Assembly (NCBI GenBank): GCA_965261595.1
Contig: CBDHDG010000006.1
Coordinates: 1,696,001 to 1,760,000 of the forward strand
Direction of reading: 5' to 3'
Source: a bacterium
Lineage (GTDB): Bacteria; UBA8248; JACPRG01; G963555815
Length of the DNA: 64,000 nucleotides
This document shows positions 1-64,000 of the stretch, one piece after another; position 1 is the first letter of the stretch; the number at the start of each line of letters is the position of its first letter. The notes beneath the pieces were generated by a model that was given only the letters and a program-made list of their open reading frames with translations, was not told the origin of the DNA and did not search any database. A program made the translations under genes and the position numbers.

Positions 1-261
1 CAGGACGGTCTCGTCGTGGATCATGTGGCCCCATTTGACGTCCGGGCAATCGGCGGCGGTCAGGACGGCGCGAACGCCCTTGAGGTTTTTGGCCCGGGAG
101 GCGTCGATGGACAGGACCCGGGCGTGGGGAAGGGGGCTTCTGAGGACCTTCGCCCAGAGCATCCCGGGGACCGAGACATCCGAGGCGTACTGGCCCCCGC
201 CCGAGGATTTCTCCCAGGATTCCACGGAGGGAACCCGCTGGCCGATGACGCGATATTCCAT
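1..261 (-). CDS. Xanthine dehydrogenase/CO dehydrogenase family molybdopterin-binding subunit, N-terminal part (runs off window)
   Basis: Not in ORF track. Manual translation from ATG at 261: MEYRVIGQRVPSVESWEKSSGGGQYASDVSVPGMLWAKVLRSPLPHARVLSIDASRAKNLKGVRAVLTAAD, the typical a/b hammerhead start of this family. Confidence 0.85.
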   Translation of the reverse strand, partial: MEYRVIGQRVPSVESWEKSSGGGQYASDVSVPGMLWAKVLRSPLPHARVLSIDASRAKNLKGVRAVLTAADCPDVKWGHMIHDETVL

Positions 262-592
262 TTTCCATTCCCAGGATTCGGGCAAAGCCGAACCCGCCGA
301 TGCCCTCGTATTGCCGTTAGGCGCTTGCCCCACTTCTCAAGGGCCGCATTCCGCCGCGCCATTCAGATTATCACGGTTCAGGTTGCGCGGCGGGATATAG
401 AGGTTGTGAATCGATCACGCGGGAACACCCGGGTCCGTCGCTGTCTATGGCGGCCGTTGGCGGTGTCAAGCCGGATCATTCCGCCAGCATGGACTGGATA
501 TTTCCGGCCGCTCGGCGGGATCGACCCTTCAAGAAATCCGGTGGTTCAATCATTGTTCGGACAATATGGATTTGTTCTAAGTAGAACCCCCG

Positions 593-608
593 TGGCACTA
601 TTTGTGCA
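593..608 (+). promoter_or_regulatory. Putative sigma54 (-24/-12) promoter
   Basis: TGGCACTATTTGTGCA fits TGGCAC-N5-TTGCW with correct GG/GC spacing (one mismatch), in an AT-richer intergenic region pointing at the kinase gene. Confidence 0.55.
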
Positions 609-884
609 AGCTTAAAAAGATGGGAACCATACATGCGCTCAATAGCGGTTCACGGTTTTGACCCTCCCGGATAAGTCAGAGGGGGGATGGGTCCGCGTGA
701 AATCGTATTACCCCGCTACGCTTTGGGGGAGCCGCCCGCCTATCGCCCCGGGTGTTGTCGGAGGGGCGGAGATCCAGGGTCCCGAAGGTCGGGTTGATCT
801 TGGGGTTCCGGTGCGCCTCGGCGGCGCATTTCACGGTTTCCGTAAACAGAAACAAATCAAGGGGGGGACGCAAGAAAACGGGCG

Positions 885-916
885 CCCCCGCCCTTGGGTT
901 TCGTTGGACACTCGAT
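885..916 (+). mobile_element. Isolated left end of the IS3-like element family seen at 47.5, 51 and 60.8 kb
   Basis: CCCCCGCCCTTGGGTTTCGTTGGACACTCGAT differs at 2 of 32 positions from the reverse complement of the remnant end at 51023-51054 and resembles 60760-60791. Confidence 0.75.
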
Positions 917-941
917 CGAGTCATCAAGGCAAACCAATCGG

Positions 942-3900
942 ATGATCAAGCGACTCCTCATCTGGCTCACCTCCCTGCTTTATGAGCGAACCATCCTCGT
1001 TCTGAGCGTGATGTTCGTTGCCGGCGTGGCGGGCATGATTTGGGATGTTTCCCGTGTGCAGACAAATCTCATCGAAGCGACGGCATTGGAATACGCGACC
1101 GAGCACACCCACGCTCTGGCGGAATTTCGCACGCTCTATACGTCGGAAGTGGTTGCCCGCGTGAGGCCCTATGGGACCGAGGTGACCCATGACTACAAAT
1201 CAAAGGAAGGAGCCATCCCCCTTCCCGCCACGTTGAGCATGGAGCTCGGCAAAAGAATCGGGAAGCATCGTTCCGGGCTTCAATCCCGGTTGTACAGCGC
1301 CTATCCGTTTCCCTGGCGAAAAGACAAGGGCGGCCTGCGGGATGAATTTGCCAAGGAAGCCTGGAACCATTTGCGCCGGAATCCCGATAAACCTTTTTAC
1401 CGATTCGAGACATTCCAGGGCCGCCGCTCATTGCGATACGCGACGGCGGATTTGATGCGGCCCGCTTGCGTCAACTGTCACAACACGCACCCCGACTCCC
1501 CCAAAAAGGATTGGAAAGCGGGAGACGTAAGAGGGGTTCTGGAAATTGTACGCCCCATGGAGGCCATCGTCGCGCAGACGCGAGAAGGTCTAAGAAAAAC
1601 CTTTGGCCTGATGGTGGTGATGGCCGTGATGGGGCTGTCATGTCTCACCCTCGTGATTGGCAGGCAAAGGCGAACCTCGGCCGACTTGGGGCAGCGGGCT
1701 GAGGAGGTGGAAGCGGCCAACCGAGAGCTGAAAACCGAGATCGCCGAGCGCAAGCGGACCGAGGAGGCTCTCAAACTCACGCAATTCTCCGTCGAGCGAT
1801 CGGTGGACGCGACCTTCTGGATCGCGCCGGACAGCCGGATCCTGAACGTGAACGATGCGACATGCCGTCACTTCGGGTATTCACGGGAAGAGCTTCTCTC
1901 GATGACCATCTCGGACATCAACCTGGCCTACCCGCGGGAGAAATGGACCGAGCATTGGGAAAAAGTGAAGCGAAATGGATCTCTGACTTTCGAATCCATC
2001 TTAACGACCAAAGACGGCCGGGAGATGCCGGTCGAGATTACCGCCAACTACCTGGAATTCAACGGAAAGGAGTACATTTTCAGCTTTGCCCGCGACATCA
2101 CCGCGCGCAAGGAGGCGGAGGAAGCGTTGCGACTCACGCAATTCTCCGTTGACCGGGCGGGAGACGCCACCAACTGGATCGCGCGGGACGGCAAGATCCT
2201 CTATGTGAACGATGCGGAATGCGACTATCTCGGGTACTCGCGGGAAGAACTGCTCTCCATGACCATTTTCGAAATCGATTCGGAGCAATCGCCGGAGAAG
2301 TGGGCGGCGCATTGGAAAAAAGTGAAAGAAGCGGGTTCGCTTACATTTGAGTCAAGCCAAGTAACCAAAGACGGCGGGAAAATCCCGACCGAGGTGACCT
2401 CCAGTCACCTGGAGTTCAACGGAAAGGAGTACCTCGTCGGCTTTGTTCGCGACATCACCGAGCGCAAGCGGGCAGAGGAGGCGCTGCGGCTCACGCAGTT
2501 CTGCGTTGAGCGGGCGGGGGACCCCGTTTTTTGGTTCGGCCCGGACGGCCGGTTTCTTTACGTGAATGATGCGGCGTGCCGGTATCTCGGGTACTCACGG
2601 GAAGAGCTGCTCACGATGGCCGTCTCGGACATCAACCCGCAGCGTACGCCGGAGAAGTGGCCCGAGAGATGGGAAAAGAGGAAAGGGCGCGGACCGCAGA
2701 CCTTCGAGACCCGCCACCTCGCCAAGGACGGCCGGACGGTTCCGGTCGAGGTGACCGCCAACTACCTGGAGCTTAACGGAAAGGAGTATATGTTCAGCTT
2801 CGCCCGCGACATCACTGCGCGCAAACAGGCCGAGGAGGCGCTGCGGCTCACGCAGTTCGCGGTGGATCAGGCGGGGGACGCCATTTTCTGGGTGACGCCG
2901 GATGGTGGATACCACTATGTGAATGACGCGGCGTGCTGGTATCTCGGGTACTCCCGGGAAGAGTTGCTCTCCATGTCGGTCTGGGACGTCCAGCCGGATC
3001 TTTCGGCCGGGCAGTGGCCCGAGAGGTGGGAAGAGCTGAAACGGATCGGCGCTTTATCCGCCGAAACCCGCTACATGACCAAGAAAGGCGGAGTCGTTCC
3101 GGGCGAGGTATCCATCAACTAACTGGAATTCAACGGCAAAGAATACTCCCTGGGCTTCGTGAGGGACATCTCCGAGCGCATGCGCGCGGAAGAGACGCTA
3201 CGGCTCACGCAGTTCTCCGTTGACCGGGCCGGGGACGCCACATACTGGATCGGTGCGGACGGCCGAATCCTCTATGCCAACGAAGCGGCGCGCGCGGATC
3301 TCGGGTACTCAATGGATGAAATGATCTCCATGACGATCATGGACATCAATCCGGACTACTCACCGGACACCTGGGCGGCGCATTGGAAGCGGCTAAAAGA
3401 AAAGGGTTTCTATACCTTTGAAGGGCGCAACGTGACCAAAGACGGCCGCAAATTTCCGGTCGAAGTGACTTCCAACTATTTGGAGTTCAACGGAAAAGAG
3501 TACATTTTCGGCTTCGTCCGCAACATCACCGACCGCAAGGAGGCGGAGGAGACGCTGCGGCTCACGCAATTCTCCGTTGACCGGGCCGGGGACGCCACAT
3601 ACTGGATCGCGGAGGACGGCCGCTTCCTCTATGTGAACGACGCGGCGTGCAAAATGCTCGGATACTCACGGGAAAAGCTGCTCACGATGGCGGTCTGGGA
3701 CATCGACGCCAATCGCCGAATGGAACAGTGGATCGATAGACGGGAAGAGCGGAAACGCCATAAATTCTATACGTTAGAAACGGGCCACATGGCCAAGGAC
3801 GGCAGGGTCATCCCCGTTGAGATATCCGCCGACTGTCTCGAGTTCGGCGGCAAAGATTACATATTTGTCTCCGCCCGCGACATCACGGAGCGCAGACGGA

Positions 3901-5978
3901 TGGCGGACGACTTGCGGAAGGCGAAGGAGGCCGCCGAGGTCGCCAGCCGCGCGAAGAGTGAATTTCTCGCCAACATGAGCCACGAGATCCGGACACCGAT
4001 GAACGGTGTGATCGGCATGTCGGGGCTTCTCCTCGACACCGGTCTCAGCGATAAACAGCGCGAGTACGCCGAGATGATTCGAGACTCGGGTGAGAACCTG
4101 CTTGAGATTGTGAATGACATTCTCGATTTATCGAAGATTGAGGCGGAAAAGCTGACCATCGAGCCGGTCCCGTTCGACCTGCTGTCCGTTGTGGAAGAGA
4201 CGACCGAGTTCTTGGCGCCGAAGGCCGATGAAAAGGGCCTGTGTCTCATTGCCCGCTACGCCCCGGATCTCCCCCGTCACTTCATCGGTGACCCCGGACG
4301 AATTCGACAGATTCTCATTAATTTCATGGGCAACACCATCAAGTTCACGAACGAGGGGCACGTTCTGCTCGGCATCGAGGCGGACGCTGGGCGCGAGGGA
4401 AAATCAGGTCTTCGGATCTCCGTGGCGGATACCGGCATCGGCATCCGCGAAGACGCGATCGAGCGGATCTTCGAAAAATTCACACAGGCCGACGCTCCAG
4501 CCTCCCACGCGCATGGCGGAACGGGCCTCGGGCTTTCGATCTGCAAACAGCTCATCGAGTTGATGGGAGGGACCATCGGGGTGAACAGCAGGCCCGGCGC
4601 AGGATCGACCTTTTGGGTCACCCTCCATCTTCCCCTCGCCTCCGCCGCCTCGCCTCCGCCCCCGCCGGAGCTGGCGGGTGCTCGCATCCTGATCGCGGCC
4701 GGAAATGAGCTCAAGAGGCAAATCCTGTACGAGCAAGTGAGGCATTGGGGAATGCGCGCGGACCGCGTCACTTCCATCGAGGAGACGCTGACCGCGGTTC
4801 ATGACGCCCAAGAGGGCGTCGACCCATATCAGGCGGCCATTTTCACCGGCCAAAAAGACGGCGTGGACGCCGAGGCATTGGCCCGTGTCGTCCAATCCGA
4901 CCCCAATCTGCGTAAGGTCCCCGCGGTCATCATCGCCCCCTTGGGGCAGCGGGTGGATGCGGATCGAATGGCGAAAGCCGGAATCGCCGCATGCCTGAGC
5001 GAGCCTGTGCGGCAATCCGATCTGATGAACGCCCTGGCGGCGTTGCGCCGCTCGGCAGAGACGGGGCCCCTTCCGGAAAGGGTGACTCGGTTTGCCCCGG
5101 CCGATTCCCACTCTGAAAGGCCTGCCCGGGACCGACAGGACGGTCGGGTTCTCTCTCGCGTTTTGGTGGCTGAAGACAATGCCGTGAACCAAAAGGTGGC
5201 GAAGGGGATGCTGGAGAATCTGGGCTTTCGTGTGGACGTGGTGTCCAATGGCAAGGAGGCCCTCGAGATGTCCGCACTGCTCCCCTACGACGTAATTTTC
5301 ATGGATTGCCGTATGCCTGAGATGGACGGATACGAGGCGACGGCATTGATCCGCCGGAGGGAGCGGGAGGGTGGTTCTCGCGTCCCGATCATCGCCCTGA
5401 CGGCCCACGCCATGCAGGGTGAGCGGGAGAGGTGTCTGGCGGCGGGCATGGACGACTATGTCACCAAGCCGGTGAAGGTTGATGAGCTGAAGACTGTCCT
5501 GGCGCGCTGGATCGGAGACGTGGGAACGACGGACGCCCCGGCTCCCGCCAGGGTGGAGGGGGCCCGCGAAGTGACCCTCGACCTCGAGGCGCTCCGAGAA
5601 TTGGTCTCTGTCGCGGCGGCATCGGGTTCCGGCTTCGTGGAGGAAGCGGTGGCCACTTATTTATCGCAGACGCCCGTTCAAATTTCGGCCGTCCGAGCGG
5701 CTATAGCGCACAAGAACGCGCAAGACCTCAGCCGGGAGGCCCACAGCCTCAAGAGCCGCAGCGCAATCTTGGGCGCGCGAAACATGAGGGCATTGAGCGC
5801 TGAGCTGGAAGGGCGCGCGGAGGCGGACTCGCTGGAGGGGGCGGGAATGCTCCTCCGGAGATTGGAGGAGGAGTTTGACCGCGTGAAATCAGCGCTCGAG
5901 TCCGGGCTGTGGAAGGGCGAAGGGGTAAGCGTTTTGACAGCGGCCGGCCCGCTTGTTGTTTCTGAGAAGCCCGAATGA
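942..5978 (+). pseudogene. Hybrid sensor histidine kinase (TM, DUF3365-like haem-c sensor, TM, 6xPAS, HisKA, HATPase, pseudo-REC, REC, Hpt) with one in-frame TAA
   Basis: ORFs 894-3122 and 3159-5978 are in the same frame. TAA at 3120-3122 replaces the TAC of the NYLEFNGKEY motif seen in sister PAS units. Motifs: CVNCH, FLANMSHEIRTPMNG, DTGIG, GGTGLGL, DVIFMDCRMPEMDG, AHSLKS. Confidence 0.9.
1776..3917 (+). repeat. Six tandem intragenic PAS-coding repeats, period 357 nt
   Basis: CTCACGCA(A/G)TTC (LTQF) recurs at 1776, 2133, 2490, 2847, 3204 and 3561. Confidence 0.92.
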
Positions 5979-6028
5979 AACTCTGGAATTCCACCAAGTG
6001 TTTTTACCATGAGAAAGGACCACCCGAG

Positions 6029-7114
6029 ATGAGTGGAAAGATCCGCGTTTTGATCGTTGAGGATTCAGCTTTGGAGCGTTTCCTCCTCTGTGAGATTCTC
6101 TCCCAAGAGCCCGACATCGAGGTGGTCGATGTCGCGCCGGACGCCGATCGCGCCCGAAATAAAATGCGAATTCATAAGCCCGACGTTCTGACGCTGGACG
6201 TGAAGATGCCGGGCGAGGACGGCATTGCCTTCCTCACCGGGCTTATGTCCACGGACCCTCTTCCGGTCATCATGGTCAGCGCGTTCACCCTGGCGGGAGC
6301 GAAGACCACGCTGTCCGCCCTCGAGAAAGGCGCGGTGGATTTCGTCGCGAAACCCGATGGCAGCAAAGATGAAGATCTTGAAGTGTTCCGGCGGGAGCTC
6401 ATCCGGAAAGTGCGCGCCGCCGCCACGGCCCGTATGGGGCGGCATCCCCGGCCGGTCCCGACCCACGCGCCGGCGGAGCTGCCGGAAACACCGGGATTCA
6501 TCGTTGCGATTGGAACCTCGATGGGAGGTCCGGAAGCGTTGAGGAGTCTTCTTCCGAGACTTCCGGCCAATTTTCCGGCGATTCTGCTCGTCCAGCATAT
6601 GCCGGAGTACTTCACCCAGGCCATGGCCGAGAGCCTGGATAAGATCTGCGCCATCCACGTGAAGGAGGCGGAACAGGGCAAACCCGTCCTACCGGGTCAG
6701 GCGCTCATTGCTCCGGGAAATTGCCACATGGAGTTGCGGCGCCTGGGAACCCGCTATTATGTGGAGATTCACAAAAACCCCCGGGTGCGCGGGTTCCGGC
6801 CTTCTGTGGATGTGTTGTTCGAGTCTGTGGCCCAATACGCGGATTTGGACACCATAGGGGTCATCCTGACGGGGATGGGCTCGGATGGGGCGAAGGGCAT
6901 CTCCCGGACGAAGGCCGCCGGCGCGTACACCATTGCCCAGGACGAGGCAAGCTCTGTCATCTTCGGCATGCCCAAACAGGCCATCGCGACGGGGGCCGTC
7001 GATATCGTGCTTCCTCTCGAGGGAATCCCCGGCCATCTCATTAAAGCGATGCAAAGGGCAGGGGCGCCCTTGAAGAAGCCGGCCGGATCGCCGTTGGTCG
7101 CAGCGAGAACCTAG
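6029..7114 (+). CDS. cheB: Chemotaxis response regulator protein-glutamate methylesterase
   Basis: N-terminal REC (PDVLTLDVKMP) plus methylesterase triad motifs GTSMGG, QHMP and TGMGSDG; also FRPSVDVLF. Start taken at MSGKIRVLIV after AAAGGA. Confidence 0.93.
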   Translation: MSGKIRVLIVEDSALERFLLCEILSQEPDIEVVDVAPDADRARNKMRIHKPDVLTLDVKMPGEDGIAFLTGLMSTDPLPVIMVSAFTLAGAKTTLSALEKGAVDFVAKPDGSKDEDLEVFRRELIRKVRAAATARMGRHPRPVPTHAPAELPETPGFIVAIGTSMGGPEALRSLLPRLPANFPAILLVQHMPEYFTQAMAESLDKICAIHVKEAEQGKPVLPGQALIAPGNCHMELRRLGTRYYVEIHKNPRVRGFRPSVDVLFESVAQYADLDTIGVILTGMGSDGAKGISRTKAAGAYTIAQDEASSVIFGMPKQAIATGAVDIVLPLEGIPGHLIKAMQRAGAPLKKPAGSPLVAART

Positions 7115-7221
7115 TGCTTATTTGCGAAAATTAGCATCTTCTCAAAGGCGGCAAATTGCCAATAAAATTCAGTCAAAATTGCCCAAAAATTAATACGCGA
7201 ACTTTTGCAACCAAGCACTAG
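7111..7221. mobile_element. MITE-like element 1 (AT-rich, about 110 bp) bounded by CTAG
   Basis: Left end CTAGTGCTTATTTGCGAAAA versus right-end reverse complement CTAGTGCTTGGTTGCAAAAG; no coding capacity. Confidence 0.7.
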
Positions 7222-7374
7222 TGTCGCGTCCCGGAAATAAATTCACGATTTCCGAACCTCCTCAAAGTAGGGCGCCACCGGCGGTTTGCCCGCCAGCGCC
7301 TCATTTTTCGGGAAATCCAAAGGGCATCCTGTCACCTGATATTTATTGAAAGGATTTCTGAGACGCGACACTAG
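7218..7374. mobile_element. MITE-like element 2 (about 157 bp) bounded by CTAG
   Basis: Left end CTAGTGTCGCGTCCCGGAAAT versus right-end reverse complement CTAGTGTCGCGTCTCAGAAAT (19/21); shares the central CTAG with element 1. Confidence 0.78.
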
Positions 7375-7500
7375 GCCAAGTCATTCCCCCTTCTTTCGGA
7401 CAGGTTGTTGTCCCACACCGAGTTGACAAGATGAAGAAGGCTTGGCTTTTCTCTTTGTGAGAAACGCAGCCTCACCCGCCGTGTCGCTTGGACCCGGCAC

Positions 7501-7777
7501 GGGCTCCGCGCGCGCGCGGGGGGGGGGCCACCGACGCCAGCACAGAGAGCACTGATCGAGGGGCTCCGCGCGCGCGCGGGGGGGGGGCCTCTAAGCCCCC
7601 CAGCCCGTCTATCATGCGGCCGGCTCCGCGCGCGCGGGGGGGGGACGATCGCGGCCTTTCTTTTCTCAAAGGTTCCAATGGCTCCCCCCGCGCGCGCGGG
7701 GCGCGCGCGCGGGGGGAGCCCTGGCCAAATCTCTATCTCAGGTGACATAATGGGCTCCGCGCGCGCGGGGGGGGGCC
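7501..7777. CRISPR. Orphan CRISPR-like array: 5 repeats and 4 unique spacers, type I-E-like geometry, atypical G-rich repeat
   Basis: GGGCTCCGCGCGCGCGCGGGGGGGGGGCC (29 nt) is identical at 7501 and 7561, with variants at 7621, 7680 and 7752. Spacers are unrelated to each other and 31, 31, about 32 and 31 nt long. No cas gene recognised in the window. Confidence 0.68.
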
Positions 7778-7960
7778 TCACGGAACTGACCGGAAGCCGC
7801 GCGGAGCGCAGCGCGAGGCCTCGTGAAGGGGCATGTGTAGAGTCGATTAAATTGTTGTATGCTTGGATGATGTGACGCCACGCTGGAAACTGCTTCTCCT
7901 CATGGGGGGAAGCCGTTTCCCGATGTCGGGAAACCCAGGGGCCCTGCTGAAAGGGGGTAG

Positions 7961-9634
7961 GTGGTGTTGTGGATCATTTTGGCGATCGTGTTTGTCGTGG
8001 CCGCGCTTGCGATTCCTCGAAGGTTTCCCGATCCATCGGCAAAGAACGCCATCAGGGTGGTGTGCGGAATTCTCGCCCTGTTCCTCGTATTCTCCACCTC
8101 ATACGTGCATGTCGGGGCCGATGAGGTCGGCCACCTCAAGAAAATTTATTTCGGGCGGTCACTGCCGCCGGGAAAGATCATCGCCGTAAACGGAGAGAAA
8201 GGACCCCAGGCGGAGATCTTGCCGCCGGGTTTCCATTTCCGGCCCTTGCTCAACATCATTTACGATGTCGAGAAAAGGCCGATCATCGAAATTTCTGCAG
8301 GGAAATACGGATTTCTTACGGCAAGGGACGGCCGTCCGCTGAGAAAGGAACAATTTTTCGCGGAAGGATGGCCGGAGGTGGAATTCGTCCAGATGGCTCA
8401 GGATGCGGCGCAATTCATCAAGAAAGGGGGGCAGAAGGGACCTCAGCTCACGGTGCTGAAACCGGGACGATACCGGGTGAATCAGTACCTGTTCGAAGTG
8501 AAGCTGGACGTTGCGACGAGTATCGCGCCCGGCACGGTCGGCGTGGTCAAGTCCAACGTCCAGGAGCGGAAAGAGTGCAAACCACTGAAAACCGGGGGTG
8601 AAGGTGCGCTTTCGGCGCCTCTGGTGCCGAAATTCTGCATCGGCGTGTGGAACGAGCCCCTCTTTCCCGGAAAGTATTATCTAAACCGCAGCGCCTATGA
8701 AGTCACAATCATCAGCACCCGGGTGCGTGCATGGACGTATAAGGGGGGATACACGAAGCGCAGAATCGACCTCACCCTGGATCAAGAGGGCAAGATTTCC
8801 CAGAGCTTAAGGAGCGTGGGGATTCCCGTCCCGCAGAACGCGGCCGATTCCGCAATCCTGATCCGGGTCGAAGGCTGGGAGATTCCCCTGGAGCTTCGGG
8901 TCCTGGTGCAGATTGCGCCCGAAAACGCCCCGTTCGTCGTCGCCTCGGTCGGCGGCCTGGATAAGGTCGAGAATGCTGTCCTGACCCCGGCGCTGCGAAG
9001 TGTCGTCAGAAATGTCCTGGGCGCGAAGGGGCGGAAGGTCCTGGAGCTTCAGGACCAGCGGGCCGATCTCGAGGCCCTGGTCGAGTCGAAGATCCGGCCC
9101 GAAGGCGGGAAGGCCGGCATCTCCATCAACGAAGTCCGCTTTGCCGACCCCGTCATTCCGCCGGTGCTCCTGGTCACTTGGCGCCGTGAGCAGCTCGCCG
9201 AGCGACTCAGGCGAACCTACCAAAGAGAGCAGGCCGCGCAAGAGGAACGCATCAAGACCGAAAACACAAGGGCGCGGGCCGATAGACAGTCGCAGATCGT
9301 CGGGGCCGAGATTGCGGTGAAGGTGGCCGAACAGCGAAGGCAGGCGGCGAAACTGGAAGGCGAAGGCGAGAAGCTTCGCCTCCTGGAGATCGCCGCCGGC
9401 CAGCGGGCGCAGGTCGATGTGCTGGGAAAGGACCGCGTGTTGCAGTTGGCCCTGCTCGAAAAAATGCTCGCCGCCGCCGTAAAGAATCCGGCGCTGGTTA
9501 AGGTTCCCAACGTCCTGGTGCAGGGTGGGGGAGGAGGCCTCGCGGGCGCCGCTGCCATCCTTGGTCAGAGTAATCTGGTGCAGGGATTGGTCCGCCGCGC
9601 TCCGGTCGAAGGCTCCCCCACGAGGAAGAAGTAA
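7961..9634 (+). CDS. SPFH (band 7/flotillin-like) domain membrane protein
   Basis: Two N-terminal TM helices, repeated GEKGPQAEILPPG / GQKGPQLTVLKPGRY / LFPGKYYLN units, an SPFH core and a C-terminal Ala/Glu coiled coil. Confidence 0.85.
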   Translation: MVLWIILAIVFVVAALAIPRRFPDPSAKNAIRVVCGILALFLVFSTSYVHVGADEVGHLKKIYFGRSLPPGKIIAVNGEKGPQAEILPPGFHFRPLLNIIYDVEKRPIIEISAGKYGFLTARDGRPLRKEQFFAEGWPEVEFVQMAQDAAQFIKKGGQKGPQLTVLKPGRYRVNQYLFEVKLDVATSIAPGTVGVVKSNVQERKECKPLKTGGEGALSAPLVPKFCIGVWNEPLFPGKYYLNRSAYEVTIISTRVRAWTYKGGYTKRRIDLTLDQEGKISQSLRSVGIPVPQNAADSAILIRVEGWEIPLELRVLVQIAPENAPFVVASVGGLDKVENAVLTPALRSVVRNVLGAKGRKVLELQDQRADLEALVESKIRPEGGKAGISINEVRFADPVIPPVLLVTWRREQLAERLRRTYQREQAAQEERIKTENTRARADRQSQIVGAEIAVKVAEQRRQAAKLEGEGEKLRLLEIAAGQRAQVDVLGKDRVLQLALLEKMLAAAVKNPALVKVPNVLVQGGGGGLAGAAAILGQSNLVQGLVRRAPVEGSPTRKK

Positions 9635-10029
9635 CCTGGATTTCGCAGGACCCGTTTTTTTTTGCTGCCGGACGCCAATTCGCAGGTTGCGGAAAAACCG
9701 CCCACGCGGGGAGATTTCCAGAACGCCTCGTTTTCAGGATGTAGCGCGGCTCCTTGCGGGCGCCCGTGAGGGCTTGCTCTGCCATCGCTGGAAAGGATCA
9801 ATGAATCGGTGGGTGACCCTCCCAACGCAAAAATCGGGCGGACGCGGGGTCAACCGACCCTCGGCCTTCTCCCCCCCAAGGAGTCGCAATCCCGAAGGAT
9901 TCGTATCCGAAAAGGTCCGACGGTCCTGAGGAAGATCGTTTTTCAGCACCCCGCGAGTACGGATTCCTCGCCGGCCCCTTACACAGGGTTCGGGTCGGCC
10001 GTTGGCCGGCTCACCGGAATGACACAGAG

Positions 10030-10464
10030 TCAGGTTCTGCGCGACCCCTGCGGCCGGTATGCGATCTTGGGCCACCGGGTCCACGGTTCCTCTTCGAACC
10101 GGACCCGGCCGAGGGACTTCAGGTTTTCCAGGACGGCCCGGGTCTCGCGGACGAAGGCCGGCAGGTCGATGGGGACGTCGGGGTCGCCCAGAACCTCCAG
10201 CTTGGAGAGTCCTTTCTGGAGGTTCAAGACGGCCGGCGCGTGCCACACCTTCTGAATCTTGACGAATCCGGCCGCGACCTGAATCAGGCCCTGATAGAAG
10301 AGCCGCTCGGTCGGGTTTCCCTCCCGCCAGAGGTCTTCCCAGGCTTCGTGGGATTCCCAGTATTCGCCGCCGTTGAAAAGCGCCACCCCTTCCCGCGCCC
10401 GGCCGGGGAACGAGATGGGGTCGTCGTAGACCTCCCGGTTTTCCGGTTTTGAGCGTTCAGGCAA
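10030..10464 (-). CDS. DUF309 domain protein
   Basis: LFNGGEYWESHEAWEDLW...YQGLIQVAAG signature. Confidence 0.85.
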   Translation of the reverse strand: MPERSKPENREVYDDPISFPGRAREGVALFNGGEYWESHEAWEDLWREGNPTERLFYQGLIQVAAGFVKIQKVWHAPAVLNLQKGLSKLEVLGDPDVPIDLPAFVRETRAVLENLKSLGRVRFEEEPWTRWPKIAYRPQGSRRT

Positions 10465-10469
10465 CGGTT

Positions 10470-11288
10470 CTATCCCTTCGGCGCCTTGCCGAAGCCGACG
10501 ACGTCCTCTCCGCCGTCCACGCCGATCACGTTGCCGGTCATCCAGTTCGTCCCTTCTTTGCAGAAAACGGTGATGGCGGCGCCGATGTCCTCCGGCGTGG
10601 TCAGGCGGCCCCCGGGGTTTCTCTGCCGGGTGACTTCGATCATCATCTCGTGGCCGGGGATCATCCGAAGGGCCGGGGTGTCCGTTACGCCCGCCCGGAT
10701 GGAATTGGCCGTGATCCCCCGGGTGGCGAGCTCGGCGGCGAGCTGGCGGATGTGGGACTCCAGAGCGGCCTTGGCGGCCGATATGGCCCCGTAGTTCGGG
10801 ATGACCCGGTGTCCCCCCTCGCTCGTCATGGCGAAGATCCGGCCGCCGCGTCCCATGAGGCCCCGGTGGACGATGTCCTGCGTCCAGTACACCAGGCTGT
10901 GCGCCATCACGTCCAGCGTCATCTCCATCTGTTTCTGCGTCATGGTTCCGGAAGGGTCGTCGGCGATGTAGAGCCTGAGGGCGCCGAAGGCGAGGGAGTG
11001 AAGGAACGCCTTGAGGGTTCCGCCCCCCGCCTCCTCAAAGGCCGCGGCCGTCGCGTCCAGGACCTCCGCCCGCTTTTCCGGGTCGGCGGCGTTCACGTTG
11101 AAAAAGAGGGCCTTCCTCCCCATCCCGATGATCTCGTCCCGAACCGCCTCGGCCAGCGGGCGGGTCTTCTTGCGGTCCAGGTGGACGCCGATGATGTTCA
11201 TCCCGTCTTTGGCCAAGGCCCGGGCCGTCGCGCCGCCGAAGCCGCTGGACGCGCCCAGGATCAAGGCCCAAGGTTCTCCGTTCGACAT
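10470..11288 (-). CDS. SDR family oxidoreductase, enoyl-ACP reductase (FabL/FabI-like)
   Basis: ILGASSGFG Rossmann motif, YGAISAAK catalytic motif, WMTGNVIGVDGG C-terminus. Confidence 0.85.
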   Translation of the reverse strand: MSNGEPWALILGASSGFGGATARALAKDGMNIIGVHLDRKKTRPLAEAVRDEIIGMGRKALFFNVNAADPEKRAEVLDATAAAFEEAGGGTLKAFLHSLAFGALRLYIADDPSGTMTQKQMEMTLDVMAHSLVYWTQDIVHRGLMGRGGRIFAMTSEGGHRVIPNYGAISAAKAALESHIRQLAAELATRGITANSIRAGVTDTPALRMIPGHEMMIEVTRQRNPGGRLTTPEDIGAAITVFCKEGTNWMTGNVIGVDGGEDVVGFGKAPKG

Positions 11289-11315
11289 GAGGATTCGACT
11301 CCTTTCGGTCTTTTC

Positions 11316-12852
11316 TCAGACCTGATTATAGCGATGAAGCCGGGGCGCGGTGACGCCGGCCTCCTGTTCCCACCCCCGGCTGTGGCGACGGATTCCCTCC
11401 AGAACCGGCGCGAAGAATTCCAAGTCCTTCCCCAGCCGTTTATATCTCTTCCGCGCCGTCTCGCGGAACCTTCGGCCGGTATCCGCCTCGTTCACCCGAA
11501 CGCTCTTTCCCTCCCGCCGGACGACCTCGCCTTGGGTGAGGACCGTGTGGACGTCCCTGGGTCCTTGGCATCTGTGAAGGAGGATCGTCCACGGATCGAG
11601 GTCCGGATGGGAAGCCGGGTCGTCGAAGATCCGTCTTCCGTCGAGGATGACGATGTCGGCGGTCTTGCCTTCCTCCAGGCTGCCCAGGCCGTCGTGCATC
11701 GCGATCCGGTTGCCTTCCTGAATTCCGCGCGTGAACCATTCCTCGGCCGGGATCGGCTCCCAGTCGATCGAGGGCGGCCGCGCCAGGAACCAGCCGAGGC
11801 GCATTTCGGTCCAGATGTCGTTATCGTCGTTGAAGGCGGAGCCGTCCGTCCCCATGGCGAACCGGACTCCCTCCCTGCGCATCACGGAGACAGGTGCGAT
11901 CCCGCTGACCAATTTAAGGTTCGACGTCGGACAATGGACGATGGCCGTTCCGGTGTCGGCGATCATCCGGATATCCTCTTCCGGGGGCCAAACGAAATGG
12001 GCGAAGCTGACTTCCGGACCCAGAAAGCCGATTGCCTGGAGGTGAGAAGCAACGCTCTGGCCCAACTGTCTGGGTCCATACATCATCTCATACCGGGATT
12101 CGGCGACGTGAATCTGGATGCCGGTCCCCGCCTCCGCCGCCTTTTTCTTGATGCGCTTCAGCAGGCCGTCGGATGCCCACTGTACGCCCAAAGGGGTGAG
12201 GAAGATCCGAATCAGGCCGTCCTTGCCGTTGAACTCACCGTAGATCCCGTCGAACACCCGGAAGTATTCATCCAGGTCCGGAGGCGCCAGGAACGCTTCC
12301 GCCCACTTCCGTTGGGCCGCCGGCAGGCCCATGAGGAAAGGCCCGTGGTCTCCATAGACGAAGGGATTCTGATCCCCCATCGAAACACCGAACGACATTC
12401 GAACTCCGGCGTCCAGGTATGCCTGGATGGCGGCCGGGAGCCCCCACCGGGGCAGGTGCGGAGCTGGTCGGGGGAAAATCCACCACCGTAGTCACACCGG
12501 ACCGCTGGAGCTCCAGGGCGGACCAGAGGGTGTACAGGTAGATCTCCTCTTCGGTCATTTCCGCGCGATAGCTCCCGAAGATCAGCGGGAGCCACCTCTC
12601 CAGAGGCAAATCTCTCAGCCCGTCGCGGATGCTGTTCCCCGCGTGATGGTGGGCGCTGACCAGGCCGGGCATGGCCACGTCGCGCTCCAGAGATCCCAGC
12701 GTTTCGTCAAAGGGGCCGCGGGCGGACAACGCGTCGTGGGGGCCGACGGCCTCGACCTTGCCTCCATCCACGATGACCGCGCCTTCGCGGATGACGTCTT
12801 CGCGGTCCCGGAGCGTCAGGACGCGGTTGGCGCGAATCAGGATTCGGCTCAT
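11316..12852 (-). pseudogene. Amidohydrolase (Atz/Trz/guanine deaminase-like), paralogue 1, +1 frameshift
   Basis: ORFs 12268-12852 and 11316-12398 together align with the intact paralogue. There are 19 rather than 18 nt between DF and LPRWG at about 12455-12477 (GGGGGAAAA run). Motifs SAHHH, HVAES, GTDG. Confidence 0.85.
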
Positions 12853-13005
12853 GGGCGTCTCCGAAATCTTGTGAAGGACATCATTCGGAGCAATCGAGTG
12901 CGGTCACTTCCGCCGACCGGCAGGCCGGGCGTTTGGGTCGGTTGACCCCTTGCCCGGCCGCAAGGCTCCTTCCGAGCCGCGGGGATGACTCATTTGGAGC
13001 AGCCA

Positions 13006-14541
13006 TCAGATCTGGTTGTAACGATGAAGCTTCGGGTCCGGCACATCGGTCTCCCGTTCCCAGACCTGGAAATACTTGTGGATGCCTTCGATGATCGGCT
13101 CGAAGAACGGCTTGTCTTTTTTGAGCCGCGCGTGCCGGTCCTCGAGCAGTCCGGCCAGCCTGCGGCCGATGTCCGCCTCGTCCACGAGGACGTTCTTCCC
13201 CTCCCGCCGGACGACCTCGCCCTTGGTCAGGACGGTGTGAACGTCCCTGTGCCCCTGGCACCGGTGGAGGAGGACCGCCCAGGGATCGAGGTCCGGATAG
13301 GAAACCGGGTCGTCGAAAATACGCCGGCCGTCCAGGATGGTGATGTCCGCGGTCTTGCCTTCCTCCAGGCTGCCCAGGCCGTCGTGCATCGCGATCCGGT
13401 TGCCTTCCTGAATTCCGCGCGTGAACCATTCCTTGGCCGGGATCGGCTCCCAGTCGATCGAGGGCGGCCGCGCCAGGAACCAGCCGAGGCGCATTTCGGT
13501 CCAGATGTCGTTGTCGTCGTTGAAGCTCGAGCCGTCGGTGCCGAAGGCGAACCGGAGGCCCATCTCCCGCATTGTTGCGATCGGGCAGATCCCGCTGGCC
13601 AGCTTGACGTTCTGGGTGGGGTTGTGGGTGATGGCCGTTCCGGTGTCCACGAGAATTTGGATGTCCTCCCGGGTCGGCCAGATGGAGTGGGCGAAGCTGA
13701 CCTCCGGGCCGAGGAAGCCGATGTCGTTCAGGTGGCCGATGGTGCTCGTTCCCAGCAGCTTGGGGCCGTACATCATCTGGTAGCGCGACTCGACGACGTG
13801 GATCTGAAGGCCCGTCCCCAGCTCATTCGCTTTCTTCTTGGCGCGCTTCAGCAGGTCGTCCGAGGTCCACTGGACGCCCAGGGGCGTGACGAAGACCCGG
13901 ACGGTGTCGTTCTTGCCGTTGAACTCGGCGTGCACGTCATCCACGACCCGAAAGTATTCGTCCAGGTCGGGCGCGCCCATGAAACCTTCCGCCCACTCCC
14001 GCTGGGCCTGGGGCAGCCCGTTGAGGAACTCCGTGTGATCGCCGTATACGAAGGGATTCTGGTCCCGCGTCGATACGCCGAACGAGACCCGGATCCCCGC
14101 GTCGAGGTATGCCTGGATGCAGGGCGGGAACCCCCACCGGGGGAGGTTCATCGAGGGCGCGTGGAAATCCACCACCGTGGTGACGCCGCACCGCTGAAGC
14201 TCCAGAGCGGACCAGAGGCTGCGCAGGTAGGTCTCCTCCTCGGTCATCCCGACGCGATAGCTTCCGAAGATGAGCGGAACCCACATCTCCAAGGGGACGT
14301 CCGACAGCCCGTCGCGGACGTTGTTTCCCGCGTGATGGTGGGCGCTGACCATTCCGGGAATGACGACGTCGTGGTCGAGGGAGCCCAGCTCTTCGTCGAA
14401 GGGGCCGCGGGAGGACAGGTCGTCGTGGGCGCCGACCGCTTCGATCGCGCCGTCGGCCACGATCACCGCGCCCTTGCGAATGAGATCATCGCCGTCCTGA
14501 AGTGTCAGGACGCGGTCGCCTCGGATGAGGATTCGGCTCAT
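13006..14541 (-). CDS. Amidohydrolase (Atz/Trz/guanine deaminase-like), paralogue 2
   Basis: PGMVSAHHH metal motif, GVTTVVD, QIHVVES, FAHSIW, FGTDG, GSLEEGKTAD. Confidence 0.9.
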   Translation of the reverse strand: MSRILIRGDRVLTLQDGDDLIRKGAVIVADGAIEAVGAHDDLSSRGPFDEELGSLDHDVVIPGMVSAHHHAGNNVRDGLSDVPLEMWVPLIFGSYRVGMTEEETYLRSLWSALELQRCGVTTVVDFHAPSMNLPRWGFPPCIQAYLDAGIRVSFGVSTRDQNPFVYGDHTEFLNGLPQAQREWAEGFMGAPDLDEYFRVVDDVHAEFNGKNDTVRVFVTPLGVQWTSDDLLKRAKKKANELGTGLQIHVVESRYQMMYGPKLLGTSTIGHLNDIGFLGPEVSFAHSIWPTREDIQILVDTGTAITHNPTQNVKLASGICPIATMREMGLRFAFGTDGSSFNDDNDIWTEMRLGWFLARPPSIDWEPIPAKEWFTRGIQEGNRIAMHDGLGSLEEGKTADITILDGRRIFDDPVSYPDLDPWAVLLHRCQGHRDVHTVLTKGEVVRREGKNVLVDEADIGRRLAGLLEDRHARLKKDKPFFEPIIEGIHKYFQVWERETDVPDPKLHRYNQI

Positions 14542-14807
14542 TGGAATCTCCAGTCAGGGAAGGTCGAACGGGATTCGGATCGCATAATTTGACTCATGAA
14601 TTCTCCACCATGCCGTTGAAGGGTGTCAAATGGAAGGGGCCGGAGCCTTGGGGTGAGGGGTTGACCCCCTTCTCCCCGATTCACCGGGCCTCGACATCGC
14701 TCTTCCTCCAGGGATACATTCATCCCCCCACTCCCCCCTTGGCCGGGAAGGCTCGGTTGAAAGGGGGCGAGTGAATTTTCCTGACCATGCGAGAGAGGAG
14801 GTCGGAA

Positions 14808-15203
14808 ATGCCGAAGGAGGTGCTTTGTCCGAGAAACCTGAGCTTTCTTCCCAAGCCCGAGTACCCGTATTCTCCCGGAACCCGGGGCGGGCGACTCGTT
14901 TACACTTCGGGGCAGGTGGCTTGGGATGAAGGCGGCGCCCTGGTGGGCGTGGGCGATGTGCGCGCCCAGACGGCCCAAGTTCTCAGAAACGTCGAATCCG
15001 TCCTGGCCGAGGGCGGCGCCGCGATGACGGACGTCCTCAAGTGCAACGTCTTCCTGCCGGACATCCGACATTTCCAGGCGATGAACGAGGAGTTCGCCCG
15101 GGCCTTCCCCAAGGATCCGCCAGCCCGCACAACCGTCCAGGCCGTCCTGGCGGAGCCGGAGATGCTCGTCGAGATCGAGGCGATCGCGTATCTGGAGGAA
15201 TAA
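14808..15203 (+). CDS. RidA/YjgF/UK114 family protein
   Basis: YSPG...VYTSGQV, PPARTTV, LVEIEAIA; GGAGG RBS before ATG 14808. Confidence 0.9.
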   Translation: MPKEVLCPRNLSFLPKPEYPYSPGTRGGRLVYTSGQVAWDEGGALVGVGDVRAQTAQVLRNVESVLAEGGAAMTDVLKCNVFLPDIRHFQAMNEEFARAFPKDPPARTTVQAVLAEPEMLVEIEAIAYLEE

Positions 15204-15349
15204 GCGGATCCCCCGCCTTCCCCGGTCCCGGTCTCGCGGGGAATGGCTGAGGGCGGCCGCGAACCGGACCGAAAGCGCCGCGGCCCCCCTCCCCTCGGGA
15301 CTGGAAGGGGAGGAGGGGGGCGCGGGAAGTCGCTCTGTCACGCCTTACG

Positions 15350-16144
15350 CTAAAACGCCAAGTCGTTCATCCAGGGCGCATTGTACTTCTTCGCCAGCTC
15401 CAAAAGCTTGCCGTTGGCGATGAGCTGGTTGAGGGCGGTGTTGACGAAGTTCAGGATGTCCTGGTCGGCCTTGTTCATCGCCCAGGCAACCATGTTCTTG
15501 CTGTAAATCGTGCCGCCCATCGCCGGTTGGATGCCCGACTGGGCCGCCAGCGCGTGGTTGGCCGCGATGGAGTCGCCGATGGAGATGTCGACTTTTCCCG
15601 TCACGATCTGAAGCATCGTCATTTCTTCCGTCTTGACGACCCGCAGCTTGGCCTTGGGGGCGACCTTTTTGACCCACCCCATCTCGCCGGTTCCCTGGGT
15701 GACGCCGATGGTGATATTCGAGTTGTTCAGGTCCTCGGGCGTCTTGAACCGGTTGTCCCCTTTCTTCACCACGGCCTTGTATCCGAGGAGGTAAATCGGG
15801 CGGCTGAAGTTCACGACCACGGCCCGCGTCATTTTCGAATAGGTCGAGGCGATCGAGAGGTCAATCTGCCGGGACTGGATCCCCGCGATGAACGTGGCCC
15901 AGGCGAACTCCTTGAACACGCACTTGACCTTGATCGTCTTGCAGATGAACCGGGCGGCATCCACCATGACCCCTTTGTACTTGCCGGTCTTGGGGTCCTT
16001 GATGACATCGATGCTGAAGGGCACGACGCCGATGTTGAACACCTTCGACTTGACAATCTCCTGCATGCTTCTCGCGGCGGCGGGCGCAGCCGTCGAGACC
16101 GCCAATCCCAATGCCACGAACAGAACCGTCAGAGCACGAAACAT
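15350..16144 (-). CDS. Polar amino-acid ABC transporter substrate-binding protein (family 3)
   Basis: Signal peptide; G.MVD.A, IDLSIAS...RAVVVNFSRP, IGVTQGT; same strand as the cognate ATPase and permease. Confidence 0.88.
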   Translation of the reverse strand: MFRALTVLFVALGLAVSTAAPAAARSMQEIVKSKVFNIGVVPFSIDVIKDPKTGKYKGVMVDAARFICKTIKVKCVFKEFAWATFIAGIQSRQIDLSIASTYSKMTRAVVVNFSRPIYLLGYKAVVKKGDNRFKTPEDLNNSNITIGVTQGTGEMGWVKKVAPKAKLRVVKTEEMTMLQIVTGKVDISIGDSIAANHALAAQSGIQPAMGGTIYSKNMVAWAMNKADQDILNFVNTALNQLIANGKLLELAKKYNAPWMNDLAF

Positions 16145-16250
16145 TCTTCCCTCCTTGCTTTCTTGTTGGACTTGCGTCCGTTGCCCCCATGGGGCGTTGA
16201 AAAGAACCGCCTGTCCTACGGTTGAAGCCCGCGTCCGAACGCGGGCCCCG

Positions 16251-17033
16251 TCAGAACTCCGCGTGCGCGATCAGCGAAAGGAACTCGCGAGTCCGCTGAT
16301 GGCTGGGGGTTTTCAGGACCTTCTCGGGCGGCCCCTCCTCCACGATCACCCCCTCGTCCATGAACACGACCCGGTCCGCCACCTTGGCGGCGAACCCCAT
16401 TTCATGGGTCACGACCAGCATCGTCATCCCCTCTTCGGCGAGCTGTTTCATCACGCTCAGGACCTCGTTCACCAGCTCGGGATCCAGGGCCGAGGTGACC
16501 TCGTCGAAGAGCATGATCCGGGGCTTCATGGCCAGCGCCCGGGCGATGGCCACGCGTTGCTGCTGTCCGCCCGACAAGCGCGAGGGGTATTCCTCGCGCT
16601 TGTCGGTCAACCCCACCTTGACGAGCAGCTCATCGGCTATCGTCTCGGCCTCGGCCCGCGAGAGCTTCTTCACCAGCCGGAGGGCCTCGATAATGTTGCC
16701 CAGGACGGAGCGGTGGGGCCAGAGGTTGAACTGCTGGAAAACCATCCCCACCTTCGTCTGCACCCTGCGCAGGGCGGCACCCTTCACCCGGCCCAGGCGG
16801 CCGTTTTGCTCCACCCGGCCCAGGAGATCGCCCTCCAGGTAGATCCGGCCTTCGAAGTCGTCCTCCAGGTAGGCGACGCACCGCAACAAGGTGCTCTTCC
16901 CGGAGCCGGAAGGCCCGATGATGCAGAGCACCTCCCCCCGGCCCACTTCCAGGCTCACCCCCCGCAGGACCTCCAGCGACCCGAAGCGCTTGTGCAGGTT
17001 CAGCAGCCGGACGACGGAGTCTCCCGCGGTCAT
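16251..17033 (-). CDS. Polar amino-acid ABC transporter ATP-binding protein (GlnQ-like)
   Basis: [46 protein letters not shown]. Confidence 0.93.
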
Positions 17034-17036
17034 CGT

Positions 17037-17699
17037 TTACACCCTTCGCGCAAAGTAGATTTCCGCCCGCCGGGCGCAGAAGGCCACCGGGAAAATCAGC
17101 ACAAAGTAGACGATTCCCAGGACGGTGTACATCTCAAGCGGCCGGAAGTTGTTCATGATGACGTTGTCGACCGAGTGGAGCAGCTCGTAGACGCCGATCA
17201 CCGACGCCAGGGAGGTGAGTTTCAGGATGTCGGCGAAGTTGTTGACCAGGGGCGGGAGCATTCGGCGGAAGGCCTGGGGGAGGACAATCCGTCGCATGAT
17301 CTGAGCGTAGGTCATCCCCACGACCTTGGCCGCGTCCACCTGCCCTTTATCGACGGACGCGATTCCCGCCCGGACGATCTCGGCCACATAGGCGGACATG
17401 TGGATGGATAACGCCACGACGCAGGACCAGAAGGCCGTCAGCTTAATGCCAAATAGGATCGGGAAGCAATAAAAGATCCACACGATCTGCACCAGCAGGG
17501 GGGTGTCCCGAAGGATCTCCACATACCAGGAGGCGGGAAAGGCGATCCACCGGTTTTTGGTCTGTCGCGCAATCCCCACCATCAGCCCCAACGCCATGGA
17601 GAAGACCACTGCGTACAGGCTGAGGCCCACTGTGATGAGCGCTCCCCTCATGTACACCATCCGGAATTCCCAGACGGTATCGAAGTTCCAGTCGTACAT
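17037..17699 (-). CDS. Polar amino-acid ABC transporter permease (HisM/GlnP-like)
   Basis: RDTPLLVQI, SAYVAEIVRAGI, VDKGQVDAA, IVLPQA. Confidence 0.92.
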   Translation of the reverse strand: MYDWNFDTVWEFRMVYMRGALITVGLSLYAVVFSMALGLMVGIARQTKNRWIAFPASWYVEILRDTPLLVQIVWIFYCFPILFGIKLTAFWSCVVALSIHMSAYVAEIVRAGIASVDKGQVDAAKVVGMTYAQIMRRIVLPQAFRRMLPPLVNNFADILKLTSLASVIGVYELLHSVDNVIMNNFRPLEMYTVLGIVYFVLIFPVAFCARRAEIYFARRV

Positions 17700-17828
17700 G
17701 ACAGCCTCCCCGTTGCGGACCGCATTTCGCGCCGTTCAACGGTTTCGTCCGGCCGGGTTCACGCGGGGCCGACAGAACCATTGTCTTAAGCGCCCCGCTC
17801 TTTTCCTCGTCCGGCCCAAGGCCGGGGG

Positions 17829-18920
17829 TCAGTCTTCCAGGCCCGGGCCGGGGTCGCGGAGAAGCTGGCCGGTGATGCAACTGATGCCGTTCACGCCGCC
17901 GAGCTGGATCCCATCGGTGTCGATGGCAATGACCTCCACCCTCGCCCGCTCGACGCGCCGGATGGTCTCGACCGCTCCCTTGGCCATGATGACCTTGCCG
18001 GGCTCGAGGAGCACCAGGTTGGACGGGGCGAACTTCTGCTGCTCGTCCGCCGGAATCTCGATGAGCTCGAACCCTTTTGAGCGAAGCCACTTGTACGTCT
18101 CGTAGTCGAGTTGGTTCGGAAAGATGATGGCCTTGCGCAGGTCGATGACCCCGAAGAACATGTCGATGTGGAACTCGCCCCCCGACTCGAAGGAATCCAT
18201 GATGGTCGTGGCCCGGGCGGCGTGCAGCTCTTTGACGCCGCACCGCTCCAGGACGAATCGCACCTGATCGAGACCCTCCCGGTTCACCGAGTTGGAGAGC
18301 ATGGTGAGCATCACGTCCTCGGCCACGTTGTAGAGCTCTCCGGTCTCGAAGATCCCGTTGCCGCAGACGGTGTAGATGATCGGGCAGCCGATCCGGGCCA
18401 GGAACCGCTGCAGCTCCCGCTCGACCCCGCGCTTGTAAGAGCCGTGGCCGAACCTGGACTGGATGGCCCCGCCCCGGACGACGCGGATGTCGCCCGCGAT
18501 GAACAGCTTGCGCATGGGGCCGTAGGCCCCCATCACGTCCTCGAACTCGAACAGGTTCACCTCGACCCCGCAATCCCGCAGGGTTTGGGCATAGGCCTCG
18601 TGGTGCCTGCACAGAAGGTCCAGGTCGATCTTCGCCGAGTGGCGTAGGAGGAAGAAGGTCGGGTCTTTCGCCCAGAGGGGATCCGTCTCGTGCGCGGTGG
18701 GCGCGACCAGGGCGACCTCGCGGAGCCGGCCGATGCCCTGGCTCCCCCAACGCTTCCCCCAGATGCGGGGAAGCTCATCCAGGTAGCTGAACTGTTCCAG
18801 GACTTCCGTTCGGGGAGGCTTGCCAGGCTCGTAATCCGGGTAGTTCTCCAGGGGGTAGTCTTCAAGACGGCCCTCCCAGGTGGTTTTCTCCCCTTCAGTG
18901 GTGAGTCCTGAAATTTCCAT
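17829..18920 (-). CDS. Amidinotransferase / arginine deiminase / dimethylargininase (pentein) family protein
   Basis: GIGRLREVAL start motif, FETGE, FHIDM His/Asp, C-terminal GGVNGISCIT nucleophile Cys; start MEISG after AAGGAG. Confidence 0.82.
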   Translation of the reverse strand: MEISGLTTEGEKTTWEGRLEDYPLENYPDYEPGKPPRTEVLEQFSYLDELPRIWGKRWGSQGIGRLREVALVAPTAHETDPLWAKDPTFFLLRHSAKIDLDLLCRHHEAYAQTLRDCGVEVNLFEFEDVMGAYGPMRKLFIAGDIRVVRGGAIQSRFGHGSYKRGVERELQRFLARIGCPIIYTVCGNGIFETGELYNVAEDVMLTMLSNSVNREGLDQVRFVLERCGVKELHAARATTIMDSFESGGEFHIDMFFGVIDLRKAIIFPNQLDYETYKWLRSKGFELIEIPADEQQKFAPSNLVLLEPGKVIMAKGAVETIRRVERARVEVIAIDTDGIQLGGVNGISCITGQLLRDPGPGLED

Positions 18921-19141
18921 CGGTTCGCTACTCCTTGCTTGGGATGGTCGAGGATGGGGCGCCCGGCCCGCATCCCCGTGGCGACTTCCCGAGACCCTGA
19001 CGTTCGCGGTCCGGCCGAGAAGCCCGCCACAGGCTGTCATGCGCTTTCATGTGATTGTCAGGCTAGCAAAGAACTTGAACGCATTCAACCGGCCCGCGCC
19101 CCCCCGGTACACCGCTTAAGCGGAAAGGGAGAATGGCGGGT

Positions 19142-22009
19142 TCAGGCGCCCCGCTTTTCAGTCAAGTCCCCGGGTGCGGCGAGGAGCCTTCTCAGGAACC
19201 TGCCGGTCTCGGACCCGGAGACCTCGGCGACCTCCTCGGGCGCGCCCACGGCGATGACCTCCCCCCCCTCGTCGCCCCCTTCGGGCCCCAGGTCGATGAT
19301 GTGATCGGCCGTCTTGATCACCTCCAGGTTGTGCTCGATGACGATGACCGTGTTCCCGGCGTCGGTCAGCCGGTGGAGGACGTCGAGAAGCTTCTTCACA
19401 TCGGCGAAGTGGAGCCCCGTCGTGGGCTCGTCCAGGATGTAGAGCGTCCGGCCTGTGGCCCGCTTGCCGAGCTCGCGGGAGAGCTTCACGCGCTGGGCCT
19501 CGCCTCCCGAGAGCGTCGTGGCCGACTGCCCCAGCCGGACGTACCCCAGCCCCACGTCGGCCAGGGTTTGAAGCTTGTTGCGCACGGAGGGGACGTTCTC
19601 GAAGAATTCGAGCCCCTGGTCCAGCGTCATGTCCAGAACGTCGGCGATGGACTGCCCCTTGTAGCGGACTTCGAGGGTCTCGCGGTTGAAGCGCCTGCTC
19701 TTGCACACCTGACAGGAAACGTACAGGCCCGGCAGGAAATGCATCTCCACCTTGATCAGGCCGTCCCCCTGGCACGCCTCGCACCGCCCGCCCTTGATGT
19801 TGAAGCTGAACCGGCCGGGCTTGTATCCCCGTTTGCGGGCCTCGGGGACCCGGGCGAACAGGTCGCGGATGAAGGTGAACACCCCTGTGTAGGTGGCCGG
19901 GTTGCTCCGGGGGGTCCGGCCGATGGGGGACTGATCGATCTCGATCACCTTGTCGATGTGCTCGAGGCCCTCGATGCCCCGGTGCCGGCCGGGCCGGGCC
20001 GTGCTCCGGTAGAGCTTCTGGGCCAGGGCCTTGTAGAGGATCTCCGTGACGAGCGTGCTCTTTCCCGAACCCGAGACCCCCGTGACGCACGTGAACACTC
20101 CCAGGGGGAAATGAACGTCCAGGGACTTCAGGTTGTTCTCGGCGGCGCCGAGGACGGAGAAGGTCCGGCCGTCCTGAATCCTCCGGAACCCCGGAACGGG
20201 GATGCGCTGCGCGCCGGAGAGGTACTGGCCGGTCAGGGAATGGGGGTTGGCCTTGACCTCCGCGGGCGTTCCCCGGGCCACCACGTGGCCGCCGTTCACC
20301 CCCGCCGCCGGGCCCAGGTCCAGGACGAAGTCGGCGGAGAGAATCGTCTCCTCGTCATGCTCGACGACGATGACCGTGTTTCCGAGATCGCGCAGCCGGA
20401 AGAGGATGTCGAGGAGCCTGCGGTTGTCCCGCTGGTGAAGGCCGATGCTGGGCTCGTCCAGGATGTAGAGCACGCCGACTAGGCTGGCCCCCACCTGCGT
20501 GGCCAGGCGGATGCGCTGCGCCTCGCCCCCGGCCAGGGTGGCCGCCCGGCGGTTCAGCGTCAAATAGTCCAGCCCGACCCGGGAGAGGAACTCCAGCCGG
20601 TCGGTGATCTCCCGGAGGATGCGCTCGGCGATCTTCATCTCGTAGGGGGACCACTTCAGGTTTTCGAAAAAGCCCTTCGCTTCCTTGATGGAAAGGGCCG
20701 CCACCGCCCCGATGCCCCGGCCCCCGACGAGGACGGCGCGGCTCTCCGGCTTCAGGCGATGCCCGTCGCAGGCGGCGCAGGGCTGGAGTGTCATGTAGGA
20801 CTCGATCTCCCGCTGAACTTCCGGCGAGCCGGTCTCGTGATAACGGTGCTCCAGCATGGCGACGACGCCGTCGAAAGGCCTGCGGAACCGGCGCCGTCTC
20901 CGGTCGAACTCGTTGCGGAACTCGATGGCCTCCTCTCCGGTCCCTTCGAGGAGGGCCCGCCGGAACCGGGCGGGCAACTTGCCGAACGGGGTGTCCAGCT
21001 CAGCGCCGTAATGTTTCGCCAACGCCTCCAGCACCTGGACGTAGGAGGCCGACGTTTTCTCGGCCCAGGGCCGGATGGCCCCCTGCCGGAGGGAGAGCGA
21101 CTTGTCGGGGACGATGAGGTCCGGGTCCACATGGGGCAGGAACCCCAGGCCCCCGCACGCCTCGCACGCCCCGTAGGGGCTGTTGAAGGAGAACATCCGC
21201 GGCGCGAGCTCCGGAAAGCCGATGCCGCAGTCGGGGCAGGCGAACTTTTCGCTGAAGAGGATCTCCTCGTCCGCCGGCCCGTCCGTCTCTTTCCCCGTGG
21301 ACAGGATGGCCAGGCCGTCGGTCAGCCGCAGGGCGGTTTCGAGCGAATCCGCCAGACGGCTTTCCACCCCTTTGCGCAGGAGAAGGCGGTCGACCACGAT
21401 GTCGATGTCGTGCTTGAAGCTCTTTTTGAGCCGGACGGGCTCGGCGAGGTCCACCATCCGGCCGTCCACGCGCGCGCGCACGAAGCCCCGGCGGGCGATG
21501 TCGGCCAGCTCCTTGCGGTACTCCCCCTTCCGCCCCCGGACGATGGGCGCCAGGATCCGCACCCGGGTTTCGGGCGGCAGGGCGAGGGTTTGGTCCACCA
21601 TCTGCTGGATGGTCTGGGAGGCGATGGGGCGGCCGCATTGGTGACAGTGCGGCCGGCCGACGCGGGCGTACAGGAGCCGGAGGTGGTCGTAGATCTCGGT
21701 GACCGTCCCGACGGTGGATCGCGGGTTCTTGCTTGTCGTCTTTTGCTCGATGGAGATGGCCGGCGAGAGACCCTCGATGGAGTCCACGTCCGGTTTGTCC
21801 ATCTGTTCCAGGAACTGCCGGGCGTAGGCGGAGAGGGATTCGACGTAGCGCCGCTGGCCCTCGGCATAGAGGGTGTCGAAGGCGAGAGAGGACTTTCCCG
21901 AGCCGCTGATCCCCGTGATGACGATGAGCCGGTTCCTGGGGATCTCGACGGTGACGTTCTTGAGGTTGTGCTCGCGGGCGCCCTTGATGACGATGTTGCG
22001 ATGGGCCAT
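19142..22009 (-). CDS. uvrA: Excinuclease ABC subunit A
   Basis: GAREHNLKN, two Walker A motifs ([16 protein letters not shown]), zinc fingers, [11 protein letters not shown]. Confidence 0.98.
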
Positions 22010-22113
22010 GGGGTGGAAGGTCCTCGGGTGCTCGCGTGAGGGTGGCCGGGCGTTCCTGTCACATCTCAATATAAACGGCGCCGGCGTGGAGAGAAAGTGA
22101 GACGGCCCGAATT

Positions 22114-22140
22114 AAAAAGCGGGGTTCCGAAGAACCCCGC
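22114..22140 (-). terminator. Rho-independent terminator after the aquaporin gene
   Basis: 9-bp stem GCGGGGTTC/GAACCCCGC with a 4-nt loop, followed by T5 on the minus strand. Confidence 0.75.
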
Positions 22141-22164
22141 CGTGGGTTGTGGAGGGAGGGATTC

Positions 22165-22860
22165 TTATCCGGCCGACTCGGACGAATCCCCGCCGGTGCA
22201 GAGCTTGTACAGGACCGCGGCCAGGATCGCGCCCAGAATCGGCCCCACCCAGTAGACCCAGTGCGCGTCCCAAAATCCGGAGACCACGGCCGGCCCGAAC
22301 GTCCGGGCGGGATTCATCGACGCCCCGGTCAGGGGTCCGCCCATCAAAATATCGAAGACCAGCACCAGGCCGATGCCGAAGCCCCCGATCTTCGGGGCCT
22401 TCTCGTCCACGGCGGTCCCGTAGACCGCCAGCACCAGGAAGAACGTCAGGATGATCTCGACGAGGACGCCCGTCCCCGCCCCGATGCCGGGTCCGAGGCC
22501 CGGTGTTCCCAGGTTGACCTTGGTCCAGACCTCCGTCGAGTAGATGGTCCGGAGCAGAAGTCCGGCGATGACCCCCCCGGTGAGCTGGGAAATGATGTAC
22601 CCCACGGCGCGGCCGCCTTTGATCTTTCCCCCGACCAGGAGGCCGATGGTGACAGCCGGATTCACGTGCGCGCCCGAGATGTGGCCTAGGGCCGACACCA
22701 TAACCGCCAATACGATGCCGTGGGCCAAGGCGATTCCGAGAAGCCCGACGGCGCCGTTGGTCAGGGCGTTGGTGATGATGGCCCCGGCGCCGATGAAGCA
22801 CAGGCCGAACGTCCCGATGCACTCCGCCAGATAGGCTTTGGCGTTTTCTCCCATATTCAT
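22165..22860 (-). CDS. MIP family channel (aquaporin)
   Basis: Two NPA boxes (HISGAHVNPAVT, GASMNPARTFGP) and six hydrophobic segments. Confidence 0.95.
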   Translation of the reverse strand: MNMGENAKAYLAECIGTFGLCFIGAGAIITNALTNGAVGLLGIALAHGIVLAVMVSALGHISGAHVNPAVTIGLLVGGKIKGGRAVGYIISQLTGGVIAGLLLRTIYSTEVWTKVNLGTPGLGPGIGAGTGVLVEIILTFFLVLAVYGTAVDEKAPKIGGFGIGLVLVFDILMGGPLTGASMNPARTFGPAVVSGFWDAHWVYWVGPILGAILAAVLYKLCTGGDSSESAG

Positions 22861-23109
22861 TTCTCCTCAGCGATAGAGAGCCCCCGCAGGCCGAACACAC
22901 CAAACCCGCGCCATGATTGGCTCGGGCGCCATCCGGCCGGGGCGGCGAATCAAGATCCGGTATTGTCGGAGTGATCCGGGCAGGGGGGGGGGCGGTCGGT
23001 TACCCGCCTATTAAAGGTGGGCTGAGGAATTATAGCACGAGCCAGGGGGTTTCAACGCGGCGGTTTCGACCCGAATTCAGAGCGGCGTCCCGCCTGTTGC
23101 GGGCGGGCG

Positions 23110-24105
23110 TTAATCACCCATCATCCGGACGAACGCCTCAAAGAAGTGGTGAGCGAAATGATCGCCATACCGATTTTGGTCACCCATCTCTTTCAGGGCC
23201 TCGAAGCGGGTGAGACGCTTTTTATAAGGGCGGTTCGTCGTCATGGCGTCGAAGACGTCCGCGATGGCCGCGATCTTGGCCGCGTCCGTCAGCTCGTCGC
23301 CCTTTAACCCATTCGGATAGCCCCGACCGTCCATCCTTTCGTGGTGCGCGAGGACGATGTCCAGGATGGTGGGATCCTGATTGCCGTTTTCGACGAGGAT
23401 ATCGCGCCCCCAGGCGGGATGCCGCTTGATGGTCTCCCACTCGGACGGATTCAGGGGCCCATCCTTTTTGAGGATCGCGCCGTCCACCCGGGACTTTCCG
23501 ATGTCGTGAAACAGCAGTCCGACGGAAACCAGATCCATCGAGGCCGCGCTTTTCCGCGGAAAGACCTGCTGATACAGTCCCAGGCCGTAGATGCAGACGT
23601 GGAGGGAATGGGTGAAGGTGTAGTAGTCGTTGCTTGTCAGGCTCATCATGGAGCGCAGGGCTTTGGGGTGCAAGCTCAGATACATGGAGAGTTGACTCGC
23701 CTCATTCGCGGCCTTCTCCAGTGATTTGGGACTGATGTCGCCGGTGAACAGACCTTCCACCACCTTGGAGGCCTGGCCGTACAGGACCCCGGACCGGGTT
23801 TCCAAGGGAACCGATTCGTCGGAGAGGAAATTCCCCATTCGCGATTCAAGATAATCTTCGTAATCGGACAGGAAGCGGCGCTCGGTATAAACCTGCAGGC
23901 CTTCAGAGGTATGGAAGGCGGCCCTGAGCCTTTCCGTAAAACGCTGCCGCCGATTCATAACCAGAGAGAAGGAGCGGGACCCGTTCAACCGCTGATAAAT
24001 GGGAAATTCAAGCGGTTCGCCCCCTTGAAGGATCTCCAAGTCGATGGGCACGAGCCCCTCGAGACCGGGGCTGGTTTGGGGATCAACCTTCACCGCTTCG
24101 CTCAT
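23110..24105 (-). CDS. HD-GYP domain protein (putative c-di-GMP phosphodiesterase)
   Basis: HDIGK, HHERMDGRGYP, ADVFDAMTTNRPY. Confidence 0.92.
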   Translation of the reverse strand: MSEAVKVDPQTSPGLEGLVPIDLEILQGGEPLEFPIYQRLNGSRSFSLVMNRRQRFTERLRAAFHTSEGLQVYTERRFLSDYEDYLESRMGNFLSDESVPLETRSGVLYGQASKVVEGLFTGDISPKSLEKAANEASQLSMYLSLHPKALRSMMSLTSNDYYTFTHSLHVCIYGLGLYQQVFPRKSAASMDLVSVGLLFHDIGKSRVDGAILKKDGPLNPSEWETIKRHPAWGRDILVENGNQDPTILDIVLAHHERMDGRGYPNGLKGDELTDAAKIAAIADVFDAMTTNRPYKKRLTRFEALKEMGDQNRYGDHFAHHFFEAFVRMMGD

Positions 24106-24404
24106 CGCGGGCCTCAATTCCTTAACAAGGTGCAAAATGGCGCCGCATTCAGATGATCCTCATTCGACGAGGCTCGGAAGATTGCCGAGCGGATGCTCCG
24201 GCTTGTCATGCGGTGTCGATGGGACGGCTGGATCCGAGAATCCCCGAATCCGCCTCGCCCCTTGGACCCGACACGCCGGATTTCCCGACTATGGTTCGTA
24301 TCGGCAAATTTGCCAATGGATATAAGCGGAATTGCGTCTTGAAGTCCGACAGCCGCCCCCACCCGATTCCGGGTTGTTTCCACCACCGGGGCCGCCAGGG
24401 ACGA

Positions 24405-25122
24405 TCAATCGATGATGGCCACGGCCCGGATAGGCGCGCCGCTGGCCCCCTTCCACTTGACCGGCAGAAGAGAGACCGTAAAGCCGTAAGGTTTGGGAAT
24501 GGCCGCCAGGTTGGATAGATTCTCGACGTGCCAATATTCCCGGTCTTTGTAGAGGGTGTGGCAGGGCCACAGGTCTCCGCGCTCGAACATCTTCGGGATG
24601 GGCAGATCAAAGCCGACCGCATCAATGCCGATGGTCTTGATCCCCCGGTCCAGGAGCCATTCGCAGCTCTCGCGGATCATGCCGGGATGGTCGGTCAGGT
24701 ATCCGGGATGGTCCGATTTCTTCGAGGCGTCGGTCCGCAGCAGGACGATGTCGCTCACCTTGAGCGCATAATCGATGTTCGCCAGCGCCGCCTCCAGGTC
24801 GGCGATCTCGATGGCCTCGCCGCCTTTTTTTTGAGAAAGATCCAGGACCACGCCGGGCCCGTAGCAGTGTTCCAGCGGGATTTGCTCCGCCGAAGGCCCC
24901 TCCGGGTTCCCATGAAAGACGGAATCGATATGCGTTCCGTGGTGGTCGCTGAGGACGACGACGCAGTGGTTGAACAGGGTGTCGGCCCCGTATTGCGCCG
25001 CGTTCAGGCGGGCCGCGCTTTCATGGTGGTCCTCCAGCACCCGGATCAACGGGCTGATCGTCCCCCGGATAGGTCTGCATGAACCGGTGAACTTCCATGC
25101 TGAGGTCGCTGATCCGCGACAT
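24405..25122 (-). pseudogene. Cyclase family (kynurenine formamidase-like) metal hydrolase, +1 frameshift near the 5' end
   Basis: HHGTHIDS motif and GASGAPIRAVA end. The natural start MSRISDLS (ATG 25122, GGAGG RBS) joins the main ORF if one base is removed from the C5 run at 25062-25066. Confidence 0.8.
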
Positions 25123-25463
25123 TTTCTCGCCTCCCGGCTTGGTTTCGGCTGCGGGGGATGAAAACCGCCCGTCCGTTTGTTCTCAACAATGGGGACACCG
25201 GCGCGGGTGACCCCCGAGTGGGGAAGCCGGCCGATTCACGAGGAATGGCGGGCGTCCAAATCAGCTTCCGGCGGGTCATTCTATCGCATCTGAAAGGCTC
25301 GGGAACCGCGACAAGGTTTAAGGCTCCGGGGTGTGGAAACAAGGGAATCCCCGATTTTTCCTCGCAAGAGCGGGGGCCGCGCCCTATTTTCGTGGGAGAA
25401 GGTTTTCTCGATGCGGGCGTGCGCTACGCCGTCACGTCCGAAATCCTCCGTTCGGAGATCCGG

Positions 25464-26504
25464 ATGAATCGGAAATCTCAAGCCATCAGCGAATCCCATC
25501 CAGCGCCCCGGTCGGCGAGCGGTTGGGTGGCCGCGCTTGCCGTCCTGGCTCTTCTCATCGGCGCGGCCCCCGCGGACGCCCAGGGCTTTTCCATCATCAA
25601 GCCCAAGACCGAAAGGGAGATCGGGAAGAAATATGATCCGCTGATCCTGAAACAAATGGGGTACTACGCCGATCCCTTTCTCCAGCAATACGTCAGCCGC
25701 ATCGGCCGGAAAATCGCCGGCGCCATCAACAGAAAAGCGTATACCTATCATTTCAAGGTCGTGGACCAGCACCGGGAAAACGCCATGGCCCTGCCGGGCG
25801 GTTACATCTACATTACGCGCGGGATGCTGGCGGTGCTGAACAGCGAGGCCGAGCTGGCCGGCGTCCTGGGGCACGAGATCGCTCACGTCACACAGCGCCA
25901 TGGCGCCCGGCAGATGACCAAGGCCCTGGGCGCCCAGTTTCTGACCCTTGCGGCCGCGGCCGGGGGCGCCCTCGCGGGCGGCGGGGCCATCGCGCCCGCC
26001 ATCACGCTGACGCAGGCGGTGATGAGCAACGTCCTGAGCGGTCACGGGAGGGCGTTCGAATTCGAGGCCGACGAAAAGGGGCTTTACTATGCCTGGAAGG
26101 CGGGATACGACCCCCGGGAGGCCTCCAAGTTCATGCGGCGGCTGCGCCAAATCGAGCGGTTGCGCGGGATCGGCTACCACGGTTTCGGCTCGACCCACCC
26201 GGAGACCACCCTGCGGATCCTGAAGCTCGAAGAGCTTGCCCAGGTCCTGGCCCGCCCCGGACAGAAGCTGGCCGTGAAGGGCGACCATTACAAGGCGCAA
26301 TTGTCCGGATTGGTTTACGGGGAGCGCAAGGAAGGTTACCGTCTTAAGGCTCATCGGGCGCGGGCCGGGGAAACCCTTCCCGACCTCGCCGCCAAATATC
26401 TGGGCAACCGGAACTTCTCACTCGAGCTCGCCCTGTTGAACGACCTGGACGACCAGGCAGTCCTGAAAGAGGGCCAGCGGATTAAGATCGTTCGCAAGAA
26501 ATAA
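25464..26504 (+). CDS. M48 family metalloprotease with C-terminal LysM-like segment
   Basis: Signal-like N-terminus, NAMALPGGYIY, ELAGVLGHEIAH, EFEADE, STHP, LKEGQRIKIV. Confidence 0.9.
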   Translation: MNRKSQAISESHPAPRSASGWVAALAVLALLIGAAPADAQGFSIIKPKTEREIGKKYDPLILKQMGYYADPFLQQYVSRIGRKIAGAINRKAYTYHFKVVDQHRENAMALPGGYIYITRGMLAVLNSEAELAGVLGHEIAHVTQRHGARQMTKALGAQFLTLAAAAGGALAGGGAIAPAITLTQAVMSNVLSGHGRAFEFEADEKGLYYAWKAGYDPREASKFMRRLRQIERLRGIGYHGFGSTHPETTLRILKLEELAQVLARPGQKLAVKGDHYKAQLSGLVYGERKEGYRLKAHRARAGETLPDLAAKYLGNRNFSLELALLNDLDDQAVLKEGQRIKIVRKK

Positions 26505-26627
26505 CCCCTCCGAACTGAGGGTGGCGGGTTCGGCCGCGCACCCGTTGCTCCCCCCCTTCCCCCCGAATTTCGGGCCACTCCAATCGTTCCGCTATTCGTT
26601 ATGGAGCATGCCGGCGGGAGATCCCGG

Positions 26628-29150
26628 CTATCCCACCTCCGCCAAGTCCAGCCGATCACCCCAACGTTCTTTCACCCAGGCCCGCAGGCCCTGGTGCGCG
26701 GGCGCGGTCAGGTCCGGGTCCCGATCCACGAGGGCGAAGGCGTCCTCCCTCGCCTGCGTCAGCAGGTCGGTGTGGCGCAGCAGGCGGGTGAAGCGCAGAT
26801 CCGGGGCGCCGGCCTGTTTTGTCCCGAACATCTCGCCCGGTCCGCGGATCTCGAAGTCGCGGTCGGCGATTTGGAACCCGTCGGCGGTTTCGGCCATGAC
26901 GGCGAGGCGGGCCTCGGCCTCCGCCGTGAGCGGGGGGCGGGCCCGTAGGAAGCAGTAAGCCTTCTCTCCTCCCCGGCCCACCCGGCCCCGAAGCTGGTGG
27001 AGCTGGGACAGACCGTAGCGGTCCGCGTCCTCCACCCACATCACGGTGGCGTTCGGGACGTCCACGCCGACTTCGATCACCGTCGTTGTGACCAGGAGCC
27101 TGATGTCCCCCCGGCGAAATCCCTCCATGACCGCCTCTTTCTCCTCGGTCTTCATCCGGCCGTGAAGGAGCCCCACCCGAAACGGGTGAAGCTCGCGGCG
27201 AAGCCGATCCGCTGTCTCGACGGCGGCCTTCAGGTCCGACCGCTCCGTTTCCTCGATCCGGGGCGACACATGGTAGGCCTGCCGTCCGGCCCCCAGCTCG
27301 CGCCGGAGAAGACGCCACGCGGCCTCCGCTTTCCCCCCCACGTGCACGGCTGTCTCGACGGGCATTCTTCCAGGCGGCATCTCGTCGAGAAGGGAGAGGT
27401 CCAGGTCTCCGTACAAGGTCAGCGAGAGGCTCCGGGGGATGGGCGTCGCCGTCATGACGAGGACGTCGGGGTCGCTCCCTTTATCCCGGAGGGCCGAGCG
27501 CTGCATCACGCCGAAACGCTGTTGCTCGTCGATCACCGCGAGACCCAGGGACTTGAACCGCACGTCCGTCTGAATGAGCGCGTGTGTCCCAATGACCAAG
27601 GAGACGGACCCCTTCATTACGCTGTCGAGCAGGTCCGCCCGCTCCTTTTCCTTCATGCGCCCGGTGAGAAGCCCGGAGCGCACGCCCAGGGCGTCCGTCC
27701 AGCGCCGAACGGTTGCGGCGTGCTGCTCGGCCAGAATCTCCGTCGGGGCCAGCAGGACCGCCTGATGGCCGCTTTGAATCGCCGATAGCGCCGCCCAGAC
27801 CGCCACAACGGTTTTCCCGCTTCCGACGTCCCCCTGGAGGAGCCGGTTCATGGGCGAGGGGGCCAGCAGATCGCGGCCGATCTCCCCGAGGACCCGCTCC
27901 TGGGCGGAGGTCAGGTTGAACGGGAGGTTTTTCAGGAATCGGGCCGCCAGGGGACGATCCAGGTTGTAATCGCGGCCGCGCCGCCGCCGCTTCATCCGGT
28001 CTCTGCGCAGCGCGAGACCCGTTTGCAATCCGAACAGCTCGTCGAAGATGAGCCGCCGGTGCCACGGCGAGCGGCCGGCGTTGAGCGCTTCCGGATCGGC
28101 CGCGCCGCCGCCGTCGGTCATGGCCCCTTCCTCCGCCGCCGGGCCTTCGCCCGGAGGAAAGTGCACGCCCCGCAGGGCCTCCGACAGCGGGAGGAGTCCT
28201 CTTCGTTTCCGGATCGCTTTCGGGACGACGTCGGAGACCTGGCCGGAGAAGTCGTCGACCACCTTTTTCATCCAAACGCGGAAGGCCCTCGGCCTCACGC
28301 CTTCGGTAGCGGGGTAAAAGGGGACGATCCGCCCCGTGTGGAGGGAATCCCGGCCGCTCCCGTCTTCCTCCAGCTCCTCCACCTCCGGGTGGTGGACCTC
28401 GAGGCGTCCCCGCCGCCGGGGGTTGGAGCGGACGACGCCGCTGAACACAAACGTCCGGCCGGGCCGGTAGCGGTCCTTCATGGAGGCGGTCCGGAAGGCG
28501 AACCAGACAGCGGTGAGGACGCCGGCCGAATCTCCCAGCGTCACCTCGTAGATCCTTCGGCCCCGTCCGATGAACGCCGCGCCGCCCTCGAGGACTGTCG
28601 CCGAGAAGGTTTCCTCCTGTCCGGGCCGGAGGGCGGAGAGGGGTTGAAGACGCGAGCGATCCACGTATTTGCGCGGCAGGAAGAAGAGGGCGTCACCGAT
28701 GGTCCTGATCCCCAGACGGGCGAAGGTTTCGGCCCGTTTCGGCCCGACCCCGCGAACCCGTTGAATGGAGTCGGTGAGAAGGGGCCCTTCCGGAGAGGGG
28801 GCCTTCCGCCGGTTTCCCGCGCGCCGTTCTTCGGCCTTTCGGCGCGGGGACTCGCGGCCGCGGCGAGGACGCCGCCGAAGCGCCTTCTCGATTTCGTCGA
28901 GAAGTCTCAACGCCGATTCAATCCGTCCACGTTTTTCGCCGGCATCCAGGCCGTCGAACCCCCGGACGGCGTCGCCGAGCTTCTTCAGGCGGGTTGCGGC
29001 CGCCTTGGGCGGCCGCTCCGCTTCGATCTCGCGGAGCCAGACCGAGACCGATCGCTCGAGACCGGTGAGGGCGTCGATTTTCGCAAAATCATTTCGGGAA
29101 GCGAACTGAAGGGGTCTTCGGAGCTTTTCGAGGGGGTCCGGTTTCGCCAT
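26628..29150 (-). CDS. recG: ATP-dependent DNA helicase RecG
   Basis: RLLQGDVGSGKT, GTHALI, DEQQRFGV, MTATPIPR, QLHQLRGRVGRG, RGPGE; wedge domain. Confidence 0.97.
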   Translation of the reverse strand: MAKPDPLEKLRRPLQFASRNDFAKIDALTGLERSVSVWLREIEAERPPKAAATRLKKLGDAVRGFDGLDAGEKRGRIESALRLLDEIEKALRRRPRRGRESPRRKAEERRAGNRRKAPSPEGPLLTDSIQRVRGVGPKRAETFARLGIRTIGDALFFLPRKYVDRSRLQPLSALRPGQEETFSATVLEGGAAFIGRGRRIYEVTLGDSAGVLTAVWFAFRTASMKDRYRPGRTFVFSGVVRSNPRRRGRLEVHHPEVEELEEDGSGRDSLHTGRIVPFYPATEGVRPRAFRVWMKKVVDDFSGQVSDVVPKAIRKRRGLLPLSEALRGVHFPPGEGPAAEEGAMTDGGGAADPEALNAGRSPWHRRLIFDELFGLQTGLALRRDRMKRRRRGRDYNLDRPLAARFLKNLPFNLTSAQERVLGEIGRDLLAPSPMNRLLQGDVGSGKTVVAVWAALSAIQSGHQAVLLAPTEILAEQHAATVRRWTDALGVRSGLLTGRMKEKERADLLDSVMKGSVSLVIGTHALIQTDVRFKSLGLAVIDEQQRFGVMQRSALRDKGSDPDVLVMTATPIPRSLSLTLYGDLDLSLLDEMPPGRMPVETAVHVGGKAEAAWRLLRRELGAGRQAYHVSPRIEETERSDLKAAVETADRLRRELHPFRVGLLHGRMKTEEKEAVMEGFRRGDIRLLVTTTVIEVGVDVPNATVMWVEDADRYGLSQLHQLRGRVGRGGEKAYCFLRARPPLTAEAEARLAVMAETADGFQIADRDFEIRGPGEMFGTKQAGAPDLRFTRLLRHTDLLTQAREDAFALVDRDPDLTAPAHQGLRAWVKERWGDRLDLAEVG

Positions 29151-29456
29151 CGGGGGTGCTTGTCATCTCCACGCGGGGCGGGAGGAGTTCGGGCGCCGAT
29201 TGCCGAAACGGCGCCGATTCAGCCCGGGCTTCAGTCGGGACCTGAAAACGGCAAGGCTTCCATCCATCCGGCCGGCCGGCGGGAAAGGCGGCGGCGCCGC
29301 CCCTGTATTTTACACCGGCCGATCCGGACTTGCCGCGGCCGGCCGGCCGGCGAAAAAAGATTTGCGAGGACCGCGGCCAGGTGATAGTTTACGAGGGTTG
29401 TCCATCCGGTTTTCAGAGTTGACACCCGTTGAAGGGCCATTCTGGGGGTTCAGGCT

Positions 29457-29690
29457 GTGGCGAAGCGATGTGACGTTTGCGGAAAAGGTCCGGTTGTCGG
29501 GAACCGGGTGAGCCACGCCCACAAGGTCTCGAAGAGGCGTTGGGAGCCCAACCTCCAGCGGGTCCGCGTTCAGGTGAACGGCGGCGTCCGCCGGCTATCG
29601 GTGTGCACCTCCTGCATCCGGTCCGGAAAGATCCAAAAGGCCCCGCGCGGCGGATCGAGACCCGAAACCGAACCGGCCGCGACCTCCTGA
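29457..29690 (+). CDS. rpmB: 50S ribosomal protein L28 (Zn-ribbon form)
   Basis: CDVCGKGP..GNRVSHAH..SKRRWEPNLQ...CTSCIRSG. Confidence 0.96.
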   Translation: MAKRCDVCGKGPVVGNRVSHAHKVSKRRWEPNLQRVRVQVNGGVRRLSVCTSCIRSGKIQKAPRGGSRPETEPAATS

Positions 29691-29713
29691 AACCTTCCTC
29701 CCGGCCTTGGTCT

Positions 29714-31951
29714 TCAGACCCGTTCACCCGCCGGCCTGAACCCGAACTGATCGCGCTCGGTTGATTTCCGCTGACCAGGCGCGCCTTTCATCCGTTCGGC
29801 CTTCAACACCCCCTGGATGCCGTTCAGCGCCCGAAGCACCCTCTCCAGATGACTCAGGTCGTGGATCTGAATCCCCAAACGGATGGTGGCCCCTTCTCCC
29901 TCCGGCCGGGTGTCGGCATGCATGTGGCCGATATTGGCGTCGCTCTCGGCGATGACCCCGCTGATCTGGGCGAGGAGGCCCTTTGCGTCCACGGTTTCCA
30001 GGTGTAACTCCACGGTGTGCTGGCCCTCGGTTTCCGCGTCCCACTCCACTTCAACGCGCCGTTCGGGCTCGTAATCCATCACGCTGACATTGGGGCAGTC
30101 GGTCATGTGGATGGTCACCCCCCGGCCCCGGGTGATGAATCCGACGATGGGGTCCCCCGGGACGGGATTGCAGCATCCGGCGGGCCGGACCAGAACGTCC
30201 TGGATGTCCTTGACTTTGACGCGGCTCGAGTCCGCCGGGCCGCCTGTGAGAATCCCGCCCTTCTCCGCCGCCCCCGCCGAGGCCTTTTTCTTGGGTAGCG
30301 ACTGGATCACTTCCGGGGGCAACAGCTTCGCCATCACCTGTCCGGACGCGAGGCGGCCGAAGCCGACCGCGAGGATCAGGTCCTTCGCCGAGCTCAGGTC
30401 GAGAGCGCTGGCGGCGGCCTTCAAGCTCTTCTCTTTGAGCAGGCCGTCCCGGGCGCTTTTTCCGTAGCGGGCCGCCTCCTTTTCCAGGATCTCCCGGCCC
30501 AGCCCAAGGGCGCGTTCCGTCTCCTCGGTCCGCAGGAAGGCGCGGATCCTGTGCCGCGCGCGGCCCGTTTTGACGAATTTCAGCCAATCCCGGCTGGGCT
30601 TCCGTCTGAGAGAGGTGATGATTTCCACGATCTCGCCGTTCTGCAAGGTCCGCTTCAGGGGGACCATCTTTCCGTTGACCTTGGCGCCGGCGCAGTGGTT
30701 GCCCACATCGGTGTGGATCTCGTAGGCGAAATCCACCGCCGTTGCGTCTCGCGGCAATTCAACCACCTTGCCCTTGGGCGTGAAGACGAACACCGCTTCC
30801 TGGAAGAGGTCGGTCCGCAGGGTATGGAGGTACTCCTTCGGATCCTGGACTTCCTTTTGCCAGTCCAGGAGCTGCCGGAGCCAGTTGAACCGCTCGTCGT
30901 CCTTCTCCTCCGCCGGCCGGCCCTCTTTGTAGAGCCAGTGGGCGGCGATGCCCGCCTCGGCCACCTGGTGCATTTCCCCGGTCCGGACCTGGAACTCCAC
31001 CCTGTGCCCCCGCGGGTCCAGGACGGTGGTGTGGAGCGATTGGTACTTGTTGGCCTTGGGCAGGGCGATGAAGTCTTTGAACCGCCCCGGAATGGGCATC
31101 CAGAGCGAGTGGATGGCGCCCAGGACCGCATAGCAGTCCCGGACGGAATCGGTGATGATTCGAAGGGCGGTGAGATCGTAAATCTGCTCGATGGAGACGT
31201 TCTGGGCGATCAGCTTTCGGTGGATGCTGGGGATGCTTTTGGTCCGGCCCATGACGCGCACGTTCAGTTCGGAGGCCTTGAGCTCGGACTCCAGCGCCCG
31301 GGCGACTTCTTCCAGGTAGGCTTGGCGCTCCTCCCGGCTGGCGGCCAGGCGGCGGCTGATGTCTTCGTGTTCCGCGGGGTGAAGGAATCGAAAGGCCGAT
31401 TCCTCGAGCTCTTCCTTCATCCAGCCCATCCCCAGCCGGTTGGCCAGGGGGGCGTAGATGTCCGTTGTCTCCCGGGCGATGGATTGTTGTTTCCCGGGCC
31501 CGTGGAATTCGAGGGTCCTCATGTTGTGAAGACGGTCCGCCAGTTTGATGATGATCACGCGGAGGTCCTGGGACATCGCCATGAGCATTTTTCTGAAGCC
31601 GTCCGCTTGACGCTCCTGGGCGCTGGTCGCCTCGATCCGGCTGATTTTTGTCACCGCGTTCACCAGCTCGGCCACCGTCTCGCCGAACATCCGGCGGATT
31701 TCCTCCGGCTGGGTGTGGGTGTCCTCCACCGTGTCGTGCAGCAGCCCGGCCGCCACGCTCGTGGCGTCCAAATGAAGATCGGCCAGGAGGCCCGCCACCT
31801 CGAGGGGGTGGGACAAGTACGGCTCGCCGGAGAGGCGGACCTGTCCCCGGTGCACCTTGGCGCAGTAGACGTAGGCCTTCCGGACGAGGTCGAGGTCCTC
31901 TTCCGGCAGGTAGGTCTCGAGTTTTCCGATGATGTCTTCGAGGCGGATCAT
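29714..31951 (-). CDS. spoT: Bifunctional (p)ppGpp synthetase/hydrolase (long RSH with TGS and ACT domains)
   Basis: HD hydrolase motifs (HDTVED, KLADRLHNMRTL), synthetase YQSLHT, TGS (DFAYEIHT), CCNPVPGD and ACT. Confidence 0.95.
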   Translation of the reverse strand: MIRLEDIIGKLETYLPEEDLDLVRKAYVYCAKVHRGQVRLSGEPYLSHPLEVAGLLADLHLDATSVAAGLLHDTVEDTHTQPEEIRRMFGETVAELVNAVTKISRIEATSAQERQADGFRKMLMAMSQDLRVIIIKLADRLHNMRTLEFHGPGKQQSIARETTDIYAPLANRLGMGWMKEELEESAFRFLHPAEHEDISRRLAASREERQAYLEEVARALESELKASELNVRVMGRTKSIPSIHRKLIAQNVSIEQIYDLTALRIITDSVRDCYAVLGAIHSLWMPIPGRFKDFIALPKANKYQSLHTTVLDPRGHRVEFQVRTGEMHQVAEAGIAAHWLYKEGRPAEEKDDERFNWLRQLLDWQKEVQDPKEYLHTLRTDLFQEAVFVFTPKGKVVELPRDATAVDFAYEIHTDVGNHCAGAKVNGKMVPLKRTLQNGEIVEIITSLRRKPSRDWLKFVKTGRARHRIRAFLRTEETERALGLGREILEKEAARYGKSARDGLLKEKSLKAAASALDLSSAKDLILAVGFGRLASGQVMAKLLPPEVIQSLPKKKASAGAAEKGGILTGGPADSSRVKVKDIQDVLVRPAGCCNPVPGDPIVGFITRGRGVTIHMTDCPNVSVMDYEPERRVEVEWDAETEGQHTVELHLETVDAKGLLAQISGVIAESDANIGHMHADTRPEGEGATIRLGIQIHDLSHLERVLRALNGIQGVLKAERMKGAPGQRKSTERDQFGFRPAGERV

Positions 31952-32030
31952 GTGCGTTTCATGGACCCCCGGCCTGTTGTATCCCGCCAACCGGCCGGGC
32001 GGGACGGCCGGGTCGGGTCGGTCTCCCGGG

Positions 32031-32258
32031 TCAAAGCCGGCTCCCCGCGCCGGGTTTCCGGCGGCTCGACGCGGAGGCGTCTTCTTCGTCGTCCCTGGAA
32101 GGGGTGACGTCGATTTCGCCGGATTCCTTCATGGTCCGCTTGAAGCCTTTGATGGCCTTCGCCAGACCGGAACTCACTTCGGGCAGCCGCTTGCCGCCCA
32201 CCAGGAGGAGGATGATTCCCGCGATGATCAGGATTTCAAACAACCCGAAGCCCATCAT
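32031..32258 (-). CDS. tatA: Twin-arginine translocase TatA/E subunit
   Basis: Single TM helix followed by GGKRLPE...LAKAIKGFK amphipathic helix. Confidence 0.85.
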   Translation of the reverse strand: MMGFGLFEILIIAGIILLLVGGKRLPEVSSGLAKAIKGFKRTMKESGEIDVTPSRDDEEDASASSRRKPGAGSRL

Positions 32259-32665
32259 TCGCCGCCACCTTGAGCGTTGAGCAAACCTCCCCGTCCCGCG
32301 ACACCAGCGGTTTCGCGGGACACCACCCCATGTTCTGACGATAGGTCCCGAAGGCCCGGAATGTCAAGGAAATCAGGGCGGTGAGTCAGCGACAAGCCGG
32401 TGACTCACCGCCCTCAGGCGCGCGTTCAAAGGTTGTGGGCGGACGAGACGCCGAAGGGAGGGGAGGGGGCGGGGAAGGGGGGCGATGAACGGGGAGGCCG
32501 AATCGATGTTCTGTCCGCGCCCAGCGGGAGTCGCGGCGCGGCGGGGGCGCTCCGCCGGGTCCGCAAGCCGATTGGAAGGACGCGTCTTTCGGATTTCTAT
32601 CAGAAGATGAATCCGGATGATTCACACGGGCGGGGCCGGGTGAATCATCATCATTCCGTCCGCTC

Positions 32666-35600
32666 TTACTCCAGGCGCACGGTCCGATCGCCCAGGAGGT
32701 CCTCCACGCGGTCGAGCATCTCGCCCGAGGGGTCCACGCGGAATTCGGGGAACCGGCGCGATTCCCGCCGCCGGCCGAAGTCGAACTGGAGGGACAGCGG
32801 GAACGGACCCCGGTGGTCCTCCAGGATCTCTTTCAGGTCGATCATCCGGGCGCGGACCAGCTCCCGGCTCTTCCCGGCCACCGGAATGCGAATCAAGACG
32901 CCCCCCCCCCCCCCCCCGCCCGCCGACAGGGCGGTGATCTTCTCGGCCTTGATGGTGACGCTGCTTTCTCCCTGCTCGGCCGTCCCGGCGAGCAGGATCG
33001 GCTCCTCTCCCTCCAGGAGCGAGGCGGAATCGCGGTAGCAGTCGGGAAACACAAGCACCTCCGCGAACCCCTCCAGGTCCTCCAGGTTGAAGCGGGCCAT
33101 GAGGTCGCCCCGCCGCGTGCTTTGGACCTTCAACCCGGCCACCAGTCCGGCCATCCGGACCTTCTGGTTTCCGTTGCCCTCCCCCAGACCCGCCGTCGAG
33201 ACGGTCGTCAAAAGTTTCAGCTCCCGCCGGAACCGCGACAAGGGGTGGCCCGTGATGAAGAAGCCGAGCGCCTCCTTCTCCTGATGCAGCCGCTCTTTTT
33301 CGTCCCATTCCGGCGCCGGGGGCAGGGGGGGGGCGGCGTCGGCCCCGCCGGCCGCCTTCCCCGGGAACAACTGAGACTGGCCGGTGATCCGATCCTTTTG
33401 GTCCTGCGCCGCCCTTTCCAGGGCCGGATCCAGGACGGCCAGAAGCTGGGCCCGGTGGCCTTCGGTGGAGTCGAACGCGCCGCATTTGATCAGGCTTTCG
33501 ACGACCCGGCGGTTGACGTTCCGCAGGTCGATTCGCCGGCAGAACGAGAACAGGGAGACGAACGGACCTTCCTCGCCGCGCGCCCGGAGGATTTCGTCCA
33601 CGGCGCCGCCGCCGACGTTCTTGACGGCCGCGAGACCGAACCGGATGCCGGCCGGGTGGACGGTGAACCGCTTGCCGCTTTCGTTGATGTCGGGCGGCAG
33701 GACCGGGATGTCCATCTCCCGGCATTCGGCGATGTTCTTCATCACCTTGTCGGTGTTGTCCATGTCGCAGGTGAGCAGGGCGGCCATGAAGGGGCGCGGG
33801 CGATGGGCCTTGAGGTAGGCCGTCCAGTAGGCCACCAGGCCGTAGGCGGCGCTGTGAGACTTGTTGAACCCGTAACCGGCGAAATGGGCCATCAGCTCGA
33901 AGATGCGTTTCGCCTTGTCCGGCGGGACCCCGCGCTCTCCGCATCCTTTCAGGAAGTTCTCCTCCTGGCGCGCCATCTCCTCGGGCTTCTTCTTGCCCAT
34001 GGCCCGGCGGAGCAGATCGGACTCTCCCAGGCTGAACCCCGCCAGGGCGGCGGCAATTTGCATGACCTGCTCCTGGTAGAGGATGATCCCGTAGGTCTCC
34101 TTCAGGATCTCCTCCAGCGCGGGCAGCTCGTACTGGATGGGCGCCTTCCCTTGCTTGCGCCGGATGTAGTCGTCCACCATCCCGCTTCCCAGGGGACCCG
34201 GCCGGTACAGGGCGACGGCGGCGATGATGTCCTCGAAGGTCGAGGGTTTCATCTTTCGGAGGACCTCGCGCATCCCGCGGCTCTCGCACTGGAAGACGCC
34301 GGCCGTGCGTCCGTCGCCGAAGATCCGGAAGGTCTCCGCGTCGTCGAGCGGAACCCGCTCGATGTCGAACTCCGGCGCCCCTTCGGTCTCCCCGTCCCCG
34401 GCGCGGATCATCTCCTCGGCCTTGCGGATCACCGTAAGCGTCCGCAGTCCGAGGAAATCCATCTTGAGCAGTCCCAGGGACTCCACGTCGGTCATATCGA
34501 ACTGGGTGACGGTTTCGCCGTTGGCGCCCCGGGCCAGGGGGACGAGCTCCATCAGGGGCCGGGGGGCGATGACGATTCCGGCGGCGTGGGTGCTGGCGTG
34601 GCGGGAGAGCCCCTCCAGGGTGCGGGCGGTGTCGATGAGACTCTTCACCTTCGGGTCGTTCTCTTGCAGCTCCCGCAGACGGGGCTCCTCCTTCAGGGCG
34701 TCGTCCAGCGAGATGTTGAGCCGGCCCGGGACGAACTTGGCGATCCGGTCCACCTCCCCGTACGGCATGTCCATCGCCCGCCCCACGTCCCGGATCACAC
34801 CCTTGGCCATCATGCTTCCGAACGTGATGATCTGGGCGACGTTCTCGCGGCTGTATTTCTCGTTGACGTACTCGATCACCTCGTCCCGGCGTTCCATGCA
34901 GAAGTCGATGTCGATGTCCGGCATGGAGATGCGCTCGGGATTCAAAAACCGCTCGAAGAGCAGGCGGTACCGGATGGGGTCCAGGCCGGTGATTCCGGTG
35001 CTGTAGGCCACCAGGCTCCCCGCCGCCGAGCCCCGGCCGGGTCCGACCGGGATGTGCTTCTTCCGGGCGTGGTCGATGAAGTCCCAGACGATGAGGAAGT
35101 AGCCGGAGAACCCCATCTTCCGGATCATCTCGAGCTCGAATTCCAGCCGCTCGTCGTACTCCGCCCGGGAGACCCCCGGCGCGGGGCCCGCCGCCTCCAG
35201 GCGGCGGGCGAGGCCGTCCCGGGCCAGCCGGGCGACAAAGTCGTCCAGGCTGCTTCCGTCCGACGGCTCGTACTGCGGGAGGTGGCTCCCGCCGAACTCG
35301 ATCTCGAGGTTGCAGCGCTCGGCCACGTCCAGGGTGTTCCGAAGGGCTTCCGGAAACTCCGGGAACACGGCCGACATCTCCTGGGGGCTCTTCACATAGA
35401 GCTGATCGGTTTGAAAGCGCCAACGGTTCGGGTCGTTGATCGTCTTGCCGGTCTGGATGCAGAGCAGGATCTCGTGGGCGAAGGCGTCGCCCGCCTCCAG
35501 GTAGTGGCAGTCGTTCGTGGCGATGACGGGGAGGTCCAGCTTCTTGGCCAGCTCGACAAGACCCGGCAGGACTTTCTTCTGCTCGGCCAGACCGTGGTCC

Positions 35601-36139
35601 TGAAGCTCGACGTAGTAGCGGCCGGCGAAGCGCTCGGTGTACCAGCGGGCGGTCTGCTCCGCCCGGGCGGCGTCCTCGTTCAGGAGGCGCTGGGGGACCT
35701 CGCCGTTGAGGCAGCCGGTGGTGGCGATGAGACCCTCGGCGTGCTCCTCCAGAAGGTCCCGGTCGATGCGGGGCTTGTAGTAGAAGCTCTCCAGGTGGCT
35801 TTTGGTGACCAGGGAGAGGAGGTTGCGGTAGCCCGTCTCGTTCTCGACGAGCAGGAGCAGGTGGTTCAGGCCGACGGCGCCGTCGGCGGCGGGGGGTGTG
35901 CGGTCGAACCGGCTTCCCTGGGCGATGTAGAGCTCGCAGCCGAGGATGGGCCGGATGCCGTTCGCCCGGGCCTTTTTGTAGAACTTGATGGCCCCGAACA
36001 GGTTGCCGTGGTCGGTGACGGCCAGGGCGGAAAGCCCCTGGGCCTTGGTCTTGGCCATGAGGGCGTCCAGGCGGTTGGCCCCGTCCAGCAGGCTGTACTG
36101 CGTGTGAAGGTGGAGGTGGGCGAAATCGGCGTGCTTCAA
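32666..36139 (-). CDS. dnaE: DNA polymerase III alpha subunit
   Basis: HLHLHTQYSLLDG PHP domain, GRGSAAGS, PDIDIDF, YGFNKSH. Confidence 0.98.
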   Translation of the reverse strand: MKHADFAHLHLHTQYSLLDGANRLDALMAKTKAQGLSALAVTDHGNLFGAIKFYKKARANGIRPILGCELYIAQGSRFDRTPPAADGAVGLNHLLLLVENETGYRNLLSLVTKSHLESFYYKPRIDRDLLEEHAEGLIATTGCLNGEVPQRLLNEDAARAEQTARWYTERFAGRYYVELQDHGLAEQKKVLPGLVELAKKLDLPVIATNDCHYLEAGDAFAHEILLCIQTGKTINDPNRWRFQTDQLYVKSPQEMSAVFPEFPEALRNTLDVAERCNLEIEFGGSHLPQYEPSDGSSLDDFVARLARDGLARRLEAAGPAPGVSRAEYDERLEFELEMIRKMGFSGYFLIVWDFIDHARKKHIPVGPGRGSAAGSLVAYSTGITGLDPIRYRLLFERFLNPERISMPDIDIDFCMERRDEVIEYVNEKYSRENVAQIITFGSMMAKGVIRDVGRAMDMPYGEVDRIAKFVPGRLNISLDDALKEEPRLRELQENDPKVKSLIDTARTLEGLSRHASTHAAGIVIAPRPLMELVPLARGANGETVTQFDMTDVESLGLLKMDFLGLRTLTVIRKAEEMIRAGDGETEGAPEFDIERVPLDDAETFRIFGDGRTAGVFQCESRGMREVLRKMKPSTFEDIIAAVALYRPGPLGSGMVDDYIRRKQGKAPIQYELPALEEILKETYGIILYQEQVMQIAAALAGFSLGESDLLRRAMGKKKPEEMARQEENFLKGCGERGVPPDKAKRIFELMAHFAGYGFNKSHSAAYGLVAYWTAYLKAHRPRPFMAALLTCDMDNTDKVMKNIAECREMDIPVLPPDINESGKRFTVHPAGIRFGLAAVKNVGGGAVDEILRARGEEGPFVSLFSFCRRIDLRNVNRRVVESLIKCGAFDSTEGHRAQLLAVLDPALERAAQDQKDRITGQSQLFPGKAAGGADAAPPLPPAPEWDEKERLHQEKEALGFFITGHPLSRFRRELKLLTTVSTAGLGEGNGNQKVRMAGLVAGLKVQSTRRGDLMARFNLEDLEGFAEVLVFPDCYRDSASLLEGEEPILLAGTAEQGESSVTIKAEKITALSAGGGGGGGVLIRIPVAGKSRELVRARMIDLKEILEDHRGPFPLSLQFDFGRRRESRRFPEFRVDPSGEMLDRVEDLLGDRTVRLE

Positions 36140-36169
36140 CGAGGGGCGTCCTTCCGCGAAGGCGTTCGC

Positions 36170-36490
36170 TTACTCATGCTCGGCCGAGCGGATCCGGGCG
36201 TAGAGGCCGATGTCCCGGTATCCCGGAAAGCCCTCGGAGAGCCGCTCGAACTCCTCGGTGGAAATGGCCGTCCGGATGGATTCGGTCGATTCGAACACGG
36301 CGATGTTGACCCACCGCTCCGGGTCGTCGAGGCGGCGGTACAGGTTTGTCCGGATGAACCCCTGCGCGCGGCGCATGTAATCGGTGAGCCGGTCCCACTG
36401 CTCCAGGTACACCTCCGCCTCGACCTCGGGGACCGTGATGACGTTGATCATGAACACCGCGCTATCGCCCGCCCATAGGTACGCGTTCAT
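36170..36490 (-). CDS. Antibiotic biosynthesis monooxygenase (dimeric alpha-beta barrel) family protein
   Basis: VFMINVITV...QGFIRTNLYR...WVNIAVFES pattern; about 100 aa; start uncertain. Confidence 0.75.
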   Translation of the reverse strand: MNAYLWAGDSAVFMINVITVPEVEAEVYLEQWDRLTDYMRRAQGFIRTNLYRRLDDPERWVNIAVFESTESIRTAISTEEFERLSEGFPGYRDIGLYARIRSAEHE

Positions 36491-36557
36491 TTCCTTCCCC
36501 GTGCAGTGAATTTCCTCGGAACTGCTTCCCGGGCGCTTTCCCCCGTTTCCCTCCAGC

Positions 36558-38126
36558 TTACTCCCATTCTATCGTACCCGGCGGCTTCGAGGTGATGTCC
36601 AGGACGACGCGGTTGATCCCCCTCACCTCGTTGATGATCCGGTTCGAGACCCGGGCCAGCCACTCGGCGGGCAGGCGCATCCAGTCGGCGGTCATGCCGT
36701 CCAGGCTGGTGACGGCCCGGATGGCCACGGCGCTTTCGTACGTGCGGTCATCCCCCATCACGCCGACCGTCCGCACGGGCAGGAGGACGCAGAAGGTCTG
36801 CCAGGCCTCCTCGTACAAGCCCGCGCTTCTCACCTCTTCCAGGAGAACGGCGTCGGCCGCGCGCAGGACGGCCAGCTTCTCCCGGGTGATCTCCCCCGGG
36901 ATTCGGATGGCCAGGCCCGGGCCGGGGAAGGGCTGGCGCGTCAGCACCTCGCGGGGAAGCCCGAGCTCGGCCCCGATCTCCCGGACCTCGTCCTTGAAGA
37001 GCTCGCGGAAGGGCTCGAGGAGCTTCAGGCCCATGTGTTCGGGCAGGCCGCCCACGTTGTGATGAGATTTAATGGTGGCTGAGGGGCCTCGGAAGGAAAC
37101 GCTCTCGATTACGTCGGGGTAGAGGGTCCCCTGGGAGAGATGGGTGACCGGCGTAGGGCAGGGCCCTCCTGCGCTTTCACGCTCGGCCTCCTCAGCCACC
37201 ATTTCGAAGACTTCAATGAAGACGCGGCCGATGACCTTCCGTTTCTTCTCGGGGTCGGTCACGCCGGCCAGCGCTTGAAGGAATCTTTCCGTCGAGTCCG
37301 AAAACTTGAGGCGGAACCCGAACTTTTCGCGGAACATGGCGAGGACGTTGCGGGCCTCGTCCGTTCGCAGAAGGCCGTTGTCCACAAAGACGCACGTGAG
37401 CCGGTCGCCGACGGCCCGGTGGATGAGCGCGGCGGCCACGGCGCTGTCCACGCCCCCCGAAAGCCCCAGGAGGACGCTCCCCCCTTCTCCGACCTCCTCT
37501 TGGATCCGGCGGATGGCCGTCTCGATGAAAGAGGACATCGTCCAGTCGGGCGCGCACCCGCAAATCTCGAACAGAAAGTTCCCGACGATGGTCTTGCCTT
37601 TGGGGGTGTGGACGACCTCGGGATGGAACTGGAGGCCGTACATCCGCTTCTCCCCGTTGCGGACGGCGGCGATGGGGGCGTTGGCCGTTTCGGCGATCAC
37701 CTCGAACCCCGGCGGAGGGGAGTCGAGCTTGTCCCCGTGGCTCATCCAGACCGGCGTGGGGCTCTCCAGGCCGCGGAACAGGTCGGCGCCGTTCACCAGG
37801 GTGAGCTCGGCCCCGCCGTACTCCCGCTTCGCCCCCGGGTGGACCTTTCCCCCCAGGTGGTGGGCCATGAACTGCAGGCCGTAGCAGATCCCCAGGATGG
37901 GCACGTCCATCTCCAGGACGGCCGGGGGGCAGGGGGGGGCGTCGCTCTCGTACACGCTGAAGGGGCCGCCGCTGAGGATCAGTCCCTGCGGCTCGAATTT
38001 TTCTATGTCCCCCAGGGCGGCCGTGCAGGGGAGGATCTCGCAGTAGACGCGGTGCTCCCTCACCCGCCGGGCGATGAGCTGGGTGTACTGCGAGCCGAAA
38101 TCGAGGATGAGGACGCGGGAGGTCAT
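36558..38126 (-). CDS. guaA: GMP synthase (glutamine-hydrolysing)
   Basis: LDFGSQYTQLI, GICYG, QFHPEV, SGGVDS, IKSHHNVGG, KPPGTIEWE. Confidence 0.98.
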   Translation of the reverse strand: MTSRVLILDFGSQYTQLIARRVREHRVYCEILPCTAALGDIEKFEPQGLILSGGPFSVYESDAPPCPPAVLEMDVPILGICYGLQFMAHHLGGKVHPGAKREYGGAELTLVNGADLFRGLESPTPVWMSHGDKLDSPPPGFEVIAETANAPIAAVRNGEKRMYGLQFHPEVVHTPKGKTIVGNFLFEICGCAPDWTMSSFIETAIRRIQEEVGEGGSVLLGLSGGVDSAVAAALIHRAVGDRLTCVFVDNGLLRTDEARNVLAMFREKFGFRLKFSDSTERFLQALAGVTDPEKKRKVIGRVFIEVFEMVAEEAERESAGGPCPTPVTHLSQGTLYPDVIESVSFRGPSATIKSHHNVGGLPEHMGLKLLEPFRELFKDEVREIGAELGLPREVLTRQPFPGPGLAIRIPGEITREKLAVLRAADAVLLEEVRSAGLYEEAWQTFCVLLPVRTVGVMGDDRTYESAVAIRAVTSLDGMTADWMRLPAEWLARVSNRIINEVRGINRVVLDITSKPPGTIEWE

Positions 38127-38716
38127 ACGGCCGTCCCTTCCTCATCCGTCCGGACCCGCTCCCACTCCCGGATGTGCCGGCCGAAGGGGAACTCATGGCC
38201 GTACATGTGGATGTTGAAGCCGAAGTAACCCGCCGCGATGACGCCGATGAGCGACCGGGAGAACACCGTCCCCGCCTCGGGAAAAATCAGCGGAGGCAGC
38301 CCCAACCCGACCAATCCCAGGGCGGTGTAAACGATGGCGTAGTTGTACCGGTAGATGCTCTTGCGGAACGGCTCGAACTTCCCCATCCGGGTGTGGTAGT
38401 GCAGGACGGGATAGTTCTTCTCGTGATAGACGACGATGTAGGCCGCGACCATGCAGGCGTACCGGCTGAACCGGAGCTGGCTCAGGCTGAACGTCCCGAG
38501 GATCACGAGGAGCAGGGTGGATTTGTATTCCCAGGGCAGGTTGGGGGCCCCCTGCACCAGGAAGCCCATGACCGCGCCGAACACCGTCAGGGCGAACGTC
38601 ATCATCGTCACCCGCTGGCTGTTGAGGTGCGCGAAGGCCGACCGAAGCGACTTGTACTCCTCGACCTCCCGGTACTTGCGGAAGATTCGGTCGATGTCGA
38701 CGCCGTCGAGGTTCAT
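38123..38716 (-). CDS. Hypothetical membrane protein (about 4 TM)
   Basis: Four hydrophobic segments, host-like codon usage, stop overlaps the guaA start (ATGA). Confidence 0.7.
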   Translation of the reverse strand: MNLDGVDIDRIFRKYREVEEYKSLRSAFAHLNSQRVTMMTFALTVFGAVMGFLVQGAPNLPWEYKSTLLLVILGTFSLSQLRFSRYACMVAAYIVVYHEKNYPVLHYHTRMGKFEPFRKSIYRYNYAIVYTALGLVGLGLPPLIFPEAGTVFSRSLIGVIAAGYFGFNIHMYGHEFPFGRHIREWERVRTDEEGTAV

Positions 38717-38810
38717 GGTTTCACCGCAGTTCCAATCGAACAAATGAGATCCCGAATGAGATTGGGGGAACAGGTCGATGAAGTTCCCGATAACCTTCGA
38801 GTCTCGGTTC

Positions 38811-38893
38811 GGGGCGGGTGCAGAGCCCCGCCCCTACAAGAAATTCTCCGCGAGAATCGAGAACATGTAGGGGCCGGGCTCCGTACCGGCCCG
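38811..38893. repeat. Pair of GTAG-type REP-like palindromes in opposite orientation
   Basis: Minus strand GTAGGGGCGGGGCTCTGCACCCGCCCC (38811-38837) and plus strand GTAGGGGCCGGGCTCCGTACCGGCCCG (38867-38893). Confidence 0.72.
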
Positions 38894-38919
38894 CCTGTTC
38901 TGTCATTGGATTCATCCCG

Positions 38920-39764
38920 CTACGCTCCCCCGCCCACTTCGTGATAGAGGCGTCCCACGCCCTCGTCGAAGAGGATCTCGTACCGCTCGTGGAACGCGTC
39001 CGGGACCGACTTCCACCGCCGGTCGTAGCGCACATCGGCCCGTGTCTCCGCCTCGGTCATCCCTTTCCCGACGCACCCGCGCACCCGGTCCATCAACTCG
39101 ATGATGTCCGCCCGCAGGGGCGAAACGGCACCCTTGTCGCAAAGTTCTCCGTGGCCCGGAACGATGGCCGCCACGTCCATCCCTTCGATGAAGTCCAGGC
39201 ACGCCAGCCAGTCCCGCCCGACGCCCGAGTGGAGCAGGGGCGGCCAGTCCACGACCACGTTGTCGCCAGGCAGGAGGACTCCGGCGTCGGGGACGTATAC
39301 GAGGGTCTGGCCCCCGGTGTGGCCCGGCTTGTGGATGAGGCGGATCTCCCGGCCCCCCGGCCGCAGGGTCATCCCTTCGTCGTACGTTACGTCCTGGAGG
39401 GTGACCTCGTATCCCTCCAGGAGGGGCAGGCCCTCCTGGTCCATCTTCTCCATCAGGCCCCGCCAAAAATCGAGCGTTCCGACGCCCTCGGGGGTGTCCC
39501 GCCGGGTGAGGGCGTGGGAGACCTTGAGGGCGCCATGGAAGAACCAGTTGCCGCCGGCGTGGTCGCCGTGGTGCTCGGTGTTGATGAGGACCTTCACCTC
39601 CCCCCCCCCCCTCCCAGCGCCGACACCGCTTCCTTCCACGCCACCGCGTGGCTGGGGCACATGGGCGGGTCGATCAGGACCAGGCCGTCGTCCGTGACGA
39701 TGCAGCTGTTGTTGCAGCCCCGGTAGCCGGTTTCCGCCCAGACGCCGGGCGCGATTTCCTTCAT
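38920..39764 (-). pseudogene. MBL-fold metallo-hydrolase, frameshifted at a C12 run
   Basis: MKEIAPGV...GLVLIDPP in one frame, LINTEHHGDHAGGN...PGHT...LPGDNV...PGHG in another; junction at the C12 run 39600-39611. Confidence 0.82.
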
Positions 39765-40417
39765 CGGGCGCGCTCCTGGAATGAGGGCGCGCCCCCCCCT
39801 CCGGCCGCCGAGAGGGCCTCGCGCAGCGCGTCGACGAAGGCCAGGCCCCGGCGGGTGAGGCGCCCCCCCGCCCACGTATCGACCGACAGGGGGGCGACGA
39901 GCTGGGTGCGCAGCCCCCACGTGACCTCGATCTGAACGCCCGCGTCGCGCGGAAGGTTGACGACGTTTTTCCGGTGAAGGCCCATCAGCCTCGGTGCGAA
40001 CCGGACGGGGACGCCCCGCCGGATGAGGGCGTCCATGACCATCTTCCGCAACGGCATGTTCCGGCCTCCCGGGAAGACCCAGGGCGGGGCGCCGTCGTGT
40101 CCGTGGATGGAGAGCGCGACGCGCGCGCGCCTCGCCAGGGCCACGCACCGCGCCTCGTCGAACCGATGGCTCGTCACGTGATGCAACCTCCCTTTTTTGG
40201 GGACCAGGGACCGGAAGGCATAGAAGCTAAACGCCTCGCCGGCCACGGCCCGGGCCAGGGCGTCCGTCCCCGGCTCGATGGCCCCGCCGTGCACGGCCAG
40301 GACGGCCACGGGGGAATCCCGCTCGATCGTCTCAATCTCATAATCCACACCTTCCCGCTCCCCTTCCAGGAGGGCCGTCATCGTCGGGTAGCTCCAGATC
40401 GCTTCGTCCTCGCTCAT
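39761..40417 (-). CDS. Poly-gamma-glutamate hydrolase family (DUF867/PghP-like) protein
   Basis: [29 protein letters not shown]...GVQIE motifs. Confidence 0.8.
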
Positions 40418-40424
40418 GCGTCCG

Positions 40425-41921
40425 TCATTCCCGCCGGTAGTTGGGGGCCTCCTGCGTGACCTCGATGTCGTGGACGTGGCTCTCGCGCAGGCCCGCCGCC
40501 GTGATCCGGCAGAAGCGGGCGTTCTCCCGCAGCTCGGGCAGGGTCCGGCACCCGCAGTACCCCATTCCCGCGGCGACGCCCCCCGTGGGCTGGTGGACGT
40601 TGTCGGCCATCGGCCCCCGGTAGGGGACCCGCCCCTCGACCCCTTCGGGGACGAGCCTGCCGCTCTCGGCCTCCGCGCCGCCCCCGTCCGATCCGTTGGC
40701 CGGGGCCGCCTGGCCGTAACGGTCGGCGCTCCCTTGGCTCATGGCCCCGAGGGACCCCATCCCCCGGTAGACCTTGTAGCTCCGTCCCTGGTAGAGGACG
40801 CGCTTGCCGGGGCTCTCGTCGGCGCCCGCGAAGAGGCTGCCGATCATGACCGAGTCCGCCCCCGCGGCCAGGGCCTTGACGATGTCCCCCGAGCACTTGA
40901 TGCCGCCGTCGGCGATGACGGGCGAGCCGAGGGCGGCGGCCCGCTCCGTGCAGCCCGACACCGCCGAGAACTGCGGGACGCCGACGCCGGCGACCATCCG
41001 CGTCGTGCAGATCGACCCGGGCCCCACGCCGACCTTGATGGCGTCCGCCCCGGCGGGGATGAGGTCCTCCGTCCCCTCCGGCGTGGCGACGTTTCCGCCG
41101 ACCACCTGGAGGTCCGGATACTCGCCCTTGATCCAGCCCACCGTCCGGAGCGCCGCCTCGGAGTGGCCGTGGGCGGTGTCCACGACGATCAGGTCCACGC
41201 CCCGCTCGGGCCAGGAGGCGGACCCGCTCGTGGGTGTCGGCGCCCGTCCCCACCGCCGCCCCGACGCGCAGGCGGCCGTCGCCGTCCTTGAAGGCCCGGG
41301 GATATTGTTTCCGCTTCAGGATGTCCTTGATGGTGATCAGCCCCTGGAGGCTGAACGCCTCGTCCACGACCGGGAGCTTTTCGTCCGGTTTTTCTGGAGG
41401 AGGGCCTTGGCCTGCTCCAGCGTCGTCCCCACCGGCGCGGTGACGAGGTTCTCGCGGGTCATGTACTCGCGGACGAAGCCGCCCTCGTCCTCGACGAAGC
41501 GCAGATCCCGGTTGGTCAGGATGCCGGCGAGCTTTCCGCCCTCGACGATGGGGACGCCCGAGATTTGGAACCGGGCCATGAGGTCCTGGGCCTCGCGGAC
41601 GGTCCGGTTCGGCCCCAGGGTGATGGGGTCCCGGATCATCCCGCTCTCCGAGCGCTTGACCTTGTCTACCTCCTCGGCCTGGCGCTCGGGGGAGAGGTTT
41701 CGGTGGATGACGCCGATTCCGCCCTCCTGCGCGATGGCGATGGCGAGACGGGCCTCGGTGACGGTGTCCATGGCGGCGGAGAGGAGCGGGATGTTCATCG
41801 TCAGGTTCCGGGTGAGGCGCGTCGTGAGGTCCACGTCCCGGGGCAGGACGGCGGATCGGCCGGGCACGAGCATCACGTCGTCGAACGTCAGCATCTCGGG
41901 GATCGTTCCGTTATCCGTCAT
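40425..41921 (-). pseudogene. guaB: IMP dehydrogenase with two compensating frameshifts (possibly artefactual)
   Basis: [21 protein letters not shown] pair, [26 protein letters not shown] spread over ORFs 41337-41921, 40414-41367 and 40425-41198; -1 at about 41384 and +1 at about 41205. Confidence 0.92.
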
Positions 41922-41948
41922 GAGAGATCGCTTCTCTCCCCCCCCCCC

Positions 41949-42830
41949 TCAATAGTTCAGGACCAACAACTCGTTGATCTCCCCCCGGCCGTCGGCCTTG
42001 GAGTTGATCGCCCGCCGGGCCCGGACGGTTTCCAGGCGGAATCCTTTGTAAAGCCCCCGGGTGAACAAGCAGTCGCTGTTGCTGAGCATCAGCCTGCAGC
42101 CCTTGCGGTCGAGCGTCCGGTACACTTCGGCCAGCCGCTTCTGGTCCGATTCCTTGAAGTCCCCCGCCGTATAGCTCGTGAAGCTGGAGGTCTTGGAGAG
42201 GGGGTGATAGGGCGGGTCGAAGTAGATGAAATCCCCCCGCCTTTGCTTCGCGATATCGGAGAGCACGGAAAAATGTCGGACCTGGAGGTCCACGCTTTGC
42301 AAGGCCTGACTGACGCGCCGGAGGTTCTCGGCGTCGAAGATGCGGGGGTTCTTGTAGCTGCCCATCGGGACGTTGAACCCTCCCCGGGAATTCACCCGAT
42401 ACAGGCCGTTGAAACAGGTCTTGTTGAGGTAGATGAGCCGGGCGGCGCGCGCCGGGGGAGAGAGGGCGGCCGGGTTCAGCGACCGAACACGGTAGTAATG
42501 GCCCTCTCCGTGACTTCGGCGGTGTTCTTTCAGTCCGATCAGGAGATCCTCCACATCGTCCCGGACCGCCCGGTATGCGTTCATCAGCTCCTCGTTGGAG
42601 TCGGACAACACGACATCGGCGGGGTTGAATCGCTCCATCACGTAAAAGAACACCGCGCCGCTTCCCACAAATGGCTCGCTGTAGCGCCCGACCTCGTGGG
42701 GGAAAAACCGCTCGAACTGCCCCAAGAGTCGGGCTTTGCCTCCCGCCCATTTCAGGAACGGGCTGAGTGGACGGGTTCCTCCCTGAGGGTTCCCGTTCAT
42801 TCGGTTCGGGTGGATGGCCGAAGGGCTCAT
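41949..42830 (-). CDS. dam: Dam-like (D12 class) DNA adenine methyltransferase
   Basis: [42 protein letters not shown]; target specificity not proven. Confidence 0.88.
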
Positions 42831-42842
42831 CGATCAAAAACC

Positions 42843-44826
42843 TCACCTTCTCAGAAACCGCCGCTCGACCTCTTCCTTGGGCAGGACCAGCGTGATCGGC
42901 CTTCCGTGCGGACACGTGAAGAGGATGTCCAGCTCCAGGCACTCGTTCACCAGGTGCTCGATCTCCTCGTTCGACATCCGGTGGTGCGCCTTGACCGCCC
43001 CCCGGCAGGCCATCCGGTCGATGACGTGCGCGGCGAGATCGGAGAAGTTCTTCTGTCGCGAGCCGGCCTCCCCCCCCGCCGCAACGTCGGCGGCCAGCGC
43101 CTCGATGACCTCCCGCGCCAGGACCGACGGGTCGACGTGGGCGAGCAGCGCCGGGACCTCCCGGACGATGAACGTCGTGGGGCCGAAAGGCTCGATCCGA
43201 AGCCCCAGGCGGTCCAAGTCGTCCAGGCGCTCGCTCACCCAGGGCGCCTCGGCGGCCGAGACCTCGACGTTCGCGGGAATCAAAAGGGCCTGGCGCTCCA
43301 CCCGCCCGGCGTCCGCCTTCTCCGTCAGCCGCGCGAACAGGACCCGCTCGTGGGCCGTGTGCTGATCCATGACGAGCAGGCCGGAAGGGTGCTCCAGGAG
43401 GACGAACGTCCCGTGAAGCTGGCCGATGACCCGGACGTTGGAAAGCAGGTGTTTGGGCGCGGCGGTGTCCAGAAGGGGGAGGGGAGACCCATCGGGGATT
43501 GCCTCGGCGGCCGGCTGGGCCGAATGCGCGGCGGGCGCCCCGGGGGCGCCCGCCGGGACCCGCCCCATTCCGCCCGACCTTCTCCCCCCCCCTCCGCCGG
43601 CCCGCCGGCCGCCGGAGAAGCCGAACTTCCAGCTCGCCGGACGCGCGCTTCCCCCCCCCCCCCCCCCCGGAATCCGGCCGGTCGGCGGGCCGCCTCAGGG
43701 GATAGACCTTTGCGACCGGCGGGCGTCCCGCGCCGCCGGGCCCGGACAATCCCGTTTCCCCCGCGGGGAGGATGTCCCCGACGACGCCGGAGGCTGTGAC
43801 CAACCCTTCCCCCAACGCCCGCCGGACGGCCGAGAACACCCGCCCGCCGTCGCGGAAGCGGACTTCGGCCTTCGCCGGGTGGACGTTCACGTCCAGGTCC
43901 GCCGGGTCCATCGTCACGTACAGGAACAGGAGCGGATGCCGGCCCGAGGGGATCAGCCCCCGGTAAACGTCGTACGCCGCGCCCACGACCGTCTGGTCCC
44001 GGACCGTGCGGCCGTTGATGACGACATGCTGGCACGACCGCCCGGCGCGGGTGACCGAAGGCAGGGAGGCGAACCCCTCGACACGCACGGGGCGCGCCTC
44101 CGCCGGATTCGCCGGAAGGGGGAGGGGAAACAACCCCTCCGCCTCCCGGGCGGGAAGGAGCGCCCTCACCCGGCCTTCGCGATCCGTGGGCGGAAGGTCA
44201 AGGAGGACCTTCTTCCCGGTCTTCAGGTGGAAGCCGACTTCGGGAAAGGCCAGGGCGGCGTTGGAAGCGGCCTCGACGATGCGCGAAAGCTCCGTCCGCT
44301 CGCTTTTCAGGAATTTGAGCCGGGCCGGGGTGTTAAAGAAGAGGTCCCGGACTTCGACGGCCGTCCCGGGGGGCGCCGGGGCCTCGCGGACCTCGACCTC
44401 GATCCCGCCCTCGACGACGACCTTCGTCCCCGTCTCTCCCTCCCCCTCCGCCCCCCCGTGTTCCGTCGCGCTTGAGCGGCGCCGGGTGACGAGGGTTGTC
44501 CGGGAGACCGAGGCGATGCTCGGCAGGGCCTCCCCCCGGAAGCCGAGGGTGGCCAGGGCCTCCAGGTCTTCCGCCCGGCGGACCTTGCTCGTGGCATGGC
44601 GTTGGAAGGCCAGCCGGGCGTCGCCGGGGCGGATCCCCGCGCCGTCATCGGCGACGAGGATGCGCTTCATTCCGCCGCCGGAAACTTCGATCTCGATGCG
44701 GCGGGCCCCCGCGTCCAGGGCGTTTTCGATCAGCTCCTTGACGACCGACGCCGGGCGCTCTACAACCTCGCCCGCGGCGATCTGATTCGCGAGCGGCGGG
44801 GGCATGACCTGGATTCGCGGCTCCAT
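42843..44826 (-). pseudogene. mutL: DNA mismatch repair protein MutL, frameshifted in the linker
   Basis: IAAGEVVERPASVVKELIENALDA, LGFRGEAL and DVNVHPAK in the frame of 44826. DQHTAHER, ACRGAVK and CPHGRP lie in another frame (42843-43568). A C18 run sits at 43651-43668. Confidence 0.93.
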
Positions 44827-44927
44827 TGGACTTCTTTCCGGGAGACCGGGTGCAAGTCGATTGCTGAAAATCTCGTCTAGAATGGCTCGAACAATACCAG
44901 GACCTGAAACCCCGAGTCAATGGGTAA

Positions 44928-44974
44928 ATACAACATATTATGGTTTAACTCTAAAATTATACAAAATGTCGTAT
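44928..44974. promoter_or_regulatory. Two candidate NrdR boxes, 31 bp apart
   Basis: ATACAACATATTATGG (44928) and ATACAAAATGTCGTAT (44959) resemble the acaCwAtATaTwGtgt consensus. Confidence 0.45.
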
Positions 44975-44989
44975 GTTCCGTGTTTTCTC

Positions 44990-45017
44990 TTGCGGCGCCG
45001 AACGCAGCCGGTATAAT
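44990..45017 (+). promoter_or_regulatory. Putative sigma70 promoter for mazG
   Basis: TTGCGG-N16-TATAAT about 80 nt upstream of mazG. Confidence 0.5.
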
Positions 45018-45038
45018 GCGAATGTCTTCGGATACACT

Positions 45039-45082
45039 AGAATATAAGCCCTTGTGTCACAGAATATAAGCCCTTGTGTCAC
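45039..45082 (+). repeat. Perfect 22-bp tandem duplication
   Basis: AGAATATAAGCCCTTGTGTCAC occurs twice in a row. Confidence 0.92.
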
Positions 45083-45098
45083 GAAAGGAAACCGAAAA

Positions 45099-45902
45099 AT
45101 GTCCGATCCCTGGCCTTTTGAAGACTTGGTTCGGATCATGGCCGACCTCCGGGCGGAAGGGGGATGTCCCTGGGATCGGGAGCAGACGCACGAAACCCTC
45201 AGACCGTACCTCATTGAAGAGACCCACGAGGTCATCGAGGCCATCGAGGCGGGCTCGGACGCGAACCTCGCCGAGGAGCTCGGGGACCTCCTCCTTCAGG
45301 TGGTCTTCCACGCGCGGATCGCCGAGGAAGAGGGGCGGTTCACGATTCAGGATGTCGTCGGCGGCATCCATGAGAAGCTCGTCCGGCGGCACCCCCACGT
45401 CTTCGGAGACGTTCAGGCCGACACCCCGGAGAAGGTCCTCCGGAACTGGGAGGCCATCAAGCTGCGGGAGCGGGCCGGGGGGAACGAGGAAGAGGAGAAT
45501 ACCCCCTCGGTCCTGGGCGGCGTCCCCGCCTCCCTGCCTGCCCTCCTCAAGGCCCAGCGGGTCCAGACCAAGGCCGGGCGCGTCGGCTTCGATTGGAAGA
45601 GCCCCGAGGGCCCGCTCGCGAAGGTCCGGGAGGAGATCGAAGAGGTCGAAGGGGCCATCCGGGAAGGGGGCGGGGAATCCGGGTGCGTCGAGCGGGAGAT
45701 GGGGGACCTCCTGTTCGCCCTCGTCAATGTCGCCCGCCACCTCAAGGTGGACGCGGAGGGGGCCCTGCGGGTGTGCGTCGACCGGTTCATGGGGCGCTTT
45801 CGGTACATCGAGGGGCGTCTCGCCGAACGCGGCCTCACCGCGCGGGAGGCCGACCTCGCCACGCTGGACGCCCTGTGGGATGAGGCCAAAGGGAAGGGGT
45901 GA
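45099..45902 (+). CDS. mazG: Nucleoside triphosphate pyrophosphohydrolase
   Basis: GCPWDREQT, EELGDLLLQVVFH, RRHPHVF, GFDW, EMGDLLF. Confidence 0.96.
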   Translation: MSDPWPFEDLVRIMADLRAEGGCPWDREQTHETLRPYLIEETHEVIEAIEAGSDANLAEELGDLLLQVVFHARIAEEEGRFTIQDVVGGIHEKLVRRHPHVFGDVQADTPEKVLRNWEAIKLRERAGGNEEEENTPSVLGGVPASLPALLKAQRVQTKAGRVGFDWKSPEGPLAKVREEIEEVEGAIREGGGESGCVEREMGDLLFALVNVARHLKVDAEGALRVCVDRFMGRFRYIEGRLAERGLTAREADLATLDALWDEAKGKG

Positions 45903-46813
45903 CCGCCATCATCGTTCCGCCCGTCCTCTTCGCCCTGGCCTCCATGGCCGTCCAGTCCCTCGTCGACTGCGTTTATAAGCGCGCCCAGGTCAAGGGGGCG
46001 GTCCCCGAGACGGTTCTCGTCTATCAGTCTTACAGCTTCGGCGTGACGGCCTTCGCCCTCGTTCTGGCGCTGGGGGTGTTCCCGGCCGATCTCACGGCGT
46101 GGAAGTGTGGCCCGGCCTGCGGGCTGATCGGGTTCGCGGCGTACTACTTTTTTCTGCGGAGCCTTAAGGGGGGACAGGTCAGCGTCAACACGACGGTCTT
46201 CCGCCTCAGCTTCATTCTGACGGCCGGGCTGGCTGTTGTCTTCCTGGCCGAGCCGGTGACCGCGCGGAAGGCGGGGGGGCTGGCGGCGGCGGTTCTCGCG
46301 GTGGCGTCATTGACCGTGACCTCCGGACGCGGGGGGCACCGGCGGCCGGGTGTCGAAACCGGGACGGGATCGGCGGGCGGGGCCGCGGCGGTTTCCGCCG
46401 GGAAGGGCCGCGGCGTGGGATTCGCTGTCGCGGCGCTGCTCTGTTTGGGGACGCTCTCGTTCATCTACAAACTGGCCGCGCGGGAGGGCGTTCCGGCGCC
46501 GTCGCTGATCTTCATCCAGTTCGCCTTCTTCTCACCGGCCGCGATGGTCTACGCGGCCCTGCGCCGCCGGTTCGTCTGGCACCCCGTTTCGGCGGGGCAC
46601 GACCTTGGGGCGGGCGTCCTCCTGTCCCTGTCCCTCATCCTGCTGGTGTCGGCGCTTGCGCGCGGCGAAGCGGGGACGATGGTCCCCGTCAGCCAGATGA
46701 GCTTCGTCCTGACGGCGGTCCTCGCCGTCCCGTGGTTCGGCGAGGCCTGGACGGCCCGGAAGACAGCGGCCGTCATCCTGGCGGCGGGGGCGGTGGCTCT
46801 GCTTTCCGGTTAG
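45899..46813 (+). CDS. EamA/DMT family transporter
   Basis: Two 5-TM repeats ending FLAEPV and WFGEAW; GTGA overlap with mazG. Confidence 0.85.
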   Translation: MTAIIVPPVLFALASMAVQSLVDCVYKRAQVKGAVPETVLVYQSYSFGVTAFALVLALGVFPADLTAWKCGPACGLIGFAAYYFFLRSLKGGQVSVNTTVFRLSFILTAGLAVVFLAEPVTARKAGGLAAAVLAVASLTVTSGRGGHRRPGVETGTGSAGGAAAVSAGKGRGVGFAVAALLCLGTLSFIYKLAAREGVPAPSLIFIQFAFFSPAAMVYAALRRRFVWHPVSAGHDLGAGVLLSLSLILLVSALARGEAGTMVPVSQMSFVLTAVLAVPWFGEAWTARKTAAVILAAGAVALLSG

Positions 46814-47576
46814 GATTCTCCGCAAGCGTCGACCCTTCTCGACTCGGTTGGAATGTGGGACCTGACTCCACGAACGTTCCTCAAGCGGAGAGACTTGCAA
46901 AGGACTGTGGTAGAATCCGGCAACTTTCCGGATGTCACACGAATGCCGCGGGATATCCAAACTCGGGTTGTCCGGGAAATCCCGGAGAAGATTCCCGGAG
47001 GTCTCGCGGCGGCCGTCCGGAATCGAGAGGGGACAAAGGGGTTCTCGCTCGCCGCCTCCTGTTCACGGTGGCCTTGTCAAGGTGCCCGGCAAAGGGGGAA
47101 TTTTCAGTGAATCGAATACTGTGTGTGGCGCTGAGCGTGCTGGCCGTTTCCGTCATGATGTTCGCCGTTCCGTATGCCGCCAACGGGGCGAAGGACCCCG
47201 CGACGCTCGGCCTCGATTGGCTTCCCATCGGCAATCACGTAGGGATTTTCGCCGCCCAGGACAAAGGATTCTACGCCCGGGAAAACCTGGACCTGAACAT
47301 CAAGCGGGGGTTCGGCTCCTCCGACACGGTGAAGAGAATCGGGGCGGGGGAATCGGACTTCGGCCACGCCGACATCGCCAGCGCCGTCGTCGGCCGGTCC
47401 AGAGGACTTCCGGTCAAGAGCGTGGGGGTTGTCTTCTCGAGTGGGTTCAACGCCCTCTACGCGCTGAAGAGCAGCGGCGTCCGCACCCCCAAAGACCTCG
47501 AGGGGAAAACGTTCGGGGACACGGCGGGAGTGGACCGCCCCTGGGTTATTGGACACTCGGGTGAGGGTATTCGACC

Positions 47577-48485
47577 TCATGCGGCCTCCGCAACTTGAGC
47601 GAGTTTTTCCTGCCTTGCCTGGGCCGGCGTTCGGTAGCCGTAGCCCTCGAGAATCCAATGATGGTTGTACAGGTTCTTGAACTCAAGCAGCGCCCACCGC
47701 AGTTCCTCTACGGTGGCGAAAGAGCGCACCCACAGGAGATTCTCCTTCAAGATGCGGATGAACCACTCACAGTAGCCATTTCCCTCGGGCGCCCGCACGA
47801 AGCTGGGCGAACTGGTCATGCCCAGGTAGGCGATCTCCCGCTGAAAGTCATCGGACAGATAGGCGGGGCCGTGGTCGTGACGAACTTTAAGCCCCTCGGC
47901 GACGTCCGCCTCCAAGCCGGCGAAGCGCTCGGCGACCCCCTGCCGGATCGGCTCCAGGGCCTCGAAGCGGTTGCCGCTCTTGGCCGCATGGATCCCCACG
48001 CAGTCCACCGAACAGTGATCCACCGCCACGAACACCGAGGCCATCCCCTCCTCGGTGGTCACCGTCGTCGTCATGTCCGTGCCCCACATTCGGTCGGGCC
48101 GCTCGGTGCGGATGGTCCCGTTGTGGGCCTTGGGACCTCGGGGTTTGCCCACCCGGTGGGGGGCCTGAAGCCCCGCCTCCCGCATCAGGCGACGCACCCG
48201 CTCCTTGCTGGTGCGGATGCCCGCGAAGCGCAGCCTCGCCCACACCTTGCGGTAGCCCTCGCCATGGAAGGGAGAGTCCTCCAGGACCTGCCGGATGTGG
48301 CCGAGGAGTTCCGCATCGGTGCACGGGCCCACAGGGCCGCGCTTATTGGGCGTGGGGCGTTCATGAACGGGGACCGCCTCTCGCCGCCGTTGCGCGTAGA
48401 CCGTGGAGCGCGCCAAGCCCCAAAGGGCGCACACCCGCTTCAGGCCGTAGGCTCTGCCCGTGGAGGTGAAGCGGGCCTGACTCAT
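47577..48485 (-). CDS. IS3-like transposase OrfB (HTH + rve DDE core)
   Basis: GYRKVW, WGTDMT, HDHGPAY, GNGYCEW. Confidence 0.9.
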   Translation of the reverse strand: MSQARFTSTGRAYGLKRVCALWGLARSTVYAQRRREAVPVHERPTPNKRGPVGPCTDAELLGHIRQVLEDSPFHGEGYRKVWARLRFAGIRTSKERVRRLMREAGLQAPHRVGKPRGPKAHNGTIRTERPDRMWGTDMTTTVTTEEGMASVFVAVDHCSVDCVGIHAAKSGNRFEALEPIRQGVAERFAGLEADVAEGLKVRHDHGPAYLSDDFQREIAYLGMTSSPSFVRAPEGNGYCEWFIRILKENLLWVRSFATVEELRWALLEFKNLYNHHWILEGYGYRTPAQARQEKLAQVAEAA

Positions 48486-48868
48486 CGCCTCCACCTCCTG
48501 CCGGCTAAAGGGCGGCCGGCCTCCAGGCGGTCGATCTTCTCCCGCAGGACCTCGCCCTCCATCGTGAGTTCGCCCACCTTGGCCTTGAGCCGGGCGTTCT
48601 CCTCGGCCCGCTCATCCGCCGGGCGAGCTTTGAGCGCCGCCTCGCCCCCGCGAAGGAACGCCTCGCGCCAGGCGGAAAGCCGAGCCGCTGTCGTGCCCAA
48701 CTCGCGGCAGAGCGTCTCCAGGCTCTCGCCCCGCAAAAGACGCAGGACCGCCTCCCGCTTGCGCTGGCAGGAGAACCGACCCCGCTCACTGCGATGCCCT
48801 GGGGCCTTGGCTCCGTTCGCCCTGCGGGCGCCCTCCGCCAAAGCCCCCTCTTGCTTTTGTTCGTTCAT
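48482..48868 (-). CDS. IS3-like transposase OrfA (HTH + coiled coil)
   Basis: KREAVLRLLRGESLETLCRELG...WREAF...LKAKVGELTME. Confidence 0.88.
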   Translation of the reverse strand: MNEQKQEGALAEGARRANGAKAPGHRSERGRFSCQRKREAVLRLLRGESLETLCRELGTTAARLSAWREAFLRGGEAALKARPADERAEENARLKAKVGELTMEGEVLREKIDRLEAGRPLAGRRWRR

Positions 48869-49719
48869 CGCGACACCCCTTTCTCCATGAATCATGGATC
48901 AATCGAGTGTCCAACAAAACCCTAGAGCGGGGGAGGAGGCTCCACCCGGACGCTGCTTCCGGCCTTTCTTCAGGCCAACGGGATCAAGAACATGCCGTGG
49001 CTTTCCATGAAAGGCTCGGCCAAGAATTCTTCCCTCATCTCCGGCAAGGTGGACACCATCGGCACCGGCATCTCCACCGCGGGCATTCTGCGGGACAAGG
49101 CGCGCAAGAACGGCGACGACATCGTGGTGTTCTTTTTCAGCGATTACGGCGTGGACATCTACGCGCACGGGTTTCTCATCCGCGACGATCTGGCTCAGTC
49201 CAAGCCCGACTTGATCCGCCGGTTCGTCAAGGCGACGTTCGAGGGCATCGCCTGGGTGGTGGAACATCCGAGTGAAGCCGTGGCGTCTTATTGGAAGCGT
49301 CAACCCATGCAGACCCTCCGCGGCGTTCGGTCTCAATGGGATGGGACGGTTCGGTCTCTGTTGAGCGCTTACGCCGTCAAGCACGGGATTGGCCACATCA
49401 ACGAGAAGAAGATGGCCTACACCATCGACACGATGACGCGGCTCATGAAGCTTCCCCGCCGGGTGAGCCCCTCCGAGATGTATACGAACCGCTTTCTGCC
49501 GAAGCTTTTTCCGAAGGCCGGAAAGTAGGTGAAAAGGGGTCGTTACGGGGGAAAGGGAAAACGGGGTCTAACGCGGTTTCTCTCTCGCTCATCCTTGCGC
49601 TTGTGGAAGCGTGAGCCAAACTCGAAGTGTCATTCCGGACTAGCGAAGAATCTCGATGAAAGGAGGTGCCGCGAGGGAGGCCCTTCTTTATTCCGGGTCC
49701 GACAACCCGGCTGTGCGCC

Positions 49720-50640
49720 TCATAGGACGGAAGCGGCGCTTTGATCCTCCGACCCTTCGGCGCGGGAGATCATTTCCAATGAGGCCGCGCACCGGAATCC
49801 GAAGTAGGCGTGACCGGTGGCCTGCCGGCACGAGGAGACGGTTTCGCGCGATGTGGCGGTGAGGCCTTCCGCCCCGCTGGACGCGTTGCCCCCGCGGGCG
49901 ACCCGGGTTCCGCTTACCGAGAGGTTTTTCCGGCCGTCCTTGGGATTATAGGGATAGGGCCGGTGGAGAGAGCGGATCCATTCCCAGACTTGGCCCGCCA
50001 TGTCCAGGACGCCGTAAGGGCTCGCCCCCTTGGGGTATTGTCCGACGGGGAGCGTTTGGCCGCGGAAACCTCCGAAGAGCGCCAAGTCCGGCCCGGGCGG
50101 GGCGTTGCCCCAGGGATAGACCCGTCCATCTGTCCCCCGCGCGGCCTTTTCCCATTCCTCTTCGCTCGGAAGGCGCTTCTTTCGCCATTTGCAATAGGCG
50201 ACCGCGCCGCGCCGGCTGACCTCTCCGGCCGGATGGTTCTCGTATCCCTTGTCCGGGGAAAAAACGCCGCCGCGCTCGTGGATTCGGTTTTCGCCGTCCA
50301 GGACGTCCAGGTACATCTCACCCTTGGGCCCGGTTGGGCCTCTCGCTTGCACAAATCGCGCGAAGTCGGTCGCGGTTACCAGGTTCCTGTCAATGTAGAA
50401 GGTGGGCAGGGACACCCGGTGGGCGGGGCTTTCGCCCGCAGGGCCCCCATCGCGCCCCATGATGAAAGGGCCGCCGGGAATGAGGACCATCCCGGTGAAA
50501 TGTCCGCCCTGTTGGGATGAGGCCGTCCGCGGCCAGAGGGCGTAGCCGAAAGCCGTAACGCAAACCGAGAGGAGGATCGCGGCGAAGGCGATATTCTCCG
50601 GGAGGAACTCCCGTCTCCCTTCTCTGAACGGCCAGCTCAT
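49720..50640 (-). CDS. Formylglycine-generating enzyme (SUMF1/FGE-sulfatase) domain protein
   Basis: IPGGPFIMG, RLPSEEEWEKAARG, YPWG, DMAGQVWEW, GFRC; N-terminal hydrophobic segment. Confidence 0.88.
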   Translation of the reverse strand: MSWPFREGRREFLPENIAFAAILLSVCVTAFGYALWPRTASSQQGGHFTGMVLIPGGPFIMGRDGGPAGESPAHRVSLPTFYIDRNLVTATDFARFVQARGPTGPKGEMYLDVLDGENRIHERGGVFSPDKGYENHPAGEVSRRGAVAYCKWRKKRLPSEEEWEKAARGTDGRVYPWGNAPPGPDLALFGGFRGQTLPVGQYPKGASPYGVLDMAGQVWEWIRSLHRPYPYNPKDGRKNLSVSGTRVARGGNASSGAEGLTATSRETVSSCRQATGHAYFGFRCAASLEMISRAEGSEDQSAASVL

Positions 50641-50806
50641 CTCTCTTGTCCACCAGACGCGGGGCAGGGACTCCGGCCCCGACGGTCTTCATCATAAGGA
50701 AGCGGGTTCTCGCCGGTCAACAGCCCCGGGCGCTCAGTGATCCCCAGTTTTCATCGGCCGTTCGGCGCCGCCAATCGTGAGGACAGGTGCTGCCGAACGT
50801 CCACCT

Positions 50807-51055
50807 CGAGCCGTCGCCGTCCCCAACTTGCGGCAGAGCGTCTCCAGGCCCACTCCCCGTAAAAGACGCAGGACCGCCTCCCGCTTGCGCTTGGAGAAGA
50901 ATCAACCCCGCTCCGTACGATGCCCTGGGGCTTTCCGCTCGCACTACGGGCCCCCTCCGCCAAAGCCCTTCCTGTATGCGTTCGTTCATCGGAACGCTCC
51001 TTTCTCCATGCATCATGGATCAATCGAGTGTCCAACGAAACGCTAGGGCGGGGGA
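50807..51055 (-). mobile_element. Degenerate remnant (left end plus orfA 5' part) of the same IS3-like family
   Basis: Clear nucleotide similarity to about 48680-48934, with indels. Confidence 0.85.
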
Positions 51056-51140
51056 TGATGATCAAACGGATAATGAACATTTTTCAAGCTTCATCATTTA
51101 ATTTTTTGCGGCTGAAAAGCAGAGGAAAATGCCGCTCAAG

Positions 51141-51543
51141 GGTAATGTCACGAGTTTTGTGTAGAAGTGCAGAGAGGGTTTGTCTCCCACTAGGTGTTAA
51201 TGCGGTGGAACACGCTGTAGGCGACGCGTTCCAGGGACTCGTTGTTGTTCATGACGGTCATGGGTCTGGTTCTTCGTCTCACCTCCCGAAAGACCCGCTC
51301 AATGGGGTTTATCGTGCGTAGGGTGACCCGAAGGGCGGGGGGCTCTTGGAAGTGGGCCAACAACGTCTCGAGGTCGCTCTCGATGCACGCCACCGCCTTG
51401 GGCTCCCGCCCTCGCCACTGCTTGGCCCATCGCCAAAAGGCGGCGATGGCCGCCCGGCGGCTGTGGGCCTCGTAGATCCTTTGTGCGCCCGAGACCACCG
51501 CCTCCTGGTTGCGCTTTCGGACCTTCTTCACGACGTTTTGCAT
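51141..51543 (-). mobile_element. IS256 family remnant: transposase C-terminus and terminal repeat
   Basis: LRTINPIERVFREVRRRTR motif; GGTAATGTCACGAGTTTTGTGTAGAA at 51141 resembles IS256-type ends. Confidence 0.8.
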
Positions 51544-51827
51544 CTTGATTCATCCGTAAAGCCGTTCTTTCCAGCCGTGAGATCCTATTATCCTATTGAT
51601 ATTATTGAGAATATACATGATTTCCAATCTCATTCGGAACCTGCCTTCTGCAGTCCGTAATCAAAATGAAAGCGGATTCGTTAAAACTCCTGCGCATCTC
51701 GGCGAGTCCCTGTCGGTAACCGTTCGGACGGGCCGTGATGGGCACAGCGTTGGAAGCATCGTCTACATTGGATGGAATCTTCCCAAGACACTGGTAACGC
51801 GATTCGGCATGTGGTATTCATGTCGAC

Positions 51828-53547
51828 ATGACGATTCGCGCAGAAGTTGCTCAAGCGGAACTTTCGTTGGTCGAGAGGCCAGATGTCCGATGGCCTCTTC
51901 CCCCCGAGACGTCCTCATGCAGGGCGCCGGACTGGCGTTCGCTGTTCAAGCGCGAGCGGGCGCGGGCGGAGGCGGCGGAGGCGCGCTGCGAGGAGTTGCG
52001 GTGGGCGGAGGTGGATTCCCGCGGCCGGGCGGGTTCGCTGAAGTGGCAACTCGACACCTGCCGGAGGAAGCTGGAAGCGGCCGTCGAGGAGACGAAGGAA
52101 GTCCGCCGCGCGGCGAGAGACGCCCTATCGTTGAAGGCGGAAGTGGCGCGTCTGGAGAAGCTCCTGTCGGAAGCCAGGGTCAAGTCGGCCGGGGGCCGCT
52201 CGGGCGCGTCGCCGTCGGGGGAGGCCGCCCGGCTGCGCAAGGAGGCGGTCCGGCTGACCATGGAAGTCGCCCGGCTGGAGGACCGGCTGGCCCGGGAGGC
52301 GCAGGCGTCGGAGACCAGACAAGGAGACCATCAGGTGGCAGGGCCGCGAGGTCATTGGGCTCCATGCGGAGTTGGGGCGATTGCGCGACCAGGCGGAGGC
52401 GGTCAAGTCGTTGTCCGGGGAGGTCTACCGTCTGGGGGTCGCCCTGGAAGTCGCCGGGGCCGCGAAGGAGCGGCTGAAGGCCCGGCTTTTGCGCGCGAGC
52501 GAGGCGGCGCGGTCGAGGTCGCCGTCGCGTGAGGACGCTGAACTGCGCAAGGCCCTGGGGAGGTCGCGCCGCCAGAAGACGGGCTCAGGTCCCTATCCAG
52601 GGAGAACGCCCGGCTGCGCAAAGCCGTGAATGCATCGCAGAGCCGGAACGAGACGCTGGAAGCGCAGCTTGCGAAGCTTCGTGCGAGCGGGGCGGTGCTG
52701 TCGAAGGCGCTGTTCGGGCGCAGGAGCGAACAGCAGGAGCGAACAGCAGGAGAGGCCGCGCTCTGAGCGCCGGCGCGGCCGGCAGCCCGGAGCCGCCGGG
52801 CATGGCCGCACCCTGCGGCCCGCGCTCGAGGAGAGGACGGAAGAGCGCAATCCGCCGGCCGAGGCATGCGTCTGTGGCCGATGCGGGAAGCCCTACGTGG
52901 CCAACGGCGCCGAGGTCTCCACCATCGTCGAGATCGAAGTCTCGGCTCACAAACGCGTCATCCGCCGTCCGCGATGGCGCCGGAGGTGCGACTGCGCGTC
53001 CTCACCCACCGAAGTGTCGGCGCCCCCGGCGCCGCGCCTGTTCGCAGGCACGCCCTGCGGGACCAGCGTGTGGGCGCGGTTCCGGTTCGAGCGCTATGCC
53101 TGCTTCCGTCCCCTGCGCCGGGTCGCCTCGTGGCTGTCCGGCCAGGGGCTTCCTATCTCGCCGGGGACGCTGGGCGACAGCGCGCGCCGCTGTTCGAGCC
53201 GGTGGCTGCCGCGATCCTCGCCCGCCAGAACGAGGCGGCGGTGCGCCATGGTGATGAGACTACCTGGCGCGTGCAGTCGCTTCGCGAGGAGAGCCGCTCG
53301 AGCCGGGCTTGGCTGTGGACCTCGGTCAGCGAGGACGCGGTCTACTTCCACGTTGACCCCTCGCGCGGTGCGGAGGTCGCGAGGAAGCTGTTCGGAACGG
53401 CCGGCCTCCATCGACCCTCTCCGCTGGCTGGAGGCATGGCTGGCGGCATGTGCGGAGAGAGGCGGCCGGGCGCCTGAGGACCTCTCGCCGTGGCTGCCCT
53501 GGTCGATGGGCGCGGAGCGCAGGCGCGCCCTCATGGTGCCGGGATGA
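51828..53547 (+). pseudogene. IS66-type transposase, frameshifted and internally deleted
   Basis: Long coiled coil, LFGRRSEQ, GAAGHGR, CGRCG Zn ribbon, HGDETTWRV and WLWT, then an abrupt jump to the C-terminal IDPLRWL...PWLPW segment. Confidence 0.82.
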
Positions 53548-53551
53548 CGTC

Positions 53552-54424
53552 ATGATCGAGTGCCGCTATTACGGACGCGACTTCACCACCGAAGAGATGA
53601 CGCTCCTGCGCGCGCTGATCGCCGGTCCTCCGGCGCTAAACCGCCACGCGCTCTCGAAGGAGTTCTGCCGGCGCATCGGCTGGCGCAAGCCCGACGGCGG
53701 GCTCAAGGACATGATGGCCAGGGTGACCATGCTGGCCATGCACAAAGACGGCCTGATCGCTCTGCCGCCGCCGAAGTGGCGGCAGAACCGGCCCGGGCTG
53801 ATCGTCTTCGGTCCGGAGACCGAACCACCGCCGGTCCCGGCGCCGGCCACCCTGGAGGAGGTCCGCCCGCTCGACATGCGGATCGTCGTGCGCGGCACCG
53901 CCGGGGGCAAACGGTGGAATGAGTTCGTCGCCCGTTACCACTATCTCGGCTACAGGACCCTCGTCGGCGCCCAGATGCGCTACGCCGTCCACGACCGCAA
54001 CGGTTGCCCCATCGCCATGCTCGGCTTCTCTACCGCCGCGTGGAAGCTGGCCTCTCGAGACCGCTTCATCGGTTGGACGCCCGGGCTGCGCGAAAAGAAC
54101 CTCCCCCTCGTGGTCGACAACCCGAGGTTCCTCATCCTGCCCTGGATCAAAATCTCCAACCTCGGTTCGCACATCCTCGCCATCGTCCGCCGTCGCCTGC
54201 CCCAGGACTGGGCCGAGCGCTACAACACCACCCCCGTGCTCATCGAAACCTTCGTCGAGACCCCCCGCTACACCGGCGCCGTCTACAGGGCATCGGGATG
54301 GACCCACGTCGGAACCACCCAGGGACGCGGACGCTACGACAGGTACACGAGACGCGCCCAACCGAAAAAGGATATCTGGCTCCGCCCCCTCAGAAAAAAT
54401 TGGAAACGAACCCTCAACAGCTAA
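53552..54424 (+). CDS. DUF4338 (DruA-like domain) protein
   Basis: WNEFVARYHYLGY, GAQMRY, RDRFIGW, NPRFLILPW, LIETFVE, YRASGWTHVGTTQGRGR. Confidence 0.85.
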   Translation: MIECRYYGRDFTTEEMTLLRALIAGPPALNRHALSKEFCRRIGWRKPDGGLKDMMARVTMLAMHKDGLIALPPPKWRQNRPGLIVFGPETEPPPVPAPATLEEVRPLDMRIVVRGTAGGKRWNEFVARYHYLGYRTLVGAQMRYAVHDRNGCPIAMLGFSTAAWKLASRDRFIGWTPGLREKNLPLVVDNPRFLILPWIKISNLGSHILAIVRRRLPQDWAERYNTTPVLIETFVETPRYTGAVYRASGWTHVGTTQGRGRYDRYTRRAQPKKDIWLRPLRKNWKRTLNS

Positions 54425-54653
54425 ATTAACCCCCCATCACGGCCCGTCCGAACGGTTACCTTGTCGGACCGTCCTCCAAAGTCGGGCTCGCAACCAGCTT
54501 GCTTGCCGTTATGCTCCGGCGCTGCGCAACGTTCATTCAAGAACCACCGATCCGTGCTCCATGACGGTGCTCGATTCGCGCCCGCGGCGCAGGTGACCAA
54601 AGACAGTTCTTGCATCCGTATACCCTGCCATCTCGTTTTTTGAATGCGGGTGG

Positions 54654-55457
54654 TTAGATGCGCGGCGGCATCGTCGCTCCGTCCAGACGGCGGTGGATCA
54701 GCGAAGCAAGCGACAGAAGGTCTTCCGCGTCGGCCTTGTCCATTTTCCAATGTACGCGGGGCTCATGCGCGGTCGGATTACGGAACATTCCGAAAGTGCC
54801 CTTTACCAAGTTCAAGAAACCCCGCTGCTCGCTCTTCTGACTTTCCGTCTGCAATGGATTGATTGCAAGCATGGGTGGATCACCCGAAAGAGCGCGATCT
54901 GCCAAGACCGATCCGTCATCAGTCAACCCAGTGCGACTACGGAGCTTGTCGGCAATGCTCTTAGTTGCTTCCAGCACTGCATGAAAATAGTTGTCCGCGA
55001 CAAACTCGGCCTTGCAGAATTTCAGCCCTTCGGGATGGATGCCGCGGATTTGCAGGTCCGCCCGAAGTTCACGCGCGCTACGCTCGGCCTCACTTAGTGT
55101 CGTGGCCTTTCCCGCGGCTACAAGCTTTCCTGTCTCAAGAACAGCCAACCCGGCAAACGCGAGCGCCCGGTTCAAATTTTGACGTAGCGGCTCGAATCGA
55201 TCCGGGGCTCGCAGATATCGGTCCGGCTTCAGGGAATGCCTTATAAATTCGAGGATCCTCCGCCTGTCCTGAGTCTTGTACTGGTGCGCCGCAAAAGCAT
55301 TGAACAGACGTTTCCACTTCGTCATTGCGGGATCCGTATCTTCAATTCCGCAAACACCAAGCAAGTGGCCGATCTCCGAGCCTGTAAGACCTTCGCTGGT
55401 ATCCCCGAGCGCTTGCGCGATTGCCTCCAATTGCCCTTGGGTAAAGGTTTTAATCAT
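54654..55457 (-). CDS. TIGR02391-like protein
   Basis: YFHAVLEATKS...TGLTDDGSVL, SEQRGF, GMFRNPTAH. Confidence 0.8.
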   Translation of the reverse strand: MIKTFTQGQLEAIAQALGDTSEGLTGSEIGHLLGVCGIEDTDPAMTKWKRLFNAFAAHQYKTQDRRRILEFIRHSLKPDRYLRAPDRFEPLRQNLNRALAFAGLAVLETGKLVAAGKATTLSEAERSARELRADLQIRGIHPEGLKFCKAEFVADNYFHAVLEATKSIADKLRSRTGLTDDGSVLADRALSGDPPMLAINPLQTESQKSEQRGFLNLVKGTFGMFRNPTAHEPRVHWKMDKADAEDLLSLASLIHRRLDGATMPPRI

Positions 55458-55864
55458 TCAACATGGCCCAGCATTACATTGATGGTCGTCGACTTGATGT
55501 AGCGGGCTGGGTCTTCGCCGCCCGGTATGACAGCGAAATGCTTCTCACCGCTTTTTTGGCACTGCGTCAACATGAAAATTTCCTGTAATGATACATAATT
55601 GGTGCGCCTTGCCCGTTTAGATACATTAGGCTATTTCCATCAGCCCTGAAATCCCGTTATCCCACGGATATCATCGGTGAAAATTCATTATTTCATGTTC
55701 CGCTCGGGATTCGCCTTCCGTGGTATTTAATCAAAACGAAAGCGGGCGAATTATAACTCCCAAGCATCTCAGCGCGTCCGCGTCAGACTGTTGTGTGACT
55801 TTCCTTCACAATCCAGCTTCCAACAGCCTGCCTGAGCACATGCTCAGGCACCCCATATTTGACC

Positions 55865-58800
55865 TTAATTCATCTCCTCCCGGGTAGACGTTGTTTCCCC
55901 TGTCTCAGTGAAGACGACTCGAGTTTTTTTGTTTGAGTGAATTTGTGGTTCTGCAGCCAACTTAGCGCGCAGCCTCTCTATGGGTCCACCTTGGACGCAT
56001 AGTTCAGGCGAAAGGCCGAGTACATCCACAATCAGCCTCCGATCGAGCTCGGCTCGTGCAGGGTCCTCATTGATTTGGTCAAACGGTAGAAATCGCTCTT
56101 CGGACATTTCTTCGAAGGCCAATCTTGCTGCCGTATGCTGATTAGCAGTTAATTCTCTTGAATCGAGCGTTGTGAACGTTGGGATACTAGTTACGGTAGA
56201 AGTGCCCCGACCAGCCTGTGATTTGTTGGACATCCACCAATGGCAAAGCAAACCGAATGTGGAGTTGCTCCAAATGGCAAATGTGAATTCGTGGACAGAA
56301 TTATTAAATAACACTGTCGGCCAAGCCCGTCCACCAATCGAGGTCTGCTCAGTCATCGCCACTATCAAGGACTGAGAGTTGAATTGCAGATCCAAATTGT
56401 AGTGCGCGCGCGCCGCAACGCTCCATCGATCGTGCGCTTTTGACACAAGCTCTTTGGGAACTGTGCCATTTATTTCTCGAATTTTACAATGCGAGTCAGG
56501 CTTGACGATGAGTTGTCGTTCGCGCTTTGCGTTGTGTTTCCACAGACATGGATAAGCGGCGCCTTGTGGAGCCCCTGGTAGGTGTTCGAATGGCCCTTGT
56601 GGGAGACCATCAGCTTTTATTTTAGCGCCAGCAATATCTAGATGGTGTGGGCCAACCCTTCGGATAACATCTGCCATTGGCGCGACCGAAATATCAACAA
56701 TGGCATCTGCGGACATCCCCTCGACCCACAAGCGACCGCTAGTCATTTGGTAAGCAGTTTGCCCCAGTGTGATGTCACGTATACCGACCATCTGCCACGC
56801 GCCTTCCGATGGCAGAGGACAGTCAAGAATTTCTCCCTGATAACTGTCACCAAGTTGAATTCTAGTTCCACCAAATGGACCGTCCTCTAAACGTCGCACA
56901 CTTCCCTTGTCCAATACCCTAGAAATTGCGTGGGCGAGCTGTTCGCCTTCCAGCGTATTTTGCGGCTGTACGTTAAGTACTACAAACATGGCGCGAATTT
57001 CGTCCGTATCGGTAGGTTGTTCTTTCCGCCCAACAAAAAGGCATTCAGCTATTCCGGTATCCGCTGAAAAAGATCTCGAATGCGAGCCCCGTCCGGCGAT
57101 AGACACGATAAGCGGGCAAGCATACTCGTTACGTAACAGCGTACGGATCCCCTCCCAAGACATACCGCTCATTGAAGATAGGGGGAGGACCAACGCGAGT
57201 GTTCCCGATGGAGTCGTCTTGCGATGCGCTAGGTCTACAAAATATGAGGCTAACCCTGCGTGTCCATGACCATGACTACCAACACTTAGGTGACGCAAAT
57301 GCTTCGACAACTGGTCTTGTTCTTGCTCGCTTGCACCGAACGCCGCAAACGCCGGATTGTGTACTTCAGTACGGTCACCTTCGCGAGCTCCATGTCTAGT
57401 AAACGGCGGATTCATAATGACCAAGCCAAATTGCTCGTGCCCAACTTGTTGAACCAGATTTTGTATTTCCTTTGCTCCACGTCCTCCCGCGGATTCCGCC
57501 GCAGCCTGGATGATTTCGAACGAAGTTTGCTCTGACAAAAGGTCAAGTGATCCCAAGCAGACGCCCCACGGATACGACCCATAAGGCATTGTTAGAAGGC
57601 ACTCGCCTTCGAATGGCGTATCCGGATGGGATCCTGCAAGCATCGCGGCGGTAAGGTGCACCGCCACTGTCAACACGTCCAATCCGACCAAGCCGCGTTC
57701 CATCATTATTGGGTGAAGCGCCTTAGGATCACCGCCATGAATTTCGTGTAGAAGTCCGATTCGTTGATAGGCCGTCGACAACAAAGTACCAGTGCCACAC
57801 GCAAAATCACCAATACGAATAGTTGAAAGTGCCGCAGCATCAGCCCAATCATTGCCCACAATGGGGGCTTGAATCGGCATTGCAAGACCTGCGAGTAATG
57901 CCGCTCCCGACGGACGTGTATAATAGGTGGCCAAGAACTTTCGGTCGGCAATTAATCGTTGAAAAACTACACCGGTCAAATCATGAGACTTGGTCACCCC
58001 GCCAACAATGAGTTCTTCTGCTGTCTCCCACAAAATATCAAGAATTGATGCTGCAAGTTGTGTTGGCAAAATTCGGACTATCTCCCCAGCTGCGTGAAAG
58101 ATCGGCCAGTAGTTCACTTCTAAGATTAGATCCCACTCATCCGTTAACTGCGTTGGTCGAAAGGTTCCTCTTGACCGAAACTCGGCAGGCGATTTCACGG
58201 TCCTCAATGGACATGTGGGGACTTCCATTTCCGCTTTTGCCAATGCCGCGTGGAAAACGAGTGCATCTACAACGATCGTCATAGCCATGCGCCGCGTCTG
58301 TCCTTCCTCGTCGTCAGATTGTCGAAGAAGTTCGGCTACTCGTTTTCCGAGCGTCGACCCATGCTCGTGCGTTGCAGACAAAGTGCCGTTTGCTTTAATA
58401 ACGCCCCCCTCCAGTGCGCTGGCAAGCGCATCAACCCGCCAAGCGGCAATACTTGAACGGTAAAGTAGAACGATTAACTCGGAAACTTCGCTGGATATCC
58501 AACCGGCTTCAGGGAACCGTGATGTCGACCCGTCAGCCTCTTCGGTAAAAAGTACGTAATCAAGTGAACACACCCTCAACGCGTCACGCAAAGCGGCTCC
58601 TTGATAGCGCCGTAGCTCCTCAGGATAGACCAATGCCACTGCCGCATGGATCGTTGAGCCGGTAGAAACCAACCGATTTCCAAGCCTCGATTGGGCTTCG
58701 GTCTCAGCCTGTCTATGGTTGCCTACTTCTGCTTCCAGAACGATTGGCCAACCACCAGGTTTCTCGACCAATATGTCCGGTTGTCCTCCCTCCTCAAATA

Positions 58801-58903
58801 TCCTTCCGACCTGTTCGGCACGTACACGCCATCCTCGTCCGAAGTCTTGGAGTACCTCGCCGAGTGAAGTATTGATAGTTTGCTCATGGGTTTGTGTCGG
58901 CAT
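55865..58903 (-). CDS. Type IIG-like fused restriction endonuclease / N6-adenine methyltransferase
   Basis: YYTR, DFACGTGTLL (motif I), MNPPF (motif IV), N-terminal PDILV...LEAE nuclease-like motif, C-terminal TRD-like region; visibly lower GC. Confidence 0.8.
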   Translation of the reverse strand: MPTQTHEQTINTSLGEVLQDFGRGWRVRAEQVGRIFEEGGQPDILVEKPGGWPIVLEAEVGNHRQAETEAQSRLGNRLVSTGSTIHAAVALVYPEELRRYQGAALRDALRVCSLDYVLFTEEADGSTSRFPEAGWISSEVSELIVLLYRSSIAAWRVDALASALEGGVIKANGTLSATHEHGSTLGKRVAELLRQSDDEEGQTRRMAMTIVVDALVFHAALAKAEMEVPTCPLRTVKSPAEFRSRGTFRPTQLTDEWDLILEVNYWPIFHAAGEIVRILPTQLAASILDILWETAEELIVGGVTKSHDLTGVVFQRLIADRKFLATYYTRPSGAALLAGLAMPIQAPIVGNDWADAAALSTIRIGDFACGTGTLLSTAYQRIGLLHEIHGGDPKALHPIMMERGLVGLDVLTVAVHLTAAMLAGSHPDTPFEGECLLTMPYGSYPWGVCLGSLDLLSEQTSFEIIQAAAESAGGRGAKEIQNLVQQVGHEQFGLVIMNPPFTRHGAREGDRTEVHNPAFAAFGASEQEQDQLSKHLRHLSVGSHGHGHAGLASYFVDLAHRKTTPSGTLALVLPLSSMSGMSWEGIRTLLRNEYACPLIVSIAGRGSHSRSFSADTGIAECLFVGRKEQPTDTDEIRAMFVVLNVQPQNTLEGEQLAHAISRVLDKGSVRRLEDGPFGGTRIQLGDSYQGEILDCPLPSEGAWQMVGIRDITLGQTAYQMTSGRLWVEGMSADAIVDISVAPMADVIRRVGPHHLDIAGAKIKADGLPQGPFEHLPGAPQGAAYPCLWKHNAKRERQLIVKPDSHCKIREINGTVPKELVSKAHDRWSVAARAHYNLDLQFNSQSLIVAMTEQTSIGGRAWPTVLFNNSVHEFTFAIWSNSTFGLLCHWWMSNKSQAGRGTSTVTSIPTFTTLDSRELTANQHTAARLAFEEMSEERFLPFDQINEDPARAELDRRLIVDVLGLSPELCVQGGPIERLRAKLAAEPQIHSNKKTRVVFTETGETTSTREEMN

Positions 58904-58980
58904 ATCCTGTTTGCTCCTGCGGAGAGCGTTTTAGTCCAAGAAAGCTAGCAAAAAGCAAATTGTTCCTTCTGACCTGCCCC

Positions 58981-59872
58981 CTAAAGTTGTACCACTTTTT
59001 GAGTTAGTCTCTGCTCCCCGATGTCCAAAAGTTCAGGGATGCCTGGAGGCAGTGGTTCGATGGCCTCCGGCGCCGGAGGCCGGTACCCCAAGGCACTATG
59101 GGGCCTTACCCGGTTGTAGAGCTGTCGCCATCTCTCCACCAACACCTTGACCTCTGTCAGGGTGTAGAAGATCTCCCCGTTGAGCAGCTCATCGCGCAGT
59201 TTGTCGATGAAGGACTCCACATAGCCGTTCTCCCATGGACTGCCCCGCTCGATATAAAGCGTTCTCACCCCAAGACGGGTGAGCCACCCTCCAACCGCAT
59301 TCGCCGTGAACTCCGCCCCGTTGTCTGAGCGGATATAGGTCGGCAGGCCACGCCGGACGAACAACTCGGTGAGGCGGTCCAGGACGTCCTCAGAGTCTTC
59401 TCTCTACATCGAGGGCCAGACACTCCCGAGTAAACTCATCCATCACAGCCAGCATCCGTAAAGGCCGCCCATCGTGCGTCCTCGCAGCCAGGAAGTCGTA
59501 GGACCTCACATGATTCTGATAAGACGGACGCTTGCGAACACAAGAGCCGTCGTTCAGCCATAAACGCCCTCGCTTGGGCTGTCTCTTCGGCACCTTCAGA
59601 CCTTCCTGGCGCCAGATCCGTTCCACCCGCTTGTGATTCACTCGCCAGCCTTCCCTTTGCAACAGAGCCGTTATCCTCCGGTAGCCGTACCGTCCGTACT
59701 CGCTCGCCAGCTCCGTCACCCGCGCCACCAAACGGGGCTCATCGTCCCGGACCTGGGCAGAGCGCCTCTGAGTCGAGCGGGCCTGCCCCAGCACCCGACA
59801 TACACGGCGCTCTGAGACCTCTCGCCGCCCCTGAACGGATTCCACCGCCCGTCGCCGCCTCGACGGGCTCAG
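58981..59872 (-). pseudogene. IS3 family transposase OrfB, split by a small deletion near 59390
   Basis: ORFs 59390-59845 and 58981-59364 are consecutive parts of one rve transposase. Confidence 0.82.
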
Positions 59873-60150
59873 AAGTTTCCCGAGGCCGCCTCCTTCAGGA
59901 TGGCGTTATCCAGGGCCTGCTCGGCCACCAGCTTCTTCAACCGGGCGTTCTCCTTCTCCAACTCCTTCAGCCGCTTGGCTTGGTTCACACGAAGACCGCC
60001 GTATTCCCGGCGCCACCGGTAATAGGTCTGCTCGGAGATCCCCAGCGTCTTGCAGACCTGAGCCATCCTCTGCCCATTGGCCAACTCCACCTCGGCCTGG
60101 CGAAGCTTGTGGATGATCTGCTCGGGTGTGAAACGCTTCCGACTCATCAC
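59869..60150 (-). CDS. IS3 family transposase OrfA
   Basis: GISEQTYYRWRREYGG HTH and LKELEKENARLKKLVAE zipper. Confidence 0.9.
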   Translation of the reverse strand: MMSRKRFTPEQIIHKLRQAEVELANGQRMAQVCKTLGISEQTYYRWRREYGGLRVNQAKRLKELEKENARLKKLVAEQALDNAILKEAASGNF

Positions 60151-60234
60151 TGCCCCCTTTCTAGGTCAATCCAGTCCGAAAGCCGTGCGAAAATTCTAAC
60201 TCTCAAACTGGACCGGTTTCAGGGGGTCAGGTCA

Positions 60235-60758
60235 GTCCGATTACAAAGCACACGGGCGTCGGCTCAGTACATTCTTCAATCCCACTGGCGATGCCGTCGT
60301 ATTGTTAGGCGAACCCGCAGGTCGGGCTTTAACCTTACGTGACCTAGAAGCTCAATATCTCGGTCTTGTCTTGCGAACTGAAAGGCTTGCCGATCATCTT
60401 GGGAAGCTCGCTGAGACAATCGCCTATACCGGGGCTTGCCGTGCTATTACAAACCGGATTCCACAGTCTCATGTGTCCATACTAGCTGGTCTTGCCGCCA
60501 CTGGGGTAAGCAACGCCGCAGACGGAATGGAGGCAGTCATCTTGGTTTGGACGCTTTCCTCAAACAAAGAAGTCGTCTTGGATACTGTTCCGGCAGAACA
60601 AGTATCGCGCTATCGGGCACATGAATGGCAGATTATATTCGATGAGGGACTTGTCAAACGCATTCGTGCGATGCGTGATGCGCGACTGCCATTTGAGACC
60701 GGCGGCATCATCTTTGGCCTTGTGGATATCCCGGCTAAGTCCATCCATTTAGTCGATG
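60235..60758 (+). pseudogene. Internal fragment of a ThiF(E1)-JAB fusion protein, cut by an IS at both ends
   Basis: Open frame 60236-60758: RRLSTFFNPTG...LEAQY...GACR...LPFETGGIIFG...IHLVD. ETGG.I.G is the JAB N-terminal motif. Confidence 0.65.
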
Positions 60759-62162
60759 TCCCCCGCTCTAGGGTTTTGTTGGACACTCGATTGATCCATG
60801 ATTCATGGAGAAAGGGGTGTCGCGATGAACGAACAAAAGCAAGAGGGGGCTTTGGCGGAGGGCGCCCGCAGGGCGAACGGAGCCAAGGCCCCAGGGCATC
60901 GCAGTGAGCGGGGTCGGTTCTCCTGCCAGCGCAAGCGGGAGGCGGTCCTGCGTCTTTTGCGGGGCGAGAGCCTGGAGACGCTCTGCCGCGAGTTGGGCAC
61001 GACAGCGGCTCGGCTTTCCGCCTGGCGCGAGGCGTTCCTTCGCGCGGGCGAGGCGGCGCTCAAAGCCCGCCCGGCGGATGAGCGGGACGAGGAGAACGCC
61101 CGGCTCAAGGCCAAGGTGGGCGAACTCACGATGGAGGGCGAGGTCCTGCGGGAGAAGATCGACCGCCTGGAGGCCGGCCGCCCTTTAGCCGGCAGGAGGT
61201 GGAGGCGATGAGTCAGGCCCGCTTCACCTCCACGGGCAGAGCCTACGGCCTGAAGCGGGTGTGCGCCCTTTGGGGCTTGGCGCGCTCCACGGTCTACGCG
61301 CAACGGCGGCGAGAGGCGGTCCCCGTTCATGAACGCCCCACGCCCAATAAGCGCGGCCCTGTGGGCCCGTGCACCGATGCGGAACTCCTCGGCCACATCC
61401 GGCAGGTCCTGGAGGACTCTCCCTTCCATGGCGAGGGCTACCGCAAGGTGTGGGCGAGGCTGCGCTTCGCGGGCATCCGCACCAGCAAGGAGCGGGTGCG
61501 TCGCCTGATGCGGGAGGCGGGGCTTCAGGCCCCCCACCGGGTGGGCAAACCCCGAGGTCCCAAGGCCCACAACGGGACCATCCGCACCGAGCGGCCCGAC
61601 CGAATGTGGGGCACGGACATGACGACGACGGTGACCACCGAGGAGGGGATGGCCTCGGTGTTCGTGGCGGTGGATCACTGCTCGGTGGACTGCGTGGGGA
61701 TCCATGCGGCCAAGAGCGGCAACCGCTTCGAGGCCCTGGAGCCGATCCGGCAGGGGGTCGCCGAGCGCTTCGCCGGCTTGGAGGCGGACGTCGCCGAGGG
61801 GCTTAAAGTTCGTCACGACCACGGCCCCGCCTATCTGTCCGATGACTTTCAGCGGGAGATCGCCTACCTGGGCATGACCAGTTCGCCCAGCTTCGTGCGG
61901 GCGCCCGAGGGAAATGGCTACTGTGAGTGGTTCATCCGCACCTTGAAGGAGAATCTCCTGTGGGTGCGCTCTTTCGCCACCGTAGAGGAACTGCGGTGGG
62001 CGCTGCTTGAGTTCAAGAACCTGTATAACCATCATTGGATTCTCGAGGGCTACGGCTACCGAACGCCGGCCCAGGCAAGGCAGGAAAAACTCGCTCAAGT
62101 TGCGGAGGCCGCATGAGGGCGAATACCCTCACCCGAGTGTCCAATAACCCAGGGGCGGTCCA
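60759..62162 (+). mobile_element. IS3-like insertion sequence, copy 2 (1404 bp)
   Basis: Inverted near-identical copy of 47531-48934; orfA 60825-61211, orfB 61208-62116; flanks GATG/GGTG are not a perfect duplication. Confidence 0.93.
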
Positions 62163-62247
62163 GGTGGAAAAACTGGAAAAGTTAAAAACAGCCGTAGAAA
62201 GTGTGCAAGATTAGTTCAAGAAACCCGAAAATTACGATTTCGGATCC

Positions 62248-62565
62248 TTGGAATCTTTAGTAACTAAGATCGTGTGTCCAGCATTATGGGATGTGTTGAA
62301 TGATTTGCGTCTCCATAATAAGGTCGACGAATCTAAAAATGGGAAAGATAATCTGGTCATCCACTACACGAGCATCGCTGCCCTCGTGTCCATGCTTAAA
62401 GATGCCGCCGCCAAGAAGGAGCAGGGGCTCAACAAGAAGGAGAGGGAAAACAAAGGACTCGAATCAGAACCGATGTCAAACGACGACAAATCTTTCTTGC
62501 GGTTATACGATTCAGTGCATCTCAACGATCCCGATGAAGGCAATTATCGCGGGAATTCCCGCTGA
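62248..62565 (+). pseudogene. Truncated DUF2971-like protein (N-terminal part)
   Basis: VIHYTS...LRLYDSVHLNDPDEG motif, then an early stop at a GC shift. Confidence 0.5.
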
Positions 62566-62871
62566 GGTGGTTGTAGAGGCGGTGGCGAGTCTGGGGTTGG
62601 GCATCCAACTGCCATTCGAGACCTACGAATAGGCGTTTCTGAGCGAACTGTGGGCGCATCGCGTGCAGCGGGATGAGGGCGAGACCTCCTCGGCAGTTCG
62701 TAGGGTCGGCGAAATCGGCAGTCAGGATGCTCAGGCGCTTCGCATCGAAGGCGAAATAGAGCACCGGGCATCGGTCAGGATTCCGGCCTGCGAGTGGGTG
62801 TTGATCGGCTCGGGGGGCTGGAGGCTCACAACGGCTCTGTTTCCTGTCGGCCCGCAGTCCGACCATCGCCT

Positions 62872-63492
62872 TCACAACCGCCCGATCCTCGGCCCCCGAC
62901 TCCGCCCCACCCGAGGGCCCGGCAGGCCCGCTACGTTCCAGAAGTCGAGCATCCGCCCGACCGTCTGCGGCATTCGCAGACCGAAGCTGTGACGAACCTC
63001 GATCCCGCCGTGCTCGGGGAACGGCGCGGAGCCCCGGACCCGGATCTGCACGACCGCGCCGGCGCATTCGATCTTGAGCACCAGCCCGCCTTCGGCCAGG
63101 CGCAGCCCCTCGACCGTGCCCCCGCCGGCCGCGACCAGCGCAGCCAGGGGTTCCGCGTCCGGCTCGAGCACGGCTTCCACCATCCCGGACTGAACCCAGA
63201 AGGCCGAGGCCGGGCCGTCTTCAGCCCAGGGGTTCTGCCAGGCCAGCAGCTCGAACCGGGCGGCCTCCAGGTCCCCCGCCGTCTGGATGCGGATCGGGAA
63301 GGGACCGGGCTCGAACACCGGCTCCGGGGCGGGCAGGACGGCATGTCTCCGCCACGCCGCCTCATAGGCTTCGACATGCCGGAAAAACAGCCACGCACGG
63401 ATCCCGTCAGCGGTCTCCTTCGCGGCCCGTTTCCGTCTCCCTCGCGTCACTGCCCGGCCCCGGTTTCGCACTGCGCGGCCCGGGTCCGGCAC
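62872..63492 (-). CDS. Hypothetical protein, possibly a DUF6499/DUF2285-associated regulator fragment of integrative elements
   Basis: RAWLFFRHVEAYEAAW resembles the WAWEFLRRN.Y motif; start uncertain. Confidence 0.45.
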   Translation of the reverse strand: MPDPGRAVRNRGRAVTRGRRKRAAKETADGIRAWLFFRHVEAYEAAWRRHAVLPAPEPVFEPGPFPIRIQTAGDLEAARFELLAWQNPWAEDGPASAFWVQSGMVEAVLEPDAEPLAALVAAGGGTVEGLRLAEGGLVLKIECAGAVVQIRVRGSAPFPEHGGIEVRHSFGLRMPQTVGRMLDFWNVAGLPGPRVGRSRGPRIGRL

Positions 63493-63547
63493 AGCTGCCG
63501 GACATCACCGGTGCCGCAGGCCGACATCATTCAACGTCGCCCCGAAT

Positions 63548-64000
63548 TCAGAACCTCGCGGTCAGCCTGAACCCGATCCCGTGCTCGGGCGGGGTGTTGT
63601 CGTTCGCGCTCTCGCGCCGGCGCGCCTCGACCGACAGCTCCAGCGACCCCGGCCCGGAACCGGTCCGCGTCAGCCGCCAGCCCAGGCTGGTGTCGCGGCC
63701 CGGTTCCGACAGGCCGAGGCCGATCTCCGGCGTGCCGGTGAACTGGCCCCCGAACATCCCGAAGCCGTAGCCGAACCGCGCCTCCAGGCGCTGCCGCCCG
63801 TCGCCGTTGTCGTTCGCCGCAAGCCCCTCCAGCGTGGTGCGCGACAGCAGCGCGTCCTTGCCGCCCGACGCCCCTGCGCCGAAGGTCTGGGTCAGCGTCA
63901 GCTTCGGACCCCGGCCCGTCGACGGCTGCGGGTTCCAGGCCAGCGAACCGGCAATGCCGCGGTCCCTCAGGCCCGCCGCCTCGTGGGTCAGCACGCCCCG
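63548..64000 (-). CDS. Autotransporter beta-barrel C-terminus (partial)
   Basis: Alternating beta strands, FGYGFGMFGG.FTGTPE, terminal aromatic residue in GFRLTARF; runs off window. Confidence 0.8.
   Translation of the reverse strand, partial: RGVLTHEAAGLRDRGIAGSLAWNPQPSTGRGPKLTLTQTFGAGASGGKDALLSRTTLEGLAANDNGDGRQRLEARFGYGFGMFGGQFTGTPEIGLGLSEPGRDTSLGWRLTRTGSGPGSLELSVEARRRESANDNTPPEHGIGFRLTARF

What the first reader, a model, noticed from the sequence alone, without database searches (positions are those of the whole stretch)
7501..7777. Orphan array of ultra-GC, poly-G CRISPR-like repeats with unique 31-32-nt spacers
Seen: five repeats at 7501, 7561, 7621, 7680 and 7752, the first two identical (GGGCTCCGCGCGCGCGCGGGGGGGGGGCC, only one non-G/C base). 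Four unrelated, normal-complexity spacers of almost constant length separate them. The repeat can fold as 3 nt + 7-bp stem (CTCCGCG/CGCGGGG) + 4-nt loop + 8-nt tail. Known: 29-nt repeats with a 7-bp stem and 4-nt loop, about 32-nt spacers and an 8-nt handle are the type I-E layout. Unusual: the handle is a G run instead of ATAAACCG-like sequence, the CG-dinucleotide count varies, and no cas or nuclease gene lies in the 64 kb. Inference: a decayed or miscalled I-E array used in trans, or a different guide/repeat-spacer RNA system. Base-calling error towards G after hairpins is a real possibility because other long G/C runs occur in the window.
Basis: partly seen in the sequence, partly recalled or inferred. 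Interest (0 to 1): 0.82.

Follow-up and report, generated by a model that had tools for sequence, protein, structure and literature searches.

The report
Stray CRISPR mini-array with G/C repeats
This is a real five-repeat CRISPR-style mini-array lying far from any cas gene; its odd G/C-only repeat keeps the core of the bacterium's own type I-E repeat and its spacer content differs between strains, so it was most likely built by the cell's own spacer-inserting enzymes at an unusual site.

Summary
Five copies of a nearly G/C-only repeat lie at 7502-7776, unique to this locus in the 6.17-Mb genome. Delimited as GGCTCC...C, they are separated by four unrelated inserts of exactly 33 nt.

It is not a base-calling artefact. 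Contigs from other studies reproduce repeats 1 and 5 letter for letter.

The genome holds a complete type I-E cas operon with a 44-repeat array on another contig, plus a second cas1-cas2 pair. No other Cas1 was found.

The mini-repeat matches the resident I-E repeat at 17 of 29 positions: 14 of 18 in the palindromic core, 3 of 11 outside it.

Other samples carry the same site with one repeat and no insert, or two repeats and a different 33-letter insert. Insert 1 recurs exactly, over just its 33 nt, in a separate non-array contig in three samples.

Best reading (about 0.6): an off-site, leaderless I-E-format array made by the resident Cas1-Cas2, of the "neo-CRISPR" kind. Whether it guides interference is untested.

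This scan reached similar readings on other genomes before.

The parts
7502..7528 (+). Repeat 1 (27 nt, GGCTCC-(GC)5-G10-C), identical to repeat 2. The presumed newest, 'leader-side' copy.
   Evidence: Reproduced with 0 differences in X7 contig record 21 (7000-7528) and with 1 difference over 7000-7524 in X12 record 6.
7529..7561 (+). Insert (spacer unit) 1, 33 nt, GC 0.64.
   Evidence: Exactly these 33 nt lie in separate non-array contigs: X4 record 18 (516 nt, 0 differences), X7 record 27 (372 nt, 2 differences), and also in X12. No second copy in the own genome.
7562..7588 (+). Repeat 2 (27 nt).
7589..7621 (+). Insert 2, 33 nt, GC 0.67.
   Evidence: No match in the own genome or in viral contigs.
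7622..7646 (+). Repeat 3 (25 nt): one GC unit shorter, and G-to-A near the end.
7647..7679 (+). Insert 3, 33 nt, GC 0.45.
   Evidence: No match found.
7680..7719 (+). Repeat 4 (40 nt). With base 7720 it forms a perfect 41-nt palindrome, containing a 13-nt tandem duplication (7689-7714). It carries CCCCGC-GCGC-GCGGGG, the resident I-E stem arms with a different loop.
   Evidence: I7; 19-bp hairpin, -47.9 kcal/mol, z -7.47.
7720..7752 (+). Insert 4, 33 nt, GC 0.45.
   Evidence: Present with repeat 5 in a low-depth X4 contig (record 19, 7691-7796, 0 differences). No match elsewhere.
7753..7777 (+). Repeat 5, the terminal copy: (GC)4-G9-CC.
   Evidence: Reproduced in X7 record 21 and X4 records 14, 19 and 20.
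7376..7501 (+). Sequence upstream of repeat 1. It is not a canonical leader: it has no IHF-consensus site, and part of it (7390-7464) is a fragment of a dispersed element.
   Evidence: 0 strict IHF matches in 7115-7960, against 1 in the C7 leader; 7390-7464 also matches C2:238279-238355 and G001:C110.

Best explanation
The locus is a genuine CRISPR-type array in type I-E format. It was built and later extended away from any cas locus by the genome's own I-E adaptation enzymes (two intact Cas1-Cas2 pairs, on C5 and C7).

The substrate is a G/C-only palindromic sequence in the cheB-SPFH intergenic region. It mimics the palindromic core and the 5+16+8 geometry of the resident I-E repeat.

Each integration would add a 33-nt unit and duplicate about 27-28 nt of the target. 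This is the 'neo-CRISPR' or off-target integration mechanism known from E. coli.

Shown here:
- the array is real;
- all inserts are 33 nt;
- the repeat resembles the resident repeat mainly in its core;
- repeat and insert number differ between samples;
- there is one exact protospacer-like match;
- I-E Cas1-Cas2 are the only adaptation genes found.

Inferred:
- Cas1-Cas2 made it;
- the left side is the growing end;
- its transcripts may be cut by Cas6e and loaded into Cascade. I rate that at about 0.3, given the non-canonical G-rich handle.
For: 1. Real sequence. A contig of X1 matches the whole 7000-8100 stretch with 0 differences, though X1 may be the source sample. Contigs from two other studies reproduce repeat 1 (X7, X12) and repeat 5 (X7, X4).

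2. Insert size. Four inserts of exactly 33 nt, and X7's alternative insert is also 33 letters (table 5c). From memory, 33 bp is the unit integrated by E. coli I-E Cas1-Cas2. The resident array has a 61-nt period, 29 + 32.

3. Repeat likeness. The mini-repeat matches the resident repeat at 17 of 29 positions in the natural register: 14 of 18 in the palindromic core and 3 of 11 outside. Permutation p is 4e-4 overall and 5e-5 for the core. Only 7 of 11,098 GC-rich genomic 29-mers reach 17. [quoted passage not shown]

4. Allelic series in Logan contigs:
- X4 record 14 joins 7508 to 7758: one repeat, no insert, depth 15.2.
- X7 record 21 joins 7528 to 7752 through 33 other letters: two repeats, depth 14.1.
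- The window and X1 have five repeats.
- X4 record 19 carries insert 4 plus repeat 5 at depth 4.08.

5. Protospacer-like match. Insert 1 recurs over exactly 7529-7561 inside contigs with non-repeat flanks in X4, X7 and X12. It does not recur in any of the 5 contigs laid from X1 other than the array itself, nor elsewhere in the genome.

6. Available machinery. There is a complete cas3-cse1-cse2-cas7-cas5-cas6e-cas1-cas2 operon and a second intact cas1 and cas2. The Cas1 family search finds only these two genes.

7. Precedent. Off-target integration that spawns arrays is known from E. coli (Nivala et al. 2018, seen only through citing passages).

8. Related cases. Of the 5 comparable short arrays found in other genomes, 4 sit in genomes with an I-E Cas7e elsewhere.
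Against: - First base of the inserts. It is C, C, G, C (and A in X7). Every resident repeat ends in G, as expected for a PAM-derived G. The one protospacer flank reads ..AA then C, not AAG.
- Period and repeat length. The period is 60, 60, 58 and 73 nt, not 61, and the duplicated part is 27 nt rather than 28.
- No canonical leader. There is no IHF-consensus site or recognisable leader upstream. That fits off-target integration but removes a defining feature.
- Fold. The repeat's MFE fold is not the I-E hairpin and is no better than shuffles (z -0.46).
- Thin support for the alleles. Each allele rests on one Logan contig in one run. The one-repeat allele could be a deletion product, not the ancestral empty site.
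- Only one protospacer. Just 1 of 4 inserts has a counterpart, and I could not see that contig beyond 30 letters per side.
- No genome-wide signal. There is no excess of direct repeats at 60-62 nt spacing elsewhere in the genome.
- No expression or processing data.
Confidence: 0.6

Rival explanations
1. Relic of an older, once-canonical type I-E array, for example from a lost second locus. A single surviving repeat drifted to G/C-only sequence before being re-used by Cas1-Cas2. The repeat would then be homologous to I-E repeats rather than a native look-alike.
For: The core identity of 14 of 18 and the matching 5+16+8 register could reflect descent. This genome already shows I-E locus decay to single repeats on C7. 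Copy 4 carries the exact resident stem arms CCCCGC/GCGGGG.
Against: No cas remnant lies on contig C6 and there is no leader-like IHF site. 8 of the 11 positions outside the core differ. The orthologous SPFH upstream region in G006 has no such element, although synteny is not kept there. This rival still needs integration at a non-canonical repeat, so it differs from the best explanation only in where the first copy came from.
Confidence: 0.2
2. A mini-array carried by a mobile element, which borrows the host's I-E machinery to fight competing elements, as in virus-borne mini-CRISPR arrays.
For: Two of the look-alike mini-arrays in other genomes lie beside mobile-element genes: L025 beside a phage integrase, an AAA ATPase and an AEP primase; L027 beside a phage capsid protein. 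In the window, a MITE-like element and an IS-end fragment lie just upstream. Virus-borne mini-arrays are known (PMC8616872, passages).
Against: The neighbours here are cheB and an SPFH/Band-7 gene, followed by amidohydrolases, an ABC transporter and uvrA. There is no integrase, capsid or replication gene. The flanks 7000-7500 and 7780-8100 are conserved in all four laid runs. Known mini-arrays have repeats identical or very similar to the host's, whereas this one matches at 17 of 29. The repeat-pair pattern gave 0 hits in viral contigs.
Confidence: 0.07
3. Not CRISPR-related. Candidates are a cluster of REP/BIME-like palindromes, tandem terminator hairpins, or a 60-nt minisatellite whose linker parts have diverged.
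For: The repeat is a palindrome whose ends pair. Its (GC)n and G(n) tracts vary in length as in slippage-prone DNA. The genome is rich in long G and C runs.
Against: The repeat is unique to this locus, whereas REPs are dispersed. The linkers share only 5-11 of 33 positions, and TRF finds no 60-nt period. All linkers are exactly 33 nt. A different 33-letter linker sits in X7, and linker 1 has an exact copy in foreign-context DNA. The terminator scan found 0 sites.
Confidence: 0.05
4. A repeat-spacer guide RNA system of another, unrecognised kind with its own processing and effector proteins.
For: The handle-equivalent is a G run and the repeat is far from the resident consensus. No Rfam family matches the region; the best E-value is 0.21, to miRNA models.
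Against: No candidate genes are linked to it. The insert size and geometry are those of I-E. 4 of the 5 genomes with similar arrays have I-E elsewhere. Rfam silence is uninformative, because it also misses the canonical array.
Confidence: 0.03
5. Sequencing or assembly artefact: G-biased miscalls of a canonical repeat.
For: Homopolymer and (GC)n lengths differ by 1-2 units between copies. The period is 60 rather than 61. The window's own run has low depth, 4.9.
Against: Repeats 1 and 5 are reproduced without differences in contigs of other studies at depths of 14-26. G and C runs are symmetric genome-wide. 12 positions would all have to be miscalled identically in each copy.
Confidence: 0.02

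Closest known systems
Neo-CRISPR loci from non-canonical (off-target) spacer integration by E. coli type I-E Cas1-Cas2 (Nivala, Shipman and Church 2018, Nat Microbiol 3:310). The paper is not held and is known here only from citing passages.
   Same: Spacer-sized inserts are flanked by duplicated copies of a repeat-length target. The locus lies far from the cas genes, an I-E integrase is present in the genome, and repeated rounds give a small array.
   Different: This is a natural population, not an over-expression experiment. It has four rounds at one site plus alternative alleles in other samples. The target is a G/C-only palindrome that keeps the I-E core. One insert has a co-occurring protospacer-like match. 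Integration by Cas1-Cas2 is inferred, not observed.
Canonical type I-E CRISPR array of the same genome (C5:1084182-1086835, 44 repeats, beside cas3...cas2).
   Same: 29-nt repeat register of 5 + 16-nt palindromic core + 8, with 14 of 18 core positions identical. Unique inserts of 32-33 nt.
   Different: Overall repeat identity is 17 of 29. The tail is G-rich instead of ATGAACCG. The period is 60, not 61. There is no adjacent cas gene and no IHF-type leader. The insert's first base is not G. Copy lengths vary.
Virus- and provirus-borne mini-CRISPR arrays (Faure et al. 2019 and Medvedeva et al. 2019, as summarised in PMC8616872, passages read).
   Same: A very short orphan array that would depend on a host system in trans. 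An insert matches co-occurring DNA.
   Different: No mobile-element genes lie next to it. Its repeat is not near-identical to the host repeat.

Membership tests
Type I-E CRISPR array | Direct repeats of about 29 nt separated by unique spacers of about 32 nt (33-bp integrated unit, 61-nt period) | tested here: inconclusive
   The inserts are exactly 33 nt in 4 of 4 cases, and 33 letters in X7. But the period is 60, 60, 58 and 73, and repeat lengths are 27, 27, 25, 40 and 24. The resident array has period 61.
Type I-E CRISPR array | Repeat sequence of the I-E consensus or of the resident system | tested here: not met
   17 of 29 positions are identical to the resident repeat, and the 8-nt tail matches at only 2 positions.
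Type I-E CRISPR array | Palindromic core (7-bp stem, 4-nt loop) at repeat positions 5-22 | tested here: inconclusive
   14 of 18 core positions are identical. A shifted 7-bp stem is possible, but the MFE pairs the repeat ends instead, at z -0.46. The resident repeat folds as expected, z -3.15.
Type I-E CRISPR array | Adjacent cas operon, or an AT-rich leader with an IHF site | tested here: not met
   There are no cas hits on contig C6 and 0 IHF-consensus sites in 7115-7960. The neighbours are cheB and an SPFH gene.
Type I-E CRISPR array | Spacers derived from foreign DNA next to an AAG-type PAM | tested here: inconclusive
   1 of 4 inserts has an exact 33-nt counterpart in non-array contigs of 3 runs, with flank ..AA + C. 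There are no hits in phage or plasmid references (best E 3 and 0.7), in viral contigs or in metagenome contigs (insert 1 only).
Type I-E CRISPR array | Transcription, then Cas6e cleavage into crRNAs with an 8-nt 5' handle | not testable with these tools
Neo-CRISPR / off-target Cas1-Cas2 integration | A spacer-sized insert flanked by a duplication of repeat-length target DNA, outside a canonical array | tested here: met
   The locus is unique in the genome and lies on a different contig from both cas loci.
Neo-CRISPR / off-target Cas1-Cas2 integration | A matching integrase in the same genome | tested here: met
   There are two intact I-E cas1-cas2 pairs. Their activity is not testable here.
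Neo-CRISPR / off-target Cas1-Cas2 integration | Unoccupied or less-occupied alleles of the same site in sister strains | tested here: met
   A one-repeat contig in X4 and a two-repeat contig in X7. Each rests on one contig, and the polarity (ancestral or deletion) is unresolved.
Neo-CRISPR / off-target Cas1-Cas2 integration | The duplicated target is native, non-CRISPR DNA | tested here: inconclusive
   There are no other copies in the genome and none in the 40 relatives searched. The G006 ortholog region lacks it, but synteny is broken there.
Mobile-element-borne mini-array | Lies inside a phage, plasmid or integrative element, with a repeat near-identical to the host's | tested here: not met
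   no mobile-element genes within about 20 kb; 17 of 29 identical.
REP/BIME palindromic elements | Many dispersed copies per genome | tested here: not met
   All 4 exact matches and all 5 loose matches lie in this locus.

The most novel reading that the evidence does not exclude
A CRISPR array caught while being born and already in use. A native G/C palindrome was adopted by the I-E integrase. It keeps gaining spacers without a leader or IHF site. Its transcripts, which carry a poly-G handle instead of the canonical one, are still processed and loaded into Cascade, and they exclude a co-occurring mobile element. In the four runs laid, the sample whose array holds insert 1 shows no target contig, while the three samples with the target show arrays without insert 1.
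Probability: 0.2. Interest if true: 0.75.

Novelty: new member of a known kind. Interest (0 to 1): 0.45.

Why it matters
How new CRISPR arrays arise is known mainly from one over-expression experiment in E. coli; natural examples were described as circumstantial (bioRxiv 10.1101/148544, passages).

This locus offers a natural allelic series at a single site: one, two and five repeats. It also has a candidate source for its newest insert and the presumed integrase in the same genome. Two questions therefore become testable with a few amplicons and one biochemical assay:
- Can I-E Cas1-Cas2 seed and extend an array at a leaderless look-alike palindrome?
- How much repeat divergence do Cas6e and Cascade tolerate?

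It also gives a practical warning. Array finders and annotators would either miss this locus or call it an artefact because of its G/C-only repeat.

Tried and rejected
- Rfam. An E-value search of 6500-8500 gave only 4 weak miRNA/lncRNA hits (E 0.21-0.97). A gathering search of the canonical cas-array locus also gave 0 hits, so Rfam cannot judge CRISPR membership here.
- Reference phages. 4 records, best E 3. Reference plasmids: 25 records, best E 0.7. All are chance-level.
- Exact searches of inserts 1-4 in viral contigs gave 0 each. Insert 1 in metagenome contigs gave 0.
- Insert 1 with up to 3 mismatches matched only the own genome among the 51 genomes of the class, which is also the whole phylum sample.
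- The repeat-pair pattern gave 0 in viral contigs. In metagenome contigs it gave only two contigs of another, very GC-rich organism with a different repeat tail and 64-66-nt spacing.
- A genome-wide histogram of exact direct repeats at 35-110 nt spacing shows no peak at 60-62 outside the two known arrays.
- phmmer of the eight resident Cas proteins against ORFs of all 22 fetched look-alike loci gave no hit.
- Promoter and terminator scan: 2 promoter-like sites (one inside insert 4) and 0 terminators, which is not informative.
- Orthologous site. G001 (same genus) has no SPFH match. G006 has the SPFH gene but a different upstream region, so no outgroup state was obtained.
- Parts of the array without cover in X4, X7 and X12 (7592-7665) are not evidence of absence on their own.
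- The Nivala 2018 and Nunez 2015 papers are not held.
- X7's alternative insert and the flanks of the protospacer-like contig were not searched further, because they are not held as a locus.

Full report
**1. Observation**

The stretch 7501-7777 holds five copies of a repeat made almost entirely of G and C. Copies 1 and 2 are identical.

- The 15-mer GGCTCCGCGCGCGCG, with up to 2 mismatches, occurs 8 times in the window, 7 of them in this locus. 100 dinucleotide shuffles gave a mean of 1.48, and none reached 8.
- In the whole 6.17-Mb assembly (7 contigs) the repeat is found only here: 4 of 4 exact and 5 of 5 loose matches.
- The locus lies in an 846-nt gap. A cheB-type methylesterase ends at 7114 and an SPFH/Band-7 gene starts at 7961.

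**2. Anatomy**

Take each repeat from GGCTCC to the first C after the G run. The copies then measure 27, 27, 25, 40 and 24 nt. The four inserts are all exactly 33 nt: 7529-7561, 7589-7621, 7647-7679 and 7720-7752.

- The inserts are unrelated to one another, 5-11 of 33 identical. TRF sees no 60-nt period. So this is repeat-spacer architecture, not a diverged minisatellite.
- Length differences between copies lie in the (GC)n and G(n) tracts.
- Copy 4 carries a 13-nt tandem duplication that makes it a perfect 41-nt palindrome. It folds as a 19-bp hairpin with z -7.47.
- The ordinary copies do not fold better than shuffles (z -0.46). That hairpin remains possible.

**3. Not an artefact**

Logan contigs of four runs were laid on 7000-8100.

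- X1, which may be the window's own source, matches the whole stretch with 0 differences.
- Runs from other studies reproduce repeat 1 (X7 record 21; X12 record 6).
- They also reproduce repeat 5 with its flank (X7 record 21; X4 records 14, 19 and 20) at depths of 14-26.
- Long G and C runs are over-represented in the genome, but symmetrically: runs of 12 or more number 51 G and 61 C, against about 4 expected. That does not fit a G-specific calling bias.

**4. The genome has type I-E CRISPR-Cas**

- A simple scan found a 44-repeat array at C5:1084182-1086835 with a 61-nt period.
- Immediately upstream lie cas3, cse1, cse2, cas7, cas5, cas6e, cas1 and cas2, all with strong Pfam matches.
- A second, partial locus on C7 keeps an intact cas1 (312 aa) and cas2, a cas6e fragment and a single repeat. 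It sits beside type I restriction-modification genes.
- The Cas1 family search finds only these two genes.

**5. Relation of the mini-repeat to the resident repeat**

In the register set by the repeat borders, 17 of 29 positions are identical: 14 of 18 in the palindromic core (positions 5-22) and 3 of 11 outside.

- Permuting the mini-repeat gives p = 4e-4 for the whole and 5e-5 for the core.
- Of 11,098 equally GC-rich 29-mers of the genome, 7 reach 17 identities.
- Both repeats have the layout 5 nt + 16-nt core + 8 nt.
- Copy 4 contains the exact resident stem arms CCCCGC/GCGGGG with a different loop.
- The region upstream of the mini-array has no IHF-consensus site. The C7 leader has a perfect one, and the C5 leader a near one by eye.

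**6. Population evidence**

- X4 record 14 (3,585 nt, depth 15.2) joins 7508 directly to 7758. That is one repeat and no insert.
- X7 record 21 (3,962 nt, depth 14.1) runs from 7528 through 33 other letters to 7752. That is two repeats and a different insert.
- The window and X1 have five repeats.
- A low-depth X4 contig (record 19, depth 4.08) carries the right half of copy 4, insert 4 and copy 5 unchanged.

So the flanks are constant while the repeat and insert content varies, as in an active array.

Two caveats apply. Each form rests on one contig. The one-repeat form could also arise by recombination between copies 1 and 5, because its repeat body is of the copy-5 type.

**7. A candidate protospacer**

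Exactly the 33 nt of insert 1 (7529-7561) lie inside separate contigs whose flanks are not the repeat.

- X4 record 18 is 516 nt with 0 differences at depth 21.9. X7 record 27 is 372 nt with 2 differences. A similar piece occurs in X12 (tables 7 and 8).
- The match ends precisely at the borders of the insert that were deduced from the repeats alone.
- The own genome has no second copy. None of the 5 contigs laid from X1 shows one, though contigs cannot prove absence.
- The upstream flank ends in AA, and the insert's first base is C.
- From memory, E. coli I-E uses AAG, with the G carried into the array. All resident repeats here end in G. The inserts instead begin with C, C, G, C (and A in X7). 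This is the main point that does not fit canonical, PAM-guided acquisition.
- No source was found for inserts 2-4 or in any reference collection.

**8. Similar loci elsewhere**

A scan of genome contigs for two copies of GGCTCCGCGCGCG 40-55 nt apart gave 20 loci.

- By inspection, most are ordinary tandem repeats.
- Five (L016, L017, L025, L027, L032) are short arrays of 3-5 repeats with unique inserts and 60-62-nt spacing.
- None has an I-E cas gene within 10 kb by phmmer. Yet 4 of the 5 host genomes carry an I-E Cas7e elsewhere.
- In the 3 genomes where the canonical array was fetched, it has an ordinary I-E repeat that differs from the mini-array repeat. The best local likeness is again in the core.
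- Two of these mini-arrays lie beside mobile-element genes.
- The shared 13-mer was imposed by my search pattern, so these loci show only that such off-site I-E-format arrays are not unique to this genome.

**9. Interpretation**

The most economical reading is that the resident I-E Cas1-Cas2 integrated 33-nt units at a leaderless palindrome that mimics the core of its own repeat, duplicating it each time.

- Off-target integration giving rise to new arrays is documented for E. coli over-expressing Cas1-Cas2. Natural evidence was called circumstantial (Nivala et al. 2018, not held; citing passages).
- I cannot tell whether the first copy was native DNA or a drifted relic of an old I-E repeat.
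- Identical copies 1 and 2, and the exact present-day match of insert 1, suggest that the left side is the growing end.
- Whether the transcripts are cut by Cas6e and used by Cascade is open. The tail that would become the 5' handle is GGGGGGCC, not ATGAACCG.
- The pattern 'insert 1 present, target not seen' in X1, against 'target present, insert 1 not in the array' in X4, X7 and X12, is suggestive of immunity. It rests on four runs of contigs.

**10. Standing**

The miscall and decay ideas are not supported.

The thing belongs to a known kind, the off-site or neo-CRISPR array. It is a good natural example with unusual sequence features.

Earlier notes of this scan reached the same kind of reading on other genomes. 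They are unchecked AI notes, and I did not use them as evidence.

Noticed in passing
window 7215-7375: A MITE-like element of about 160 nt with terminal inverted repeats (CTAGTGTCGCG.../...CGCGACACTAG; I5). One search found at least 9 further full or partial copies in the own genome and 3 in the same-genus genome G001. The stretch around 7185-7221 reaches summed contig depths of 1129 (X7) and 891 (X12), against about 14-26 for the flanks.
   Followed up: partly
window 7390-7464: A short dispersed segment also found at G000:C2:238279-238355 and G001:C110. Its 3' part resembles the sequence next to a transposase gene start upstream of the SPFH ortholog in G006 (read by eye), so it may be an IS-end fragment.
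   Followed up: partly
whole genome; window 32901, 39600, 41938, 43651: There is a strong, strand-symmetric excess of long G and C homopolymers. Runs of 12 or more number 51 G and 61 C, against about 4 expected from base composition. The window holds C17 at 32901 and C18 at 43651. This could be real biology or homopolymer error; it was not examined.
   Followed up: no
L017 9929-10139; L025 5298-5571; L027 9928-10253; L032 9996-10161; L016 about 9988-10204: Short orphan arrays (3-5 repeats, 60-62-nt spacing, unique inserts) occur in five unrelated genomes. Their repeats begin with GGCTCCGCGCGCG and differ from the resident I-E repeat, and 4 of the 5 genomes hold I-E Cas7e elsewhere. L025 lies beside an integrase, an AAA ATPase and an AEP primase. 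L027 lies beside a phage capsid gene.
   Followed up: partly
L036 33-133 and 1102-1330; L037: Two metagenome contigs of a very GC-rich organism carry two mini-arrays flanking about 1 kb of other sequence. The repeat is GCCGGCTCCGCGCGCGCGCATGGGGGGCGAC at 64-66-nt spacing.
   Followed up: no
G000:C7:1011000-1027000 (L051): A second, partial I-E locus with an intact cas1 and cas2, a cas6e fragment and a single repeat, which recurs in mirror image about 12 kb away. It sits next to type I restriction-modification genes, with hsdR in two ORFs, and an IS1595-family transposase. Already noted by this scan.
   Followed up: partly
G000: C3:34612, C4:34650, C6:1024479, 1277183, 1337462, 1549274, C7:70985, 1341691: An identical 35-nt GC hairpin context (TGCGCCAACCCCGCCTCCGGCGGGGTCCTCCTCTT) recurs at 8 or more places. 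It is probably part of a multi-copy element.
   Followed up: no
G000:C4:425186-425381: Four tandem 60-nt units, apparently coding, were picked up by the CRISPR-like scan. This is not an array, because the units are similar throughout.
   Followed up: no
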